A DNA stretch of 64,000 bases from a virus, in IMG/VR virus record IMGVR_UViG_3300012943_000031, positions 42,837 through 106,836 of that record; one strand, written 5' to 3'. The notes beneath the pieces are model-generated. The model was not told the DNA's origin. It searched no databases and was given only the letters and a program-made list of their open reading frames with translations. Below, in pieces: positions 1 to 64,000 of the stretch. Both the position numbers and the translations under genes were made by a program. How positions within the stretch are numbered: position 1 is the first letter of the stretch; each line of letters opens with the position of its first letter.

Positions 1-1049
1 GCTTAACTAACCCTGATGCTACATTCGTAGGACAGGATGGTTCACTAGCTATTGTGAAACTGAAATTTGAAGAAGGTACAGTATTAGACCCAGTAATTGG
101 TACTGACACAATAGAATTCTCTCACACTGAACAAGCTGTGTGTGTATTCGAAACTCCAGCATCTATTGCATGGACTAGTTGTGGTACAGGTATTTCTTCA
201 TCTCGTACACTGAGATTAAAGAACATCAACCGTCCTGATTGTGATCCTGATGCTGATAGAATTGATGACATTGCTGCTACATTAGCAGGTGTTAAAGGTA
301 TTGACATTGAATCACTTACTCTTGTAGAAGGTGATGCATGTATGGATGACTATACTGTAGAACAAAATTCACTAGATTGCCTAGATGAAGGATGTTTAAC
401 ATCTAATGTAACATTCACTTACGACAAATTACCAGCATTTGAAAACAGTGCATGGGAAGTTGTTCCTGAGGATGTTGAGGAAGATGAAACAAGAAAATGT
501 GGTATTCGTGTAACTGCTGGTTATGTTGACCCACGTTTCGGTGATTGTTCATTCAATCCTATGGACTACTACAACGTAGAACCAGTGAAAATGGAAATCT
601 CATTACTTGGTGAAGACTGGGATAGATGTGATTTTGCAGATGCTCCAACTGTAGCACAGTCTCAAATTGGGCAGATTTCAAGACAATCTGGTGAATATGT
701 GATAAGAGAAGTTATCATGAAAACTGAAGCTTACCTGAAACACATTGACCAATTCTCTCCTGAACCTCGTATGAGAGAAGCATTTGACATGAATTTACTG
801 AATATGGTTGACAGAAAAGCCTTCTACAAACTATACTACGTTAGATTCAAATCATCTTATGGTAACTTCCAGTTCCGTAAGAACGAACAAGAGAAATTCA
901 CTGCTGTATTTGCCTTCAAAGAAGGAGATGCTAGTGCTCAATTGTTCGAGTCTCAAATACTAGATGTACTGACACTGAAATCAGGTGTTCTTCTTGAAGT
1001 AGAAGAAGCCAATGTAGGTGGAACATCAGGTATGCAAGGAATAGGTTAA
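1..1049 (+). CDS. Virion structural protein, 5'-truncated (probable auxiliary capsid protein of crAss-like head module)
   Basis: Frame is open from the window start (LTNPDATFVGQDGS...), so the 54 start is artificial; followed by a strong terminator; position upstream of the structural module. Confidence 0.5.
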   Translation, partial: LTNPDATFVGQDGSLAIVKLKFEEGTVLDPVIGTDTIEFSHTEQAVCVFETPASIAWTSCGTGISSSRTLRLKNINRPDCDPDADRIDDIAATLAGVKGIDIESLTLVEGDACMDDYTVEQNSLDCLDEGCLTSNVTFTYDKLPAFENSAWEVVPEDVEEDETRKCGIRVTAGYVDPRFGDCSFNPMDYYNVEPVKMEISLLGEDWDRCDFADAPTVAQSQIGQISRQSGEYVIREVIMKTEAYLKHIDQFSPEPRMREAFDMNLLNMVDRKAFYKLYYVRFKSSYGNFQFRKNEQEKFTAVFAFKEGDASAQLFESQILDVLTLKSGVLLEVEEANVGGTSGMQGIG

Positions 1050-1070
1050 TCCTAAATATTAAAAATAAGA

Positions 1071-1112
1071 AAAAGCTGGTAGGCAGATATTGTCTGCCAG
1101 CTTTTTGTTTTT
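1071..1112 (+). terminator. Intrinsic terminator
   Basis: AAAAGCTGGTAGGC-AGATATT-GTCTGCCAGCTTTT followed by T tract. Confidence 0.85.
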
Positions 1113-1161
1113 AACGTATACAATTATTTTAATTTATCACATTTTTTAACTATCTTATACT

Positions 1162-1707
1162 GTGGCTAAACATGACTTATCATTAGAAGTATCTGATTCT
1201 TGCAACCCAAAGGTTCTAAGAATATATGACACTTCACGTTATACTGAGGAAACAGTAGAAAACTATCTTGTAGAGGTACTACCTCCACAGAAATCTGCTT
1301 TTGTACCATTCTATGTACAGAAGGGATTTAGTATTGCTACCAACTCCTCTTCCCTAAAGTATAGAATTGTAAATGATGTGGATGAACTACGTAATCTGCC
1401 AGATGGCATATATGAGATAAAACAGTCATACAAACCTAATCTCCAGACAATTGTAATCTTTTACCACCTACGTACAGTAGAGTTACGTCTTAAGATTAAA
1501 GCTGAATGGAACAAACTTCTTAAGGACGAATGTAAACTTTCTCGTGAAGAGTTCTTTAAAAACAGGGACAAACTAAGAGAAATTGATGAATATGCAGCAG
1601 CAGCTAAATATTCCGTTGAAGAGTGTCATGATAAGAAGAATGGTAAGGAAATGTATGAGTGGGCTTTAAAACTATTAGAACAATATAGCAATGAGTGCAA
1701 GTGTTAA
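1162..1707 (+). CDS. Putative virion structural protein
   Basis: 181-aa ORF in structural cluster, phage-like codon usage. Confidence 0.5.
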   Translation: MAKHDLSLEVSDSCNPKVLRIYDTSRYTEETVENYLVEVLPPQKSAFVPFYVQKGFSIATNSSSLKYRIVNDVDELRNLPDGIYEIKQSYKPNLQTIVIFYHLRTVELRLKIKAEWNKLLKDECKLSREEFFKNRDKLREIDEYAAAAKYSVEECHDKKNGKEMYEWALKLLEQYSNECKC

Positions 1708-1870
1708 ATGTAAGTTTGCCGATCTTAAGTATGAACAACTTCTGAGTGAGAAGTATTTCGTAGAAACCTGCTTTTCTAAAAAATATGAGTCTTATACATC
1801 TAAACAGAAACTGAGAGATTGGTACATGCAGATAAAGATGGATGGATGTGTAAAACCCCCCAATTGTTAA
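1691..1870 (+). CDS. Small hypothetical protein (59 aa, MSASVKCKFAD...KPPNC), not in ORF track
   Basis: Fills the gap between flanking genes, overlapping the upstream stop and ending just before the next ATG. Confidence 0.6.
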   Translation: MSASVKCKFADLKYEQLLSEKYFVETCFSKKYESYTSKQKLRDWYMQIKMDGCVKPPNC

Positions 1871-1873
1871 TAA

Positions 1874-3142
1874 ATGAAAAAAGTACAACACTGTGAGACT
1901 GAAAACTGTATCCCTACTCTAACATCATGTGTAGAGTGGAATGGAGGCTCTATTGAGTTTCTTGGGATATGCAACGGTGACTCACTAAACAATTTGGTTT
2001 GGGAGATTATTACCAAATTACAGGATATTGCAGGTGATGATTTATCCCAATTTGATATTGATACACTATTGGATATTTGTAATCAACAAGCTCCAACAGA
2101 GGTAACAATCATTTCCATTCTTAACTTAATAAAGAATAATCAGGTTTGTTTAAAGGATTACATTGATACTCTCAATGAAAAATTAAACGAACTATTTAAT
2201 AATACTGGAGTAACAGTTAACTTAAAATGTTACTCACAATTTGACAATCTGGGTAACGCACTCTCTATAACTAGGGATCAGTTAGACCAGCTTGTAATAG
2301 ACAACTTATGTAATCATAAACTACGTATAGAAACCCTTGAGGGTAAGGTAGTTAGCTTACAAAGTCAAATAGACAATATCAATAGTAATGTTACAGTTGA
2401 TGAATTGTCATTCGGAACTTGTGTTAATCCAGCTTCATTACCTACATCTACACAGGTCATCAATCTAGCAAATGCTCATTGTGATCTTGAAGATGCTACA
2501 GGTGATAGTAGTGACATTGCTTCAGCATTAGGTAATACACCTACTGATCTGAATGCAGAGTTTGGGTTGATAACAGGTTGGATATTAGCTCCCCAGAACT
2601 GGGCAGATAATTATAATAACTTACTACTTGAGGTAGAAAACTTACGTCAACGTATTATCTTCATGGAAGAAAACTGTTGTGCATCTACTTGTGATGATGT
2701 TGGAATTGGATTCAGCGTTGTTTACAATGAGGATGGTGATGGTATTATCTTACGTTTCACATCTGGTGCAGGTACATCAATTCCTACTGGATTTGAAGAT
2801 TTAGGTTCTACTGGTATTGTAACAGACATCAATGGTGATACAGTTGAGTTCAACTTAGCTATTGAGAATAATGCTGAAGTAGAGGTAATTGTTAGCTCAC
2901 TTGATTTAACAGGTGATCTGAATGTAAGTGTAACAGGTAGAATTGGAACAGAAGCTCTGACATGTGAGAAATGTTTCGGTAGAGTAATCAAATCTAACAG
3001 TCGTTGTGCATTATGTACAATCACTAATAATGGTGATACTGACATAGTATTAATTTACGATGATGCTAATAGATTGATTGTCAATCCAATAATACCGACA
3101 ACTACTACATCAACAACTACAACTACTACAACAGGAGTTTAA
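1874..3142 (+). CDS. Cys-rich putative virion/fibre protein with coiled coil and C-terminal poly-Thr tail
   Basis: Cys-rich N-terminus (SCVEWNG...LGICNGDSL), heptad segments, PTTTTSTTTTTTTGV end. Confidence 0.55.
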   Translation: MKKVQHCETENCIPTLTSCVEWNGGSIEFLGICNGDSLNNLVWEIITKLQDIAGDDLSQFDIDTLLDICNQQAPTEVTIISILNLIKNNQVCLKDYIDTLNEKLNELFNNTGVTVNLKCYSQFDNLGNALSITRDQLDQLVIDNLCNHKLRIETLEGKVVSLQSQIDNINSNVTVDELSFGTCVNPASLPTSTQVINLANAHCDLEDATGDSSDIASALGNTPTDLNAEFGLITGWILAPQNWADNYNNLLLEVENLRQRIIFMEENCCASTCDDVGIGFSVVYNEDGDGIILRFTSGAGTSIPTGFEDLGSTGIVTDINGDTVEFNLAIENNAEVEVIVSSLDLTGDLNVSVTGRIGTEALTCEKCFGRVIKSNSRCALCTITNNGDTDIVLIYDDANRLIVNPIIPTTTTSTTTTTTTGV

Positions 3143-3152
3143 AACTAATAAA

Positions 3153-3707
3153 ATGGCAACAGTAAATTACGATGGTATAAATACTATAGTGTTAAGACCG
3201 GGAGAGAGTGTATCAATCCCGGCTAACATTAAGATTACTGGTATAATTGGTAGTAATTTTACTACAGATTGTAGTAATCTACCTGATCCAGAACAGTATC
3301 AATGTTACTATATGGGTTGGGGTTATTCAGCTACATCAGGAGATGATGCTGCATTAGAAAATGATGCAGGTGTAACACTAGACTGGATTTCCGTAGGTGG
3401 TACACAATACAATATCAACCAATCTATTACAACAGATGCAGCTACTGTAAAAGGTTACATAGAAGCAGGGGTTCCACAAGCACTATTTAAAGTGTACTCT
3501 ATGGCTAAAGATATATTTAGCAGAAGAGAGGAGTTTTTAGTTAAATTTAAAACAACTGCTACACTTGTACCTACTATCAGAATGCATATCACAGGTCTAT
3601 CATTCCCTGATGGTTTAATCCTAGTTCCTATTCAGGACAGTGATTGTAACTGTTTCTCAGGACATGATGAAAATATCTGTGATCCTACTGAAGATGGTGA
3701 CGAATAA
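3153..3707 (+). CDS. Putative virion protein
   Basis: 184-aa beta-rich ORF in structural operon. Confidence 0.45.
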   Translation: MATVNYDGINTIVLRPGESVSIPANIKITGIIGSNFTTDCSNLPDPEQYQCYYMGWGYSATSGDDAALENDAGVTLDWISVGGTQYNINQSITTDAATVKGYIEAGVPQALFKVYSMAKDIFSRREEFLVKFKTTATLVPTIRMHITGLSFPDGLILVPIQDSDCNCFSGHDENICDPTEDGDE

Positions 3708-3732
3708 TTAATAACTAATAAAAATACTTACA

Positions 3733-4839
3733 ATGGCTTGTAACGAACAAAATCCATGCAATCAAGACCCATGCCCAGATTTATATGACAACTGTGGCTG
3801 TGTTAATCCAAATACGTTTGGATGTACTACCTATACAGGGACATCATTAGAATGTCTTGATATAGACAATGGTACAAATGGGGATGATGTATTGGGTAAA
3901 ATTGAAGAGGCTGTATGTGACCTTCAGGAGAACAAAGGTAAAGTTCTTATTGATGGCACAGATACATGTCCTGAATACCTATTTGATAAACTAGAAGAAG
4001 GTACTAATATCTCTTTCAATATCACTGGAACAGGATGTGATAGAAAATTAGTTATTAATGCAGTAGAAGGTGGTGAACCAGTAGATGTTAATGTAAAAAT
4101 TACATCTAATGACACAACTTCTGGATACCTTGACCAAAAGATTCAGACAGGTACATACTTAACTAAATCTGTAGTTTCTCCTACAGCTAATGAAAAACTA
4201 AGATTAGACGTAAATGTAGCATCTTTAGTATCTGGAGATTCAGGTAACCAATTAACAATTGGAGGTGATGGTGGTCTTAAGACTTTATATACTGCACCTG
4301 ATGGAAGTGAAACTAAGGTTATGCAGGGTACAGGAACTACTGTAACAGGTACTGGTACTGTAAGTGATCCTTACATAGTATCTACTAACCCGACTATCCA
4401 AGTAGCACGTCCATGTTTTGATGGAGTATGGAGAAACATAACATTGGCCCTAACAGGTAATGTGAATGTTGTTTATGCATCAGGAACACCTCAGTTCAGG
4501 TATCGTTTTGATGGTACTATTGAGTTTAGAGGTTCAATTACCTACACAGTTGATTTCGGAGCATACACTACTGCTAACAGAAAATACACCATCCCTATGG
4601 GAAGTATTGCTGTAACATGTGTAACTGCTGGTGAATTAATTGGCACAAAAGACTTAAAAGGAATAAATTATATAGATGTACCACAGGCTGGTGCTGACCA
4701 ATATACACAAATGTATGGATACATACTACGTATGTCAGCACAGAACTTAACTTTAGAGTTCCAGTCTTCGTTTATTAACAGTACATCAAAATCTATAGTG
4801 GTTAATTTGGAAGGAGCAGTAGTTCATCCAAATATATAA
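3733..4839 (+). CDS. Putative tail fibre/virion protein
   Basis: Cys-rich N-terminus similar to 1874 protein, Gly/Thr-rich repeats (GTGTTVTGTGT), FRYRFDGTIEFRG fibre-tip-like end. Confidence 0.55.
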   Translation: MACNEQNPCNQDPCPDLYDNCGCVNPNTFGCTTYTGTSLECLDIDNGTNGDDVLGKIEEAVCDLQENKGKVLIDGTDTCPEYLFDKLEEGTNISFNITGTGCDRKLVINAVEGGEPVDVNVKITSNDTTSGYLDQKIQTGTYLTKSVVSPTANEKLRLDVNVASLVSGDSGNQLTIGGDGGLKTLYTAPDGSETKVMQGTGTTVTGTGTVSDPYIVSTNPTIQVARPCFDGVWRNITLALTGNVNVVYASGTPQFRYRFDGTIEFRGSITYTVDFGAYTTANRKYTIPMGSIAVTCVTAGELIGTKDLKGINYIDVPQAGADQYTQMYGYILRMSAQNLTLEFQSSFINSTSKSIVVNLEGAVVHPNI

Positions 4840-4885
4840 TAACTATTGAAAACCTCGGTTGTTGGTTCTCCGAGAACAGTTTATA

Positions 4886-4910
4886 GGGCCATCTCTATGG
4901 CCCTTTTTAT
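4886..4910 (+). terminator. Intrinsic terminator
   Basis: AGGGCCAT-CTCT-ATGGCCCT-TTTT. Confidence 0.85.
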
Positions 4911-4911
4911 C

Positions 4912-4926
4912 TGGCACAATTTTTGA
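4912..4926 (+). promoter_or_regulatory. Candidate sigma54-type promoter (-24/-12)
   Basis: TGGCAC-N5-TTGA; a second copy lies at 10960. Confidence 0.4.
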
Positions 4927-4946
4927 ACATTATAAATATAAAAGCT

Positions 4947-4994
4947 ATGACAATCTTAAAAGGTGGAGGATGTGGATGTGGTGGAAAAAAATAA
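4947..4994 (+). CDS. Candidate micropeptide MTILKGGGCGCGGKK
   Basis: A-rich upstream context, downstream of candidate sigma54 promoter. Confidence 0.35.
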   Translation: MTILKGGGCGCGGKK

Positions 4995-5016
4995 TTTCCC
5001 ATTTTCACAAAATAAA

Positions 5017-5048
5017 TTTGGAATTTGCCAAATTACTTCGTATATTTG
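5017..5048 (+). promoter_or_regulatory. Bacteroidota housekeeping promoter of tRNA operon 1
   Basis: TTTG(5017)-N20-TATATTTG(5041). Confidence 0.85.
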
Positions 5049-5052
5049 CATT

Positions 5053-5142
5053 ATGAATTTACATCGTACACATACATGGTTTACTACTTGTCCCCAATGT
5101 CCATTTGGAGGAGAAGGGTGTTGTATGTGTGAAAATAAATAA
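5053..5142 (+). CDS. Leader peptide 1 (MNLHRTHTWFTTCPQCPFGGEGCCMCENK)
   Basis: ATG 4 nt after the -7 box; codons 4-18 use only H,R,T,W,F,C,P,Q, the tRNA set downstream; overlaps antiterminator arm. Confidence 0.85.
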   Translation: MNLHRTHTWFTTCPQCPFGGEGCCMCENK

Positions 5143-5162
5143 GTTTTTTCTTATTCATACTT

Positions 5163-5209
5163 AAAAACCCTTCAGTAATCCAATCACAACTGAAGGGTTT
5201 TTTCTTTTT
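5163..5209 (+). terminator. Attenuator terminator 1
   Basis: AAAAACCCTTCAGT/ACTGAAGGGTTTTT stem + T tract, 2 nt before tRNA-Pro; 5' arm alternatively pairs with GAAGGGT(5113) in the leader. Confidence 0.85.
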
Positions 5210-5211
5210 AT

Positions 5212-5287
5212 CGGGTAGTGGGAGAATGGTTAGTCCACTATGTTTGGGGCATAGAAAATGTCAGTTCGAGTCTGATCTACCCGACCA
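5212..5287 (+). tRNA. tRNA-Pro(TGG)
   Basis: CGGGTAG/CTACCCG acceptor, CTATG-TTTGGGG-CATAG anticodon arm, CCA. Confidence 0.93.
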
Positions 5288-5293
5288 AATAAT

Positions 5294-5369
5294 GCCAGTG
5301 TAGCACAACAGGTAGTGCAGTACTCTTGTAAAGTAAAGGTTGCAAGTTCGATTCTTGTCACTGGCTCCA
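5294..5369 (+). tRNA. tRNA-Thr(TGT)
   Basis: GCCAGTG/CACTGGC, loop CTTGTAA, CCA. Confidence 0.93.
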
Positions 5370-5377
5370 AATTATAT

Positions 5378-5451
5378 GGCCGTATAGCCAAGTGGTAAGG
5401 CACATGTCTGCAAAACTTTGATCCCCAGTTCGAATCTGGGTACGGCTTCCA
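5378..5451 (+). tRNA. tRNA-Cys(GCA)
   Basis: GGCCGTA/TACGGCT, loop CTGCAAA, U73, CCA. Confidence 0.92.
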
Positions 5452-5454
5452 TAT

Positions 5455-5529
5455 GGTGCACTAACTCAATGGTAGAGTTCCTCCCTGAAAAGGAGGGTGT
5501 TCCCAGTTCAAGTCTGGGGTGTACCACCA
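5455..5529 (+). tRNA. tRNA-Phe(GAA)
   Basis: CCTCC-CTGAAAA-GGAGG, CCA. Confidence 0.93.
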
Positions 5530-5532
5530 CAT

Positions 5533-5603
5533 ACGGGTATGGTGAAATGGTATCATAACAGTCTCCAAAACTGCTGTTCAGGGTTCGAATCCTTGTACCC
5601 GTG
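5533..5603 (+). tRNA. tRNA-Trp(CCA)
   Basis: ACGGGTA/TACCCGT, loop CTCCAAA, G73, no encoded CCA end. Confidence 0.92.
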
Positions 5604-5655
5604 CTTTTTCTTATTCCCACATTTCCCTGAGAAATCAAACTTGTGGGTTTCGTAT

Positions 5656-5729
5656 TGTCTCATGGTGTAATGGCAACATAAGAAGCTTTGACCTTCTTGT
5701 TTCAGGTTCGAGCCCTGATGGGACATCCA
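5656..5729 (+). tRNA. tRNA-Gln(TTG)
   Basis: AGAAG-CTTTGAC-CTTCT, U1-A72, CCA. Confidence 0.92.
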
Positions 5730-5734
5730 AATAT

Positions 5735-5805
5735 TACCTTATAGTGTAATGGTAACACACCACTCTCTGAAAGTGTTGTTTAAGGTTCGAGTCCTTATAA
5801 GGTAA
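5735..5805 (+). tRNA. tRNA-Gln(CTG)
   Basis: TACCTTA/TAAGGTA, loop CTCTGAA. Confidence 0.9.
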
Positions 5806-5807
5806 CT

Positions 5808-5881
5808 GTGACTATAGCTTAATGGTTTAGAGCCCTTGGTTGTGACCCAAGGTAGTGTCAGTTCGAATCTGATTAGTCACC
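5808..5881 (+). tRNA. tRNA-His(GTG)
   Basis: GTGACTA/TAGTCAC, CTTGG-TTGTGAC-CCAAG, C73. Confidence 0.92.
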
Positions 5882-5886
5882 TAAAT

Positions 5887-5957
5887 GCCCTATTAGTATA
5901 ATGGAAGTATCTGAGAATACGAATCTCAGGGTAGGAGTTCAAATCTTCTATAGGGTT
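5887..5957 (+). tRNA. tRNA-Arg(ACG)
   Basis: GCCCTAT/ATAGGGT, TGAGA-ATACGAA-TCTCA. Confidence 0.88.
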
Positions 5958-5990
5958 CTGGTACACTTCTTGCTATATGAAAGTATGGTA

Positions 5991-6161
5991 ATGAAAGGTA
6001 AAAATAAACTAGAAAGAATGGAATTACGTGCTGCTAAAAGATTTAACAGACGTTCTAAGAAAATAAAATTCCATCTTACTAATGATTGGAGTTGGACATT
6101 TCCTATCCCTAAAGAGGGAATTCCAAAAATAGTTGAAGAAATATTTGGAAACGGCAAATAA
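5991..6161 (+). CDS. Small basic hypothetical protein (MKGKNKLERMEL...)
   Basis: 3' part of the 5901 ORF lying outside tRNA-Arg. Confidence 0.45.
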   Translation: MKGKNKLERMELRAAKRFNRRSKKIKFHLTNDWSWTFPIPKEGIPKIVEEIFGNGK

Positions 6162-6175
6162 ATGTCGTATCTTTG
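6144..6175 (+). promoter_or_regulatory. Bacteroidota promoter of tRNA operon 2
   Basis: TTTG(6144)-N20-TATCTTTG(6168). Confidence 0.85.
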
Positions 6176-6202
6176 TATTATAAAATTTAAAAGCAGCAAA
6201 TA

Positions 6203-6277
6203 ATGTACTTAATAAATATGATAGTGGATAGAATTAATGGGGCAGAGAAATCTGGCTCTGGACTTCTATTGTCATAA
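6203..6277 (+). CDS. Leader peptide 2 (MYLINMIVDRINGAEKSGSGLLLS)
   Basis: Codons 4-16 use only I,N,M,V,D,R,G,A,E,K, the tRNA set downstream; 3' end is the antiterminator arm. Confidence 0.85.
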   Translation: MYLINMIVDRINGAEKSGSGLLLS

Positions 6278-6302
6278 TCATAGTACTGATTACCAATATT
6301 TT

Positions 6303-6341
6303 AGAAGCCCAGAGCCTACGAAAGTTAGCTCTGGGTTTTTT
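6303..6341 (+). terminator. Attenuator terminator 2
   Basis: AGCCCAGAGC/GCTCTGGGTT + T tract 3 nt before tRNA-Lys; 6302-6316 is complementary (14/15) to 6254-6268. Confidence 0.88.
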
Positions 6342-6344
6342 AAT

Positions 6345-6417
6345 GCCCTTGTAGCAAACTGGTTGTAGGCAATAGTCTTTTAAACTATGGGGTCTGGTTC
6401 GATTCCAGACGGGGGTA
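6345..6417 (+). tRNA. tRNA-Lys(TTT)
   Basis: ATAGT-CTTTTAA-ACTAT, GTTCGATTC T arm. Confidence 0.9.
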
Positions 6418-6425
6418 CACAATAT

Positions 6426-6497
6426 GCAGGATTAATTCAATGGTAGAAATCCATCTTTACATGGTGGAAGCTGGGAGTTCGAGTCTCTCATCCTGTA
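6426..6497 (+). tRNA. tRNA-Val(TAC)
   Basis: GCAGGAT/ATCCTGT, CCATC-TTTACAT-GGTGG. Confidence 0.9.
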
Positions 6498-6503
6498 CAA
6501 TAA

Positions 6504-6575
6504 CTCTCTATAGCACAATGGAAGTGTAACTGCCTTCTAAGCAGTTTGGTATAGGTTCGAATCCTATTAGAGAGT
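6504..6575 (+). tRNA. tRNA-Arg(TCT)
   Basis: CTCTCTA/TAGAGAG, ACTGC-CTTCTAA-GCAGT. Confidence 0.92.
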
Positions 6576-6620
6576 CAGGTCAGTTTTCCAATTCTGCGTG
6601 GAGTACAAAATTGGATATAT

Positions 6621-6692
6621 TCCTCATTAGCTCAATGGTAGAGCGCAAAGCTGTTAACTTTGGAGATTTAGGTTCGAGTCCTAAGTGGGGAG
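6621..6692 (+). tRNA. tRNA-Asn(GTT)
   Basis: CAAAG-CTGTTAA-CTTTG, G73. Confidence 0.93.
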
Positions 6693-6702
6693 CATAATTA
6701 CA

Positions 6703-6777
6703 TGTAGGGTGGACTGGAGATGGTTCCAGCTTGGTCTCATAAGCCAAATGACAGGGGTTCGAATCCCTTCCCTGCAT
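6703..6777 (+). tRNA. tRNA-Met(CAT), possibly initiator type
   Basis: TTGGT-CTCATAA-GCCAA, TGTAGGG/CCCTGCA. Confidence 0.85.
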
Positions 6778-6783
6778 CTATAC

Positions 6784-6934
6784 TGTAAGGTGGTGAAATA
6801 GGCAGACACATCCACTTGTCTCGTGGACACAGATAAAGAAATAGATTAGGTATAATGGGGTTGACCACTAATGTTTAACTTATTGTGTATCTAATTGAAT
6901 CTCTGTATGAGTGGTTCAAATCCCTCCCTTACAG
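6784..6934 (+). ncRNA. tRNA-like RNA with ~80-nt variable arm (loop TTGTCTC)
   Basis: TGTAAGG/CCTTACA acceptor, Leu/Ser-type D arm GTGAAATAGGCAGACAC, TCCAC/GTGGA stem, long hairpin insert, GGTTCAAATCC T arm. Confidence 0.75.
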
Positions 6935-6940
6935 CAACAT

Positions 6941-7014
6941 TGCACATTAGCCAAGAGGTCTAAGGCATCACTCTCATAAGGTGACATTCATGAGTTCGAA
7001 TCTCATATGTGCAA
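6941..7014 (+). tRNA. tRNA-Met(CAT) elongator (Ile2 not excluded)
   Basis: TGCACAT/ATGTGCA, TCACT-CTCATAA-GGTGA. Confidence 0.85.
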
Positions 7015-7043
7015 CATTTGATAATTTTCCTTATATTTGTAAA

Positions 7044-7511
7044 ATGGAAAAGTATTTCAGAACAGAGCAAGGAGAAAGAGTAAATATAGTTGAACACACT
7101 TTGGAACAAATCCAGAAGTGGCCCAACCTAGAGATTTACATAGCAACAGACTCTCAAGACCAAGGTGGAAAGAGTAGATATGCTACAGTAATTGTCTACA
7201 GATATGGGAAAAGAGGTGCTCACTATATATACTTTAGAGAAGACGTACCACGTTGTAAGGACATGTATACTCGTCTATATGATGAGGCTGTTCGTACAAT
7301 TGATACAGCACAGTTAATAGACAGTGAGATACCTGTTAAGTTTGCCGGGTTAGAGTTTGACTACAATAACCTACCAAGACATAACAGTAACAAATTACTC
7401 TCTTCTGTAAGAGGATGGGTAACAGGATTAAATTACAATGCTGTCTTCAAAGGTGATGAATTAGTAGCTGCAAAAGCTGCTGACCATGTTTGTAGACACA
7501 AGAATATATAA
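7044..7511 (+). CDS. RNase H-like YkuK/DUF458 family protein
   Basis: IYIATDSQ, RLYDEAVRT, AAKAADH motifs; start moved to 7044 (after TATATTTG box, outside tRNA). Confidence 0.8.
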   Translation: MEKYFRTEQGERVNIVEHTLEQIQKWPNLEIYIATDSQDQGGKSRYATVIVYRYGKRGAHYIYFREDVPRCKDMYTRLYDEAVRTIDTAQLIDSEIPVKFAGLEFDYNNLPRHNSNKLLSSVRGWVTGLNYNAVFKGDELVAAKAADHVCRHKNI

Positions 7512-7546
7512 GAGATGGATTGCAGCACTCTTTAAAATGCTGATTT

Positions 7547-7620
7547 GCAGAGGTAGTTAAATGGTATAATGCCTTCCTTCCAAGTAGGATTTGGGAGTTC
7601 GATTCTCCTCCTCTGCTCCA
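7547..7620 (+). tRNA. tRNA-Gly(TCC)
   Basis: GCAGAGG/CCTCTGC, loop CTTCCAA, U73, CCA. Confidence 0.92.
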
Positions 7621-7621
7621 T

Positions 7622-7693
7622 GCATTAGTAGCTCAATGGTAGAGTACTACCTTGCCAAGGTAGGAGTTGACAGTTCGAATCTGTTCTAGTGCT
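7622..7693 (+). tRNA. tRNA-Gly(GCC)
   Basis: CTACC-TTGCCAA-GGTAG, U73. Confidence 0.92.
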
Positions 7694-7699
7694 CAATAA

Positions 7700-7773
7700 C
7701 ATGCTGTCATCTAATGGCTTAGGATAACGGACTTTCAATTCGTTCATGTCGGGTTCAATTCCCACCAGCATGA
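7700..7773 (+). tRNA. tRNA-Glu(TTC)
   Basis: CATGCTG/CAGCATG, ACGGA-CTTTCAA-TTCGT, bulged T stem. Confidence 0.88.
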
Positions 7774-7796
7774 CTAACAACTAAAGTCGAAGGACA

Positions 7797-14588: not shown

Positions 14589-14905
14589 TGTTAATTAAAT
14601 TAAAGGCAAAAGTTCTCCTTACATCTGAGGAACAGATGGAAGCAGAAGAGAAATATGATTTAGGAGATATTGCCAAATCAAAAGAATGGGTCTGGAGACA
14701 GATAGCCATTCCTGTTGAAGAGGTTTACAAAGTAATAGAATACAATAAATCAAAAACTATCGTCCAAACATACGACGATGAAAAGATATTAATCAATGAA
14801 CCATTTGATGATCTATTTGGAAGATGGGAAGAATTGAAAATACAATTGGGGGAGTTACCTCCCCATACCTCTGATACAGAAGAGGAAGAAGAAAATGAAG
14901 AATAA
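14588..14905 (+). CDS. Acidic hypothetical protein
   Basis: TAATG coupling on both sides. Confidence 0.6.
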   Translation: MLIKLKAKVLLTSEEQMEAEEKYDLGDIAKSKEWVWRQIAIPVEEVYKVIEYNKSKTIVQTYDDEKILINEPFDDLFGRWEELKIQLGELPPHTSDTEEEEENEE

Positions 14906-17900
14906 TGGCTGAAAATCTACAGAATACAACTCAGGTAACAACTAATGTTACATCAAAGGCTGGACTTGTAAGTGATATGAACTCCTCATACTTAAATGAG
15001 GAAAGTTATAGTCATGCACGTAATGCTGTACGTAATAGTAAGGATGGAGACTTGGGGACTATTGGTAATGAACCTTCAAATGAATTATGCTTCACAGCAC
15101 CATATAAAATCATAGGTCACGTTGATTTGCCTGATGATAAGCTACTTATATTCTCAACTGATAATATAAATAGTGAGATAGGTATAGGTGATCCTATAGC
15201 TTGTTCATATGAGAAACTTCTTAACTCAAGATGTCTTAATTTCTCAGATAAATATCCTATAACAGGTGTTGCTAAGAAGGATTTTCAGAAAGGTGTGATA
15301 GCCACATTTACAGATAAATTCAATCCTGTAAGAAGGATTCAATTAAAGAATGCAACATCTATCACTACATGTGATGATTTACTGCTGTTTAAGAAGATTG
15401 ATACACCATGTCTTGAGTTACAAAAAACTCAGGTAGGTAATGTACCTAATGGTATGTACTCTGTAGCTATTGCTTATGTAGTTGATGGTCAGGTATTTAG
15501 TGACTGGTATGGATTATCCCAACGTATCCCTCTCTACAGTGAGAGTGGTAATAATTCCTTTGATGTAAAAATCAGTGGGTTAGATCAAGAATTTGACCAG
15601 TTTGCTTTAGTAGTTGTTGGTAACTTTATTGACCCTGAAACTAAGGGTGTGTCCAAATTAGCCAAACAAATAGGTATCTTCTCTACCAAGGTAAGAAGTG
15701 TCTCTGTAACAGATTTCATTAATAGCAACTATACTGAAATATTACTGTCCAACTTAGTAATCCAAAAGAAGACTTGGTTAAAGGCTGGTATCATATCATC
15801 CAATGCAAACTATCTTCTGTTAGGTGATCTTGTATCACGTCCTGAAGAAAATTACCAGCTTAAGGCTATGTCTATAAAAGCTGAGTATGTTGTAGAACAG
15901 GTTCCTGTAGATTACTATGAACAGGAAGGATTAGATGTAGGATATTATAGGGATGAAAACTACGACTTTTACATACAAGGTGTATATAATACTGGTGAAT
16001 TAACTGAGAAATATCACATACCCGGAAGAGTAGCAGAATCTAATGATTTATCAATTGTTAGTAGTGGAGATGTTTATGAGTATGATAAACAGTTTAATGA
16101 CTGTGATCCTACCGAGAAAATATCACGTTGGAAAGTAGAGAATACAGCAGGTAGAATGATACCTACTGGTGATGAATTCAAATGTAATAGAAGAATATTA
16201 GGTACAGGTGAGTTAGGATACCACCAATCAACAGATACCTACCCAGACAACACTGATATGTTTGGTGAGTGGGCAAATACACCCATTCGTTATCATAAAT
16301 TCCCTGATGAGTGTAAAGTTCCACGTTATCAGAAGATAGATGGAGTAACTTACATTAACATATTAGGTATTCGTTTCTCTGAAATTCCAAAGTTTGATAA
16401 TCCAGATATTATTGGATACAAAATTACTCGTTCTGACAGAAAGGGTGGGAATGGTACAGTTGTAGCAAGAGGTCTTATGTCTAACATACGTTCATACGTA
16501 GATGTTACAACAAGAGATACTATCATGTATAACAACTACACAGTTAATGACTTATCTGCTGACCAGTATTTATCATCTACTCAAACAGTATATAAAAGTG
16601 GTAGAGAAACAAACTTTACACCTCTGGTAGATTATTATCAGGATAGATTTGCTTTCTATTCACCTCATACATCATTTGAACCACGTTACTCACTTGGTAC
16701 AGAGATTAAGATTGAGAGTGAGGAAATTGCTACTGTAACAGGTCAGTTTGAGAAAGTATTCAATCACCCACGTCAGAAGTTGATGAACCAATTCTCATTC
16801 TGGTTAGCTGCTGCTGTAGGTTTCATTGAAGCTGCATTAGTAATAATAGGTAAGAGAACTGAAGGTTCTAATAAACAAGCTAAGATTTCTGCTGAAGGTG
16901 TATCATCAGGTACATCTGATACATGGGAATTTGATAGAACATATCCTTTCCAGTCAGTAGAAGATTTGATAGGTCTGGACATTGTTGGATATGTGACTGA
17001 TAGAATATTAGCCAGAAAATTTGATGTATCAACAATTACCTCAATTTTGACAGTAATTGCATCATTAGGTATCAAGATACCTTACTCTATCTTCTCAGGT
17101 ATTAAAGCTGCTGATGATATGTTCCAAATAATCTATGACTTTACTGGGTATACAGACTATGTATATCAGTACAATGCCATAGCTGAGTTTGACAGATCAA
17201 TATGTACTCCTACAGGTCAGAAAAGAAGAAGGTTAACATTCCCGGCAACATATATTCCAGCAACTGTAGTTACTGTAAATAACACGATATTAAATAATTT
17301 AAATAGAGAACGTTTTGTTTACCTACAATTAAACAAACCTCTCAATGATCCTTCTGTGAAGGATACCACACGTCAGACAGCTAGTGGATTTGGTGTATGT
17401 GATAACTTGGATAAGAAGACGTCTTCAACAGCATCCATGTTTTATGCCACATCAAAAGTGCCTAATCCTAATCAGTATGGTCAGTTAGGTTCATCTTCAG
17501 CAGTATCAATGCACTCATGTATATTCAAATTTGAAGATGAATTGACAACCACTCCAGTTCTGTATGGTGGAGATTGTATTATTACACGTTTCCAGTTCCT
17601 TAAGAAAATGCAGTTCTTCTCACAGAACATTGCCGGAACTGATCCTGTAACTAATGCACGTTACCCAGATGGTGTAGAATATGATTACAGAAAGTATAGA
17701 AATATAGCTTTCCCTCGTTTTTGGATGGATTCAACTAAGTATGATTTCTCTGAGTTAATCTCAGGTACACGTATTAACTATGCACGTTTCTCACGTACAA
17801 CCTCGTCTAAGCATAACTTAGACTGTAAGGAAGGTGATAAGAGAAATATTGCACGTATTGATGATGCTTACATGTATCTATTCAATAATGCTGCAATAGA

Positions 17901-19509
17901 CTTCATAGTAGAATGTGATTACCATGCTGAGTTTAGAGAGAAGACAGAAATGCCATTCTACTCTAAAAACAATAAGGATATATCTCAAATATTCCGTGCA
18001 GACAGAATGAATAGAGAAGAAGAATTTGTTGTGTCACGTGCATACAATGATCTGTATCCAACAGAGGTATATGCTCCACAACAGAGATATAACTTTGATC
18101 CTAATGATCCAGTTCCAGCAGAACAGCCAAACAGTGTAATTTACTCACTACCTTCATTCAATCTACAGGAAGTAGATAACTGGCAGTATTTCCTACCAGC
18201 AAACTACTTTGCTTTTAGAGAGAGTGATTTTGGTTCCCTTACAGGAATGCATAAGTTAGATCAGGATAGAATTATATTCCTGTTCTCTAAATCATCTCCA
18301 TTCGTATCTATGGGTAGAGATTTCTTAGAATTAGAACAGTCAGGTAGAAAAGTAACAATCGGAGATGGCGGTTTGTTCGCACAAGACCCACGTGAAGTTA
18401 TGCCTACAGATAATAACTATGGTGCATGTACATCACGTTATGCTTTTGCTAACACACATCTAGGTAGATACTATCCATCTGCTGTACAAGGTAGAATCAT
18501 GAATTTCACAGAATCATTAGATGATGTGGCAAGACAAGGTGTATCTTACTGGTGCAAAAACTATATGCCAATATCATTATATGATTACTTCCCAACATAT
18601 GAAAAACAGGAGAATCCTGTAAATGGTGTTGGATACCTAATGGCATTTGATTCATTCTATGAAACAGTGTACATAACTAAGAGGGATTTTGTCCCTGTTC
18701 CAGAGTTGGTAGATGATATTGAGTACAGAGATGGTAAATTCTTCTACAGAAATAATGAAGTTTCACTACACAATTCAACATACTTCAAGGATATATCATG
18801 GACTTTATCTTATTCTCCACTAGAGAAAGGATTCGTAAGTTATCATGATTGGCATCCAGACTGGGTAATCCAGCAGGATAATCACTTTATGACAGTTAAG
18901 GATAATGGGGTATGGAAACATAATGAAAGATATGATAGCTACTGTAATTTCTATACTGTAGATTGGCCGTTTGAAATAGAGTTTGTTAGTAACTCAGGTC
19001 AACAGGTACACACAGTTCGTTCTATGGAATACCTGTTAGAAGTATATAAATACAAGAATTTCGGTAGAGATCGTTTCCATGTACATCATCAAAACTTTGA
19101 TGCTCTGATAGTTAGAAACACAGAACAAATATCCCCACTTCTGAAGTTGAATTATTCTTCTTCAGACCCAGAAAGAGATTTAGCATATCCATCAAAGGAC
19201 ACTGTTAATCCCGTAGCATGGAATGTACTATTCTCTAAAGAGGAGAACAAATACAGAGTAAATATGTTCTGGGATGCAACAAAGGACAGAGGTGAATTTA
19301 CCAATAGTGATTTCCACCTATTCCCAACAGATGAAAGTGGTTACAAAAATGTAATTAATCCTCTTGGTATGGATGTAGATAAACCAGAGGAGCAAAGAAA
19401 GAAATTCAGACATTACTGGAATAAGTTCCGTCTGATTAAGACAGTCTCAGGTGAAAACAAATTCATCTGCAAGATATATAATATAAAAAAACAAATATCT
19501 ATTAGATAA
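14905..19509 (+). CDS. Tail stabilisation/muzzle protein (P22 gp10-like)
   Basis: 1534 aa; N-terminal GLVSDMN...HARNA...GNEPSN and C-terminal WTLSYS...VSYHDWHP motifs of crAss-like Tstab. Confidence 0.75.
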   Translation: MAENLQNTTQVTTNVTSKAGLVSDMNSSYLNEESYSHARNAVRNSKDGDLGTIGNEPSNELCFTAPYKIIGHVDLPDDKLLIFSTDNINSEIGIGDPIACSYEKLLNSRCLNFSDKYPITGVAKKDFQKGVIATFTDKFNPVRRIQLKNATSITTCDDLLLFKKIDTPCLELQKTQVGNVPNGMYSVAIAYVVDGQVFSDWYGLSQRIPLYSESGNNSFDVKISGLDQEFDQFALVVVGNFIDPETKGVSKLAKQIGIFSTKVRSVSVTDFINSNYTEILLSNLVIQKKTWLKAGIISSNANYLLLGDLVSRPEENYQLKAMSIKAEYVVEQVPVDYYEQEGLDVGYYRDENYDFYIQGVYNTGELTEKYHIPGRVAESNDLSIVSSGDVYEYDKQFNDCDPTEKISRWKVENTAGRMIPTGDEFKCNRRILGTGELGYHQSTDTYPDNTDMFGEWANTPIRYHKFPDECKVPRYQKIDGVTYINILGIRFSEIPKFDNPDIIGYKITRSDRKGGNGTVVARGLMSNIRSYVDVTTRDTIMYNNYTVNDLSADQYLSSTQTVYKSGRETNFTPLVDYYQDRFAFYSPHTSFEPRYSLGTEIKIESEEIATVTGQFEKVFNHPRQKLMNQFSFWLAAAVGFIEAALVIIGKRTEGSNKQAKISAEGVSSGTSDTWEFDRTYPFQSVEDLIGLDIVGYVTDRILARKFDVSTITSILTVIASLGIKIPYSIFSGIKAADDMFQIIYDFTGYTDYVYQYNAIAEFDRSICTPTGQKRRRLTFPATYIPATVVTVNNTILNNLNRERFVYLQLNKPLNDPSVKDTTRQTASGFGVCDNLDKKTSSTASMFYATSKVPNPNQYGQLGSSSAVSMHSCIFKFEDELTTTPVLYGGDCIITRFQFLKKMQFFSQNIAGTDPVTNARYPDGVEYDYRKYRNIAFPRFWMDSTKYDFSELISGTRINYARFSRTTSSKHNLDCKEGDKRNIARIDDAYMYLFNNAAIDFIVECDYHAEFREKTEMPFYSKNNKDISQIFRADRMNREEEFVVSRAYNDLYPTEVYAPQQRYNFDPNDPVPAEQPNSVIYSLPSFNLQEVDNWQYFLPANYFAFRESDFGSLTGMHKLDQDRIIFLFSKSSPFVSMGRDFLELEQSGRKVTIGDGGLFAQDPREVMPTDNNYGACTSRYAFANTHLGRYYPSAVQGRIMNFTESLDDVARQGVSYWCKNYMPISLYDYFPTYEKQENPVNGVGYLMAFDSFYETVYITKRDFVPVPELVDDIEYRDGKFFYRNNEVSLHNSTYFKDISWTLSYSPLEKGFVSYHDWHPDWVIQQDNHFMTVKDNGVWKHNERYDSYCNFYTVDWPFEIEFVSNSGQQVHTVRSMEYLLEVYKYKNFGRDRFHVHHQNFDALIVRNTEQISPLLKLNYSSSDPERDLAYPSKDTVNPVAWNVLFSKEENKYRVNMFWDATKDRGEFTNSDFHLFPTDESGYKNVINPLGMDVDKPEEQRKKFRHYWNKFRLIKTVSGENKFICKIYNIKKQISIR

Positions 19510-20960
19510 TGAAACACCCAAAGAATTGTAAGAAATGTGGTGGAAAAATGCAAGCAGGTGGATTGCAACCCTATGTACAGTCCAATACTGTAGCAGGTTC
19601 CATAACACCTACAGGTCAGTCATCATTGATAAATAATTCAAATATGACACCTGAGCAAATTGCTGCATTAGCACAACAGTATGGTTTCCGTACTGACAGT
19701 AATAAGAATTTACAGGAAGACTTATTTGGTTATGCCCAGAAAAATCAACCACAAGCATACAATGCTGTAATGGGAAAGTATGGTCAAACTAACTCAGGTT
19801 CATTTGTAGATGGAATGCTTGGTGCACGTACAACAGATTTACTTCAGTCTCTACAGAGACCACAACCCCCTGCACCTCAACCAGCAAGAGCTTCTCTTAC
19901 TGAACACTTCTTTGGCCCTGACCAACATGCTTTGGGTATGGCATCACAGAGGTATAGAGATTCTCAATCTGTAGAAGATGCAGGTGTTGTTAATACAGCA
20001 GCACCTCAGGAATGGGTTGATTTCCAATACTATAAACCAAATAGTACAGATATTGATGAATCAAGAGGTCGTTATAAAATACCTAACTCTGTTTGGACAA
20101 ACCAAATATCAAGAGGTACAAATCGTATCACTGATCCTACATTATTAGATCAATACAGAATGGACTCTCCTTCAATAGCTTCTAAAATGAGAGGTGGTAT
20201 ACTACAATCTGGTGGTAGGATTGATTTGAGTAGTTATAATCAACTAATCAGACCTGAGGATATAATTTACCCAGAAATGGATACATCAGATTTAGGAATG
20301 TCACCACGTGTTCCAAGATTTATTGAAGGTGTAGAAAAGGGTATTGTTGATTTACCAAAAGGTTATACTTCTGCACAGGAGTACTATAACTTTGTCAATT
20401 CACCTGCTGAGAGAAAAAGAAATCCAGCTACTCCAAAAAACTGGAGACAGAATCTAGGATTAGGTATAATGGGATTAACAGCTTTGGGTTCAGAGATTTC
20501 AGGTAGAGTTGCTAGAGCACGTCAAAATCAATATGATTATGACCAGCAAACAGCTTTAGGTATGATGAATCCTATGCCAACTACAGACTACCAACCAAAT
20601 CCTTACTCACTTTACTCAAAGTATGGTGGTAAACTTAAGATGAAAAAATATGGTGGTTTACAACACGTAGATTACTTTGGGCCTCCATTCTCTAATGGAG
20701 CAACATATAAATTTTCTGATGCAGAGAAGTATGATAAAACAGTGGTTTCCAGAAAGTTAGTACCACAATTATTCCTAAGTAAATTTGTAAAGAAGAAAGA
20801 AGGTGGTATTCACATTAAACCTGAGAACAAAGGTAAATTTACAGACTACTGTGGTGGAAAAGTAACAGATGAATGTATTCAGAAAGGACTTAATTCTCCT
20901 TCAGCAACTATAAGAAAAAGAGCACAGTTTGCAAAAAACAGTAGGTCATGGAACAAGTAA
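19509..20960 (+). CDS. Virion cargo protein
   Basis: Recurrent xxGG motifs; C-terminal GGIHIKPENKGKFT...CGGKVTDECI domain seen in crAss-like phages. Confidence 0.6.
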   Translation: MKHPKNCKKCGGKMQAGGLQPYVQSNTVAGSITPTGQSSLINNSNMTPEQIAALAQQYGFRTDSNKNLQEDLFGYAQKNQPQAYNAVMGKYGQTNSGSFVDGMLGARTTDLLQSLQRPQPPAPQPARASLTEHFFGPDQHALGMASQRYRDSQSVEDAGVVNTAAPQEWVDFQYYKPNSTDIDESRGRYKIPNSVWTNQISRGTNRITDPTLLDQYRMDSPSIASKMRGGILQSGGRIDLSSYNQLIRPEDIIYPEMDTSDLGMSPRVPRFIEGVEKGIVDLPKGYTSAQEYYNFVNSPAERKRNPATPKNWRQNLGLGIMGLTALGSEISGRVARARQNQYDYDQQTALGMMNPMPTTDYQPNPYSLYSKYGGKLKMKKYGGLQHVDYFGPPFSNGATYKFSDAEKYDKTVVSRKLVPQLFLSKFVKKKEGGIHIKPENKGKFTDYCGGKVTDECIQKGLNSPSATIRKRAQFAKNSRSWNK

Positions 20961-21499
20961 AAAAGAAAGGACATAGAACTAAATTCATTCAATTCAATTC
21001 TGATGGAGAATTATTGTGCTATATTTGTAAGAATTATAAAGATACACCTTTGTTTGATGATAATCTTACAAATACACACAGAGATTGTAAAGATAGAAGA
21101 TGTAAATCATGTAAACATGATGCTTATGAAAGAAGAAGAGCATCTACTAGAGGTCAAAAAGACCTAAGAAGAATACTTGTAGAAAGGATTGCTGCTGCAA
21201 AGGATAGAGTAAAGAAATCTGGTTTTGAGATGAAAATAACATTGGAAGACCTTCAAGATTTATGGGATTTACAAGATGGTAAATGTGCAATATCAGGTAT
21301 ACAAATGACTTACATATTTAACAATGGTAGAACACCAACTAATGTAAGTCTTGATAGAATTAACCCTTTGGAAGGATATACTAAGGAAAACATACAGCTT
21401 GTATGTATGGCAACTAACCAGATGAAATCTGATTTATCTATGGATGAACTTCTATATTTTTGTGAACAGATTTCAAAGAATGCAAGAAAATGGCACTAA
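20948..21499 (+). mobile_element. Free-standing HNH homing endonuclease
   Basis: CYICK/CKSC Zn finger, QDGKCAISG, SLDRINPLEGYTKENIQLVC..N motif. Confidence 0.85.
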
Positions 21500-22956
21500 A
21501 GAAAAGATATAAAGGTAAGTATCAAAGAGGAGGAACAACACCTGATCCAAGGAATGTTGCTGACTTCTATTTGGGTAAACCAGAAGTATCCTATAAACCA
21601 ACAAGATTTGATAGTAACTATAAACAGGGTACTTCCGAGACTGGTAATAATATGGTCAGAAATGTTCTGACATATTTCACAGGTGCAGGTTTCAATAAGA
21701 ATGAAAGACCTGAATCTCAATATAGACCATCAAAAGAAACTGATCCTTCAGCAAAATATTACACTTATCCATATCTGAAGAATGATGTGATGCAGGATTT
21801 AACAGACGGGAGTTATTCTGAGAAAATCAACTGGCAACAGCAAAACTTTAAGAAGGAAAATCCAGCCTACATACCTCTTGAGATAAAGGATAAAACATTT
21901 GATGAGTACTATAATTACCTATCAAATTCACCAAAGAAAATGGCTCCTCATAGTGGCAGTTCAATTAATTTAGGACATTACCAACTAGCTCCCGGTAAAG
22001 ATGAAACAGGGAGATACCTGTCTGTTTATGATAAATATGACTGGAATCTACTAGAGCAGATGGGAATAGAGGGAAATAGTTGGGAAATATATGATAGGAT
22101 ATATGAAGATGAGTGGAATAAAATTAAACCTAAGAAACAAATGGGTGGGGATATGAAATCGATACTGGGGTATTCTAAGAACTCACCTTACCAGAACGAT
22201 CCCTTTATTGATATTTTCACACCCAGAGGTCTTATTGATATGTCAAATACTCCAAAGGATTTGATTGGGATAGACAACAAAGGTAATAAGAAGAAGATGA
22301 AGGCATTCTCCAAAAACCCTTACAAGTTTGAAGGAGATATTGTGAGAGAAATGCCAGCAAGAAATCCATATCAAATGGGAGGTATTAGTAACGATCAACT
22401 ATACTCATACCTATTTGATGATGATGAAGAGGAAGAAATTATACAACCAGAAGAACCTATGGAAATAGAGGATGAAGATAAAGCTCCATCACTACTTAAG
22501 AATGAAAGACTTCTACAACAGAGAGTTGAGTCAGACTTAGCTATGGAACAGGCAGAATTGTCATTTGAAAATCCATATCGTCGTAAACCAGATATGTTTG
22601 GAAATGCTCTGTTTGATGAAGAAGAGGAAGATTTACCAACCTCATACACAGGACAAATCTCATCTGGTAAATGGGGAAATCAGAATATAGGTCAGTATGG
22701 TCAGAAAATAATCGGGGAAGTAACAAACGCACTAGGATATACTCCTCAATTCAATTCCATATTTAGAGACGCTAAACAGCAACAACAACTTGTTAAACAA
22801 GGGATTGGAGCAAAAAATTCATATCATTTAACAGGAGATGCTGTAGATATGAAACCAGCAGACTGGAATAATTTACCACAAGAAAAAAAGATGTACTTTC
22901 GTGCTAATTACGATGTAGTCTACCATAACAACCACTATCACATAGAACCAAAATAA
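21490..22956 (+). CDS. Virion cargo protein with C-terminal M15-type Zn peptidase (peptidoglycan hydrolase)
   Basis: SIFR...SYHLTGDAVD...HYHIE motif; QMGG repeats. Confidence 0.7.
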   Translation: MALKKRYKGKYQRGGTTPDPRNVADFYLGKPEVSYKPTRFDSNYKQGTSETGNNMVRNVLTYFTGAGFNKNERPESQYRPSKETDPSAKYYTYPYLKNDVMQDLTDGSYSEKINWQQQNFKKENPAYIPLEIKDKTFDEYYNYLSNSPKKMAPHSGSSINLGHYQLAPGKDETGRYLSVYDKYDWNLLEQMGIEGNSWEIYDRIYEDEWNKIKPKKQMGGDMKSILGYSKNSPYQNDPFIDIFTPRGLIDMSNTPKDLIGIDNKGNKKKMKAFSKNPYKFEGDIVREMPARNPYQMGGISNDQLYSYLFDDDEEEEIIQPEEPMEIEDEDKAPSLLKNERLLQQRVESDLAMEQAELSFENPYRRKPDMFGNALFDEEEEDLPTSYTGQISSGKWGNQNIGQYGQKIIGEVTNALGYTPQFNSIFRDAKQQQQLVKQGIGAKNSYHLTGDAVDMKPADWNNLPQEKKMYFRANYDVVYHNNHYHIEPK

Positions 22957-22961
22957 ATAAT

Positions 22962-25001
22962 ATGCCAAGTAAAATAAATGATGCAACATATAAGCAGACC
23001 TACTTCTTCACAGATGATTTCAGTGATACTGCTAAAGACAATCCTTCACTAAATGGGCAACCTGATATTAACACAACAATTAAGGAAAACCCATATCGTT
23101 CAAACGTGGAGATTGAGGGAGGAGAATTAGTTCTCCAGCCTGATCTATCAGCTTTATTCAAAGCTAATGGTGACAAACACTCTAAGGGTGGTATGAATGT
23201 ACTACTTAAGCCAGATTCTTTTGTCTTCTCTGATTTCAAGGATTTATCCATATCAGATAATGAGAAGGAATTTTTCCAGCTTAAATTAGGTGGATCATCA
23301 TCTCCAACAAAGAATACTCCTGCTGAAGTTGTTAAGAAAAATGTCGATGTAAAACATTATAACACATTGATTAACAACATACAAGACCCATATAAAGACG
23401 AGTTGGCAAGAAAATCTTCTGCTATGATGTTGGAGAAATATATTGGTACTTTGGGTAATATTGCTTATCTACAGGAAGCTAAGAAAGGTTTCCCAGATGG
23501 ATTACCTTCATTCTCAGTAGGTGCAGCACCGGTATTTGAAGAAGGTACAAGAGATGCTGTAGATGAAAGTAAACAGTTTGCTAAATATGGTGGTACTATT
23601 GGTAACCCTTACATGCAGGTGGGTGGTAATCCATTCCTACCATTCAATCAACAGTTCCCACCTGCATCACCACGTACTACAAGAAAAGGTAGAAATTATA
23701 AACCTCCTGTAGATGTAGCTAATGTTGTTACACCTCCAGCAGTAAATAAATCTACTACAGCAGGAATCAATCCAATACCTTGGGGCTTATGGCAAGGTGA
23801 TAAATTACCTATATTCCAAAATAGATTTGGTGTAACTAATGCTGCCGATAAGTTTGATGATTTAAAGAATTGGGATGCAGTTGCACAAGGATTAGGATAT
23901 ACTGGCCCTAAAGATAACAAGAAGTTCCAAGAGTGGTTGTATAGTTCATCACCTCAGAATAAAGCTATCATTGATAAATGGCATACACAATATGAAGACC
24001 CTTCTATTGCAAATCCTTCTGATAAAAGAAACAGATTTGACCAGAAGATTGGTATTCGTTGGGCTAATGCCATCAGAGAGATTATGAATCCTCCAAAAAC
24101 TCAAACTCATCCACCAAGAGAACGTGATACTGAGCCCCCTATGCATAGTATTCCTCCTCCACCTCAGAATATCCCCGGCCCAAATCCCGGTGAAGTTAGT
24201 GGTGATCCTCAGGGTTGGAAGAGAGCAGACTGGGAATTCACACCTTGGCAGAAGTTGTCTCAGCTTTATAACTGGGGTCAATATGCTAATGTTAGGAGAT
24301 ATATGCCATATCGTTCACGTTACAATGCAACATATGCTGATCCTACATTACTGAACCCAGAACAAACAGTGGGAGATGTGAAAGGTCAGGTTTCTCAACA
24401 GTTAGGTGCTTTAGGAACACTTAATCCTATTATGAGAAATGCACAAGCAGCAGCTTCTTATGGAGCAGCTTTAAATGCAATTCCTAATATTCGTACTCAG
24501 TATGACAACCAGAATGCTCAAATCCAGAACCAGTTCCGTCAATATAACAATCAGGTTCGTAATAATGAGAGTATGGTTAATATGAGTAATGACCAACAAT
24601 ACTACCAACAGGCTGTAGAAGGACGTAAAAACTTTGATAACTTACGTCAGTTTGCTGCTAATAATGCTATGAATAACGTCCTGAGAGATGTGGAAACTAA
24701 CCAGAAACTGGCTTATAACCTACTTTCCCAGAACAATCCTGCTTACAGTTATGACTGGAGAACAGGTGACTTCATGCGTAACAAAATGGACATCAGAGAT
24801 GTTTCAGCAGACAATACTGTAGAAGCTTACCAAGATTTATTTGACGCTATTGGACAGGTGACTGATCCTTACCAGAAAGCTCAATTACTGGAAAAAGCCT
24901 ACAGACAGAAGAATATTATGCCTTATTTGAAGAACAATAATTCCGGATTCAGTCCTTATGGACAGAAGAAGGGTGGTAAAGTTAAGAATCCATTCAGATA
25001 A
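22962..25001 (+). CDS. Virion cargo (ejection) protein
   Basis: NVEIEGGE...GDKHSKGG motif typical of crAss-like cargo proteins; Q/N-rich helical C-terminus. Confidence 0.65.
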   Translation: MPSKINDATYKQTYFFTDDFSDTAKDNPSLNGQPDINTTIKENPYRSNVEIEGGELVLQPDLSALFKANGDKHSKGGMNVLLKPDSFVFSDFKDLSISDNEKEFFQLKLGGSSSPTKNTPAEVVKKNVDVKHYNTLINNIQDPYKDELARKSSAMMLEKYIGTLGNIAYLQEAKKGFPDGLPSFSVGAAPVFEEGTRDAVDESKQFAKYGGTIGNPYMQVGGNPFLPFNQQFPPASPRTTRKGRNYKPPVDVANVVTPPAVNKSTTAGINPIPWGLWQGDKLPIFQNRFGVTNAADKFDDLKNWDAVAQGLGYTGPKDNKKFQEWLYSSSPQNKAIIDKWHTQYEDPSIANPSDKRNRFDQKIGIRWANAIREIMNPPKTQTHPPRERDTEPPMHSIPPPPQNIPGPNPGEVSGDPQGWKRADWEFTPWQKLSQLYNWGQYANVRRYMPYRSRYNATYADPTLLNPEQTVGDVKGQVSQQLGALGTLNPIMRNAQAAASYGAALNAIPNIRTQYDNQNAQIQNQFRQYNNQVRNNESMVNMSNDQQYYQQAVEGRKNFDNLRQFAANNAMNNVLRDVETNQKLAYNLLSQNNPAYSYDWRTGDFMRNKMDIRDVSADNTVEAYQDLFDAIGQVTDPYQKAQLLEKAYRQKNIMPYLKNNNSGFSPYGQKKGGKVKNPFR

Positions 25002-25018
25002 TAATCTGAGAGATTAAC

Positions 25019-25049
25019 TTTGATAAAACATTAAAAATCAATATTTTTG
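25019..25049 (+). promoter_or_regulatory. Bacteroidota promoter, probably leaderless
   Basis: TTTG-N19-TATTTTTG-CACA-ATG. Confidence 0.7.
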
Positions 25050-25053
25050 CACA

Positions 25054-27513
25054 ATGGCAGCATCATCACCATATTCAGGAAACGATTATCAGGCAATATC
25101 CAACTTTAGACCTTACGAACTCCCTATAAATGAGATTGCTAAGGCTTCAGTTGCTATAGATGAGTTTTGGAAGGCAGGAGCAAGGAAAGTGAAGTCTTAC
25201 TATGACAACGCCTTGAATCTGGATTTAACTTTGGATGCCAATAAACAGGTGAAGAAAGAGTTCATGGATCAGGCTGAAAAACAGTTAACCAAACTTTCTT
25301 CTATGGACTTATCCGATCCCTCTGTCCAAAGACAGGGGTTTAATATATACAAGCCTCTTCTAAATGATAAGGCTATCATGTATGATAATCAGTTAACTAA
25401 GACATTAAAATCAATCTACACTGACGCAGAAGGTTACAAAAGAAGAAAACTATCTTCTACTGGAGCAGAAGGGGAAGGTTATACACAAAGAAATTTAGCA
25501 TATTCACTTGATGGATTTGAGAATTTCAACAAGGATTTACCCAGAGACCCTGCATTACTGGAAGAGTTGTATGGTAAATTAGGAAAAAGAAAATTTACAC
25601 CTTACTACAATCCAACAAAAGAATATGCATCTATCCTAAAGAATTGTAAAGGTTCTGGTGGAGAAAAGCAAGATGTAGCATCAAACTACATGTATTTTGA
25701 TAACTTCTCCAAAACTGGAGCAAACTCATCTGAGACATCTAACTGTTTTATGATGGGGTTATCAGAAAAAGCTAAAGAACAGATGGGTGTAGATGGTTGG
25801 GCATATTATAAAGCCAATCCAGATTTATTAGTAGCTGACCATCAACAGTTTGCATATGGTAGACAGGAAACTCAATTGAAAGCTGTTCAGGGTAAAATCT
25901 CTGCCATAAAAGCTGGAGGTATATCTGAATCTGAGAGAGCACAATTAAAAGAATTAGAAGACATGGTTCCTGCACTTCAAGCAGAAGTTGATAACCGTAA
26001 GAAGGAATATAATGAAATGGTTGGTGGAAATGCCATGAACTATGTTACTCAGAATTTCCAAACTTTAGCTAAGGGTATCTACTTAAATAAGAACTATGCT
26101 GCTTTAGGGGAAGCATTTAAGAGTGATGAAACATCACGTAAACTAACAGCTAATGCTGCCGGTATTGCACAGTTCAATGCTATTGAAAGAGCACAACAAA
26201 ATGAGTTAGATAGAGCAGCAGATAGGGAAAATATTATCCTACGTGCTATACTATCACGTAAATTGAAACAAGAAGCCGGAGAAATCCCTATGGATTTTGT
26301 TGATGTAATTACACCAGTAGCTACAGAAGATACTCCTGCAAATCAATATAATGAGAGTAGTTACCGTTCTGAATTGTCTACAGCTAGAGGTGCTTTGGAC
26401 AGAGCTTATCAAACTCTGACTTCCTACATTCTTTCAAAAGACCCTAATACAGAAAAGAGTGATTTTACTCATGCCTTCATATTAAACTGGGCTGACCAGC
26501 ACTCTAAGAAACCTGTTGAACAGCAGGATAAACAATTCAGAGAGTTAATGGAAGCCTATAATACTACTAAAGAAAACTTCTCAAATCTTGATATTAGAGG
26601 TAAAGCTGTTTATGCAACAGCAGAGAATCAGATAGGAATAAAGGGTAAATCATATGATGTTGGTGGAACCAAGTTTACATTTGACGAGTTATCAGCTTTA
26701 AGAAGAGGTCAGACTGTCAAAGGAGTACATTATGTACCGGGACAACAGATAAATTCAGGTATGGGAACCATATATCGTGAAGGATTCTATGCTAATGATA
26801 AAGGAGTAATCTACCAAGATGATCCTTATACAAAAGAAACTGAGAATATACAGAAGACCATTGATAAGTTATTCAATGATGACTATTATTCTACAAACCC
26901 ATATGCAACTCCACGTTTAGACCCTAAAAAGAATCCGGGAGTAGATGCCAGAATTAAAACAACTTTAGGTGTATCTGGAGACTCAAATGAGAAGAATGGA
27001 TACCGTCTATTTGGACATGATCCTTCTGGTAAAGACTTGTATGTAATACCTTTAGATGATGAAGGTAATGAGATCAATATGACAACAGATGATTCTGAAT
27101 ATGCCAAAGCATACAGAAGAAATCCAGCAGTTCAATTGAAGAGTATAGGTGGAAAGAATGTGGTGGTTATACCAAATGTATTACCTGCACTACCAGATAC
27201 TCCAACAACAGAACAACAGTCTCACATCAGTAGTATCAGAAGTTTCCAATCACTTATGGGAACTATGCTGAAATCTAAGACTGGATATTACAGTTCTGAA
27301 GATTTGAAGAATAGGGATGGAACTACATTTGCATACCCGAATGTCATGTTTAAAACACCATTTGGTGCTAATGTCAAGGTAAAAGCTGTACAAATGAATG
27401 GTCAGACCAAGTTAGTTCCAGCAGTAGAAAGAAAAGACGGAAGTTGGGATGACAACTATCAATCATTTACTACACCAGAAGAATTAGTACTTTATTTTAG
27501 AACACATAGATAA
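25054..27513 (+). CDS. Virion cargo protein
   Basis: 819 aa, helical, in crAss-type cargo cluster. Confidence 0.6.
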   Translation: MAASSPYSGNDYQAISNFRPYELPINEIAKASVAIDEFWKAGARKVKSYYDNALNLDLTLDANKQVKKEFMDQAEKQLTKLSSMDLSDPSVQRQGFNIYKPLLNDKAIMYDNQLTKTLKSIYTDAEGYKRRKLSSTGAEGEGYTQRNLAYSLDGFENFNKDLPRDPALLEELYGKLGKRKFTPYYNPTKEYASILKNCKGSGGEKQDVASNYMYFDNFSKTGANSSETSNCFMMGLSEKAKEQMGVDGWAYYKANPDLLVADHQQFAYGRQETQLKAVQGKISAIKAGGISESERAQLKELEDMVPALQAEVDNRKKEYNEMVGGNAMNYVTQNFQTLAKGIYLNKNYAALGEAFKSDETSRKLTANAAGIAQFNAIERAQQNELDRAADRENIILRAILSRKLKQEAGEIPMDFVDVITPVATEDTPANQYNESSYRSELSTARGALDRAYQTLTSYILSKDPNTEKSDFTHAFILNWADQHSKKPVEQQDKQFRELMEAYNTTKENFSNLDIRGKAVYATAENQIGIKGKSYDVGGTKFTFDELSALRRGQTVKGVHYVPGQQINSGMGTIYREGFYANDKGVIYQDDPYTKETENIQKTIDKLFNDDYYSTNPYATPRLDPKKNPGVDARIKTTLGVSGDSNEKNGYRLFGHDPSGKDLYVIPLDDEGNEINMTTDDSEYAKAYRRNPAVQLKSIGGKNVVVIPNVLPALPDTPTTEQQSHISSIRSFQSLMGTMLKSKTGYYSSEDLKNRDGTTFAYPNVMFKTPFGANVKVKAVQMNGQTKLVPAVERKDGSWDDNYQSFTTPEELVLYFRTHR

Positions 27514-30500
27514 TGGCAGATAACATATCTACTATACCATCAGAATTAGAAGTAGGTGTCTTTAGTGACAACCTACTTTCTACGCAATTAGACACACTGG
27601 AGAGGGTTCAATCTCTTTACAGTGATTTTAACGTGCCTGATATTCAACATAGCCCAATACCTACAGTACCTAAGGATATGTCAACAGACGATCTTCTTAA
27701 GACTAAAGGTATGTCCATGAATGACTTCCTGACATCAACTGATCCTAAGCTAAATGAAATAGCTAAGAATTATATGTCTCAGGATGCTGCAAGAAACAAA
27801 GCTTTAACCAAAGGTTATGGTTTAGATCATTTAGTAAAATACCAAGAAGGTCAGGACAAATATACAACTGACCATTGGTGGAGTGAAGCTGGTAAAACTA
27901 AGTTTGGCTTTAACCCCTATGCTACATTAGCAGAGAATGATGATTTCTACCACAAGAATGTATGGAATAACTATTCCCTATTTGGAAAAATATGGAGAGG
28001 TACAGGTACATTTGCAGGTAGAGCATTATCCAAGATCGTTACAGGACTTGTAGGTATGGTTGGTGACATTGGTGCAATGGCTTGGAATGGTATGGAGGAA
28101 TTAAATGAATCCTTAGGTGGTCAACAAAATAACTTCTGGGCTGACGTTTCTGACAACTGGTTAGCACGTAAGATGGAAGATGCTGATAACTATACAAAGG
28201 AACAAATCCTACCTACTTATAGATCAATCAATTATGATGATAAAGGAGCTTTTGCTAAACTGACAGACCCAACATTCTGGATGAATGATTTGGCTGATGG
28301 TGCAGGTTTCCTACTACAATTTGCTGTTCCCGGTACTTTATTTGGTAAAGCAGCAGTATTAGGTAAGGCAGGTAAGTTAGGAAGATTTGGAAAGTTAATG
28401 TCTGCTGGTGTAGGGGAAGCTACAACTGCTTCACGTTTAGCCAGAGGTACAGGTGCTGGATTAGAATTCCTAACAGGTTCAAGAAATGTAGGTGGTATTA
28501 CTGCTCACGTATTCAATACTACTATGGAGAGTGTAGCTGAAACTAAAGAAGGTTTCAATGCTACAGTAAAAGAATTAGTAGAGAAGGGTTACTCAGAACA
28601 TGAGGCTAAACAAATAGCTGCTGAAAATGCACCTTTCCAGTTTGGTACTAATATGGGTATCCTGTCATTCTCTAATGCATTTGAGAATAAATGGTTCCAA
28701 CAAGCTGTTGGAAATAGAATTAACCCATTCCGTTCCAAGATAAATGCTGCTGGTCTAATAGAAAATAAGACAGGTAATTTAGTTGGTAAATTCTTCACTG
28801 ATAACAAGTGGGGAAACCGTCTATACTATTATGGTATGAATGGTGCTAAAGCTGCTGTCATGGAAGGTTACTGGGAAGAAAATGCCCAGTTAGCTGCTCA
28901 ACGTGTAGCCAGAGGTGAATATGAAAGAAAGGGTGAAGATACTCCTTCTCAAGGATATACAGAGAAAGCTACCAATTTCTTCTCACAGTTAATGAAACAA
29001 ACTGTAGATTCTGCCAAAGGAAAAGATAGAGAAGCTGCTGACTCAATAATGGCTGGTGTTGTTATTGGTGTATTAGGTGGTGGTCTATTTTCAAAATTCT
29101 CAGGATCACGTAAAATACCTCAGGTAGATGCAGATGGAAACCCTCTGATGAACAATGGACTACGTGTTACCAAAACATCTTTCCTTCCTGAAGGTCAAAG
29201 AAGAAGGGAGAATAGAGAACATGCTGAAACTGTAGCAGCCGTTAAGAATGCTAGAGATGCATGGATGTCTATCAATACTATGCCTATTGATATTTACAAT
29301 GAGGATAAAACTATCAATGAAGAGAAAGCTCAGAGAAGAGTTGATGAACTAAATGAAAAATTATCCAAAGTTGCATCTGTATCCAATAGGAGAATCACAC
29401 TTGACCAATTAACAGACCCAACAGAGAGAGAAAATAAACAGTATTTATTATTCGGTGATTTTCTTAAAGCTCATATCCTGAATGGTACTGGTGAGGATTT
29501 AATAGAAAGAATTAAGAACTGGGGTAACAAGTCTGAAGATGAGTTAGCAATGTATGGAGTTGATCCTGAGATTGCTGAAAATCCTCTTCACTGGGCTAAT
29601 GTTGCACAGACTTTATATAATGAATACAAGAACATTGATGGTATCAAGTTCGTAAATCCTGTAAATGAGAAGACAGGTAAGAGAGAGACAACAGATGCTT
29701 ACTTCCAGAAGGAAAGAGCTATCAAGTCTCTTATATTTGACTATACTGCTCAGAGAGAAGCTTCAAAAATGACTGCTGCCAGATATGCAGAGTTAGAAGC
29801 TGAGAATAACCCATTCCGTTCTGTGGACACATTCAATTCATATAATGCATTGATTGCCAGAAGGAATGCACTAGATTATACCCTAAAACAAGATAATCTT
29901 GATCCGGACTCAAAAGACTTCTTCCAGAAGGATTTAGATAAGGTGAATGCACAGATTGAGATGAGAAAAAACTCACTTCCAGAACATGTTACTGGTAATA
30001 TCAGTGACATGGTATTTGAGAAGGATAGTGATATTGCTACTCAGGAAAGAGAGATCATGGAGTCCATAAATGATTACCTTGGGTATCAGATGGGTAAAGA
30101 GGACTTCTTACGTGCAGTAGAAGCTCATGACAAATTGATTAAAGAATACTCTGATCCTAATACAGGTATCCAGAAGTATAATGAGGTTGTAGATTATTGG
30201 GCAGATAAATTATCCAAAACACGTCTAGCTAAACTTGTAGATTTAGGTTATACTGAAGCTCAGGTAACTAACATGACTGAGGAACAACAACAAAAAGCTA
30301 TTGACTCAGGTTTAACAAGAGAACAAGCAGAACAACAAGCTGCCAACCCTCCAGCAACTCCTAAGGAAGAAGAGGAATCAACTACTCTTGGTAGAATCAT
30401 GAATCTGGTGAGTAAGGCTGGTATGGATGCATGGAATGGTATGAAGGATTTTGTTAGAAGCAAATTGAATTTAGACCCAGATGTGGCATCACTAGATGAG

Positions 30501-32549
30501 ATTAAGGAAGCTGCACAACAGAAAATGGATGAGAATAATACACCATCCAAAGATGACATAAGAAAACAACTATTAGCTGCTCTGAAAGAAATAGATGAGA
30601 GATATACAGATGAGAATTTGGATGCTGCTGCTGCACAATTAGCAGTTGCCATACAACAATCTCCTGAAGGATTTCCTCAGAATTTGAGGGATTTAGTAAC
30701 TCTATTTGTACAGAGTAAAGTAGAAGATGTTAAGAAAGGTGATCCAGAAGCTGACTCTAAGACTGAGAAACAACCTGCAACAGATGTAAATGCTGTTCCT
30801 AAGGTTGATGAACAAGCTAAAGATGTTGTACCAGAAGTAACACCTGAACCAGAAGACAATGATCTGGAAATTACTCCTACACCAACTGTAGAGGCATCAC
30901 CTACTGTAACAGTTGAGGTTCCTGATGTACGTACTAATGTAATGCCGTCTACTCTACTGGATGAGGTAAGAGAAGCATACCGTCTTCACCAACAGGCTTT
31001 GGAGAATGAAACAACATTCAAAGAAGAGGCTGAGAAGGAGGATATGAAAGTTCACAATAACAGGATTGATTACCACTCAGATGAAGGTAAATTTACAGGT
31101 AACATAAATGTAAATACATCCAATCCAAGAGATTTAGTAGATGGTAATCTGAAAACTGCCGACAATAATCTGGCACGTTTTAACTTTACTGACAACCTAT
31201 TGACAGGTAAATTAGACAGTAATGATTTTAAGATCAGATTAACACTATCTCAAAATGATGTAATTGTTGGTATAGTTGCCGACAAACAAGGTAACCCATT
31301 GAGTTTCAATGACAAAGGGATGCCAGTTAAGGAAGGTTTACCTATCCTTATGTACATTGATATGGAGATGTATGAGAAAGCAAATCTTGGAAAAAGAAGA
31401 CAGGATGTGGTTAAACCCCCATTCCCTCTTGCTCCATTGATGACTTTCATCAATCCTCTAACAGGAAAAACTGCCCTATATAATCTACCTCAAGGTGGTA
31501 AAATGGGTTCAGAGAGAACATTTGTTAACCCTCCTATTGAGTTACACCCATCATTTGCTGAGAAAGATGTAATGAGTATGCTGAAGGATAGTATCAGAAA
31601 AGGCACTGTAACAGCCTCTATCTCATTCCTTACACAAGGTATGTTATATAGGGAAGGTACTGACAATAGTTACTCAAATATACCAAAGAATGCTCCTACT
31701 AAATCTGCACAAGATTTATGGGAAAAGGGCCATCTAAGAGATGAAAGAGGTGAAATCCCTCTGGAAGACACTATAATGAATGGGGTTTACAGAAGAGCCC
31801 AACGTATTCAATTTAGACTATTATCTAATATCAACGATAGGAATGGTGGTTCAGAAAGTGCTGAGTTTCATGCACTTCCACTAGGAGAAGTTACAAATGA
31901 GAAAGGGGAGAAAATCTGGGATTTACTTAAAGCTGAGAATGGTCAGAATTTCTTTGAGGCTGCTATACAGGGTAATCTTGAGGCAACTAAAGAAAATCTT
32001 ACTACACTTAATGCATTGTTACGTCCAGATAAGTTCTTGGTTCTGAACTTAGGAAGATTGGGTAATGGTAACTTATTGGTTATCAACCTAAAGAAATTTA
32101 AGAAGTTCCTGAACACACCTGATGTGACACCTGAACAATTACGTGAACTAACTACAGTAGATGACCTGAAAAACAGTGAATTAAACTTCTCCAAGATATT
32201 CTATGATCTGGATGATGAGGTAGAATTGGCTCAGGGAGTTCTGGGAGATGGACGTAATAACTACATGCGTTTCGTCAACAGGAACGTAATGACTTCAGCC
32301 TCAACAATTAAAAAAGGAAATATTGAAGGATATAGTCGTATAAATAAAAGAATTGGCTTATCTTTGGATATGAATATGGATGATTTAAATAAGGCAGAGA
32401 ACCAAAGGGAGCAGGAAAATAAAGCCCCTAAATTAACAGAGGTTACAATTGAAGATGATATGAATGACAAGCAAAAGTCAGACTTACTATTCTCCAAACA
32501 TGAGGAAGAAGAAAACTTCGATGATGACTTCACAAAAACAGATTGCTAA
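27513..32549 (+). CDS. Large virion cargo protein with putative membrane-inserting segments
   Basis: 1678 aa; Gly/Ala-rich hydrophobic helices, MEGYWEENAQ motif; precedes RNAP. Confidence 0.6.
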   Translation: MADNISTIPSELEVGVFSDNLLSTQLDTLERVQSLYSDFNVPDIQHSPIPTVPKDMSTDDLLKTKGMSMNDFLTSTDPKLNEIAKNYMSQDAARNKALTKGYGLDHLVKYQEGQDKYTTDHWWSEAGKTKFGFNPYATLAENDDFYHKNVWNNYSLFGKIWRGTGTFAGRALSKIVTGLVGMVGDIGAMAWNGMEELNESLGGQQNNFWADVSDNWLARKMEDADNYTKEQILPTYRSINYDDKGAFAKLTDPTFWMNDLADGAGFLLQFAVPGTLFGKAAVLGKAGKLGRFGKLMSAGVGEATTASRLARGTGAGLEFLTGSRNVGGITAHVFNTTMESVAETKEGFNATVKELVEKGYSEHEAKQIAAENAPFQFGTNMGILSFSNAFENKWFQQAVGNRINPFRSKINAAGLIENKTGNLVGKFFTDNKWGNRLYYYGMNGAKAAVMEGYWEENAQLAAQRVARGEYERKGEDTPSQGYTEKATNFFSQLMKQTVDSAKGKDREAADSIMAGVVIGVLGGGLFSKFSGSRKIPQVDADGNPLMNNGLRVTKTSFLPEGQRRRENREHAETVAAVKNARDAWMSINTMPIDIYNEDKTINEEKAQRRVDELNEKLSKVASVSNRRITLDQLTDPTERENKQYLLFGDFLKAHILNGTGEDLIERIKNWGNKSEDELAMYGVDPEIAENPLHWANVAQTLYNEYKNIDGIKFVNPVNEKTGKRETTDAYFQKERAIKSLIFDYTAQREASKMTAARYAELEAENNPFRSVDTFNSYNALIARRNALDYTLKQDNLDPDSKDFFQKDLDKVNAQIEMRKNSLPEHVTGNISDMVFEKDSDIATQEREIMESINDYLGYQMGKEDFLRAVEAHDKLIKEYSDPNTGIQKYNEVVDYWADKLSKTRLAKLVDLGYTEAQVTNMTEEQQQKAIDSGLTREQAEQQAANPPATPKEEEESTTLGRIMNLVSKAGMDAWNGMKDFVRSKLNLDPDVASLDEIKEAAQQKMDENNTPSKDDIRKQLLAALKEIDERYTDENLDAAAAQLAVAIQQSPEGFPQNLRDLVTLFVQSKVEDVKKGDPEADSKTEKQPATDVNAVPKVDEQAKDVVPEVTPEPEDNDLEITPTPTVEASPTVTVEVPDVRTNVMPSTLLDEVREAYRLHQQALENETTFKEEAEKEDMKVHNNRIDYHSDEGKFTGNINVNTSNPRDLVDGNLKTADNNLARFNFTDNLLTGKLDSNDFKIRLTLSQNDVIVGIVADKQGNPLSFNDKGMPVKEGLPILMYIDMEMYEKANLGKRRQDVVKPPFPLAPLMTFINPLTGKTALYNLPQGGKMGSERTFVNPPIELHPSFAEKDVMSMLKDSIRKGTVTASISFLTQGMLYREGTDNSYSNIPKNAPTKSAQDLWEKGHLRDERGEIPLEDTIMNGVYRRAQRIQFRLLSNINDRNGGSESAEFHALPLGEVTNEKGEKIWDLLKAENGQNFFEAAIQGNLEATKENLTTLNALLRPDKFLVLNLGRLGNGNLLVINLKKFKKFLNTPDVTPEQLRELTTVDDLKNSELNFSKIFYDLDDEVELAQGVLGDGRNNYMRFVNRNVMTSASTIKKGNIEGYSRINKRIGLSLDMNMDDLNKAENQREQENKAPKLTEVTIEDDMNDKQKSDLLFSKHEEEENFDDDFTKTDC

Positions 32550-35500
32550 TGATTTGCGCATTAAATAAGACACAGAAAGAAGCTACACTTAAGTTACTTG
32601 GAAGACTGGTTACAGTCAACCAAGTTAGTTCTCCGGAAGAAATTCTGAAGAACGTATATCACGTTATATATGAGTCTTTTGTAAAGAAAGATATGCAGAA
32701 GGATGCTCAACAGTATTCTTTTGCCATGACTCAGTATGCTGCTGATAATCTATACCTTATATTAGACCCTAAAGATGAGGGATTAAGAGAGTTAGTTTCC
32801 AAGGTATTGGGAACATACTCACAATTCTCCATTGAGAATATTGAGAAGTTTAAGAATGAGGAAGAGTTAAGAAAACTACTGGGTCTTACTGAACGTAAGC
32901 TGGAAAATATCCCATCTACTGTATCAAGAGAGAGTGTAAGTACTCACTTAGAAAATATAGGGAAACAATTCACTCCTATTAAGGAGAAAGTTGGATATGT
33001 TAGAAGTAACATGTTAAATGCTCCTATATGGAAATTCCCTATTGCCAAAACTAAAGATGGTACACCTATTAAATTAGCATCAGTATCTGACTTCCTTAAT
33101 AAAGCTACAATCAAAAATGTAGTTCCGGCAGATAACCTGAGAACTCGTGCTGGTACATTAACTGACTCAGTAATCAGAAAATTCTTCAGAAATCCTGTTA
33201 CTTATGAGCAGTTCCAAAAGAATATGCTTACTGACAAAGAATTCGTGGAGTCATTCAAACGTTTCTCTGAGAACACATCTATACCTAAAACAGAGGGTAC
33301 TACACCTATCCTAAACAGATATATGGATGATTATCTGAATGATATGATGTACGCCATCAATTTCATCCAGAGTAATTATCAGGATGCCTACATAACTGAT
33401 TTGGGTACTATAATCGATAATTCTTCTCTGTCTCAAGAGGAGAAAAAGAAATTCTACATCTACTCAGCAGAGATTGGATTAAGAGGTGAGTTAGACTTAA
33501 TTGCCATCAAACCAGATGGTACATTCACTGTCATAGATATTAAAACTACCGATGGTTACAATACTCCTACTCAGGAAAGTAAGCATGGTAAACAAGTAGC
33601 TGTATATGATATGATTATGCAGACTGTTACTGGATTAAAATCATCTGGTAATCATGACGTTATATATCTGACTACCTTTATGAATAACCCAACAATTGTG
33701 ATGGGTAAGAAAGGCAATGTAGGTAACTATAAAATCTCTATCTCAGGATATGAGAAGAAATCATTCAAAAACTCCCACCCTGAGTTATTACAGAAAGAAA
33801 TCAATGCCTACAAACAACAGATTGATAGTATATATCAGAAGACTGCACCAATCAAAGATGACAGTTCTGATGTAAAACCATTCAACCCATTCTCTCCAAT
33901 TAACTTTGGAAGAGGTAGAATAAAACCGGGTGACAAAGGATTAAAGATGTCCTTTAGCCCTAATGATAAATTATCTACAAGAGAATCATTACAGGCTGGT
34001 AAAGCATGGCTTCAATCAGTATTCCCAGAATTAGGTGATGCAGGAGTTCAAATTATGAAGATTGCTAACTCTCCTGTAGGTGGTGAATTCTTCATAGATG
34101 TAATAAAATTATATGAGAAATCTAATGAGGGTGTAGCTTATCACGAAGGTTGGCACAGATTCACTCAGTTATACATGACTAAAAGAGAGAAGACAAATCT
34201 CTACGATAAAGTTAAAGGAGAGGGTATTGAATTTACTACAAGAGATGGTAGAACCCTGAATACTGAGGATGCTGACTTCTATGATATTGAAGAGTTCATG
34301 GCTGAAGAGTTCCGTAAATATGCACAAAACCCTTCTGCTTATACATTCCCTAAGGGAAATCCTGCTCCAAAATCTTGGTTCAAAAAGATATGGGCAGCTA
34401 TCAAAGCAATTGCCCAATGGTTCAAGAGTAATGGGTCATTCTCTTATAATGATCTATTCAATGAATTATATACTGGAACATTCAACAAAACTAACTTCAG
34501 TGTAAATAATGCCATCTTTACCCATATGAATTCATTTTTCGTGGATTCAGCTACAGGTAAGGATACTGTATTAGATAACATTACATTCCTGAAATTTAGG
34601 GACTTTACTGACTATACATTAGGACAGTACCTATCAGTTAATGATATTACTGTTACAGACCTTCTTACTACTGAGGGTCTCAAAGAATTAAATGAGTTAG
34701 TAAAACAGACACTGATTAACAAAAAGAATCAGTTAGATATAACACGTTCTGATCTGAAAAATGAGATAGATGCTACTGAGGATGAGAGTGTTAAGGAAAG
34801 AATGAAAGCTAGTGATGAGTCACTGAAATTCTATCAGGATGCTCTGAACACTATTCTGGAACAGAATGGTAATGAAGACTTCATTAAGTTTGCTGACTTC
34901 ATGCGTGCATACTTCAAAACATCTCAGTATCAGTCACTTAGAAAGTTCGTTGGTAAAAACCAAGAGATTGTTAACCAAATAGTTAATGAAGAAAGTTTAG
35001 CTGACTTTGAGAAGGAAGAAGAGGTAGGAGAAGAATTAGATGACATGGATAACAAGCCAGAAGAATCATCTGATTATGAGTATAATAGATCAGGTAATGA
35101 GAAAGAGGCTATTAAGAATGCTAAAGATGAGTTGAAAGACTTCTTTGCTGCCATACCTCGTCACAAAAATGCTGATTTAGTATCAGAGAGTGATCCTTCC
35201 TTATATGAATATGATAAGGGTGGTCTACCTGTTACCTTATCTAAACAGGAAGCTTTCTATAAAACACTGAGAGTATTACAAGGTTCTCTGACACTTAGCA
35301 ATATTATTAATCGTCTGAATGATCCAAATAACTACCTGACATTCCCTGAGTTACTATCAGTGAAGGAGAAATTATTAGGTTCATCTGGAAATGAAGGATT
35401 AATTCCTAAACTACAGAGACTATCTACTTCTATGATGGCAGGTTCTGCCACAAGAGATGAGGTACAGGAACATACAAAACTGATGTCATTCCTGATGCAC

Positions 35501-38500
35501 TTCACTCATGTAATGTCATTACGTAATGTGGATTTCGATACATTTATCATCAAACAGAATTACTCACAGGATGATGATGCTATCCGTGCTGTATCTCCAC
35601 TTCAAACAAGAGAGAACTATGAATCTATTATCTTCTCTATTGTAAATGATTTCACAAAAGGCTTCCAGTTAAATACTGAGAGAAAATTCATGAACGGTGA
35701 CAGAACTTACCTGAATGTATATGAGGCAATGTATAACATCTTCGGAAAAGGTGACAAAGGATTGACAGATTTCATGACGACATTTGGTAATGAGGAATTC
35801 ATTTATGATCCTCAGTACAAGAAATTCTTCTTCAATTCCATGAATTTATTCAAGAAGTTTGATACAACTAACCCTTCTGACAGAGAGATGAAAGACTTTT
35901 TCACATCTTTAGGTATCAATCTGAATGATAAAATCTACTCAAACGACAATGACAGGAGAGAATTACTGAATGTCTACAGAAGAATGAGGGATATTGTATG
36001 GGCATTCCACCGTAAAACAGGGGATGACATTACACGTTTATTTGGTACAACTAAGATTACTAACTTAGTTGCTCAATGGAAAGCTGCCAAAGATGTAGCA
36101 GCAAACCCTCAATTAGAAGGTATGCAACGTTTCATGGCTAACCAAAATCTGATGGATGTTGAGATAGAGTTGAATAAATATGTTCGTATAATATTCTCAT
36201 CTAATCCAGTAGAACAAATGTTGTTCGATGGTAGAGATAGAACTCTTATGATGAAAAATAGTAAGAACAAAATCTTTGGTGCTAATGAGATGTTATTCCG
36301 TCAGTTAGCTAAGATTGAAAAGAATTATCACAAACGTTTCTCATCAGGTTCTATGATTGTTGTAGACAAACTACAGTTCTCATTCTTCCTACCGAACAAT
36401 ATGATCGTTACAGAAACAATTGTAAATGACCATATCAGAAATATAACTGACTTTGCTAAGTATCCAGAGGTAGCACACCTTGATCCTGTAATCAATCCAG
36501 CAGTACTTAACTCCGTGACATTCAGCAAGATATTTGCACAGGATGGTAGTAAACGTCCTAATATGAGATTAGGTGTTTCCAATATCTCTCAGGTATCTGC
36601 CATCAATACAGATGAAAGTGTAGAGAGTAAAAGAATGCAGGATTTGAAGGAAGATGAGAAAATCCTAGTGGATTTCCTTATGATGTTAAGTGAAGGTTCT
36701 GCTGAAATCAGAAGACTAGAGACTTCTAATACTGCCTACCGTCTCTCCATACAGGAGACAGAAGGTAATATGAAAAGGTACATCAAACCTGTTAAGATAA
36801 CAAGACAGGATAACTTTACCAACCCAACATTCCTATCTATTGTTAGAGGATATATTCAACATGCTGCATTCAAGTGGCTGTATGACCAAAACCCAGACAA
36901 TAGAAAGTTAGACGTAAACTATGCTGGTAAGGACACATTAGGTGTATTTGATGAGATGTTACCTCTATCTGCATCCAAAATCAAGACATTTATTCTTGAT
37001 AATGGGGGTGATATGAATACCCTTATGGCTCGTATTGAGAAGAAAGATAATGAACTATTCAAATCAATTAATAAAGAAATTGTTGAATATTTTGAGGATG
37101 TGGCAATAAATAACCCAGACTCATACAAAAATGTATTCAACCAAAAGTTATCAGAGAAAAGTAAAAATGTACTGACAAACTTATCTAATATCCAAAGTAA
37201 CAAGACGTTCATAACAACTGATTACTTAGGAAATGTGGATGATTACTTATTCCGTGACTTCATTGCTAATGACTTTATCATGGCAATGGAAGATGCTATC
37301 CTATTCTTTGGAGACTATACATACTATAAAGACCCTATCAAGAGACGTAAAATCATTGGTAACAATGGTTCTATCAATATCGTGGATGGTATTATCTCTG
37401 ATGCCATATCAGCACAAAAAGCTGTCAACTCAGTTACTGGTATTTACCAGAAAGCTAAGGGTGTTACGTCTGAGAAAGATAATAGACTAGTTAGAAAAAC
37501 TGTAGTTAGTGATGTCAAAATGAACAGTAAATTACTGAACAGAAATGACAAAGGTGAGATGGAAATGGCTGTTAAAATCCAGATGCTTAGAAAGCAATTA
37601 TATGGAAAAGATGTGCCATTAGATCAGATTGAGGAAGAGAAGAAAGAAACAATTGCTGCCTTCACAGATATGGAGGTAGGGGATGCTGCTGCATGGATCA
37701 ATCTTGACACTTATCGTCAGATGAGAATGAGAGAAATGACATGGGACTTGGATAAAGATGAGAATGAATTTTACCGTCAGCAATTAATCCTGAAGGAAAA
37801 ATTAGGTGACCAATTAACTGAAGAGGAAAGAGACTTTGTTGATCGTGGCCCTTACTCTGGATTTAATGTGGCTAAATATGCCATGACTGGCCCAGTTTAT
37901 AGTAATGAAAGTATGCCATTCAAACCCGGCTTTGATAAGATGGGTCTAAGACCACTTCTACCTGAGATAGATTGGAATAGAGGAACACGTCCTATATTTG
38001 AAAATATTATGGAGAAGGACTTGGATTACATGGTATTTGACACAGGTTCTAAAGTATACAAACCAGCTATATCTAAGGTATTTGCAGGAAATGGTATTAA
38101 GAATGTGTTGAATAAAGAGAGTGCTGTTTACTCAGAACATGCTGGTGGTTTCTTCAAATATCAGCAGAATACAACACAATTAAATGACAAATCTACATTC
38201 TCTGTACAGTTACGTTCTATCTTCTACGAAATCATGCTAATCCAGAAACAGAATGGAAATGTATCTCCTAACCTGACTAAGGCTTACAATAAAATGATTA
38301 AGTCATTGTCAGATTACATTACTATTAACTCATCACGTTCTCTAACTGAGATGGGATTAGATATTAATGGTAAGATCAGAGATCGTTCTACCTTCATTAA
38401 CTATCTGAAAGCCAGATTGTTAGATATAGGTGGTGTGGATGAACAGTTGATTGATTTACTAAACATGAATAATAATGGAGAGTTATCTACATATCTTGAG

Positions 38501-41500
38501 GCTCTACCATTCCAGAAAAATATTATAGACATAATCTCAGGTGTTGTTGATGACAATTTCCGTAAGATCAAATTAAATGGTACTAAATTCTACCAGTCTC
38601 CTGAGATTGGAACAACTATTACTGCTAAGAAAATAGAAGATTTACCTGCTGACCAGAGAGGTACAGTAGAATTGAAGTGGCATGATCTGGAGATCGTGGA
38701 TGGGAAAGTTATTTCTACAACTCCTGTGGAATGTAAAATTAACTTCCGTAATCAATTCCGTCCTCTTCTGAATATGAAGCACAGAGATGGTGAAAGAATT
38801 GGTACACTGAAGAGATTAAATGAGGCTATTCAGGATTCTGAGTGGGTAAGAAGTAACCACGAATCTATTACATTTATTGGTGTACGTATCCCATTACAGG
38901 ATATTAACTTCTCATCTCATGTAATTGTAAAGGAGTTTCTCCCCGAAACAGTTGGAGATATGATTATTATGCCACCAGAATTCTATAAACAAACTGGTTC
39001 GGATAATGATATTGATACTGTAACAGCAACATTCAAATATCTGGATGAAACAGGTAGACCTGTAAAACGTCCAACAGAAGAGTTTACTGATATTGTAAAC
39101 AGAATCAATGAGTTATCTACAGAAATGACTGGTACAGTAAACGTAGTAGATAATAGTGGACTGGAAGATCAACTACAAACTATTAAACAACAGTTCATTG
39201 ATAACAATATTTATGTGAACAAACAGTCAGGTCTGGATGTTATGGATAGAGAGTTCACAATAGTAGAGATTGACGGTTTCCGTACTCTATCTGGATTAAT
39301 GGATAAGAAGTCAGTATTATACAAGATACTGAAAAATGGTGAATACAGTGAACAGGTGGATAGTGTAATGAACTTTGTTCAGTCATTGAATACTGCATCA
39401 CGTTCAATCAAGAGTGATAGTAAGAAAGAGTTAGCTTCCCTTATCAAGAAACGTAATAACTACATTAAAGGTATCACGAATGATATTGTAAACTCTATTA
39501 TTGAGTTTATGCAGTCACCTGATAACTTTGATTTCCTAACTGAGACTGACTCAATTACACGTATTGGTGAAATTGCTTCTGAAAATATCTCACGTAAGAC
39601 AGGTAAACCTGTAGATTCAATCAAACTAGGACAGACACAGACATCATTACAAGCTATGAGTTATGTGATGAATATTGTGAACCACAAAAACAACTTCGAG
39701 GTACGTTCTATCTTAGGTTCTATTGTGAAGTTCCGTTCTATCATGTCATTACTTGATAAGACTCAGACTGTTCTGAATAAGGAATATATGGGTGGATCAA
39801 TGATAAACCTACTTAACAAAACTAAAGCACAAACATCTATGGTTGCAGCAGTAGGTAAGAAACTGGATAAAACATATGGTCGTACTATATATACACCACT
39901 TCTATATAAGAAGGATACATCCAGAGGTATTCCAATCAGTATCTATGATGAGAATGGTCAGAGAATGACTAAAAATCTATCAATGATTGCATCATCATTA
40001 CTTGACTTATTCAAGAATATGGACTTGTTCCCATCACTGGGTATTAGCTGGTTAAACGTAAAACCACTTATATTCCTGATGGCACAGGGTGTTCCTATGG
40101 AAAGAGCCATCATGTTCCTGAATACTCCTATTGTACAAGAGGTTCAGAGAGAATTAGATATGCTAGGTTCAGATGCCAGAGACAGACATGCCTTAGTATC
40201 TATGGCACAGAAATTCTCAGGTGATGATATATTTGCTATGTCTGATACTGTAACAGGATTTCCCGGACAAAATAAATATAGAGTTAAGACTGAGGAAAAA
40301 GGTAGAGAGATAATTGATAAAATGATGGGTAGACCGGGTAAAGCTGCTGAAGCTTACTTAGGTGGTAAATACTTATCATTCAGTGAGGAACAAATGATTG
40401 ATTTTACCAAAGCATACAACTCATACCTAAATGATCCTCAACGTTCTCAATATACAAAAACATTAGAGGCATTCCTACGTGCTAACCCATCCTACAATGA
40501 GATTGCCAGAGATATGACTGCATATTATGGTACTTTATTAGAGGATGGTGACATCTTCTACGCATACTTTGTTAAGGGATTATCACGTAATTCTGCAAAA
40601 CTAAACAGTGACTCTGCAATAGCTTCTGCAAAAGCAGTAAAAACTGCACGTCAGGCTACACAGATAGCAAACCCAGAATTTGAGGAAAGATTAGAGAATG
40701 AATCAACTCACTCTCCATTCTTCAAGGATGCTATTATCCAGAATGTATTGGCTAATACAATGCCGGAGATACTGGATAACCCAGACATTTACTTCAAGAC
40801 TAATTTCCGTAAAATGATTGAGAGTATAACCTCTCAGACATTTGGTACATCTGAAGATAAGAGAAAGGTAGAAATGAGAGTGTTATCAGACTTCATTGAG
40901 ATGATATATAAGAACTTCTTTATCCTGAAAACATCTAATACTAGGGGTAATACCTTATATGAATATTTCCAAAATGATGTAACACCTCTACTTGGGCCAT
41001 TAATGCATGGTGTAGACAACTACAAGAAATTCATAGATGAGTTCACAAAACAGAAGGAAGCTATCCTATCTGAGGACACAAAGATTGAAAGTTTATTCTC
41101 TGAGAGCTTATTTGGTAATCAGATTGATCTATTCCGTGCTAAATACCCAGAATTACGTGCCATCAAACTGGTAGACGAATTACTTAGTAAGAAAGAGCAT
41201 GGTAGAGACCCTCAGAAAGAGAACAATCTTGAATGGAAAGATGTGATGAATATGTTATCCCAGTCTTATATTCTGGTAAATATGTCAACAAATCCTAATG
41301 AGAAAGAAGCTGAAGAACAGGTTATGAGAGATGAATGGAAGAAGTTGGTTGAGTTCAACATAGCTCAATTCCCATCTATTGAGGCTGAAATAGCACAAGC
41401 AGGTGAGGAAAGGATTAACTTCTACCAGAATAAAGATAATATCGTGGAAATCAGAAGATTCTTCGAGTTACTGGCATACTATTCTCTAGCCCAATCTTCA

Positions 41501-42019
41501 CATATTGATAAGTCTCGTGCATCATTCTCATATCTTGCACCACCTCATATCATCAAAACTGTCGTACAACAGTCCATCGATAACTTCAATAGGTACATTC
41601 AAACTGCCGGAAGTATGTTTGATAATCTGGGTACAGGTAATGAGGAAGGTAGAAAGAAAGCAATTGATGGTCTACTGACTAAATTTGAGAAGATGTTCAA
41701 GGATATGAATGGTGAATTGAAATGGCAGAATCCTGTACAATCAAAACCAGCAGCTACAGTTGCTCCATCTATTGAAGAAGGAGATGAATTGTGGGGTACT
41801 GAAGATGCCATTATGAATAAAAAGAGACCTAAAGAGGGGCCGGGATTACCATATATGAAATCTCATACAGGTAAACTGTACTCTAAAATTGAAGATAATA
41901 CCATTGATTTCTTCAAACAGAAGTTGGCTAAGGAAGCTGATATTAAACTAGAGGCTATTAACAACTTCAAAATTCAAATGTTTAATAATGAGGGAGACCC
42001 TCTAAATTGTAGTGCATAA
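32549..42019 (+). CDS. Virion-packaged two-barrel RNA polymerase with N-terminal PD-(D/E)xK and zincin-like domains
   Basis: GVRIPLQ...QTGSDNDIDT catalytic DxDxD (39002-39016); GELDLIAIK..VIDIKT; AYHEGWH...EEFMAEEF; start 32549 by TAATG overlap. Confidence 0.85.
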   Translation: MICALNKTQKEATLKLLGRLVTVNQVSSPEEILKNVYHVIYESFVKKDMQKDAQQYSFAMTQYAADNLYLILDPKDEGLRELVSKVLGTYSQFSIENIEKFKNEEELRKLLGLTERKLENIPSTVSRESVSTHLENIGKQFTPIKEKVGYVRSNMLNAPIWKFPIAKTKDGTPIKLASVSDFLNKATIKNVVPADNLRTRAGTLTDSVIRKFFRNPVTYEQFQKNMLTDKEFVESFKRFSENTSIPKTEGTTPILNRYMDDYLNDMMYAINFIQSNYQDAYITDLGTIIDNSSLSQEEKKKFYIYSAEIGLRGELDLIAIKPDGTFTVIDIKTTDGYNTPTQESKHGKQVAVYDMIMQTVTGLKSSGNHDVIYLTTFMNNPTIVMGKKGNVGNYKISISGYEKKSFKNSHPELLQKEINAYKQQIDSIYQKTAPIKDDSSDVKPFNPFSPINFGRGRIKPGDKGLKMSFSPNDKLSTRESLQAGKAWLQSVFPELGDAGVQIMKIANSPVGGEFFIDVIKLYEKSNEGVAYHEGWHRFTQLYMTKREKTNLYDKVKGEGIEFTTRDGRTLNTEDADFYDIEEFMAEEFRKYAQNPSAYTFPKGNPAPKSWFKKIWAAIKAIAQWFKSNGSFSYNDLFNELYTGTFNKTNFSVNNAIFTHMNSFFVDSATGKDTVLDNITFLKFRDFTDYTLGQYLSVNDITVTDLLTTEGLKELNELVKQTLINKKNQLDITRSDLKNEIDATEDESVKERMKASDESLKFYQDALNTILEQNGNEDFIKFADFMRAYFKTSQYQSLRKFVGKNQEIVNQIVNEESLADFEKEEEVGEELDDMDNKPEESSDYEYNRSGNEKEAIKNAKDELKDFFAAIPRHKNADLVSESDPSLYEYDKGGLPVTLSKQEAFYKTLRVLQGSLTLSNIINRLNDPNNYLTFPELLSVKEKLLGSSGNEGLIPKLQRLSTSMMAGSATRDEVQEHTKLMSFLMHFTHVMSLRNVDFDTFIIKQNYSQDDDAIRAVSPLQTRENYESIIFSIVNDFTKGFQLNTERKFMNGDRTYLNVYEAMYNIFGKGDKGLTDFMTTFGNEEFIYDPQYKKFFFNSMNLFKKFDTTNPSDREMKDFFTSLGINLNDKIYSNDNDRRELLNVYRRMRDIVWAFHRKTGDDITRLFGTTKITNLVAQWKAAKDVAANPQLEGMQRFMANQNLMDVEIELNKYVRIIFSSNPVEQMLFDGRDRTLMMKNSKNKIFGANEMLFRQLAKIEKNYHKRFSSGSMIVVDKLQFSFFLPNNMIVTETIVNDHIRNITDFAKYPEVAHLDPVINPAVLNSVTFSKIFAQDGSKRPNMRLGVSNISQVSAINTDESVESKRMQDLKEDEKILVDFLMMLSEGSAEIRRLETSNTAYRLSIQETEGNMKRYIKPVKITRQDNFTNPTFLSIVRGYIQHAAFKWLYDQNPDNRKLDVNYAGKDTLGVFDEMLPLSASKIKTFILDNGGDMNTLMARIEKKDNELFKSINKEIVEYFEDVAINNPDSYKNVFNQKLSEKSKNVLTNLSNIQSNKTFITTDYLGNVDDYLFRDFIANDFIMAMEDAILFFGDYTYYKDPIKRRKIIGNNGSINIVDGIISDAISAQKAVNSVTGIYQKAKGVTSEKDNRLVRKTVVSDVKMNSKLLNRNDKGEMEMAVKIQMLRKQLYGKDVPLDQIEEEKKETIAAFTDMEVGDAAAWINLDTYRQMRMREMTWDLDKDENEFYRQQLILKEKLGDQLTEEERDFVDRGPYSGFNVAKYAMTGPVYSNESMPFKPGFDKMGLRPLLPEIDWNRGTRPIFENIMEKDLDYMVFDTGSKVYKPAISKVFAGNGIKNVLNKESAVYSEHAGGFFKYQQNTTQLNDKSTFSVQLRSIFYEIMLIQKQNGNVSPNLTKAYNKMIKSLSDYITINSSRSLTEMGLDINGKIRDRSTFINYLKARLLDIGGVDEQLIDLLNMNNNGELSTYLEALPFQKNIIDIISGVVDDNFRKIKLNGTKFYQSPEIGTTITAKKIEDLPADQRGTVELKWHDLEIVDGKVISTTPVECKINFRNQFRPLLNMKHRDGERIGTLKRLNEAIQDSEWVRSNHESITFIGVRIPLQDINFSSHVIVKEFLPETVGDMIIMPPEFYKQTGSDNDIDTVTATFKYLDETGRPVKRPTEEFTDIVNRINELSTEMTGTVNVVDNSGLEDQLQTIKQQFIDNNIYVNKQSGLDVMDREFTIVEIDGFRTLSGLMDKKSVLYKILKNGEYSEQVDSVMNFVQSLNTASRSIKSDSKKELASLIKKRNNYIKGITNDIVNSIIEFMQSPDNFDFLTETDSITRIGEIASENISRKTGKPVDSIKLGQTQTSLQAMSYVMNIVNHKNNFEVRSILGSIVKFRSIMSLLDKTQTVLNKEYMGGSMINLLNKTKAQTSMVAAVGKKLDKTYGRTIYTPLLYKKDTSRGIPISIYDENGQRMTKNLSMIASSLLDLFKNMDLFPSLGISWLNVKPLIFLMAQGVPMERAIMFLNTPIVQEVQRELDMLGSDARDRHALVSMAQKFSGDDIFAMSDTVTGFPGQNKYRVKTEEKGREIIDKMMGRPGKAAEAYLGGKYLSFSEEQMIDFTKAYNSYLNDPQRSQYTKTLEAFLRANPSYNEIARDMTAYYGTLLEDGDIFYAYFVKGLSRNSAKLNSDSAIASAKAVKTARQATQIANPEFEERLENESTHSPFFKDAIIQNVLANTMPEILDNPDIYFKTNFRKMIESITSQTFGTSEDKRKVEMRVLSDFIEMIYKNFFILKTSNTRGNTLYEYFQNDVTPLLGPLMHGVDNYKKFIDEFTKQKEAILSEDTKIESLFSESLFGNQIDLFRAKYPELRAIKLVDELLSKKEHGRDPQKENNLEWKDVMNMLSQSYILVNMSTNPNEKEAEEQVMRDEWKKLVEFNIAQFPSIEAEIAQAGEERINFYQNKDNIVEIRRFFELLAYYSLAQSSHIDKSRASFSYLAPPHIIKTVVQQSIDNFNRYIQTAGSMFDNLGTGNEEGRKKAIDGLLTKFEKMFKDMNGELKWQNPVQSKPAATVAPSIEEGDELWGTEDAIMNKKRPKEGPGLPYMKSHTGKLYSKIEDNTIDFFKQKLAKEADIKLEAINNFKIQMFNNEGDPLNCSA

Positions 42020-42477
42020 TGAGTTGTTCAAAAGATTCTGCTGCTAAGTACCTGATAGACAAGAACTTAGTTAAGCCAAACATGGAATTATACTCACCCA
42101 TCCCTTCAGACAGATTGTTAGATACCATTGAGTATCTGACAAATCTGGCTAAGAATAAGTATAAAGTGGATATGGGAGAGTTATTTAAAATAAGACATAG
42201 GGACGTACAGGTAGGTAGCTATATCCTACTTGGAAATGCCTCCACAGTAACCAAAGCACGTCTGGAAGCTAATGATGCTGCCTTTGATGCCATAGATTTG
42301 GCAAAACAACAGACAGACTGGGTAGAACAGAGAGAGATAGAGGAGAGACGTACAAAGGAACAAAAGAGTGTAGAGATTGAGTATCAACAGATTCAGGAAG
42401 AAGGAAACTACATAGTTTCTGAGGATGGAGAAATACAAGTGCCATCATATCTTCCTAAAATTAATGTGAGATGTTAA
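42019..42477 (+). CDS. Hypothetical protein
   Basis: TAATG-coupled to RNAP. Confidence 0.6.
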   Translation: MSCSKDSAAKYLIDKNLVKPNMELYSPIPSDRLLDTIEYLTNLAKNKYKVDMGELFKIRHRDVQVGSYILLGNASTVTKARLEANDAAFDAIDLAKQQTDWVEQREIEERRTKEQKSVEIEYQQIQEEGNYIVSEDGEIQVPSYLPKINVRC

Positions 42478-42513
42478 TTCTCTAAGTGACTAAAAATCAA
42501 TTATATTTGCATA

Positions 42514-45500
42514 ATGGAATGTAGTTTAAATAAAGAGAAAATTAAGCAGGGGATAACTGAGACAGCTAAGTTACTTCTTGAACCTACAGGATTATTTATC
42601 ATAGAGGACAATAAAGTTATTGGTAATAATAATTCTGTGGCAAGTAAAGTTAGTCTTACTCCTGAACAGCAGACAAAAATAGAGGAATCTAAAAAGTATG
42701 CTGATGAGGTGGATGTTGTCTATCGTCAAGGTTTTCTGGATAATCCTGAAGACTTCCTAAGACATATTGCCCTACAAGCTAATTCATCTGCCTCAGAACA
42801 GGAAGGTGCTTTAGGTATGGCAGGGTATGAACTGTTTGATTTGGCATTAGAATTATTCCCTGAAGAAGGTAAACTAAACCCTGAAGAACAGGCTATAAAG
42901 GATATTAATAAAGAATTTAGAGATGAGGTAATACTACAGACATCACCTAATCACTGGGTAATTGCTCCAAGTGATGAGTTAGCCATGCAATATTTAATGG
43001 CTCAGACAGGTTCTGCTGAACAAATTATGGAAGATTTACGTAATAGTTATCTTTCCCAGTTCTCATCTACATCCCTAAACTTAATGGATGAAAACCTGTG
43101 GCTTAATCATCCGGCTCTCCAAGATGCCACAACACAACGTCTCTTAGAATTTGCTAAGAAAATTAACCCAGATTTCCGTGTTATTGTTACAGATGAGTTA
43201 GATCAAAATGCTGTATCCTTAATCCGTGATAATATAATCTTCATTCGTCAGGGTTCAATTATCTCAGAATTACCTGAGGAAATATCCCACTTCTTCTTTG
43301 AATTACTTCCTGATGACCATCCTCTGAAAGTAGAGATGATGGAAAAGATCGTAGATTTTCCTATCTACTTAGAAACATACCACAAATATAAGAATGATAC
43401 TGCCTATCAGGTAAACTCACGTGTTGATATTCAGAAGATTAAAAGAGAAGCTTCTGCTAAATTGATGGGTGAATATATCAAAGCTGCCTACCAAAATAAG
43501 GCTGATGAAAAGTATGGTAAAAAGAGAGGTTGGTTACGTGACATGATCCACAAGATTATGAAGTTCCTGAGAAAGGCTTTCGTAACTACTTCAGCCCCAG
43601 TATATTCTGAACCTGAGTTTGATATTAACTCCCCATTCCGTCAGGCTGCAAGTGAAATCATAGATAAAGATATTACCAGCCTTAACCTAAAGAAAATCCC
43701 AAGTATATATGATTCTATCTTCTTCTCAAAAGTAGAGGATGAAATCCCGGAAGGATACGAGGCATCAGATATTGCCAAATCTCTATATGAGTTCTCCCAA
43801 CAGTTAAAAAGACAGGTTACTAAAACCTTCTTCACTTACGTTAAGAAGGAGAACATGAAGGGACTGGAGGAATTGCTCCAAGACCCAAGTAACAAAAACT
43901 ATAATAGAATCTGGGACATCATTAATAGATTAGATGATTCTGGTAGAATTGTTATGGAGATGATGGATACAGGAGGTCGTGATTTAATCTCTATGACTAG
44001 AGCTACATCTGCTTTAGCAGAGGCTTATAGAGAAATGGAACATATCCCTGAGGCTATCAGTAAGGTTCTTGATAAGGTAAAGAATGATGGTACTGAAGAA
44101 CAGATAATTAATAACATCACTGAGCTACAGGCATATTTCCAGTTTTCAGATACATTCAAGAAAATAACAGATGAGTTCGTACAATTGTTGAGTTTTCTAC
44201 GTGAAAATTATCCAGTAAAAAGAGAGGCAAATCTCATATATGATAGGATGATTGAGAAGATGGGTACAACTGAGTTGAGATTTAAGGTTGTAGATGAGAA
44301 GATTATGAAGGCTCTTCAAGCTCATATCATAGATGTTACCCATAAATGGACAGATAAAGCATTCTCAAAATACAGAGGTGAGATAAATGAACTACATGAT
44401 TCCTTAGACCATCAGAAGCTAAAGAATAATGTAGCTAAACTCATTACACAAAGAATTACAGGATTAGAACAGATCAAACAAGCTGTTACTGGAAACTTCC
44501 CACTAGCAAAAGATTTAATGTTAGCTGATGGAACTAAGGTAGATATTAGTAAGATCAAGGATATGTCACAGATTGATTACGTGATATTCATGTTCTCATC
44601 TCCTACATTGATAAGTGACCCATTCATCTCTAGCCTAATGGCACATTTTACTGATAAGTATGTTGCTGCTATGGTTAAGGGCCAAAGAGAGGCCAAAATA
44701 TTTGCTGATAGTATATTACCTATCAAAAAAGAACTGGCTGATATGGGTGTTGGTTGGTATGAAGCTGAGGAAGCTATCCAGAATGTTCAGTCATTCTATG
44801 ACCAATCACTGGAAGATAAAGAAACTAAGAAAAGAGTATTCCTTTCCCAGACTAATCGTTTTGATTTCCAATATCAGAGACAATTACGTTTAGAAGAAAT
44901 GAGAAATGCTGCCAGAGATATTGATAAACTACAGGCAGAGTTTCGTAATGTTGAGACTACAGAGGAAAGATCAACGGCCTTGAAAGCTCTAATCCCAACT
45001 AAACAGAAGGAATTACAGGATAAAAGAGATGACTATGACAAGTTCTTAGATGACTGGTCACATCGTCCATTTACCCCTGAATACTACAGACTTCAGAAAA
45101 TGCTGAAGGACAATAGGAAAGATACGCCTACTCTGAGAAGATGGAAGGAAATTAACAGACAATTATTGATCCTAGAAGAAATGCAGTTCATGGCTGTAGC
45201 ATATGAAGCTACAATAAATGACAGTCGTTATGACCAAATTACTCTTGAAATTGCCACATTACAGAATGAAAAACTAAGATTACAGGATCAAATCCCTCAA
45301 TCTGAAAAATCTACTATAGATGCATTAAATGAGATATATGAAGTAGATGAGGTGGCAACATCACGTTTACGTCAGGCTCACAAAAACAAATGGACAAATG
45401 CCTACGTACAGGCTAGAACAGAGGAAGGTAGTCCAAGAAGTAAACAACAACTGGAAGACTTTGCTGATACTGCATATGAAGCATTATATACTATCATTTC

Positions 45501-48500
45501 TCCTACACAGGAATTCTATGATAAAAGGGCTGCAATATTTGATGAGATAAATAATATCTCACGTCCTCAGGTAGGATTGAGTAAACTAGCAGACCGTATA
45601 ACAGAACTAAAAGAGAAGGAGAGAAAACTACTTAAACCATTCCGTGATGTCATGGGTAAGGGTGAGGTAAATGTAACATCCTTCAAATATGTTTCTGTAG
45701 AAAAGAACCCAGATGGTACAGACAAAATGCTGTCCGAATCCCTTAAGGAGTTGGAAGAAGAAATTGATATGCTCAATAGTAAGATGAGAATCTACTCTAT
45801 TGTACTAAATTCTCCTTCTGTAAAAGAAGAAGAGAAAAGCATGATATTGAAGTATATCGACTTATCTTTAGCATTTAAACAGGTGATTAACAATCACTTA
45901 GCATACAAAACTGCTGATGTTCAGGAGGCTTTTAAGGATTTAATAGATTTGTCACAGTCTCAAGCTGAACAGATACTTAGTGCTATTAAGAAATCTGTTG
46001 CAGGTGACAATTCTGAATTCCAATCTTTGGCCAATCTACAAATCCCAACAGCTTCTGTTGATGTGAGAAGGGCATTTGCAGTTATGAATTTCGATTCACC
46101 TCAGAATATGATGGATGCTGAGAATGCCATGTATGGTGCATTCAAACAGTTTACCAGAAGGGAAAGAGGTCAAATGGCCGAGTCATTAGCATTCCAATAT
46201 CAGGAATTAAATGATATGTATAGTCAGGCTGTATCTATGCAGTATACAATTGCTATACGTGAATGGTATGCATACTATCAGATGTATGTACAACAGGATG
46301 TATTTAATACTCCAGACAAACAATTACATAGTGAGAAATTCCTTGCTATAGGAGAAAACCCAGTTGCTTCAATCCAAGATATTGAGACAATGATGGGTGA
46401 CGGTGTATTTGAAGCTGTATTACAGTTTATGATGTGGAAGGAGAGAACAGAAATTGATCCAACCCATTCATACCCCCTATCAGCCCTAGTAGACTTCTTC
46501 TTATCAATTCACAAACAGAAAGTTACGTTTGTTGAAGGTGAGATGTACACTACATGGACACCTATCTCCTATGTGAGAAAACCTGATCCCAAAGATGAAC
46601 TGACTAAAATAAGCTATCCTAACTTCCTTACACGTAATCGTATAAAGGATACATTCAGAACAGAAAAAGTGTATGAAACTGACCCAGAAGTTATGGCTGG
46701 TAGAAAAGAAGCTAACGTAGATATTAATGGTCAGTGGTTACCTCTGAATAAGAAAGATTCCCCATTCTGGAATGCTGAGTATGAGAAACTCAAAACAGCC
46801 AAGAAAGGTACAGTAGAAGCTAAACAGTTTGAGTTACTTCAAGCTGAAGTTAGTGCCTATCTAGGGGCACAGGTAGAATACTTAGCAGAAGGAGAAAGAT
46901 TAGACTTGGTTATCCCGGCTAAATATGTAGATAAACTAGAACAGAAGAAATTGATGATTACCAGAGCAGAAGAGGGTTGGAAGTTTATCCGTAACTCTAT
47001 CCCATTCATCTCTAATAAGACTATCGAGGAAGAGGAAATCAATTACCTAGAAGAAATTAATGCTATAACTGCCCAGAATAGAGACATCTACACAGGTGCT
47101 GTTATATCAGAAAAGAATTCAAAACTACGTTCAAAAAGACGTATTGCTCTGGAGAGAACAACAAAAGATGCCACAGCATCTGTAGCTATGTTCCTTGAGG
47201 ATGTAAATGAGTACTCTGCTAAAACATTAGTGGCTCCCATCATGAAGTCATTTGCTGATGTGTTTAAAGACTCATATGCACGTAATCCTTATGGTAATAA
47301 GCTACGTTCAAATTCATTAGAGTGGTTATATAAAACAAAGATTCTGGATGAAGTTCCTGACAATGCTGCCAATAATCCTAATTTAGCTAAGGTACTTAAT
47401 GTAGTAAACAGGTTAACTACCTTCAGACTACTAGGTGACCCTCTTGGTGCACTAGTAAACTTAACGTCAGGTACTATTCAACAGTTAGTAGAAGCTACAT
47501 TCTCAAAACCTGAGGCTCTGATGTTTGCAAAAAGTGGGTGGATAGCTAAGAATTGGTTATATGAGTATGACAAAGACTTCTATAAACAGTCTTCATGGGG
47601 TCTTGAAACTCAATTAATTGGGGTATTTAACATGATCCCAGATAATATGGAGATTGCCAATCACCTATCCAAAGCAGCATTATTATCCTCTGTACGTTCT
47701 AAGTTGATGGCTCCACGTCAGGAGACTGAGAAATACATGGCTATTCACATGGGACTAGCTGTAGTTATGGCAGAACCTATTGTTTTTGAAGGTAAAGCTA
47801 TAACACCAGTAGACCTATATACCCTAGACCCTGTAACTAAACTGGTAGAGATAAAGAATGAATATAAGAGTCTGGAGAAGGAATGGAATCCGGTAAATGG
47901 AACAAGAGTAGTTGAGTTAAGAAGAAGATTGATGCAGAGATATACAATGCTTCAGGGTAACTTCTTTAAACAAAACCAGTCATTTGCCTCAACAACAGCA
48001 TTAGGTAAGTCAGCAGAGATCATGAAAAGATGGTTTGCTTCTGGTGTTATCAGACGTTTCCAAGGTGAGACAGTTGATCCATTTACAGGAGAGACTAGAA
48101 AAGGTTATCTTCTTGCTATGGCAAATGCTGTAGGTGCACTAATTTATGGAATGCGCAAAGGGGACTTAAAATACATTAACGAATACTTTACAAAAATTGC
48201 TAAACGTCCATCTGAAAAGAAAGCCATACGTTATGCTGCCACAGAATTCCTATACGTTGCTGTATTTGGATTACTAGCCATGATGGTAATGGGGTATGAT
48301 GATGACGATGAAGACAAGAATAAGAAATTAAGAGAAATGAATTATCTGAAACAACTTGCACTGTTAGTTACTCTACGTGTGCAGGGTGAGTTAGGTACAT
48401 TCATTCCTGTTCCTATATGGGGACTGGGTTATATGGAGATGAAAAGAGCCATATTAGACCCATTTGGGCTACCCAAAGCATCATTTGATAATCTAATGGG

Positions 48501-48744
48501 GCTTGGAGCCCTGATTGTAATGCAGGTATTGGATGGTTTAGGCTTAGGGAATTATGACAAACAACTGTATTATCAGAAAGGTAAACCTTATGGTTACAAC
48601 TTCTTTGGTGCTGGAGCATTCAAGGATAAGGGAGATAGTAAGCTTAAAGCTATGATTTTCAATACTATAGGATATACTGGTTATACATTTGAGCCCGCAG
48701 AATATATCAAAACATTAACTCAAATGCAAAACCGTCTTAAGTAA
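42514..48744 (+). CDS. Large virion cargo protein (2076 aa)
   Basis: Degenerate zincin LPEEISHFF, hydrophobic C-terminus with GYDDDDED loop; TATATTTG box 4 nt before ATG. Confidence 0.65.
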   Translation: MECSLNKEKIKQGITETAKLLLEPTGLFIIEDNKVIGNNNSVASKVSLTPEQQTKIEESKKYADEVDVVYRQGFLDNPEDFLRHIALQANSSASEQEGALGMAGYELFDLALELFPEEGKLNPEEQAIKDINKEFRDEVILQTSPNHWVIAPSDELAMQYLMAQTGSAEQIMEDLRNSYLSQFSSTSLNLMDENLWLNHPALQDATTQRLLEFAKKINPDFRVIVTDELDQNAVSLIRDNIIFIRQGSIISELPEEISHFFFELLPDDHPLKVEMMEKIVDFPIYLETYHKYKNDTAYQVNSRVDIQKIKREASAKLMGEYIKAAYQNKADEKYGKKRGWLRDMIHKIMKFLRKAFVTTSAPVYSEPEFDINSPFRQAASEIIDKDITSLNLKKIPSIYDSIFFSKVEDEIPEGYEASDIAKSLYEFSQQLKRQVTKTFFTYVKKENMKGLEELLQDPSNKNYNRIWDIINRLDDSGRIVMEMMDTGGRDLISMTRATSALAEAYREMEHIPEAISKVLDKVKNDGTEEQIINNITELQAYFQFSDTFKKITDEFVQLLSFLRENYPVKREANLIYDRMIEKMGTTELRFKVVDEKIMKALQAHIIDVTHKWTDKAFSKYRGEINELHDSLDHQKLKNNVAKLITQRITGLEQIKQAVTGNFPLAKDLMLADGTKVDISKIKDMSQIDYVIFMFSSPTLISDPFISSLMAHFTDKYVAAMVKGQREAKIFADSILPIKKELADMGVGWYEAEEAIQNVQSFYDQSLEDKETKKRVFLSQTNRFDFQYQRQLRLEEMRNAARDIDKLQAEFRNVETTEERSTALKALIPTKQKELQDKRDDYDKFLDDWSHRPFTPEYYRLQKMLKDNRKDTPTLRRWKEINRQLLILEEMQFMAVAYEATINDSRYDQITLEIATLQNEKLRLQDQIPQSEKSTIDALNEIYEVDEVATSRLRQAHKNKWTNAYVQARTEEGSPRSKQQLEDFADTAYEALYTIISPTQEFYDKRAAIFDEINNISRPQVGLSKLADRITELKEKERKLLKPFRDVMGKGEVNVTSFKYVSVEKNPDGTDKMLSESLKELEEEIDMLNSKMRIYSIVLNSPSVKEEEKSMILKYIDLSLAFKQVINNHLAYKTADVQEAFKDLIDLSQSQAEQILSAIKKSVAGDNSEFQSLANLQIPTASVDVRRAFAVMNFDSPQNMMDAENAMYGAFKQFTRRERGQMAESLAFQYQELNDMYSQAVSMQYTIAIREWYAYYQMYVQQDVFNTPDKQLHSEKFLAIGENPVASIQDIETMMGDGVFEAVLQFMMWKERTEIDPTHSYPLSALVDFFLSIHKQKVTFVEGEMYTTWTPISYVRKPDPKDELTKISYPNFLTRNRIKDTFRTEKVYETDPEVMAGRKEANVDINGQWLPLNKKDSPFWNAEYEKLKTAKKGTVEAKQFELLQAEVSAYLGAQVEYLAEGERLDLVIPAKYVDKLEQKKLMITRAEEGWKFIRNSIPFISNKTIEEEEINYLEEINAITAQNRDIYTGAVISEKNSKLRSKRRIALERTTKDATASVAMFLEDVNEYSAKTLVAPIMKSFADVFKDSYARNPYGNKLRSNSLEWLYKTKILDEVPDNAANNPNLAKVLNVVNRLTTFRLLGDPLGALVNLTSGTIQQLVEATFSKPEALMFAKSGWIAKNWLYEYDKDFYKQSSWGLETQLIGVFNMIPDNMEIANHLSKAALLSSVRSKLMAPRQETEKYMAIHMGLAVVMAEPIVFEGKAITPVDLYTLDPVTKLVEIKNEYKSLEKEWNPVNGTRVVELRRRLMQRYTMLQGNFFKQNQSFASTTALGKSAEIMKRWFASGVIRRFQGETVDPFTGETRKGYLLAMANAVGALIYGMRKGDLKYINEYFTKIAKRPSEKKAIRYAATEFLYVAVFGLLAMMVMGYDDDDEDKNKKLREMNYLKQLALLVTLRVQGELGTFIPVPIWGLGYMEMKRAILDPFGLPKASFDNLMGLGALIVMQVLDGLGLGNYDKQLYYQKGKPYGYNFFGAGAFKDKGDSKLKAMIFNTIGYTGYTFEPAEYIKTLTQMQNRLK

Positions 48745-48983
48745 TGCCTAACATTCAATTACGTACCGGAAACACTATCTATATCTCCGTCTACGAGTAT
48801 TATTTTAAACTCAGTGACGAAGATATGGACTTATTTTACCAGATGTGTGAAGCTGACAATCTAGGTATCCAGATAGATGATCCCTTCTCCAACAGGAGAT
48901 TTTCAGGGAATGTACAAGAAGAAGATCAGCCAGACAAGATTTCTGATGACAATCTGGTTGAAGACCCTAACTGGGATATTTAG
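48744..48983 (+). CDS. Small acidic hypothetical protein
   Basis: TAATG-coupled; ends in TAG. Confidence 0.6.
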   Translation: MPNIQLRTGNTIYISVYEYYFKLSDEDMDLFYQMCEADNLGIQIDDPFSNRRFSGNVQEEDQPDKISDDNLVEDPNWDI

Positions 48984-49056
48984 GATATATTCTATTTTTT
49001 AGATATATCTACTTTGTAGTTTCATTATTTTTAGTTAAATTATATTGAGAAATACC

Positions 49057-49278
49057 ATGCACAAAAAAGATTATATAATAGTAAAAGATAGACACCCCGG
49101 CTTTTCAGAAGTTTTAAATGACTGCTGTACAAGCCTATGTGTCCCTGTTGGAAAGAATGAACCTTTGTCGTCTGTATTACAGAAACTGTGTGCAAAGATC
49201 ACAAATCTTGCCACAAGGGTAAAACAACTGGAAGATACTGTAGAGGCACTCCAGACACAGATAGACGAATTATCATAA
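49057..49278 (+). CDS. Small coiled-coil protein with CC motif
   Basis: DCCTSLCVP..LSSVLQKL resembles N-termini of 1874/3733. Confidence 0.5.
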   Translation: MHKKDYIIVKDRHPGFSEVLNDCCTSLCVPVGKNEPLSSVLQKLCAKITNLATRVKQLEDTVEALQTQIDELS

Positions 49279-49294
49279 CTAAACAAAAACCAAC

Positions 49295-50383
49295 ATGAAA
49301 AAGATTTTACTGATACTAGCTTTGATAGTAACATCATTTGCTTACTCTCAGAGAGCCGGAATAATATTCCAGTCCCTGTCTGAGACATCCAATCCAACAA
49401 CAGATTGGGATGCATTCAAAAGATGTAATACTAACAGGCTGATTGTATCTAACTTTGTAAAGAGGTCAGGAACACAATCTACTCGTTTTCAATCCCGTGT
49501 AGAGGACACAGCCACCTGTTCACAGGTGTTATCTCAGTTAATACTGAATGATACCAATTTGGTAAATTATGAGAGATGGTATGGATTTTCCGTATTTTTT
49601 TCCTCAGGATTTACAGACACATATCAGGGGTATGATAACTTCTTGGAGTTCAGTAGGGCTTCCACAGATGAAAACCCACCACTTGTTTTATCCTATTATG
49701 GAGCAGCAAATGGTACAGGTTATTATCCTACCGGCACATATTTGACTGCCATTAGGTATGTGGAGACACCACAAACAGAGGGTTCTCCTTATACCATATT
49801 CATAGACCCTCTCTGGACTATCCAGAGAAATGCATGGAATGATTTTGTCATACGTGTGAAATGGGCTAATGATACCACCGGAAGAATCAGAATTTGGTTA
49901 AATGGTAGGTACGTTTATGGGTATAATGGTGTGACAAATTATAGTCCCAATCTGATGAAGATTGGTCATAATTTCTGGAACTGGAGTAAGAAGTGGAAAA
50001 TGCCTAATGTACAGGGAACTAGGGAATTGTTTATGGATGAGGTTAGAATAGGTAATAACCTATCTTCCTATCTGGATGTACTCCCTGACAGCAACGATCC
50101 TATTCCAAATCCAACATCAGCCAACCAGTTTTATCAGGTGGTTGATAACAAAATAAATATACAGAAAATATCCTTTAAAGTCCAGATGGATAAAGATTAC
50201 AAATCTAACTGGGAGTTAAGGGACGCAATAACAGGTAAGAGAATGATGTCAGGTTCATTCCTGCTCTTCTCAGGTTACAGAACATATAACCTTAACTTAC
50301 CATTCACTATCCCAAAAGGGACATATCAATTCCTAGTCGGAACTGATAGATTTATGCATGTTCGTAGACTAATAAAAAACTAA
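49295..50383 (+). CDS. Secreted polysaccharide lyase-like protein with putative T9SS C-terminal domain
   Basis: Sec signal MKKILLILALIVTSFAYSQ; ERWYGFS, WNDFVIRVKW..TGRIRIWLNG, KIG, DEVRIG jelly-roll lyase motifs; PNP...D..GK...PKGTY...RLIKN tail. Confidence 0.7.
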   Translation: MKKILLILALIVTSFAYSQRAGIIFQSLSETSNPTTDWDAFKRCNTNRLIVSNFVKRSGTQSTRFQSRVEDTATCSQVLSQLILNDTNLVNYERWYGFSVFFSSGFTDTYQGYDNFLEFSRASTDENPPLVLSYYGAANGTGYYPTGTYLTAIRYVETPQTEGSPYTIFIDPLWTIQRNAWNDFVIRVKWANDTTGRIRIWLNGRYVYGYNGVTNYSPNLMKIGHNFWNWSKKWKMPNVQGTRELFMDEVRIGNNLSSYLDVLPDSNDPIPNPTSANQFYQVVDNKINIQKISFKVQMDKDYKSNWELRDAITGKRMMSGSFLLFSGYRTYNLNLPFTIPKGTYQFLVGTDRFMHVRRLIKN

Positions 50384-50385
50384 AT

Positions 50386-50586
50386 ATGAAAAAATTATCA
50401 ACAAAAGTATGGTTTTGGATAACTGTTGCTCTGGCTTTTGCCTCAGCAATATCTTTCATGCAAATTGACTCTGCATGGTCAGATGCACACAATTTTAATG
50501 GATTCTTCGGCTGGATAGGAATAGGTGTAGCAACAGGTCTTGCTGCAATCTATTCACTTTATAATGTGACTAAGAATTCTGAATAA
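50386..50586 (+). CDS. Small two-TM membrane protein
   Basis: Two hydrophobic helices. Confidence 0.6.
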   Translation: MKKLSTKVWFWITVALAFASAISFMQIDSAWSDAHNFNGFFGWIGIGVATGLAAIYSLYNVTKNSE

Positions 50587-50987
50587 TGGAATTCCTACAA
50601 ATCCTATTTGGAATATTATCATTTGTTGCTGTATTATGGTGAGATGTAACAACAGATGTCCATAAATGGAGAAAGGATATACCAATCCAGCATACAAAGG
50701 AAGCAATTGTCAGATGTATACTACTGATCCCATCACTAATGTTATTACTTAATAATGATCCTCTCTACAAAATCCCAGTAATTCTGGGTATGCAGGGAGC
50801 TTGGTGGTGGGAGTTCTTTGATGGCTTCTACAATAAACTAAGAGGTTTCTCTTGGAGATTTAATGGAAGCCATGATCCTGATGATAGTAAATTGGATAAA
50901 TTCCTCTATCACTTAACAAGAAGAAAACAGACATACCTTAAATGGGGTCTAATTATCTTATTTACAACACTTTATATAATACTATGA
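50586..50987 (+). pseudogene. Membrane protein gene interrupted by in-frame TGA at 50640 (MEFLQ...LW*DV...)
   Basis: TAATG-coupled start in frame with the 50739 ORF; single TGA after TGG. Confidence 0.55.
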
Positions 50988-51541
50988 CACCTGAGATATT
51001 TGAGAAAAGATTACGTCAACTGGAAAAAAGATTGTGCTGTCTACAGCAAGGGGGAGATTGTGAACCACCTACTCTTTTAGATAGAACATCTCTTGGGCTA
51101 GATGATGAACTAATAAACACCATTCAGTTTGATAATGAATCATGTTCAGCATGGTATGTTACATCTGAGGGTGTAGCAACAATTATAGAATGTGAAAGTG
51201 AACCCTGTACTTTTGTAATACAATATAGTATTTCAAATACTGGATTTACTACATATGTAGAAATAAGCTCACTTTCTCGTCAGATATATGTTGCTTCTCC
51301 AGCTTCTGGTTCTACAGGAAATGGAAGTGTACAGTTTGTAGCAGGTGAAGATGTGAATATACGTATAGGAGCAGGAAACAGTATATGGAGTTATAGTCTT
51401 TTAGTGGAAGATGATGGTAATGAACTTATAAATGAATCAGAAAGTAATGTATCATCTGGCCCATATGATAGAGATTTTCCACTTACTCCAGAGTGCGGTC
51501 ATACCTATACAATTACAATAAATAATAATGTATCTGCATAA
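50984..51541 (+). CDS. Putative virion accessory protein
   Basis: ATGA-coupled start; coiled coil + CC, then beta-sandwich-like domain. Confidence 0.55.
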   Translation: MTPEIFEKRLRQLEKRLCCLQQGGDCEPPTLLDRTSLGLDDELINTIQFDNESCSAWYVTSEGVATIIECESEPCTFVIQYSISNTGFTTYVEISSLSRQIYVASPASGSTGNGSVQFVAGEDVNIRIGAGNSIWSYSLLVEDDGNELINESESNVSSGPYDRDFPLTPECGHTYTITINNNVSA

Positions 51542-51621
51542 TGACTAACGTACAAATACAAGCTAAACTTGATAAGCTTGAGAAAATAATTAAAAAACTT
51601 GAAGCACTTAGATGCTGCTAA
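51541..51621 (+). CDS. 26-aa coiled-coil peptide MTNVQIQAKLDKLEKIIKKLEALRCC
   Basis: TAATG-coupled; mirrors the N-terminus of 50984. Confidence 0.5.
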   Translation: MTNVQIQAKLDKLEKIIKKLEALRCC

Positions 51622-51631
51622 AAATATAAAG

Positions 51632-51997
51632 ATGACATTCCAAGAACAAATAGAATCATATCTATCAGCACTACCATCTGAGTGGAAAGATCAGGTAGTT
51701 CAGGTTCTCATGCTAATAAAGAATGAGAAAGAAAAGCCTGACTGTGATACAGTAAAACAATGTGAAACAGTGACCTCACTATCACCATTTACTGTAGAAG
51801 GTACAGTAGTATCCATAACTTATACAGATGAAGAAGGTGTAGAAACTACACGTTCATTTGATACTAAACAGATACTGAACAATGTACTAAATGAATTAAG
51901 TCCAGCATGTTTAACGTCCGAAGAAGAATGGGGAACACTGGAACTGGATGAGAAATTTCAACTACTAATTGACTCACATTGTGAATGCTGTGACTAA
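51632..51997 (+). CDS. Putative virion protein, paralogous to the N-terminus of 51997
   Basis: Shared CETxTSLSxFT..G.xVSI.Y..E.G motif, CxCC end. Confidence 0.6.
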   Translation: MTFQEQIESYLSALPSEWKDQVVQVLMLIKNEKEKPDCDTVKQCETVTSLSPFTVEGTVVSITYTDEEGVETTRSFDTKQILNNVLNELSPACLTSEEEWGTLELDEKFQLLIDSHCECCD

Positions 51998-54258
51998 TGG
52001 ATTTATGTAATTGCCAACAAACAATTGATGCACTTTTATGTGACATTCCCTACCAATGGCGTAAGGGACTGGTAGATGCTTTGTGCTATACAAAACATAA
52101 TACCCAAACAGGAAATGAAAATATTTGTGATTGTGAGACATTAACTTCCCTTTCATCATTTACAGATGATGGGGAAATTGTATCCATTAACTACAAGAAC
52201 GAAAAAGGTACTGTTAAGACATCCAAATTCAATCTGGCTGAGTTAATAGATGCACCTCTAGACATAGACCCTGAATGTGTAATAACATCACCTCCTATTG
52301 TAGGTACACCTTTGGTAAATCAAATTCAGGCTATTTTAACATCTTATTGTAGCTGTTGTGAAACAACTACAACAACCTCCACTACAACTACAACAACAGT
52401 TGATCCTTTTGACTATTACGAGGCTAGACAATATGATTGTTTAGACTGTTCATTAGTTGATCCTGAATTTGTTATAGTTAAATTGATTGGTGGAACAGGT
52501 GTTATTTTGGGTAATTATTATGTTGCTGATGACTATGATGGATATTCATACAGACTTATCCAACCTACTTATCCACAACCAGCTTTGGATTTGACTAACT
52601 CATTACACAACTCAAGTTGTGGAACAGTATGTCCTCCACCACCAACGACAACAACTACAACAACTACTTCTACTACAACAACGTCTACGACTACAACATC
52701 AACGACGACTACATCTACTACCACAACAACAACTGAGGCTCCATCATTCATGTGGATTGCAGGAGATACAGTTTGTGAAACAGAAGGTGCGTTTGGTATG
52801 ATTAGAAGTATTACAGGTATGTCTTCACCAATTAATAACTGGTATGATGATGTAACTGGAAGACTATATTTTGCAGATGCAGACTCTGCTTCAGGTAATG
52901 TTGGATGGTATTCTGACATTGCCTCAGCAACAACAGTTTCTGACGCAACATTTTCAACTGCTGTAACCTTCAACCCTGTATATAACAGCTACATAGATAC
53001 CGTATATAGAAGAATTTATCTAGTAGGTTCTAATACTGGTGGTATGATTGTATATGATATTGACACAGATACAGCATCAACAGTAGCATTTGGTACGAAT
53101 TTAGCCTTTGCACGTACTACATTATTTGTATCGGGAAATCTGATATTGTGTAATGATGGTGTAACTGCTATGGTGACTATTGCCAGAGACACTCTGACTG
53201 TAACTGCCACAATACCAATGGGTTCTATTACAAATCCGGGTAAATTCACTAACCCTCATAACGTAGCTATGGCTGGTGGTAGATTATATGTAGTATCCAA
53301 CAATGGCCCAATAGCAACTGTAGGTGTATATGATACATCACTAAATCACTTTACAGAAATTACCTTGCCTAGTGCATCAACATGGACTGGTGGTACTTAC
53401 TGGCAAAGTATTCTGTATGATCCAACATCTGACAGATTATTTGTAGGTGATTATGGATCAAGTAGATGGCATGTGATCGACCCTAACACAAATACTGTAT
53501 CAACAACTACATTTATAGGTAACAGGGGAAATAAATCTGCTGCTACATCATGGTTTGTAATTGATCCTCAGACAGATAACCTTTACATGTTAATGGAAGG
53601 TAGAAACTCTGCTTCAGATACTGCCTCAGTTAAACGTACTTATGTAATTAACAGAAGTACATTCATATATGAAAATATGTATAATGATGTAGTTTACTAT
53701 AACTTAGCAGCTATTCCATCTCTTGGGTGGTTTACTGGTACAGATAGAGGTGCAGCTTCATGGGAAGGTGGATCATGGTTCAGTGATGGATTAATAAACA
53801 TTGTATCTAACTCAGCAGGTATCACAAATACAGGTAATTTACTTACTCAGACATTAATTGAAGTAACTGATCCGGGTGGTACACCAACAGGTAATGAAAA
53901 AGCTAACTTAGCTTCTGATCCTGATTATATTGCTCCTGTTATGGATGATGATAGCTGTCCTGTAGTTTATAATACAGATTGTCCAGCCGAAGCTTATCTT
54001 ACACAGAGTGGTGACACATTATATTATGAATTTGCTATACCAAACTCAGTACGTTTCAATCCAGTAATTGATTTAATGCAGGTTTACTGGAGAGATGATG
54101 GGGTAAGACAGGTTAGCAATGGATATTCACCAATTAATGGTATTAACTTCTACGGAGCATCATTTGATGTAACTACAGCGGTAGGTGTTATAGATGTAGA
54201 AATTGTTTACCTAGATGCAGGTTCAAATGAACTGGATTCTTGTATAATAACTTTATAA
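51997..54258 (+). CDS. Putative fibre/receptor-binding protein with Thr-rich linkers and YVTN-like beta-propeller
   Basis: Poly-Thr tracts; repeated YD...RLY/VID..TN.V blades. Confidence 0.6.
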   Translation: MDLCNCQQTIDALLCDIPYQWRKGLVDALCYTKHNTQTGNENICDCETLTSLSSFTDDGEIVSINYKNEKGTVKTSKFNLAELIDAPLDIDPECVITSPPIVGTPLVNQIQAILTSYCSCCETTTTTSTTTTTTVDPFDYYEARQYDCLDCSLVDPEFVIVKLIGGTGVILGNYYVADDYDGYSYRLIQPTYPQPALDLTNSLHNSSCGTVCPPPPTTTTTTTTSTTTTSTTTTSTTTTSTTTTTTEAPSFMWIAGDTVCETEGAFGMIRSITGMSSPINNWYDDVTGRLYFADADSASGNVGWYSDIASATTVSDATFSTAVTFNPVYNSYIDTVYRRIYLVGSNTGGMIVYDIDTDTASTVAFGTNLAFARTTLFVSGNLILCNDGVTAMVTIARDTLTVTATIPMGSITNPGKFTNPHNVAMAGGRLYVVSNNGPIATVGVYDTSLNHFTEITLPSASTWTGGTYWQSILYDPTSDRLFVGDYGSSRWHVIDPNTNTVSTTTFIGNRGNKSAATSWFVIDPQTDNLYMLMEGRNSASDTASVKRTYVINRSTFIYENMYNDVVYYNLAAIPSLGWFTGTDRGAASWEGGSWFSDGLINIVSNSAGITNTGNLLTQTLIEVTDPGGTPTGNEKANLASDPDYIAPVMDDDSCPVVYNTDCPAEAYLTQSGDTLYYEFAIPNSVRFNPVIDLMQVYWRDDGVRQVSNGYSPINGINFYGASFDVTTAVGVIDVEIVYLDAGSNELDSCIITL

Positions 54259-54259
54259 T

Positions 54260-54976
54260 ATGAAAGTGTGTTTAATAACAGCAACAAAGAATAGACATAC
54301 ACAGTTAGAGAGAGTAGTCCGTTTCGTATTGGAACAGACCTCCTCTGACTGGGTACATCTAATTTATAATAATGCAATTAGACCTTTGAGATTGAATAAC
54401 AATTTACCAAAGGATAAGTTCATTCTTGTTAATAAACACACCTTCTCAACTACTGGACAACCTTACACTAACCTTGGTGATATTTACACAGATGCAATGG
54501 AATATGTTCCTGAGGATTGTGATGTCATTAATTTTGTGGATGACGATGATATTTATATGCCAACTCATGTAGAGGAGGGATTAAAAGGTCTTGAGTCATC
54601 AGGATTACTTGCATACAAACCTAAGAAAAGTTGGTATAGATACCTGAGAGGAAAACCTCAGTTGGTAGAAAACACGCTTGAACCTTCTATATTTGTGAAG
54701 ACTTCACATATAAAAGAGTATGGATTTACTTCAGAGACTACTGCCCAACACAAGAAATGGGTAGATGCTCTGGTAACAAATAAACAAATTAAAGTTGATC
54801 CTGATGGAAAACCTACTTATCTATGTGACTGGTCACAGGAGATAGGTACATTTAAAACATCAGGTGATCCTAATAACCCGAATAATTTTCAAAATTATTC
54901 AAACTGGTCTCAGGATATTGGAGATGGAATTATTACTCCTGTAGCTGCTGCCAATGTTAAAAAATACTACGTATGA
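54260..54976 (+). CDS. GT2-family glycosyltransferase
   Basis: LITATKNR N-terminus, FVDDDDIY DxD motif. Confidence 0.75.
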   Translation: MKVCLITATKNRHTQLERVVRFVLEQTSSDWVHLIYNNAIRPLRLNNNLPKDKFILVNKHTFSTTGQPYTNLGDIYTDAMEYVPEDCDVINFVDDDDIYMPTHVEEGLKGLESSGLLAYKPKKSWYRYLRGKPQLVENTLEPSIFVKTSHIKEYGFTSETTAQHKKWVDALVTNKQIKVDPDGKPTYLCDWSQEIGTFKTSGDPNNPNNFQNYSNWSQDIGDGIITPVAAANVKKYYV

Positions 54977-55734
54977 TAATCAAAAAGAAGTTTATAACAA
55001 CTCAGTGGGGACACTTTTATTGGGGAATCCTTTATGTCCCAGACAATATTACAGGTAAAGTACCTATGGTAATATTCAATCATGGTAAAGGTGAGGCAGG
55101 AACAACAGAAGCCGATACATCCAAACTATATATAAATGGCCCACTTGCTTTTGTTAAAAACAATAACTGGAAGCCTGATTTCATGATTTTGGCTATGCAG
55201 GAACCTTATTGGTCTCCTTCTTATACTGCCACAAAGTATGTACTGGATAATGATGAAGACATAAAAAGTAGATGGGATAATACAGGTATCGTAACTGGAC
55301 TGAGTGCTGGTGGTGAAACTGTAACTTCATTCCTAAACAACTATAGTAAGACATATCCCGGAATTGCTTATGTACCAATGTCTCCAGCAGGTGATAAGGT
55401 AATAAAAGACCCTAATGTAAAACTTTGGGCATTCTCAGGAGATTCTGATGGCTTCTTTACTGACAATGCCAAAGAACTTGTGAGACAGACAAATGGTAGA
55501 TTAACTATATATAAGGGTGGTCACTGTTGTTGGAACACGTACTATAATCCTGCATATAAGGAAACTATAGACGGAAAATCTATGAGTATATATGACTGGG
55601 GTATAGGTAAAATAGATACTATTCCCACTACAACTACCTCATCCTCAACTACTTCTTCAACAACTATAGCACCTAAAGTGATTAAGAGTGTGACAGTTGA
55701 GTATACAGATGGAACTAAACAGGTAATATTCTAA
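54973..55734 (+). CDS. Alpha/beta hydrolase (esterase/peptidase-like) with Thr/Ser linker
   Basis: HGKGE, GLSAGG nucleophile, GDSD, GGH. Confidence 0.75.
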   Translation: MIIKKKFITTQWGHFYWGILYVPDNITGKVPMVIFNHGKGEAGTTEADTSKLYINGPLAFVKNNNWKPDFMILAMQEPYWSPSYTATKYVLDNDEDIKSRWDNTGIVTGLSAGGETVTSFLNNYSKTYPGIAYVPMSPAGDKVIKDPNVKLWAFSGDSDGFFTDNAKELVRQTNGRLTIYKGGHCCWNTYYNPAYKETIDGKSMSIYDWGIGKIDTIPTTTTSSSTTSSTTIAPKVIKSVTVEYTDGTKQVIF

Positions 55735-55737
55735 TTA

Positions 55738-56702
55738 TGATATTTATTTCAGCCCAACCTTGGGACTTTTACTTTACATGGCAGATAGAGGTTCAGATTG
55801 TGAACTTCAGAAAGTTTGGGATAAGTGATAAAATGCACGTACTAGTGTGGTATCCTAATCCTGATACTATCAATGACAAGGTAGATTTACAGTACTGGGA
55901 TAAGCTGGTAGATAAATATCCTGAGGTAAAGTTCTTTTTCTATAAGGATAAAGGACTTACTTTAGAAGAATTTCACCTATATATACCTCAACTAAGACCA
56001 CAAATCTTAGCTAAACATTTTGACGAACATCCTGAATTATCTAACGAAGTAATTTTCTACCATGATAGTGATATTATTTTTAATTACCTTCCTGATTTTA
56101 GCTATCTTGGACAGGGAGAAATAAACTGGCAATCTGACACATCTTCCTATCTGGATTATAATTACCTACGTGCAAAAGAGAGACAGGGTGGTATCCCAGA
56201 ACATGAAGCCATAGGTAAACTAGCCTCCATAGGAAATGTGACTGTAGATATTATCAAATCCTACACAGGTAAAACAGGTGGTGCACAGTATATCCTAAAA
56301 GGTGTAGATGGAGATTTCTGGAGAGATGTTGAGAGACAGGTAATTGAGATACGTAAAGCATTCTCATTTGGTTGTTCAGATTCTTTTAACAAGAAATACT
56401 TTGTATCTGAGTCAGCAGGATTCCAGTCATGGTGTGCTGATATGTGGGCAGTTAATATGGCACTATGGTCACGTGGTAAGATAACTGATGTTATACCCGA
56501 ATTAGATTTCAGTTGGGCTACAGATAGTGCTGACACATATAAAAGAAAACCAATTTATCATAACGCAGGAGCAACAGGAAAACAGTCTAATATATTCTAC
56601 AAGGGTAATTGGATACATAAGTCCCCTCTAGGAAAGGTGCATAAGGTAATACCTACAAATGCATCCTACTACTATGTTCAAGCTATTTTAGAAGTAAAAT
56701 AA
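55738..56702 (+). CDS. GT-A glycosyltransferase resembling protein O-glycosyltransferases (HPAT/SRGT1-like)
   Basis: YFTWQIEV, YHDSDIIF, GGAQYIL, WCADMWA motifs. Confidence 0.55.
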
Positions 56703-56778
56703 CTTGACAGGTTATTTTTGCTCTCAGGTTATTTTTGCTTATATTATAATATATCATAACCAAAAGAGTTAATGTAAC

Positions 56779-57012
56779 ATGGACAACCCTTCAAGCAGTG
56801 GGAATAATTCCCTTCTTATTTCAATATTACTGGGAATGTTTAGCTGGATGACACCTGAAAGGGTGGATATAGGACTGAAAATAATGACAGGTCTTGGTGC
56901 ACTTGTGGCTGCTATTTTTGCAGCACGTTACCATTATTATGCAGCTAAAGAAAAGAAAGAAAGAATTAAGAAATTACAACAGAAAGACAGAGATGAAGAA
57001 ATTTTTGAATAA
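56779..57012 (+). CDS. Holin-like membrane protein
   Basis: Hydrophobic helices, basic C-terminus, upstream of endolysin. Confidence 0.55.
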   Translation: MDNPSSSGNNSLLISILLGMFSWMTPERVDIGLKIMTGLGALVAAIFAARYHYYAAKEKKERIKKLQQKDRDEEIFE

Positions 57013-57412
57013 GATATTATCATCAGAAGACCCAACTTCATCCAAGAGGTTGGTTACCCTTATTATGGCATTACATCTTATCATAGCTTCATTTATGATC
57101 TTATTTATTGCGTTTTACGTAATATTTTATACAACAAAAGGTAAGGTTGATACAGAATTACTAGGGATGCTAAAGGATGTATTGGAATATGACTTCTATA
57201 TCGTCCTATCAGGTCTAGGTTTTATTACTGCTGATAATACTGTTAAGTTATTAACAGAGAGATCACAGGCTAAAGCATCATTAATATCAGCTTTAGCACA
57301 GGGTAAAACCCAAATACCTAATCCTCCAGTTCCTCCTGTAGACCCACCTATAGAAATTCCTCCTCCAGAAGATGCTCCTATAGAGATCAATCCTGAAGAG
57401 GAACAGAAATAA
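56993..57412 (+). CDS. Two-TM membrane protein (holin/lysis accessory)
   Basis: SSKRLV motif then two TM helices, Pro-rich tail. Confidence 0.55.
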   Translation: MKKFLNKILSSEDPTSSKRLVTLIMALHLIIASFMILFIAFYVIFYTTKGKVDTELLGMLKDVLEYDFYIVLSGLGFITADNTVKLLTERSQAKASLISALAQGKTQIPNPPVPPVDPPIEIPPPEDAPIEINPEEEQK

Positions 57413-57414
57413 TT

Positions 57415-57909
57415 ATGGCTGACAAAGTATCATATGACAGAATTGCACAGCTTCATCCTAAACTAAGGGGTGAAGCTGAAGTCATTTTAAAAGAAGTAGA
57501 AGAAAGACTAACTGGTAAAGCTACAATACGTATTTCCCAAGGTCTTCGTACTATTGAAGAACAGAATGCACTATATGCACAAGGTAGAACAAAACCCGGT
57601 AAAGTAGTTACTAATGCTAAGGGTGGATCATCATACCACAACTATGGATTAGCTGTAGACTTCGTACTTATCATAGATGGTAAAGCATCATGGGGTATGA
57701 AAGAAGACTGGGATGGTGATAAAGTTGCTGACTGGATGGAAGTAGTTGAAGTATTCCACAAATATGGTTGGGAATGGGGTGGCAATTGGAAGTCTCTAAA
57801 AGACTATCCTCATTTTCAGAAAACATTTGGCTATTCTATCGGTGATTTAAAAATCAAATATAATAAAAAAGACTTCATTAAGGGGTCTAATGTTTATTTA
57901 AATATATAA
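57415..57909 (+). CDS. Endolysin, M15 L-Ala-D-Glu peptidase (CwlK-like)
   Basis: GLRTIEEQNALYAQGRT, SYHNYGLAVD, WGGNW..KDYPHFQ. Confidence 0.92.
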   Translation: MADKVSYDRIAQLHPKLRGEAEVILKEVEERLTGKATIRISQGLRTIEEQNALYAQGRTKPGKVVTNAKGGSSYHNYGLAVDFVLIIDGKASWGMKEDWDGDKVADWMEVVEVFHKYGWEWGGNWKSLKDYPHFQKTFGYSIGDLKIKYNKKDFIKGSNVYLNI

Positions 57910-57944
57910 AGCTTCTCTGGTTGGCTCACAAACCAGTGTTGAAC

Positions 57945-64000: not shown

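Follow-up and report, generated by a model that had tools for sequence, protein, structure and literature searches.

Why phages carry tRNA genes, and when they need them, is a long-standing question. One proposal is that phage tRNAs replace host tRNAs that are hit by defences (PMC10264068). The locus described here raises a more specific form of the question, as nine tRNA genes lie directly downstream of a short leader with its own promoter, a small ORF and a terminator: what would decide when these tRNAs are made? A first-pass annotation of positions 5053–5209 had proposed a complete attenuator of the 1:2, 2:3 and 3:4 type, and this architecture is supported by constrained folds, by seven related leaders and by the match of the leader's amino acids and Arg codon to the downstream tRNAs. 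On the basis of the sequence and of the folding models, we consider it likely that the element, which measures about 190 nt including its promoter, is a ribosome-mediated (leader-peptide) transcription attenuator controlling a phage operon of nine tRNA genes. Within this mechanism, we infer the translation of the ORF, the conditional termination and the physiological signal.

A candidate promoter and leader ORF precede nine tRNA genes

The window (the whole stretch of 64,000 nt that was analysed) comes from a phage-like contig 132,658 bp long and includes a region rich in tRNA genes. ARAGORN found 26 tRNA genes at 5212–10560, all on the plus strand, and Rfam agreed. The first tRNA block and the features upstream of it are as follows.

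5017–5048, plus strand: Bacteroidota-type promoter, with a −33 TTTG (5017–5020), a 20-nt spacer and the −7 box TATATTTG (5041–5048)
5053–5142, plus strand: putative leader ORF, 29 codons and a TAA stop (5140–5142), peptide MNLHRTHTWFTTCPQCPFGGEGCCMCENK
5062–5106, plus strand: sensor run of 15 codons (codons 4–18, HRTHTWFTTCPQCPF; H R T H T W F T T C P Q C P F)
5212–5958, plus strand: the nine tRNAs taken to be regulated, Pro(UGG), Thr(UGU), Cys(GCA), Phe(GAA), Trp(CCA), Gln(UUG), Gln(CUG), His(GUG) and Arg(ACG) (ARAGORN, Rfam)

The −7 box recognized by the primary sigma factor in Bacteroidota, TAnnTTTG, was found 93 times against an expectation of 69 ± 8, an excess which suggests that the host probably belongs to the Bacteroidota. 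The sigma-A box of Flavobacterium is positioned at −12 to −5 (PMC9723704). The same position here would place the transcript start on the A of the leader AUG (A5053), which predicts a leaderless mRNA. The box-to-ATG spacing of 4 nt at the leader ORF is equal to that at ORFs of 155, 819 and 2076 amino acids and at leader 3 in the window; thus, the leader AUG has the appearance of a normal gene start for this phage. Only 2 nt separate the end of the U tract from tRNA-Pro, so the interval between terminator and tRNA has no room for a promoter. Within the tRNA block, the single plus-strand match to TAnnTTTG (5239–5246) is inside tRNA-Pro.

Two further putative attenuators of the same phage lie at 6204–6343 (attenuator 2) and 9850–9984 (attenuator 3) of the window. 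Attenuator 3 is preceded by the same extended promoter as attenuator 1 (at 9810–9845), as is an amber-suppressor-type tRNA (anticodon CTA, 9099–9171) whose own −7 box, TATATTTG, is at 9080–9087. The consensus common to the promoters at 5013–5048, 9810–9845 and 9055–9087 reads A(A/T)ATTTGGAA, spacer, GTATATTTG, which suggests that the tRNA units are driven by a single class of phage promoter. The suppressor tRNA is followed by a gene for a Pth2-like peptidyl-tRNA hydrolase (PF01981, 9189–9664).

The array holds several other features. Just 5′ of the attenuator-1 promoter is a micro-ORF, MTILKGGGCGCGGKK (4948–4995), the RNA of which is G-rich. A 57-codon Lys/Arg-rich ORF (5990–6161) between tRNA-Arg(ACG) and the attenuator-2 promoter (6168–6175) is apparently co-transcribed with tRNA block 1. 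The 160-nt stretch between two tRNA-Met genes (6785–6940) could represent a tRNA carrying a long insertion: its ends resemble a tRNA acceptor (CTGTAAGG ... CCTTACAG), and GGTTCAAATCC resembles a T arm. No tRNA was called at these positions by ARAGORN or Rfam. An HNH endonuclease gene (7797–8192; phrog_23251, E = 6e-35) is located inside the array, and other phage-type genes are interspersed among the tRNAs. Rfam gave a weak match to archaeal RNase P RNA between tRNA-Leu and tRNA-Ser (10179–10358; 19.9 bits, E = 0.011). Positions 10566–10638, missed by both ARAGORN and Rfam, are likely to form a class-II tRNA-Tyr with the anticodon loop CTGTAAA, which would complete the 20-amino-acid set.

The leader codons match the downstream tRNAs

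Codons 4–18 of the leader specify all eight amino acids that the nine tRNAs downstream carry, and no others (15/15 codons). This run is the longest of its amino-acid set in the six frames of the 64-kb window, in which 0.002 such runs were expected. Most amino acids are sampled by 1–4 codons, which is below the sampling in classical leaders. Decoding of the sensor codons ACU, ACC and CCC by the phage tRNAs would need U34 superwobble, which is plausible, with one U34 tRNA per four-codon box.

The match extends to the Arg codon family. The Arg codon of the sensor run is CGU or CGC in 7/7 attenuator-1 leaders, with tRNA-Arg(ACG) downstream, and AGA in 6/6 attenuator-2 leaders, with tRNA-Arg(UCU) downstream; the phage's own genes use AGA for 61% and CGT for 30% of their Arg codons. 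When 41 tRNA blocks were tested blind, significant runs were found only in members of the group of related leaders described below, and the others followed the null expectation. Such a run is absent from most other tRNA blocks linked to Pth2, so the amino-acid match test is not trivially positive.

A match between codons and downstream tRNAs would also be expected if the leader RNA read tRNAs directly by codon–anticodon pairing, in the manner of a T-box and with no ribosome. We regard this as extremely improbable: Rfam gave no T-box match in 4800–10800 at E values up to 1, the specifier-loop and T-box motif architecture is absent, and the 15 codons lie in frame behind an AUG at the start of the transcript, which is consistent with translation.

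The leader RNA can form three alternating helices

Folding of the leader attenuator, which we continue to treat as ribosome-mediated, gave the following elements.

5067–5089, plus strand: segment 1, comprising the outer strand (5067–5076) and inner strand (5082–5089) of the 1:2 anti-antiterminator hairpin in the minimum free energy (MFE) fold
5091–5112, plus strand: innermost hairpin at the tip of 1:2 (−6.2 kcal/mol), kept in both the terminator and the antiterminator states
5113–5132, plus strand: segment 2, in ORF codons 21–27, with segment 1 or segment 3 as its partner
5138–5155, plus strand: small A/U hairpin AAUAAG/CUUAUU, which spans the stop codon and forms the tip of the 2:3 antiterminator
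5155–5176, plus strand: segment 3, UCAUAC and the terminator 5′ arm AAAAACCCUUCAGU (5163–5176)
5189–5209, plus strand: segment 4 (terminator 3′ arm, 5189–5202) and the U-rich tail to 5209

The pairings listed in the first-pass annotation were borne out. In helix 1:2, TACACATACA (5067–5076) pairs with TGTATGTGTG (5122–5131) through 10 bp, one of them G–U, and forms the outer stem of the MFE fold. For helix 2:3, the proposed pairs of GAAGGGT (5113–5119) with ACCCTTC (5167–5173), GTATG (5123–5127) with CATAC (5156–5160) and AATAAG (5138–5143) with CTTATT (5150–5155) are all canonical (18/18). This pairing scores −16.2 kcal/mol, and RNAfold favours a register a few bases away (−19.2 kcal/mol), in which GUGUGA (5127–5132) pairs with UCAUAC (5155–5160). 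The 3:4 terminator pairs 5163–5176 with 5189–5202 through 14 bp around a 12-nt loop (−17.5 kcal/mol), followed by the U-rich 5203–5209. The positions given for the sensor codons (5062–5106) and the stop codon (5140–5142) also agree with the sequence. GAAGGGU of segment 2 (5113–5119) is identical to part of segment 4 (5192–5198); such mimicry of segment 4 by segment 2 is usual for antiterminators.

Folded alone, helices 1:2 (5067–5131), 2:3 (5113–5173) and 3:4 reach −23.4, −17.7 and −17.5 kcal/mol, respectively. The MFE fold of the whole leader (5053–5209; −44.9 kcal/mol) consists of the long hairpin with 1:2 as its outer stem, the A/U hairpin at 5138–5155 and the 14-bp terminator, and leaves 14 nt at the 5′ end unpaired. 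None of 200 dinucleotide shuffles was as stable as the whole leader (z = −4.78) or as the 2:3 region (0/200; z = −3.55), indicating structure beyond chance in both. A synonymous recoding test gave p = 0.047 for 1:2 and p = 0.13 for 2:3; its power is low, as the peptide itself (Thr and His against Cys and Met) encodes most of the complementarity. A search of Rfam with 5053–5209 at E values up to 1 returned no match, including to the His, Thr, Trp, Leu and Phe leader families, and on this ground we rejected the reading of the element as a member of a known leader family.

These structures also bear on whether the ORF is translated at all. The RNA could instead be a structured 5′ leader of pre-tRNA-Pro, acting in processing or stability, or a constitutive partial terminator that fixes tRNA at a low level. 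The U tract does adjoin the 5′ end of the tRNA, so RNase P would strip off the whole leader. We nevertheless judge this very improbable, because the frame, the AUG at the predicted start and the amino-acid set are conserved across contigs despite synonymous drift, and because the alternative 2:3 helix, for which a fixed terminator has no need, is conserved and covaries.

Modelled ribosome position determines which helix can form

A leader-peptide attenuator should change its fold with the position of the ribosome, which we represented by a footprint mask from −15 to +13 of the A-site codon on a transcript cut at 5188, ahead of segment 4. The antiterminator proposed in the earlier annotation formed in these constrained folds: the probability of its core was about 1 with the A site at codons 1–16, 0.58 at codon 17 and 0 at codons 18–27. 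Thus, the sensor run ends where the ribosome begins to mask segment 2. The antiterminator likewise drops at the end of the run in two of the related leaders described below (L084 and L026), and partly in a third (L093).

In the full transcript at equilibrium, the probability of the terminator was about 0.95 at every stall position. We rejected this measure as a readout of stalling because it yields the terminator in every case and does not discriminate, and used cut transcripts and forced-state energies instead. As the terminator always wins at equilibrium, read-through is a kinetic argument in which 2:3 forms first, as in trp. The terminator and antiterminator states reached −44.9 and about −31 kcal/mol without a ribosome, −32.5 and −21.9 kcal/mol with a ribosome at the stop codon, and −31.2 and −29.4 kcal/mol, a near tie, with a ribosome stalled at W9. 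The terminator state was favoured by 10–13 kcal/mol when the ribosome was at codons 18–27, at the stop codon or absent. A stall would remove this advantage, and the order of synthesis would then give priority to 2:3.

The earlier annotation had also stated that the positions of the sensor codons, 5′ of segment 2, and of the stop codon, just past it, provide the geometry needed for a stall to cause read-through. The first part of this claim stands, as the antiterminator forms before segment 4 exists when the sensor codons are occupied. The second part needs a qualification: a ribosome parked at the stop codon has a footprint of about 5125–5153 and leaves GAAGGGU bare, and the 7-bp core could still form in the model. 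The termination branch therefore needs either recapture of this sequence by the inner 1:2 helix (5082–5120, −12.9 kcal/mol) or steric exclusion of a helix that encloses the ribosome. For transcripts ending at 5179–5191 without a ribosome, the MFE briefly prefers 2:3 to 1:2.

Related leaders retain the architecture

We compared the leader with those at 160 loci identified by an alignment of the neighbouring Pth2-like protein, and found more with degenerate leader patterns; the loci compared leave out the contigs of P0006 and P0007, the closest relatives (82–85% Pth2 identity). A query with the single Pth2-like protein found no related loci, whereas the alignment-based query succeeded. GenBank phages searched with 4900–6000 yielded no homologue of the leader and only scattered tRNA similarity. 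Two kinds of candidate were rejected. Matches to a degenerate C(P/T)QCPFG pattern were mostly unrelated coding sequence, and L058, L017 and L028, from a strict scan for terminators before tRNAs, have a terminator before a tRNA but no matched leader.

Homologous leaders precede the same block, from Pro to Arg, at six loci (L093, L170, L171, L172, L084 and L086; L084 shares a contig with L001, and L086 with L002). Their sensor runs comprise 10–16 codons. All eight amino acids are inside the run in L170, L172 and L086; in L093 and L084, the eighth (Phe and Arg, respectively) is just outside the uninterrupted run. A variant leader at L026, TFTQRPEQHTPCFTW, precedes tRNAs for Glu, Pro, Cys, Phe, Thr, Arg and Gln. 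It has a Glu codon, matching the Glu tRNA in its block, and retains His and Trp codons, for which the block is without tRNAs. Three other leaders (L075, L054 and L022) are unrelated, and each matches its own different tRNA set.

All seven related leaders from viral or metagenome contigs (the six homologues and L026) retain the three helices. Because a MAFFT alignment of the 3′ halves was unreliable, we relied on folds of each lineage and on permutation of cognate and non-cognate duplexes, with no column-based counting of pairs. The long 1:2 hairpin is within the ORF in all 7 lineages (z from −1.4 to −3.0), the terminator adjoins the first tRNA in every lineage, and in folds with a stalled ribosome a G-rich stretch of the ORF pairs with the 5′ arm of the terminator (2:3) in every lineage. 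The terminator sequences vary by lineage and segment 2 follows them: the cognate pairing beats 5024/5040 permutations. The wobble base of the Gly codon that follows Glu takes part in a three-way compensatory change at a synonymous site: segments 2, 3 and 4 carry G, C and G, respectively, in the window and L170, but C, G and C in L093 and L172. In addition, a Cys UGU-to-UGC change lengthens the 2:3 helix in L093 and L172.

The same comparison suggests another use for the ORF. It might encode a small Cys-rich (zinc-knuckle-like) protein, with 5163–5202 as its own leaky terminator that lets the tRNAs be made. Consistent with this, the spacing CxxC-x6-8-CxxC is kept in the window, L093, L170, L172 and L084, the motif C(P/T)QCP is conserved, and the L086 peptide is 46 amino acids long with an extra GGCGCG stretch. 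However, such a protein leaves three things unexplained: the agreement of 15 residues in a row with the amino-acid set of the downstream tRNAs, an Arg codon family that tracks the downstream isoacceptor, and the covariation of segment 2 with the terminator arm at synonymous sites. The analogous leaders of L026 and L075 have one Cys; the second CxxC is in segment 2, where its UGY codons are complementary to ACA or GCA in segment 1 and pair with them; and a protein search with the 46-amino-acid L086 form gave no homologue. We therefore consider a Cys-rich protein distinctly improbable and retain the leader-peptide attenuator.

Some features of the related loci lie outside the leader itself. The ending of the window micro-ORF, ...GCGCGG(T)KK*, recurs at the equivalent place in L170, L171 and L172, and in L086 a GGCGCG stretch continues in frame into the leader to give an ORF of 46 amino acids that starts 4 nt past its own −7 box. 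At L170 (2066–2626), and likewise at L171, about 560 nt separate the attenuator-1 terminator from tRNA-Pro. This stretch opens with a tRNA-like 5′ half (CGAGTGGTAGTTCAGTTGG...) and may be an interrupted tRNA or an insertion. The L170 locus also has an 84-nt gap where the window has tRNA-Trp.

Proposed mechanism and signal

In the mechanism that we propose, transcription would begin at or next to the AUG at 5053, and a ribosome would load at once on the leaderless mRNA and trail RNA polymerase. Slow decoding at any of the 15 sensor codons (His, Arg-CGU, Thr, Trp, Phe, Cys, Pro and Gln) would keep the ribosome on segment 1, and the free segment 2 (5113–5132) would pair with segment 3 (5155–5173) upon its synthesis. 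With 2:3 formed, the terminator would come too late, and the polymerase would continue into tRNA-Pro and the eight further tRNAs. With fast decoding, the ribosome would cross segment 2 (codons 18–27) and halt at 5140; segment 2 would then be masked or recaptured by segment 1, the 3:4 terminator would form, and the transcript would end at about 5203–5209. Without a ribosome, 1:2 and 3:4 would form, leading to termination.

Because the downstream tRNAs decode the very codons that the leader would sense, the loop would give negative feedback on tRNA supply, and any of the eight shortages, or a general slowdown of elongation, would open it. In this scheme, the phage probably makes the nine tRNAs only upon slow decoding of their codons.

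It is also conceivable that the element is a leader-peptide attenuator whose signal is amino-acid starvation or general host translation capacity rather than tRNA supply, with the codon match as a by-product; such a signal could time tRNA synthesis to a phase of infection. To a stalled ribosome, the absence of a tRNA and the lack of its charging look alike; classical attenuators answer to charging; and fifteen single-copy codons resemble a meter of translation speed more than a sensor of a single amino acid. Yet extra tRNA does not relieve amino-acid starvation, and the partition of 20 amino acids and two Arg codon families among leaders according to their downstream tRNAs is hard to explain otherwise. 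We consider this signal unlikely, and tRNA supply the more probable one.

Discussion

The closest known systems are the enterobacterial attenuators thrL (Thr, Ile), ilvL of ilvGMEDA (Ile, Leu, Val), trpL, hisL, pheL and leuL. Like these, the phage element has a short leader ORF (putative here), regulatory codons in segment 1, mutually exclusive 1:2, 2:3 and 3:4 helices and a terminator before the first gene; a stall would cause read-through here as it does there; and several amino acids are represented in one leader, as in thrL and ilvL. Unlike these, it is encoded by a phage, and the genes that it would regulate specify tRNAs and not biosynthetic enzymes. It would sense eight amino acids at 1–4 codons each, whereas the enterobacterial leaders have tandem runs; its mRNA is predicted to be leaderless; and its segment 2 is within the ORF, 21 nt 5′ of the stop codon.

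In the E. coli pheST attenuator, a leader peptide also regulates a component of the decoding machinery through the decoding speed of its own codons, but the gene is that of a synthetase for one amino acid; the phage product is tRNA, and feedback would close directly on supply. T-box riboswitches share transcription attenuation keyed to a specific tRNA through a codon, but bind uncharged tRNA without a ribosome and are not known to control tRNA genes. Attenuators 2 and 3 of the same phage share the promoter type, the plan of ORF and terminator, and the correspondence of leader amino acids to downstream tRNAs; they differ in their amino-acid sets, and the Arg codon that would be sensed is AGA in attenuator 2 but CGU in attenuator 1.

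Judged from its sequence, the element has every structural feature of a leader-peptide attenuator: a short 5′ ORF with a usable start (the 29-codon putative ORF at 5053–5142); regulatory codons that correspond to the function of the regulated genes, in both amino-acid set and Arg codon family; an intrinsic terminator downstream of the ORF and ahead of the first regulated gene; a 2:3 antiterminator (5113–5173) that excludes the terminator; and a 1:2 helix with a 5′ strand covered by the stalled ribosome, with the switch at codons 16–18. What is new is that nine tRNAs, and not biosynthesis or synthetase genes, lie downstream as the predicted regulated genes. To our knowledge, all leader-peptide attenuators described so far regulate genes for amino-acid biosynthesis or synthetases. 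We likewise know of tRNA genes as being controlled at promoters, and of leader-peptide attenuation as described for amino-acid operons and one synthetase operon. A full-text search of the literature found no description of attenuator-controlled tRNA genes. In flavobacteria, leader-peptide attenuation of amino-acid operons has been noted (PMC9723704).

Taken together, the three attenuators may form a closed-loop tRNA homeostat, in which three codon-barcoded leaders split 20 amino acids and two Arg codon families among three tRNA operons, each on only when its own codons are slow. We lean slightly towards this reading. The sensed codons and the regulated products would be the two halves of one decoding reaction, giving direct feedback on tRNA supply. 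Being compact, modular and present in several uncultured phages with different amino-acid sets, the element may serve as a codon-specific sensor of translation speed. Read-through would be a built-in reporter of the codons that are limiting during infection, which makes the question of why phages carry tRNAs testable. If the homeostat is real, it would allow the phage to make up for host tRNAs that are degraded or fall to anticodon-nuclease defences without needless tRNA synthesis, and would represent a kind of control over tRNA genes so far seen in neither cells nor viruses.

Follow-up and report, generated by a model that had tools for sequence, protein, structure and literature searches.

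Transcription attenuators that respond to more than one amino acid are well established: the thrL leader senses threonine and isoleucine, and the ilvL leader of ilvGMEDA senses isoleucine, valine and leucine. Attenuation also acts on the translation apparatus in the case of pheM, the leader of pheST, where an aminoacyl-tRNA synthetase encoded in a cellular genome is controlled by sensing one amino acid through a codon run. T-box riboswitches bind uncharged tRNA directly, without a ribosome, and carry one specifier codon and the conserved T-box sequence. Phage tRNA genes are usually explained as compensating for codon usage, replacing host tRNAs that decay, or evading defences that cleave tRNA.

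The nearest published system to the one described here is trn of Anabaena sp. PCC 7120, a supernumerary tRNA array, horizontally mobile, that stays off by default and is turned on when translation is impaired (PMC8421152; PMC10272220). Its control lies at the promoter, where 9-nt tandem direct repeats overlapping the -10 box and start are bound by the ribbon-helix-helix protein TrcR (PMC8421152; PMC10272220); leader peptide, attenuation and terminator are never mentioned in the 2021 paper (PMC8421152). A promoter repressor there thus contrasts with the leader-attenuator that we propose. Full-text literature searches yielded no account of tRNA genes under leader-peptide attenuation, and no paper about Lbo-JY46 (PP438436.1), a cultured Leptolyngbya phage that is among the relatives of the virus considered here.

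We analysed a 64-kb stretch of that virus's DNA, hereafter the window; the sequencing runs listed as containing this DNA are DNA runs, the best of them from a soil metagenome from which it may derive. A short ORF in the window, which we call leader 2, stands before a tRNA operon with an anatomy that appears to be of a known kind, its novelty lying in having tRNA genes as targets. Like thrL, ilvL, trpL and hisL, it is promoter-proximal, its regulatory codons overlap region 1, and it is associated with exclusive 1:2, 2:3 and 3:4 helices and with an intrinsic terminator immediately upstream of the controlled genes; like thrL and ilvL, it would sense more than one amino acid. Unlike all four, it is phage-encoded, covers 10 amino acids and 12 anticodon types with one or two codons apiece rather than with runs, and precedes 13 tRNA genes together with RNaseH-like and HNH genes rather than biosynthetic enzymes or synthetases, so the molecule sensed would be the product itself. 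Nor does its sequence resemble any Rfam leader family. With pheM it shares a leader peptide that would gauge the decoding of particular codons and so set a component of the translation apparatus, although here the targets are tRNA genes in a phage and the amino acids are many, rather than a synthetase and one. As in T-box riboswitches upstream of tRNA-charging genes, codon-anticodon readout would choose between antiterminator and terminator; unlike in these, an open and conserved ORF carries the codons, and no Rfam T-box match was found in 4800-10800. Taken together, the element is probably a classical transcription attenuator of the trp/his/ilv type, mediated by the ribosome and acting on a phage tRNA operon.

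The tRNA operon and its promoter

The same layout is found in about 13 related phage contigs (L001, L006, L007, L008, L010, L013, L016, L017, L018, L019, L021, L023 and L091, the last being Lbo-JY46). The promoter ahead of leader 2 (Table 1) is of the same type as those at 5017, 9056 and 9814. Its pattern has nine matches in the 64 kb, where 2.8 are expected; the only four matches in the tRNA region each head a tRNA unit, and the motif also precedes the homologous leaders of L001, L006, L008, L010 and L091. Transcription would start near 6182, and the leader ATG at 6203 starts 27 nt past the -7 box. Between the end of the terminator and the start of tRNA-Lys (6345) there is a gap of 3 nt, in which a pattern search found no promoter motif.

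Two protein genes lie among the tRNA genes: an RNaseH-like gene, whose position is conserved in the relatives, and an HNH gene, which is probably a mobile insertion into the tRNA array; HNH gene positions vary among relatives, and in L013, and apparently L021, an HNH-like sequence is inserted between the terminator and tRNA-Lys. The first tRNA block also contains a tRNA-like insert at 6784-6935. The intron mode of ARAGORN reads this segment as an intron-containing tRNA with anticodon cta, an assignment that we distrust (fold z = -1.35).

A first-pass annotation had placed the Gly, Glu, Asp, Ile and Ala tRNAs past the RNaseH-like gene, with Asp, Ile and Ala also past the HNH gene, where they indeed lie, and this part of the list is kept in the leaders of relatives. 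From it the annotation had drawn a single transcript to 8536, with a -7 box at 7032 as a possible internal start. That box is present, but it lacks a TTTG at promoter spacing, and motif searches of 6341-8506 found neither a full promoter motif nor a convincing terminator; judged by these motifs, the window is consistent with a single unit spanning 6180-8536. In L001, however, a complete promoter lies ahead of the RNaseH-like gene, so that the distal tRNAs may escape control there and may be partly independent.

Table 1. Coordinates of the leader 2 element, its operon and the neighbouring leaders in the window
Feature	Position	Strand	Details
Promoter	6144-6175	+	TTTG (6144-6147), 20 nt, TATCTTTG (6168-6175)
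Leader ORF (leader 2)	6203-6277	+	24 codons plus stop; reads MYLINMIVDRINGAEKSGSGLLLS
Regulatory core	6212-6250	+	13 codons, I N M I V D R I N G A E K
Region 1 (5' strand of 1:2 helix)	6217-6231	+	Pairs with 6263-6276; overlaps core codons; minimum-free-energy fold
Region 2 (antiterminator 5' strand)	6254-6268	+	Within ORF tail, G S G L L
Region 3	6302-6316	+	Common to antiterminator (with region 2) and terminator (5' arm)
Intrinsic terminator	6303-6341	+	About 13-bp stem, inner GAAA-capped stem, T6; -19 to -22 kcal/mol
tRNA Lys(ttt), Val(tac), Arg(tct), Asn(gtt), Met(cat), Met(cat)	6345-7015	+	ARAGORN; Rfam tRNA model
RNaseH-like gene, YkuK family	7044-7511	+	PF04308, 7e-15; inside operon
tRNA Gly(tcc), Gly(gcc), Glu(ttc)	7547-7774	+	ARAGORN; Rfam tRNA model
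HNH endonuclease gene	7797-8195	+	HNH domain, 1e-4
tRNA Asp(gtc), Ile(tat), Ile(gat), Ala(tgc)	8191-8503	+	ARAGORN; Rfam tRNA model
Operon-closing terminator	8506-8538	+	Homologous terminator after tRNA-Ala in L001
Leader 1	5053-5142		Core HRTHTWFTTCPQCPF; precedes Pro, Thr, Cys, Phe, Trp, Gln, Gln, His, Arg(acg)
Leader 3	9850-9897		Core S.YSSLSLLYS; precedes Leu, Leu, Ser, Ser, Tyr

Codon content of the leaders

The core of leader 2 reads ATA AAT ATG ATA GTG GAT AGA ATT AAT GGG GCA GAG AAA. These 13 consecutive codons, with GGC at 6254 in the tail, match all 12 anticodon types of the operon, whose 13 tRNA genes extend to the terminator at 8506-8532; both isoleucine and both glycine anticodon types are sampled. 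Among the 992 small ORFs of the 107-kb genome, leader 2 is unique in combining 12/12 coverage with a run of 13 own-operon codons, and a random-codon simulation reached both values in 2 of 200,000 ORFs. Each sensed codon occurs once or twice in the core and runs are absent, unlike in hisL and pheL; sensitivity to partial tRNA shortage may therefore be low.

The neighbouring leaders 1 and 3 obey the same rule, their core residues matching the tRNAs of their own operons. When leader class was tabulated against residue set for 10 lineages, the diagonal shares were 0.59, 0.71 and 0.52 (chi-square 249, a descriptive value given that the lineages are related). At codon level, leader 3 was not significant with the default ARAGORN tRNA set, because the default missed Ser(tga) and Tyr(gta), both of which were found with relaxed settings. 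The match extends to isoacceptors: arginine codons in leader 2, whose operon has Arg(tct), are AGA or AGG in 16/16 cases, whereas in all eight leader 1 cores, whose operon has Arg(acg), they are CGT or CGC (Fisher's test, 5e-6; genome usage is 68% AGR).

This resolution bears on what such a leader would report. A stalled ribosome cannot tell a missing from an uncharged tRNA, as is established for the trp and his attenuators, and since the core spans 10 amino acids, read-through would follow from nearly every kind of translational stress. The same hardware might accordingly gauge how fast translation runs in general or how well amino acids are charged, as in starvation or a block of translation, and not how abundant the phage-served tRNAs are, making the tRNA operon a translational-stress regulon; the Anabaena array, too, is induced by impaired translation (PMC8421152). 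A general sensor would, however, have no need of three leaders each limited to the set of its own operon, nor does it predict a match at codon and isoacceptor level, with Arg CGY in leader 1, Arg AGR in leader 2 and both types for Ile and Gly. We regard this reading as unlikely, though it is the strongest of the three alternatives that we weighed against an attenuator responding to the operon's own tRNAs.

RNA helices and terminator

The tail of leader 2 contains one strand of a 15-bp antiterminator noted in the first-pass annotation: GGCTCTGGACTTCTA (6254-6268) is complementary at 14 of 15 positions to TAGAAGCCCAGAGCC (6302-6316), and it encodes GSGLL in frame with the ORF 6203-6277, as had been claimed. 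An exact reverse-complement search of the 64 kb, allowing up to three mismatches, returned two sites only; the one mismatch is an A opposite a C. The cognate duplex of regions 2 and 3 has an energy of -24.4 kcal/mol. The 1:2 helix that had been proposed, pairing ATGATAGTGGA (6218) with TCTATTGTCAT (6265), was recovered as 11 bp including three G-U pairs in the minimum-free-energy fold, which joins the 1:2 hairpin (6217-6231/6263-6276) to the terminator hairpin (6303-6340) at -47 kcal/mol (z = -5.3; none of 200 shuffles was as stable). The 1:2 hairpin is present in five of the six relatives folded, L008 being the one without it, and an RNAalifold consensus of the terminator has four compensated pairs. 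Helices 1:2, 2:3 and 3:4 are all present, and they are mutually exclusive.

We modelled the ribosome footprint on six sequences. Stalls at core codons freed region 2, which then paired with 12-13 nt of the terminator arm (8 nt in L007), and 2:3 pairing was abolished when the A site lay on tail codons overlapping region 2 or the ribosome stood on the stop codon. In this model a ribosome stalled at the last core codons (GAG, AAA) masks region 2; given this proximity, lysine, which corresponds to the operon's first tRNA, might be poorly sensed. For a transcript ending before region 4, the 2:3 helix was the most stable ribosome-free fold in 4/6 sequences, so that default termination would depend on folding kinetics and could be leaky.

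A scan of 4800-10800 against Rfam with E up to 1 gave no leader family, T-box (RF00230) or other cis-regulatory match; its output consisted of tRNA matches, chance reverse-strand Plastid-ycf2 matches overlying tRNA genes, and a single weak hit to RNase P.

Conservation and covariation in relatives

Across the relatives leader 2 keeps its amino-acid set while the order is shuffled, as in IVDRINGAEK, IVVDNGMARGIEKD and NIIAMVKGNIEDRN. In L007, L019 and L091, tRNA-Cys lies in operon 2, and there leader 2 gains a Cys codon and the leader 1 core is without Cys. The leader of L018 has Gly and that of L008 has Ala, for which we found no matching tRNA in their operons. The start codon at 6203 is invariant (12/12 aligned homologues) and the ATG at 6218 is unconserved. 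In the tail it is the nucleotide motif GGCTCYGGG that is conserved, though the frame over it differs, giving S/D-G-S-G in the window and L001 and S-A-P-G in L006, L017 and L023. That the motif is kept despite the frame shift directly supports RNA structure as the explanation of the tail residues, in agreement with what the letters of this one sequence had first suggested.

These patterns also bear on whether the ORF could simply encode a functional micro-protein with the hairpin as its plain terminator, the tRNAs being made from other transcripts and the codon match being a by-product. Promoter, small ORF and terminator would make a complete gene, and the CxxC...CxxC of leader 1 could bind metal. 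What is conserved in leader 2, however, is composition and not residue order, the tail keeps its RNA motif through a change of frame, and the 3 nt before tRNA-Lys offer no promoter motif from which the tRNAs could be separately transcribed. For leader 1 we rejected a zinc-binding micro-protein: its core loses Cys exactly where tRNA-Cys has left the operon. We consider a micro-protein very improbable, the least credible of the readings, and return to the attenuator, which predicts pairing between tail and terminator arm.

That pairing could not be judged by column counts, which were meaningless in MAFFT alignments: region 2 of L006, L017 and L023 was one base out of register and region 3 of L007, L008 and L019 was misplaced. 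We therefore used an alignment-free permutation of duplexes and a covariance-model alignment. The cognate tail-to-arm duplexes sum to -205 kcal/mol, compared with -142 +/- 13 when permuted, and 0/100,000 permutations reach the observed value. A first covariance-model search returned reverse-strand and spurious matches, and it was rerun with a stricter threshold on eight sources. In the resulting alignment of eight sequences, which is biased toward the modelled helix, 89.9% of 2:3 cells pair and 5/14 pairs show changes in both strands, with a covariation score of 0.204 where shuffles give 0.086 (0/500); slid registers pair at 26-59%. In L010 the 2:3 helix is perfect over 12 bp, while the terminator relies on two G-U pairs. 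For L007 (-12.9) and L019 (-9.6), the 2:3 duplex is not stronger than background. By these comparative measures, the 2:3 helix is under selection.

A helix set of this kind could nevertheless serve any ligand. Phages often use antitermination factors, and the leader start has no Shine-Dalgarno sequence, so a protein or RNA factor such as a phage antiterminator, tRNA binding of the T-box kind, or partial read-through of a leaky terminator might set tRNA expression independently of translation while the ORF stays untranslated. Such a switch leaves unexplained an open ORF with an invariant ATG, a residue set that tracks the tRNA set through reshuffling and the move of tRNA-Cys, and the leaders of distant relatives that contain all 20 amino acids (see below); nor did the Rfam scan offer a T-box or other cis-regulatory family in its support. 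A-rich or near-leaderless leader mRNAs, moreover, fit hosts that initiate without Shine-Dalgarno sequences (Bacteroidota). We accordingly hold this reading to be improbable, less so than a micro-protein but more so than a general stress sensor, and favour attenuation by a translating ribosome.

Beyond the relatives listed, an INPHARED nucleotide search returned tRNA and HNH similarities only, with no close relative, and the GenBank record of Lbo-JY46 has no such leader annotated; its three units lie at 1790-2100, 5340-5530 and 6070-6255 of L091. Matches to the region-2 DNA pattern in the viral contigs L002 and L003 were set aside as chance, lying inside unrelated coding DNA.

Proposed mechanism and its significance

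From the arrangement of these elements we infer that the leader is translated, that ribosomes stall on it and that read-through is conditional. Transcription would initiate at the 6144-6175 promoter, and a ribosome would translate the 24-codon leader from 6203. Where the core (6212-6250) is decoded fast, the ribosome would reach the tail or stop codon and cover region 2, leaving region 3 to pair with region 4, and polymerase would terminate at 6341, before tRNA-Lys; were the leader not translated, region 1 would hold region 2 and the terminator would form too. Where the tRNA for a core codon is scarce or uncharged, the stalled ribosome would cover region 1 and leave region 2 free to pair with region 3 once this is made, blocking the terminator so that polymerase enters the tRNA genes, which run from Lys through Val, Arg(tct), Asn, Met, Met, Gly, Gly, Glu, Asp, Ile and Ile to Ala. 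With one or two core codons for every anticodon type of the operon, the leader would behave as an OR-gate over the operon's own products, and the outcome would be a demand-driven negative feedback on tRNA supply. The scheme assumes that transcription and translation are coupled in the host.

The element bears on the purpose and the regulation of phage tRNA genes. All three usual explanations predict that supply follows demand, and the element would be a device that achieves this. If the scheme is true, the ribosome measures the tRNA product on a test message and the result sets tRNA-gene transcription. The more general notion, that phages meter their tRNA pool via the ribosome at isoacceptor resolution by means of an 'inventory' leader with one codon per encoded tRNA species, seems to us evenly balanced between right and wrong. 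On this notion, losing any one species, whether by a host anticodon nuclease, by host tRNA decay after shut-off or through late-gene demand, would halt the ribosome and turn on renewed production of the full set, and tRNA genes would for the first time be seen to regulate themselves through decoding of their own codons. Attenuation here would extend the classical mechanism from metabolic operons to stable-RNA genes, and the element, about 160 nt long, would be a compact natural sensor of as many as 12 tRNA species (in relatives, of 20 amino acids). The leaders also supply a sequence criterion by which such units can be recognised in unannotated phage genomes, and the availability of Lbo-JY46 in culture makes the idea directly testable.

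Leaders in more distant phages

The design looks modular and widespread, with three partitioned leaders in this clade and single leaders covering all 20 amino acids in more distant phages. The latter were found in L029, L031 and L050, each with one such leader before a terminator and tRNA array, and of the 1719 ORFs with 25-40 codons in the loci examined, no others contain all 20. The tails of all three leaders are complementary to the terminator arm, that of L050 no better than background. ARAGORN found fewer tRNAs in the arrays of L029 and L050; the array of L031 contains tRNAs for all 20 amino acids.

The probable attenuator of unit 2

The virus record containing the window is 106,836 bp long (36.5% G+C, CheckV completeness 72%), and the tRNA array of the window spans 5212-10640. 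ARAGORN found 26 tRNA genes there at default settings, and relaxing them added Ser(tga) and Tyr(gta); these two matched neither default ARAGORN nor the Rfam tRNA model and are atypical tRNAs. The array contains three operons, each behind a leader ORF. The promoter motif has just four copies in the tRNA region, all at the head of a tRNA unit; it resembles the Bacteroidota -33/-7 consensus.

Features of the tRNA units in the window and of single-leader arrays in distant contigs
Feature	Position	Description
Unit 1 promoter	5017-5048	
Leader 1	5053-5142	core HRTHTWFTTCPQCPF
Unit 1 terminator	~5163-5209	
Unit 2 promoter	6144-6175	TTTG, 20 nt, TATCTTTG; pattern search
Leader 2	6203-6277	24 codons, MYLINMIVDRINGAEKSGSGLLLS
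Unit 2 terminator	6303-6341	hairpin and T6
First tRNA of operon 2	start 6345	tRNA-Lys
Operon 2 tRNAs (13)	downstream of leader 2, up to 8506-8532	Lys(ttt), Val(tac), Arg(tct), Asn(gtt), Met, Met, Gly(tcc), Gly(gcc), Glu(ttc), Asp(gtc), Ile(tat), Ile(gat), Ala(tgc)
Operon 2 closing terminator	8506-8532	
Unit 3 promoter	9814-9845	
Leader 3	9850-9897	MKITSTYSSLSLLYS
Unit 3 terminator	~9947-9983	
tRNA-Ser(tga)	10371-10462	relaxed ARAGORN only
tRNA-Tyr(gta)	10565-10638	relaxed ARAGORN only
L029 leader	6780-6875	20 distinct amino acids in 31; terminator to first tRNA 90 nt; leader-terminator element 6780-6939
L031 leader	6659-6778	20 distinct amino acids in 39; terminator to first tRNA 14 nt; leader-terminator element 6659-6833
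L050 leader	5822-5929	20 distinct amino acids in 35; terminator to first tRNA 119 nt; leader-terminator element 5822-5982
L063 leader	1970-2056	19 distinct amino acids in 28; terminator to first tRNA 53 nt; leader-terminator element 1970-2113

From its sequence, the unit 2 element is predicted to be a leader-peptide attenuator in mechanism, in which region 1 (6217-6231) would pair with region 2 in the ORF tail as an anti-antiterminator, region 2 with region 3 (the terminator 5' arm) as an antiterminator, and region 3 with region 4 (the 3' arm) as the terminator. What would be new here is a leader of inventory type and the use of tRNA genes as the target, so that the sensed molecule would be the product itself. 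Full-text literature searches turned up no description of leader-peptide attenuation of tRNA genes, and we found no matching cis-regulatory family in Rfam. The nearest published system is the inducible Anabaena tRNA array, which is controlled by promoter direct repeats and the repressor TrcR rather than by a leader (PMC8421152, PMC10272220).

The first-pass annotation had reported both competing helices, and both were recovered as stated: apart from a single A-C mismatch, 6254-6268 is fully complementary to 6302-6316, its only such site within the 64 kb, and ATGATAGTGGA (6218) pairs with TCTATTGTCAT (6265). For 6203-6341, the minimum-free-energy fold comprises the 1:2 hairpin and the terminator (-47 kcal/mol, z = -5.3). 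Overall, that annotation's observation was confirmed, and its interpretation is supported by sequence and comparative evidence.

Leader 2 lists the tRNAs of its operon

Codons 4-16 of leader 2 read ATA AAT ATG ATA GTG GAT AGA ATT AAT GGG GCA GAG AAA; these codons and GGC of the tail between them cover all 12 distinct operon 2 anticodons, and none of the 13 core codons falls outside the set. Among 992 ATG-initiated ORFs of 12-40 codons in the genome, leader 2 alone combines 12/12 coverage with a run of 13, as did 2 of 200,000 simulated ORFs with codons drawn from genome usage.

Leaders 1 and 3 follow the same leader-to-operon codon rule, preceding Pro, Thr, Cys, Phe, Trp, Gln, Gln, His and Arg(acg) genes and Leu, Leu, Ser, Ser and Tyr genes, respectively. 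In both, the ATG is 4 nt past the -7 box, so the mRNAs from which these leaders are translated may be nearly leaderless. Just 5' of leader 1 lies a conserved Gly/Cys-rich micro-ORF (..KGGGCGCGGKK; window 4947-4994, L001 11225-11287, L006 6477-6617), which in L006 is joined in frame to leader 1.

We found neither the TTTG-N17-23-TAnnTTTG motif nor a hairpin with a T-run in window 6341-8506. Since internal promoter motifs and terminators are thus lacking and the leader lists G, E, D, I and A, the arrangement fits a single operon 2 transcript to ~8536. For the -7 box at 7032, proposed as a possible internal start, the closest TTTG lies just 11 nt upstream. The single transcript, also proposed earlier, is predicted for the window from motifs, but L001 has a full promoter ahead of its RNaseH-like gene.

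Leader composition tracks tRNA content among relatives

Relatives were fetched with two baits, the protein encoded 5' of the array and its internal RNaseH-like gene (PF04308), which yielded IMG/VR and metagenome contigs carrying the same array. Leader 2 homologues were present in L001, L006, L007 (= L026), L008, L010, L013 (= L014), L016, L017, L018, L019, L021 and L023, and also in the cultured Leptolyngbya phage Lbo-JY46 (L091, PP438436.1), which has all three leader-terminator units (1790-2100, 5340-5530 and 6070-6255), none annotated in its record. This nearest cultured relative is recorded on a cyanobacterium, yet has the same TTTG...TAnnTTTG promoter type; it offers a cultured system for probing transcription start, translation and conditional read-through.

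Across these homologues the amino-acid set of leader 2 is kept and its order is not (INMIVDRINGAEK, IVVDNGMARGIEKD, NMIVDRMIGANEK, IVDNMICGNGRAKE, NIIAMVKGNIEDRN, NIIGIVMEADRK). L007, L019 and L091 carry tRNA-Cys in operon 2 rather than operon 1, and precisely in these three Cys is present in leader 2 and gone from the leader 1 core (FQHTRFWFTQPT, RQHTQFWFPT); because they have a rearranged operon order in common, this was probably one evolutionary event. Arg codons divide by operon isoacceptor: leader 1 cores use CGT or CGC (8/8) ahead of Arg(acg), and leader 2 uses AGA or AGG (16/16) ahead of Arg(tct). AGR makes up 68% of genomic Arg codons, and the split (Fisher's test, 5e-6) is to be read with the lineages being related. 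This division speaks for sensing at the codon or tRNA level rather than the amino-acid level. In the tail, whose non-matching residues had been attributed to RNA structure, GGCTCYGGG is indeed kept while the frame gives S/D-G-S-G or S-A-P-G by lineage. A chance match, or a function of the peptide itself, appears unlikely given a set kept without order, the Cys move, the Arg split and a tail conserved as RNA.

The antiterminator is conserved as a helix

Sequence comparison indicates that the antiterminator is under selection. Cognate duplexes between tail and 5' arm reached -24.4 kcal/mol in the window, -23.9 in L001 and L006, -17.2 in L008, -28.1 in L010, -23.8 in L013 and -27.0 in L023; the cognate sum was -205 vs -142 +/- 13 for permuted duplexes, and none of 100,000 permutations reached it. 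The duplexes of L007 and L019 are weak cases, no stronger than background in this comparison. Compensatory changes turn CTCTGG/CCAGAG of the window into CTCCGG/CCGGAG in L001, and pair CCTCAGGG with CCCTGAGG in L010; the latter, with neither nucleotide of the window's A-C mismatch, has a perfect 12-bp 2:3 helix, and its terminator requires two G-U pairs.

In a covariance-model alignment of eight sequences, biased towards the modelled helix by having been fitted to it, 89.9% of 2:3 cells are paired, both partners differ in 5 of 14 pairs, and the covariation score is 0.204 vs 0.086 +/- 0.026 for shuffles (0/500); slid registers pair at 26-59%. Plain MAFFT alignments of the element were out of register. 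The RNAalifold consensus has four compensated pairs in the terminator.

Ribosome position and switch logic

The modelled ribosome footprint began 18 nt 5' of the A-site codon and reached 12 nt beyond the first base of that codon, with transcripts ended before the 3' arm. Stalling at core codons, the last two or three excepted, left region 2 free to pair with 12-13 nt of the terminator arm (8 in L007) in all six sequences tested; with the A site on tail codons over region 2, this pairing was gone. A ribosome at the stop codon still blocked pairing in the window, L007 and L008; in L001, L006 and L010, whose ORFs extend beyond region 2, pairing returned. The full transcript without a ribosome folds as 1:2 plus 3:4. 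As modelled, this geometry is the classical three-state attenuator logic. In RNA cut before the 3' arm and free of ribosomes, four of the six sequences already have the 2:3 helix as their most stable fold, so the default state would depend on folding order. Stalling at GAG or AAA may give no signal, because both codons sit near region 2.

One leader for one large array in distant phages

In more distant contigs that share the RNaseH-like gene, a single large tRNA array lies behind one leader. In L029, L031, L050 and L063 a terminator follows the leader, its 5' arm complementary to the ORF tail; the L050 pairing is no better than background. Across all fetched loci there are 1719 ORFs of 25-40 codons, among which only the L029, L031 and L050 leaders contain 20 distinct residues (simulated chance 2e-4 to 3e-3 each). 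Among the four arrays, ARAGORN found tRNAs for all 20 amino acids in that of L031 only. Unassigned sequence of 53-119 nt separates terminator and first tRNA in L029, L050 and L063.

Other genes and inserts in the arrays

The RNaseH-like gene (YkuK/DUF458, PF04308; window 7044-7511) lies within the tRNA array in every relative (homologues L001-L091) and occurs also in Vibrio phage KVP40-like genomes; its product may be a nuclease for tRNA processing or repair. HNH homing-endonuclease genes, whole or fragmentary, occupy differing array positions between relatives (window 7797-8195; L001 12496-12880 and 13959-14290; L013 8905-9054), in L013 between the attenuator terminator and tRNA-Lys.

Between the two tRNA-Met genes of the window is a 150-nt insert (6784-6935), absent from L001 and L011, whose ends resemble the acceptor and T arm of a tRNA and flank a long internal insertion; ARAGORN in intron mode assigns it anticodon cta, the Rfam tRNA model gives no match, and the fold is unexceptional (z = -1.35). 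For the ~230 nt that separate tRNA-Leu(taa) from tRNA-Ser(tga) (10143-10370), archaeal RNase P RNA was the sole match, weak and sub-threshold (19.9 bits vs a gathering score of 84). At 9056-9664, a separate promoter precedes a tRNA with anticodon cta (amber suppressor, labelled 'Pyl' by ARAGORN; 9099-9171), present also in L016 and L022; next in the window comes a gene for a PTH2-type peptidyl-tRNA hydrolase (9200-9664; Pfam 7e-7).
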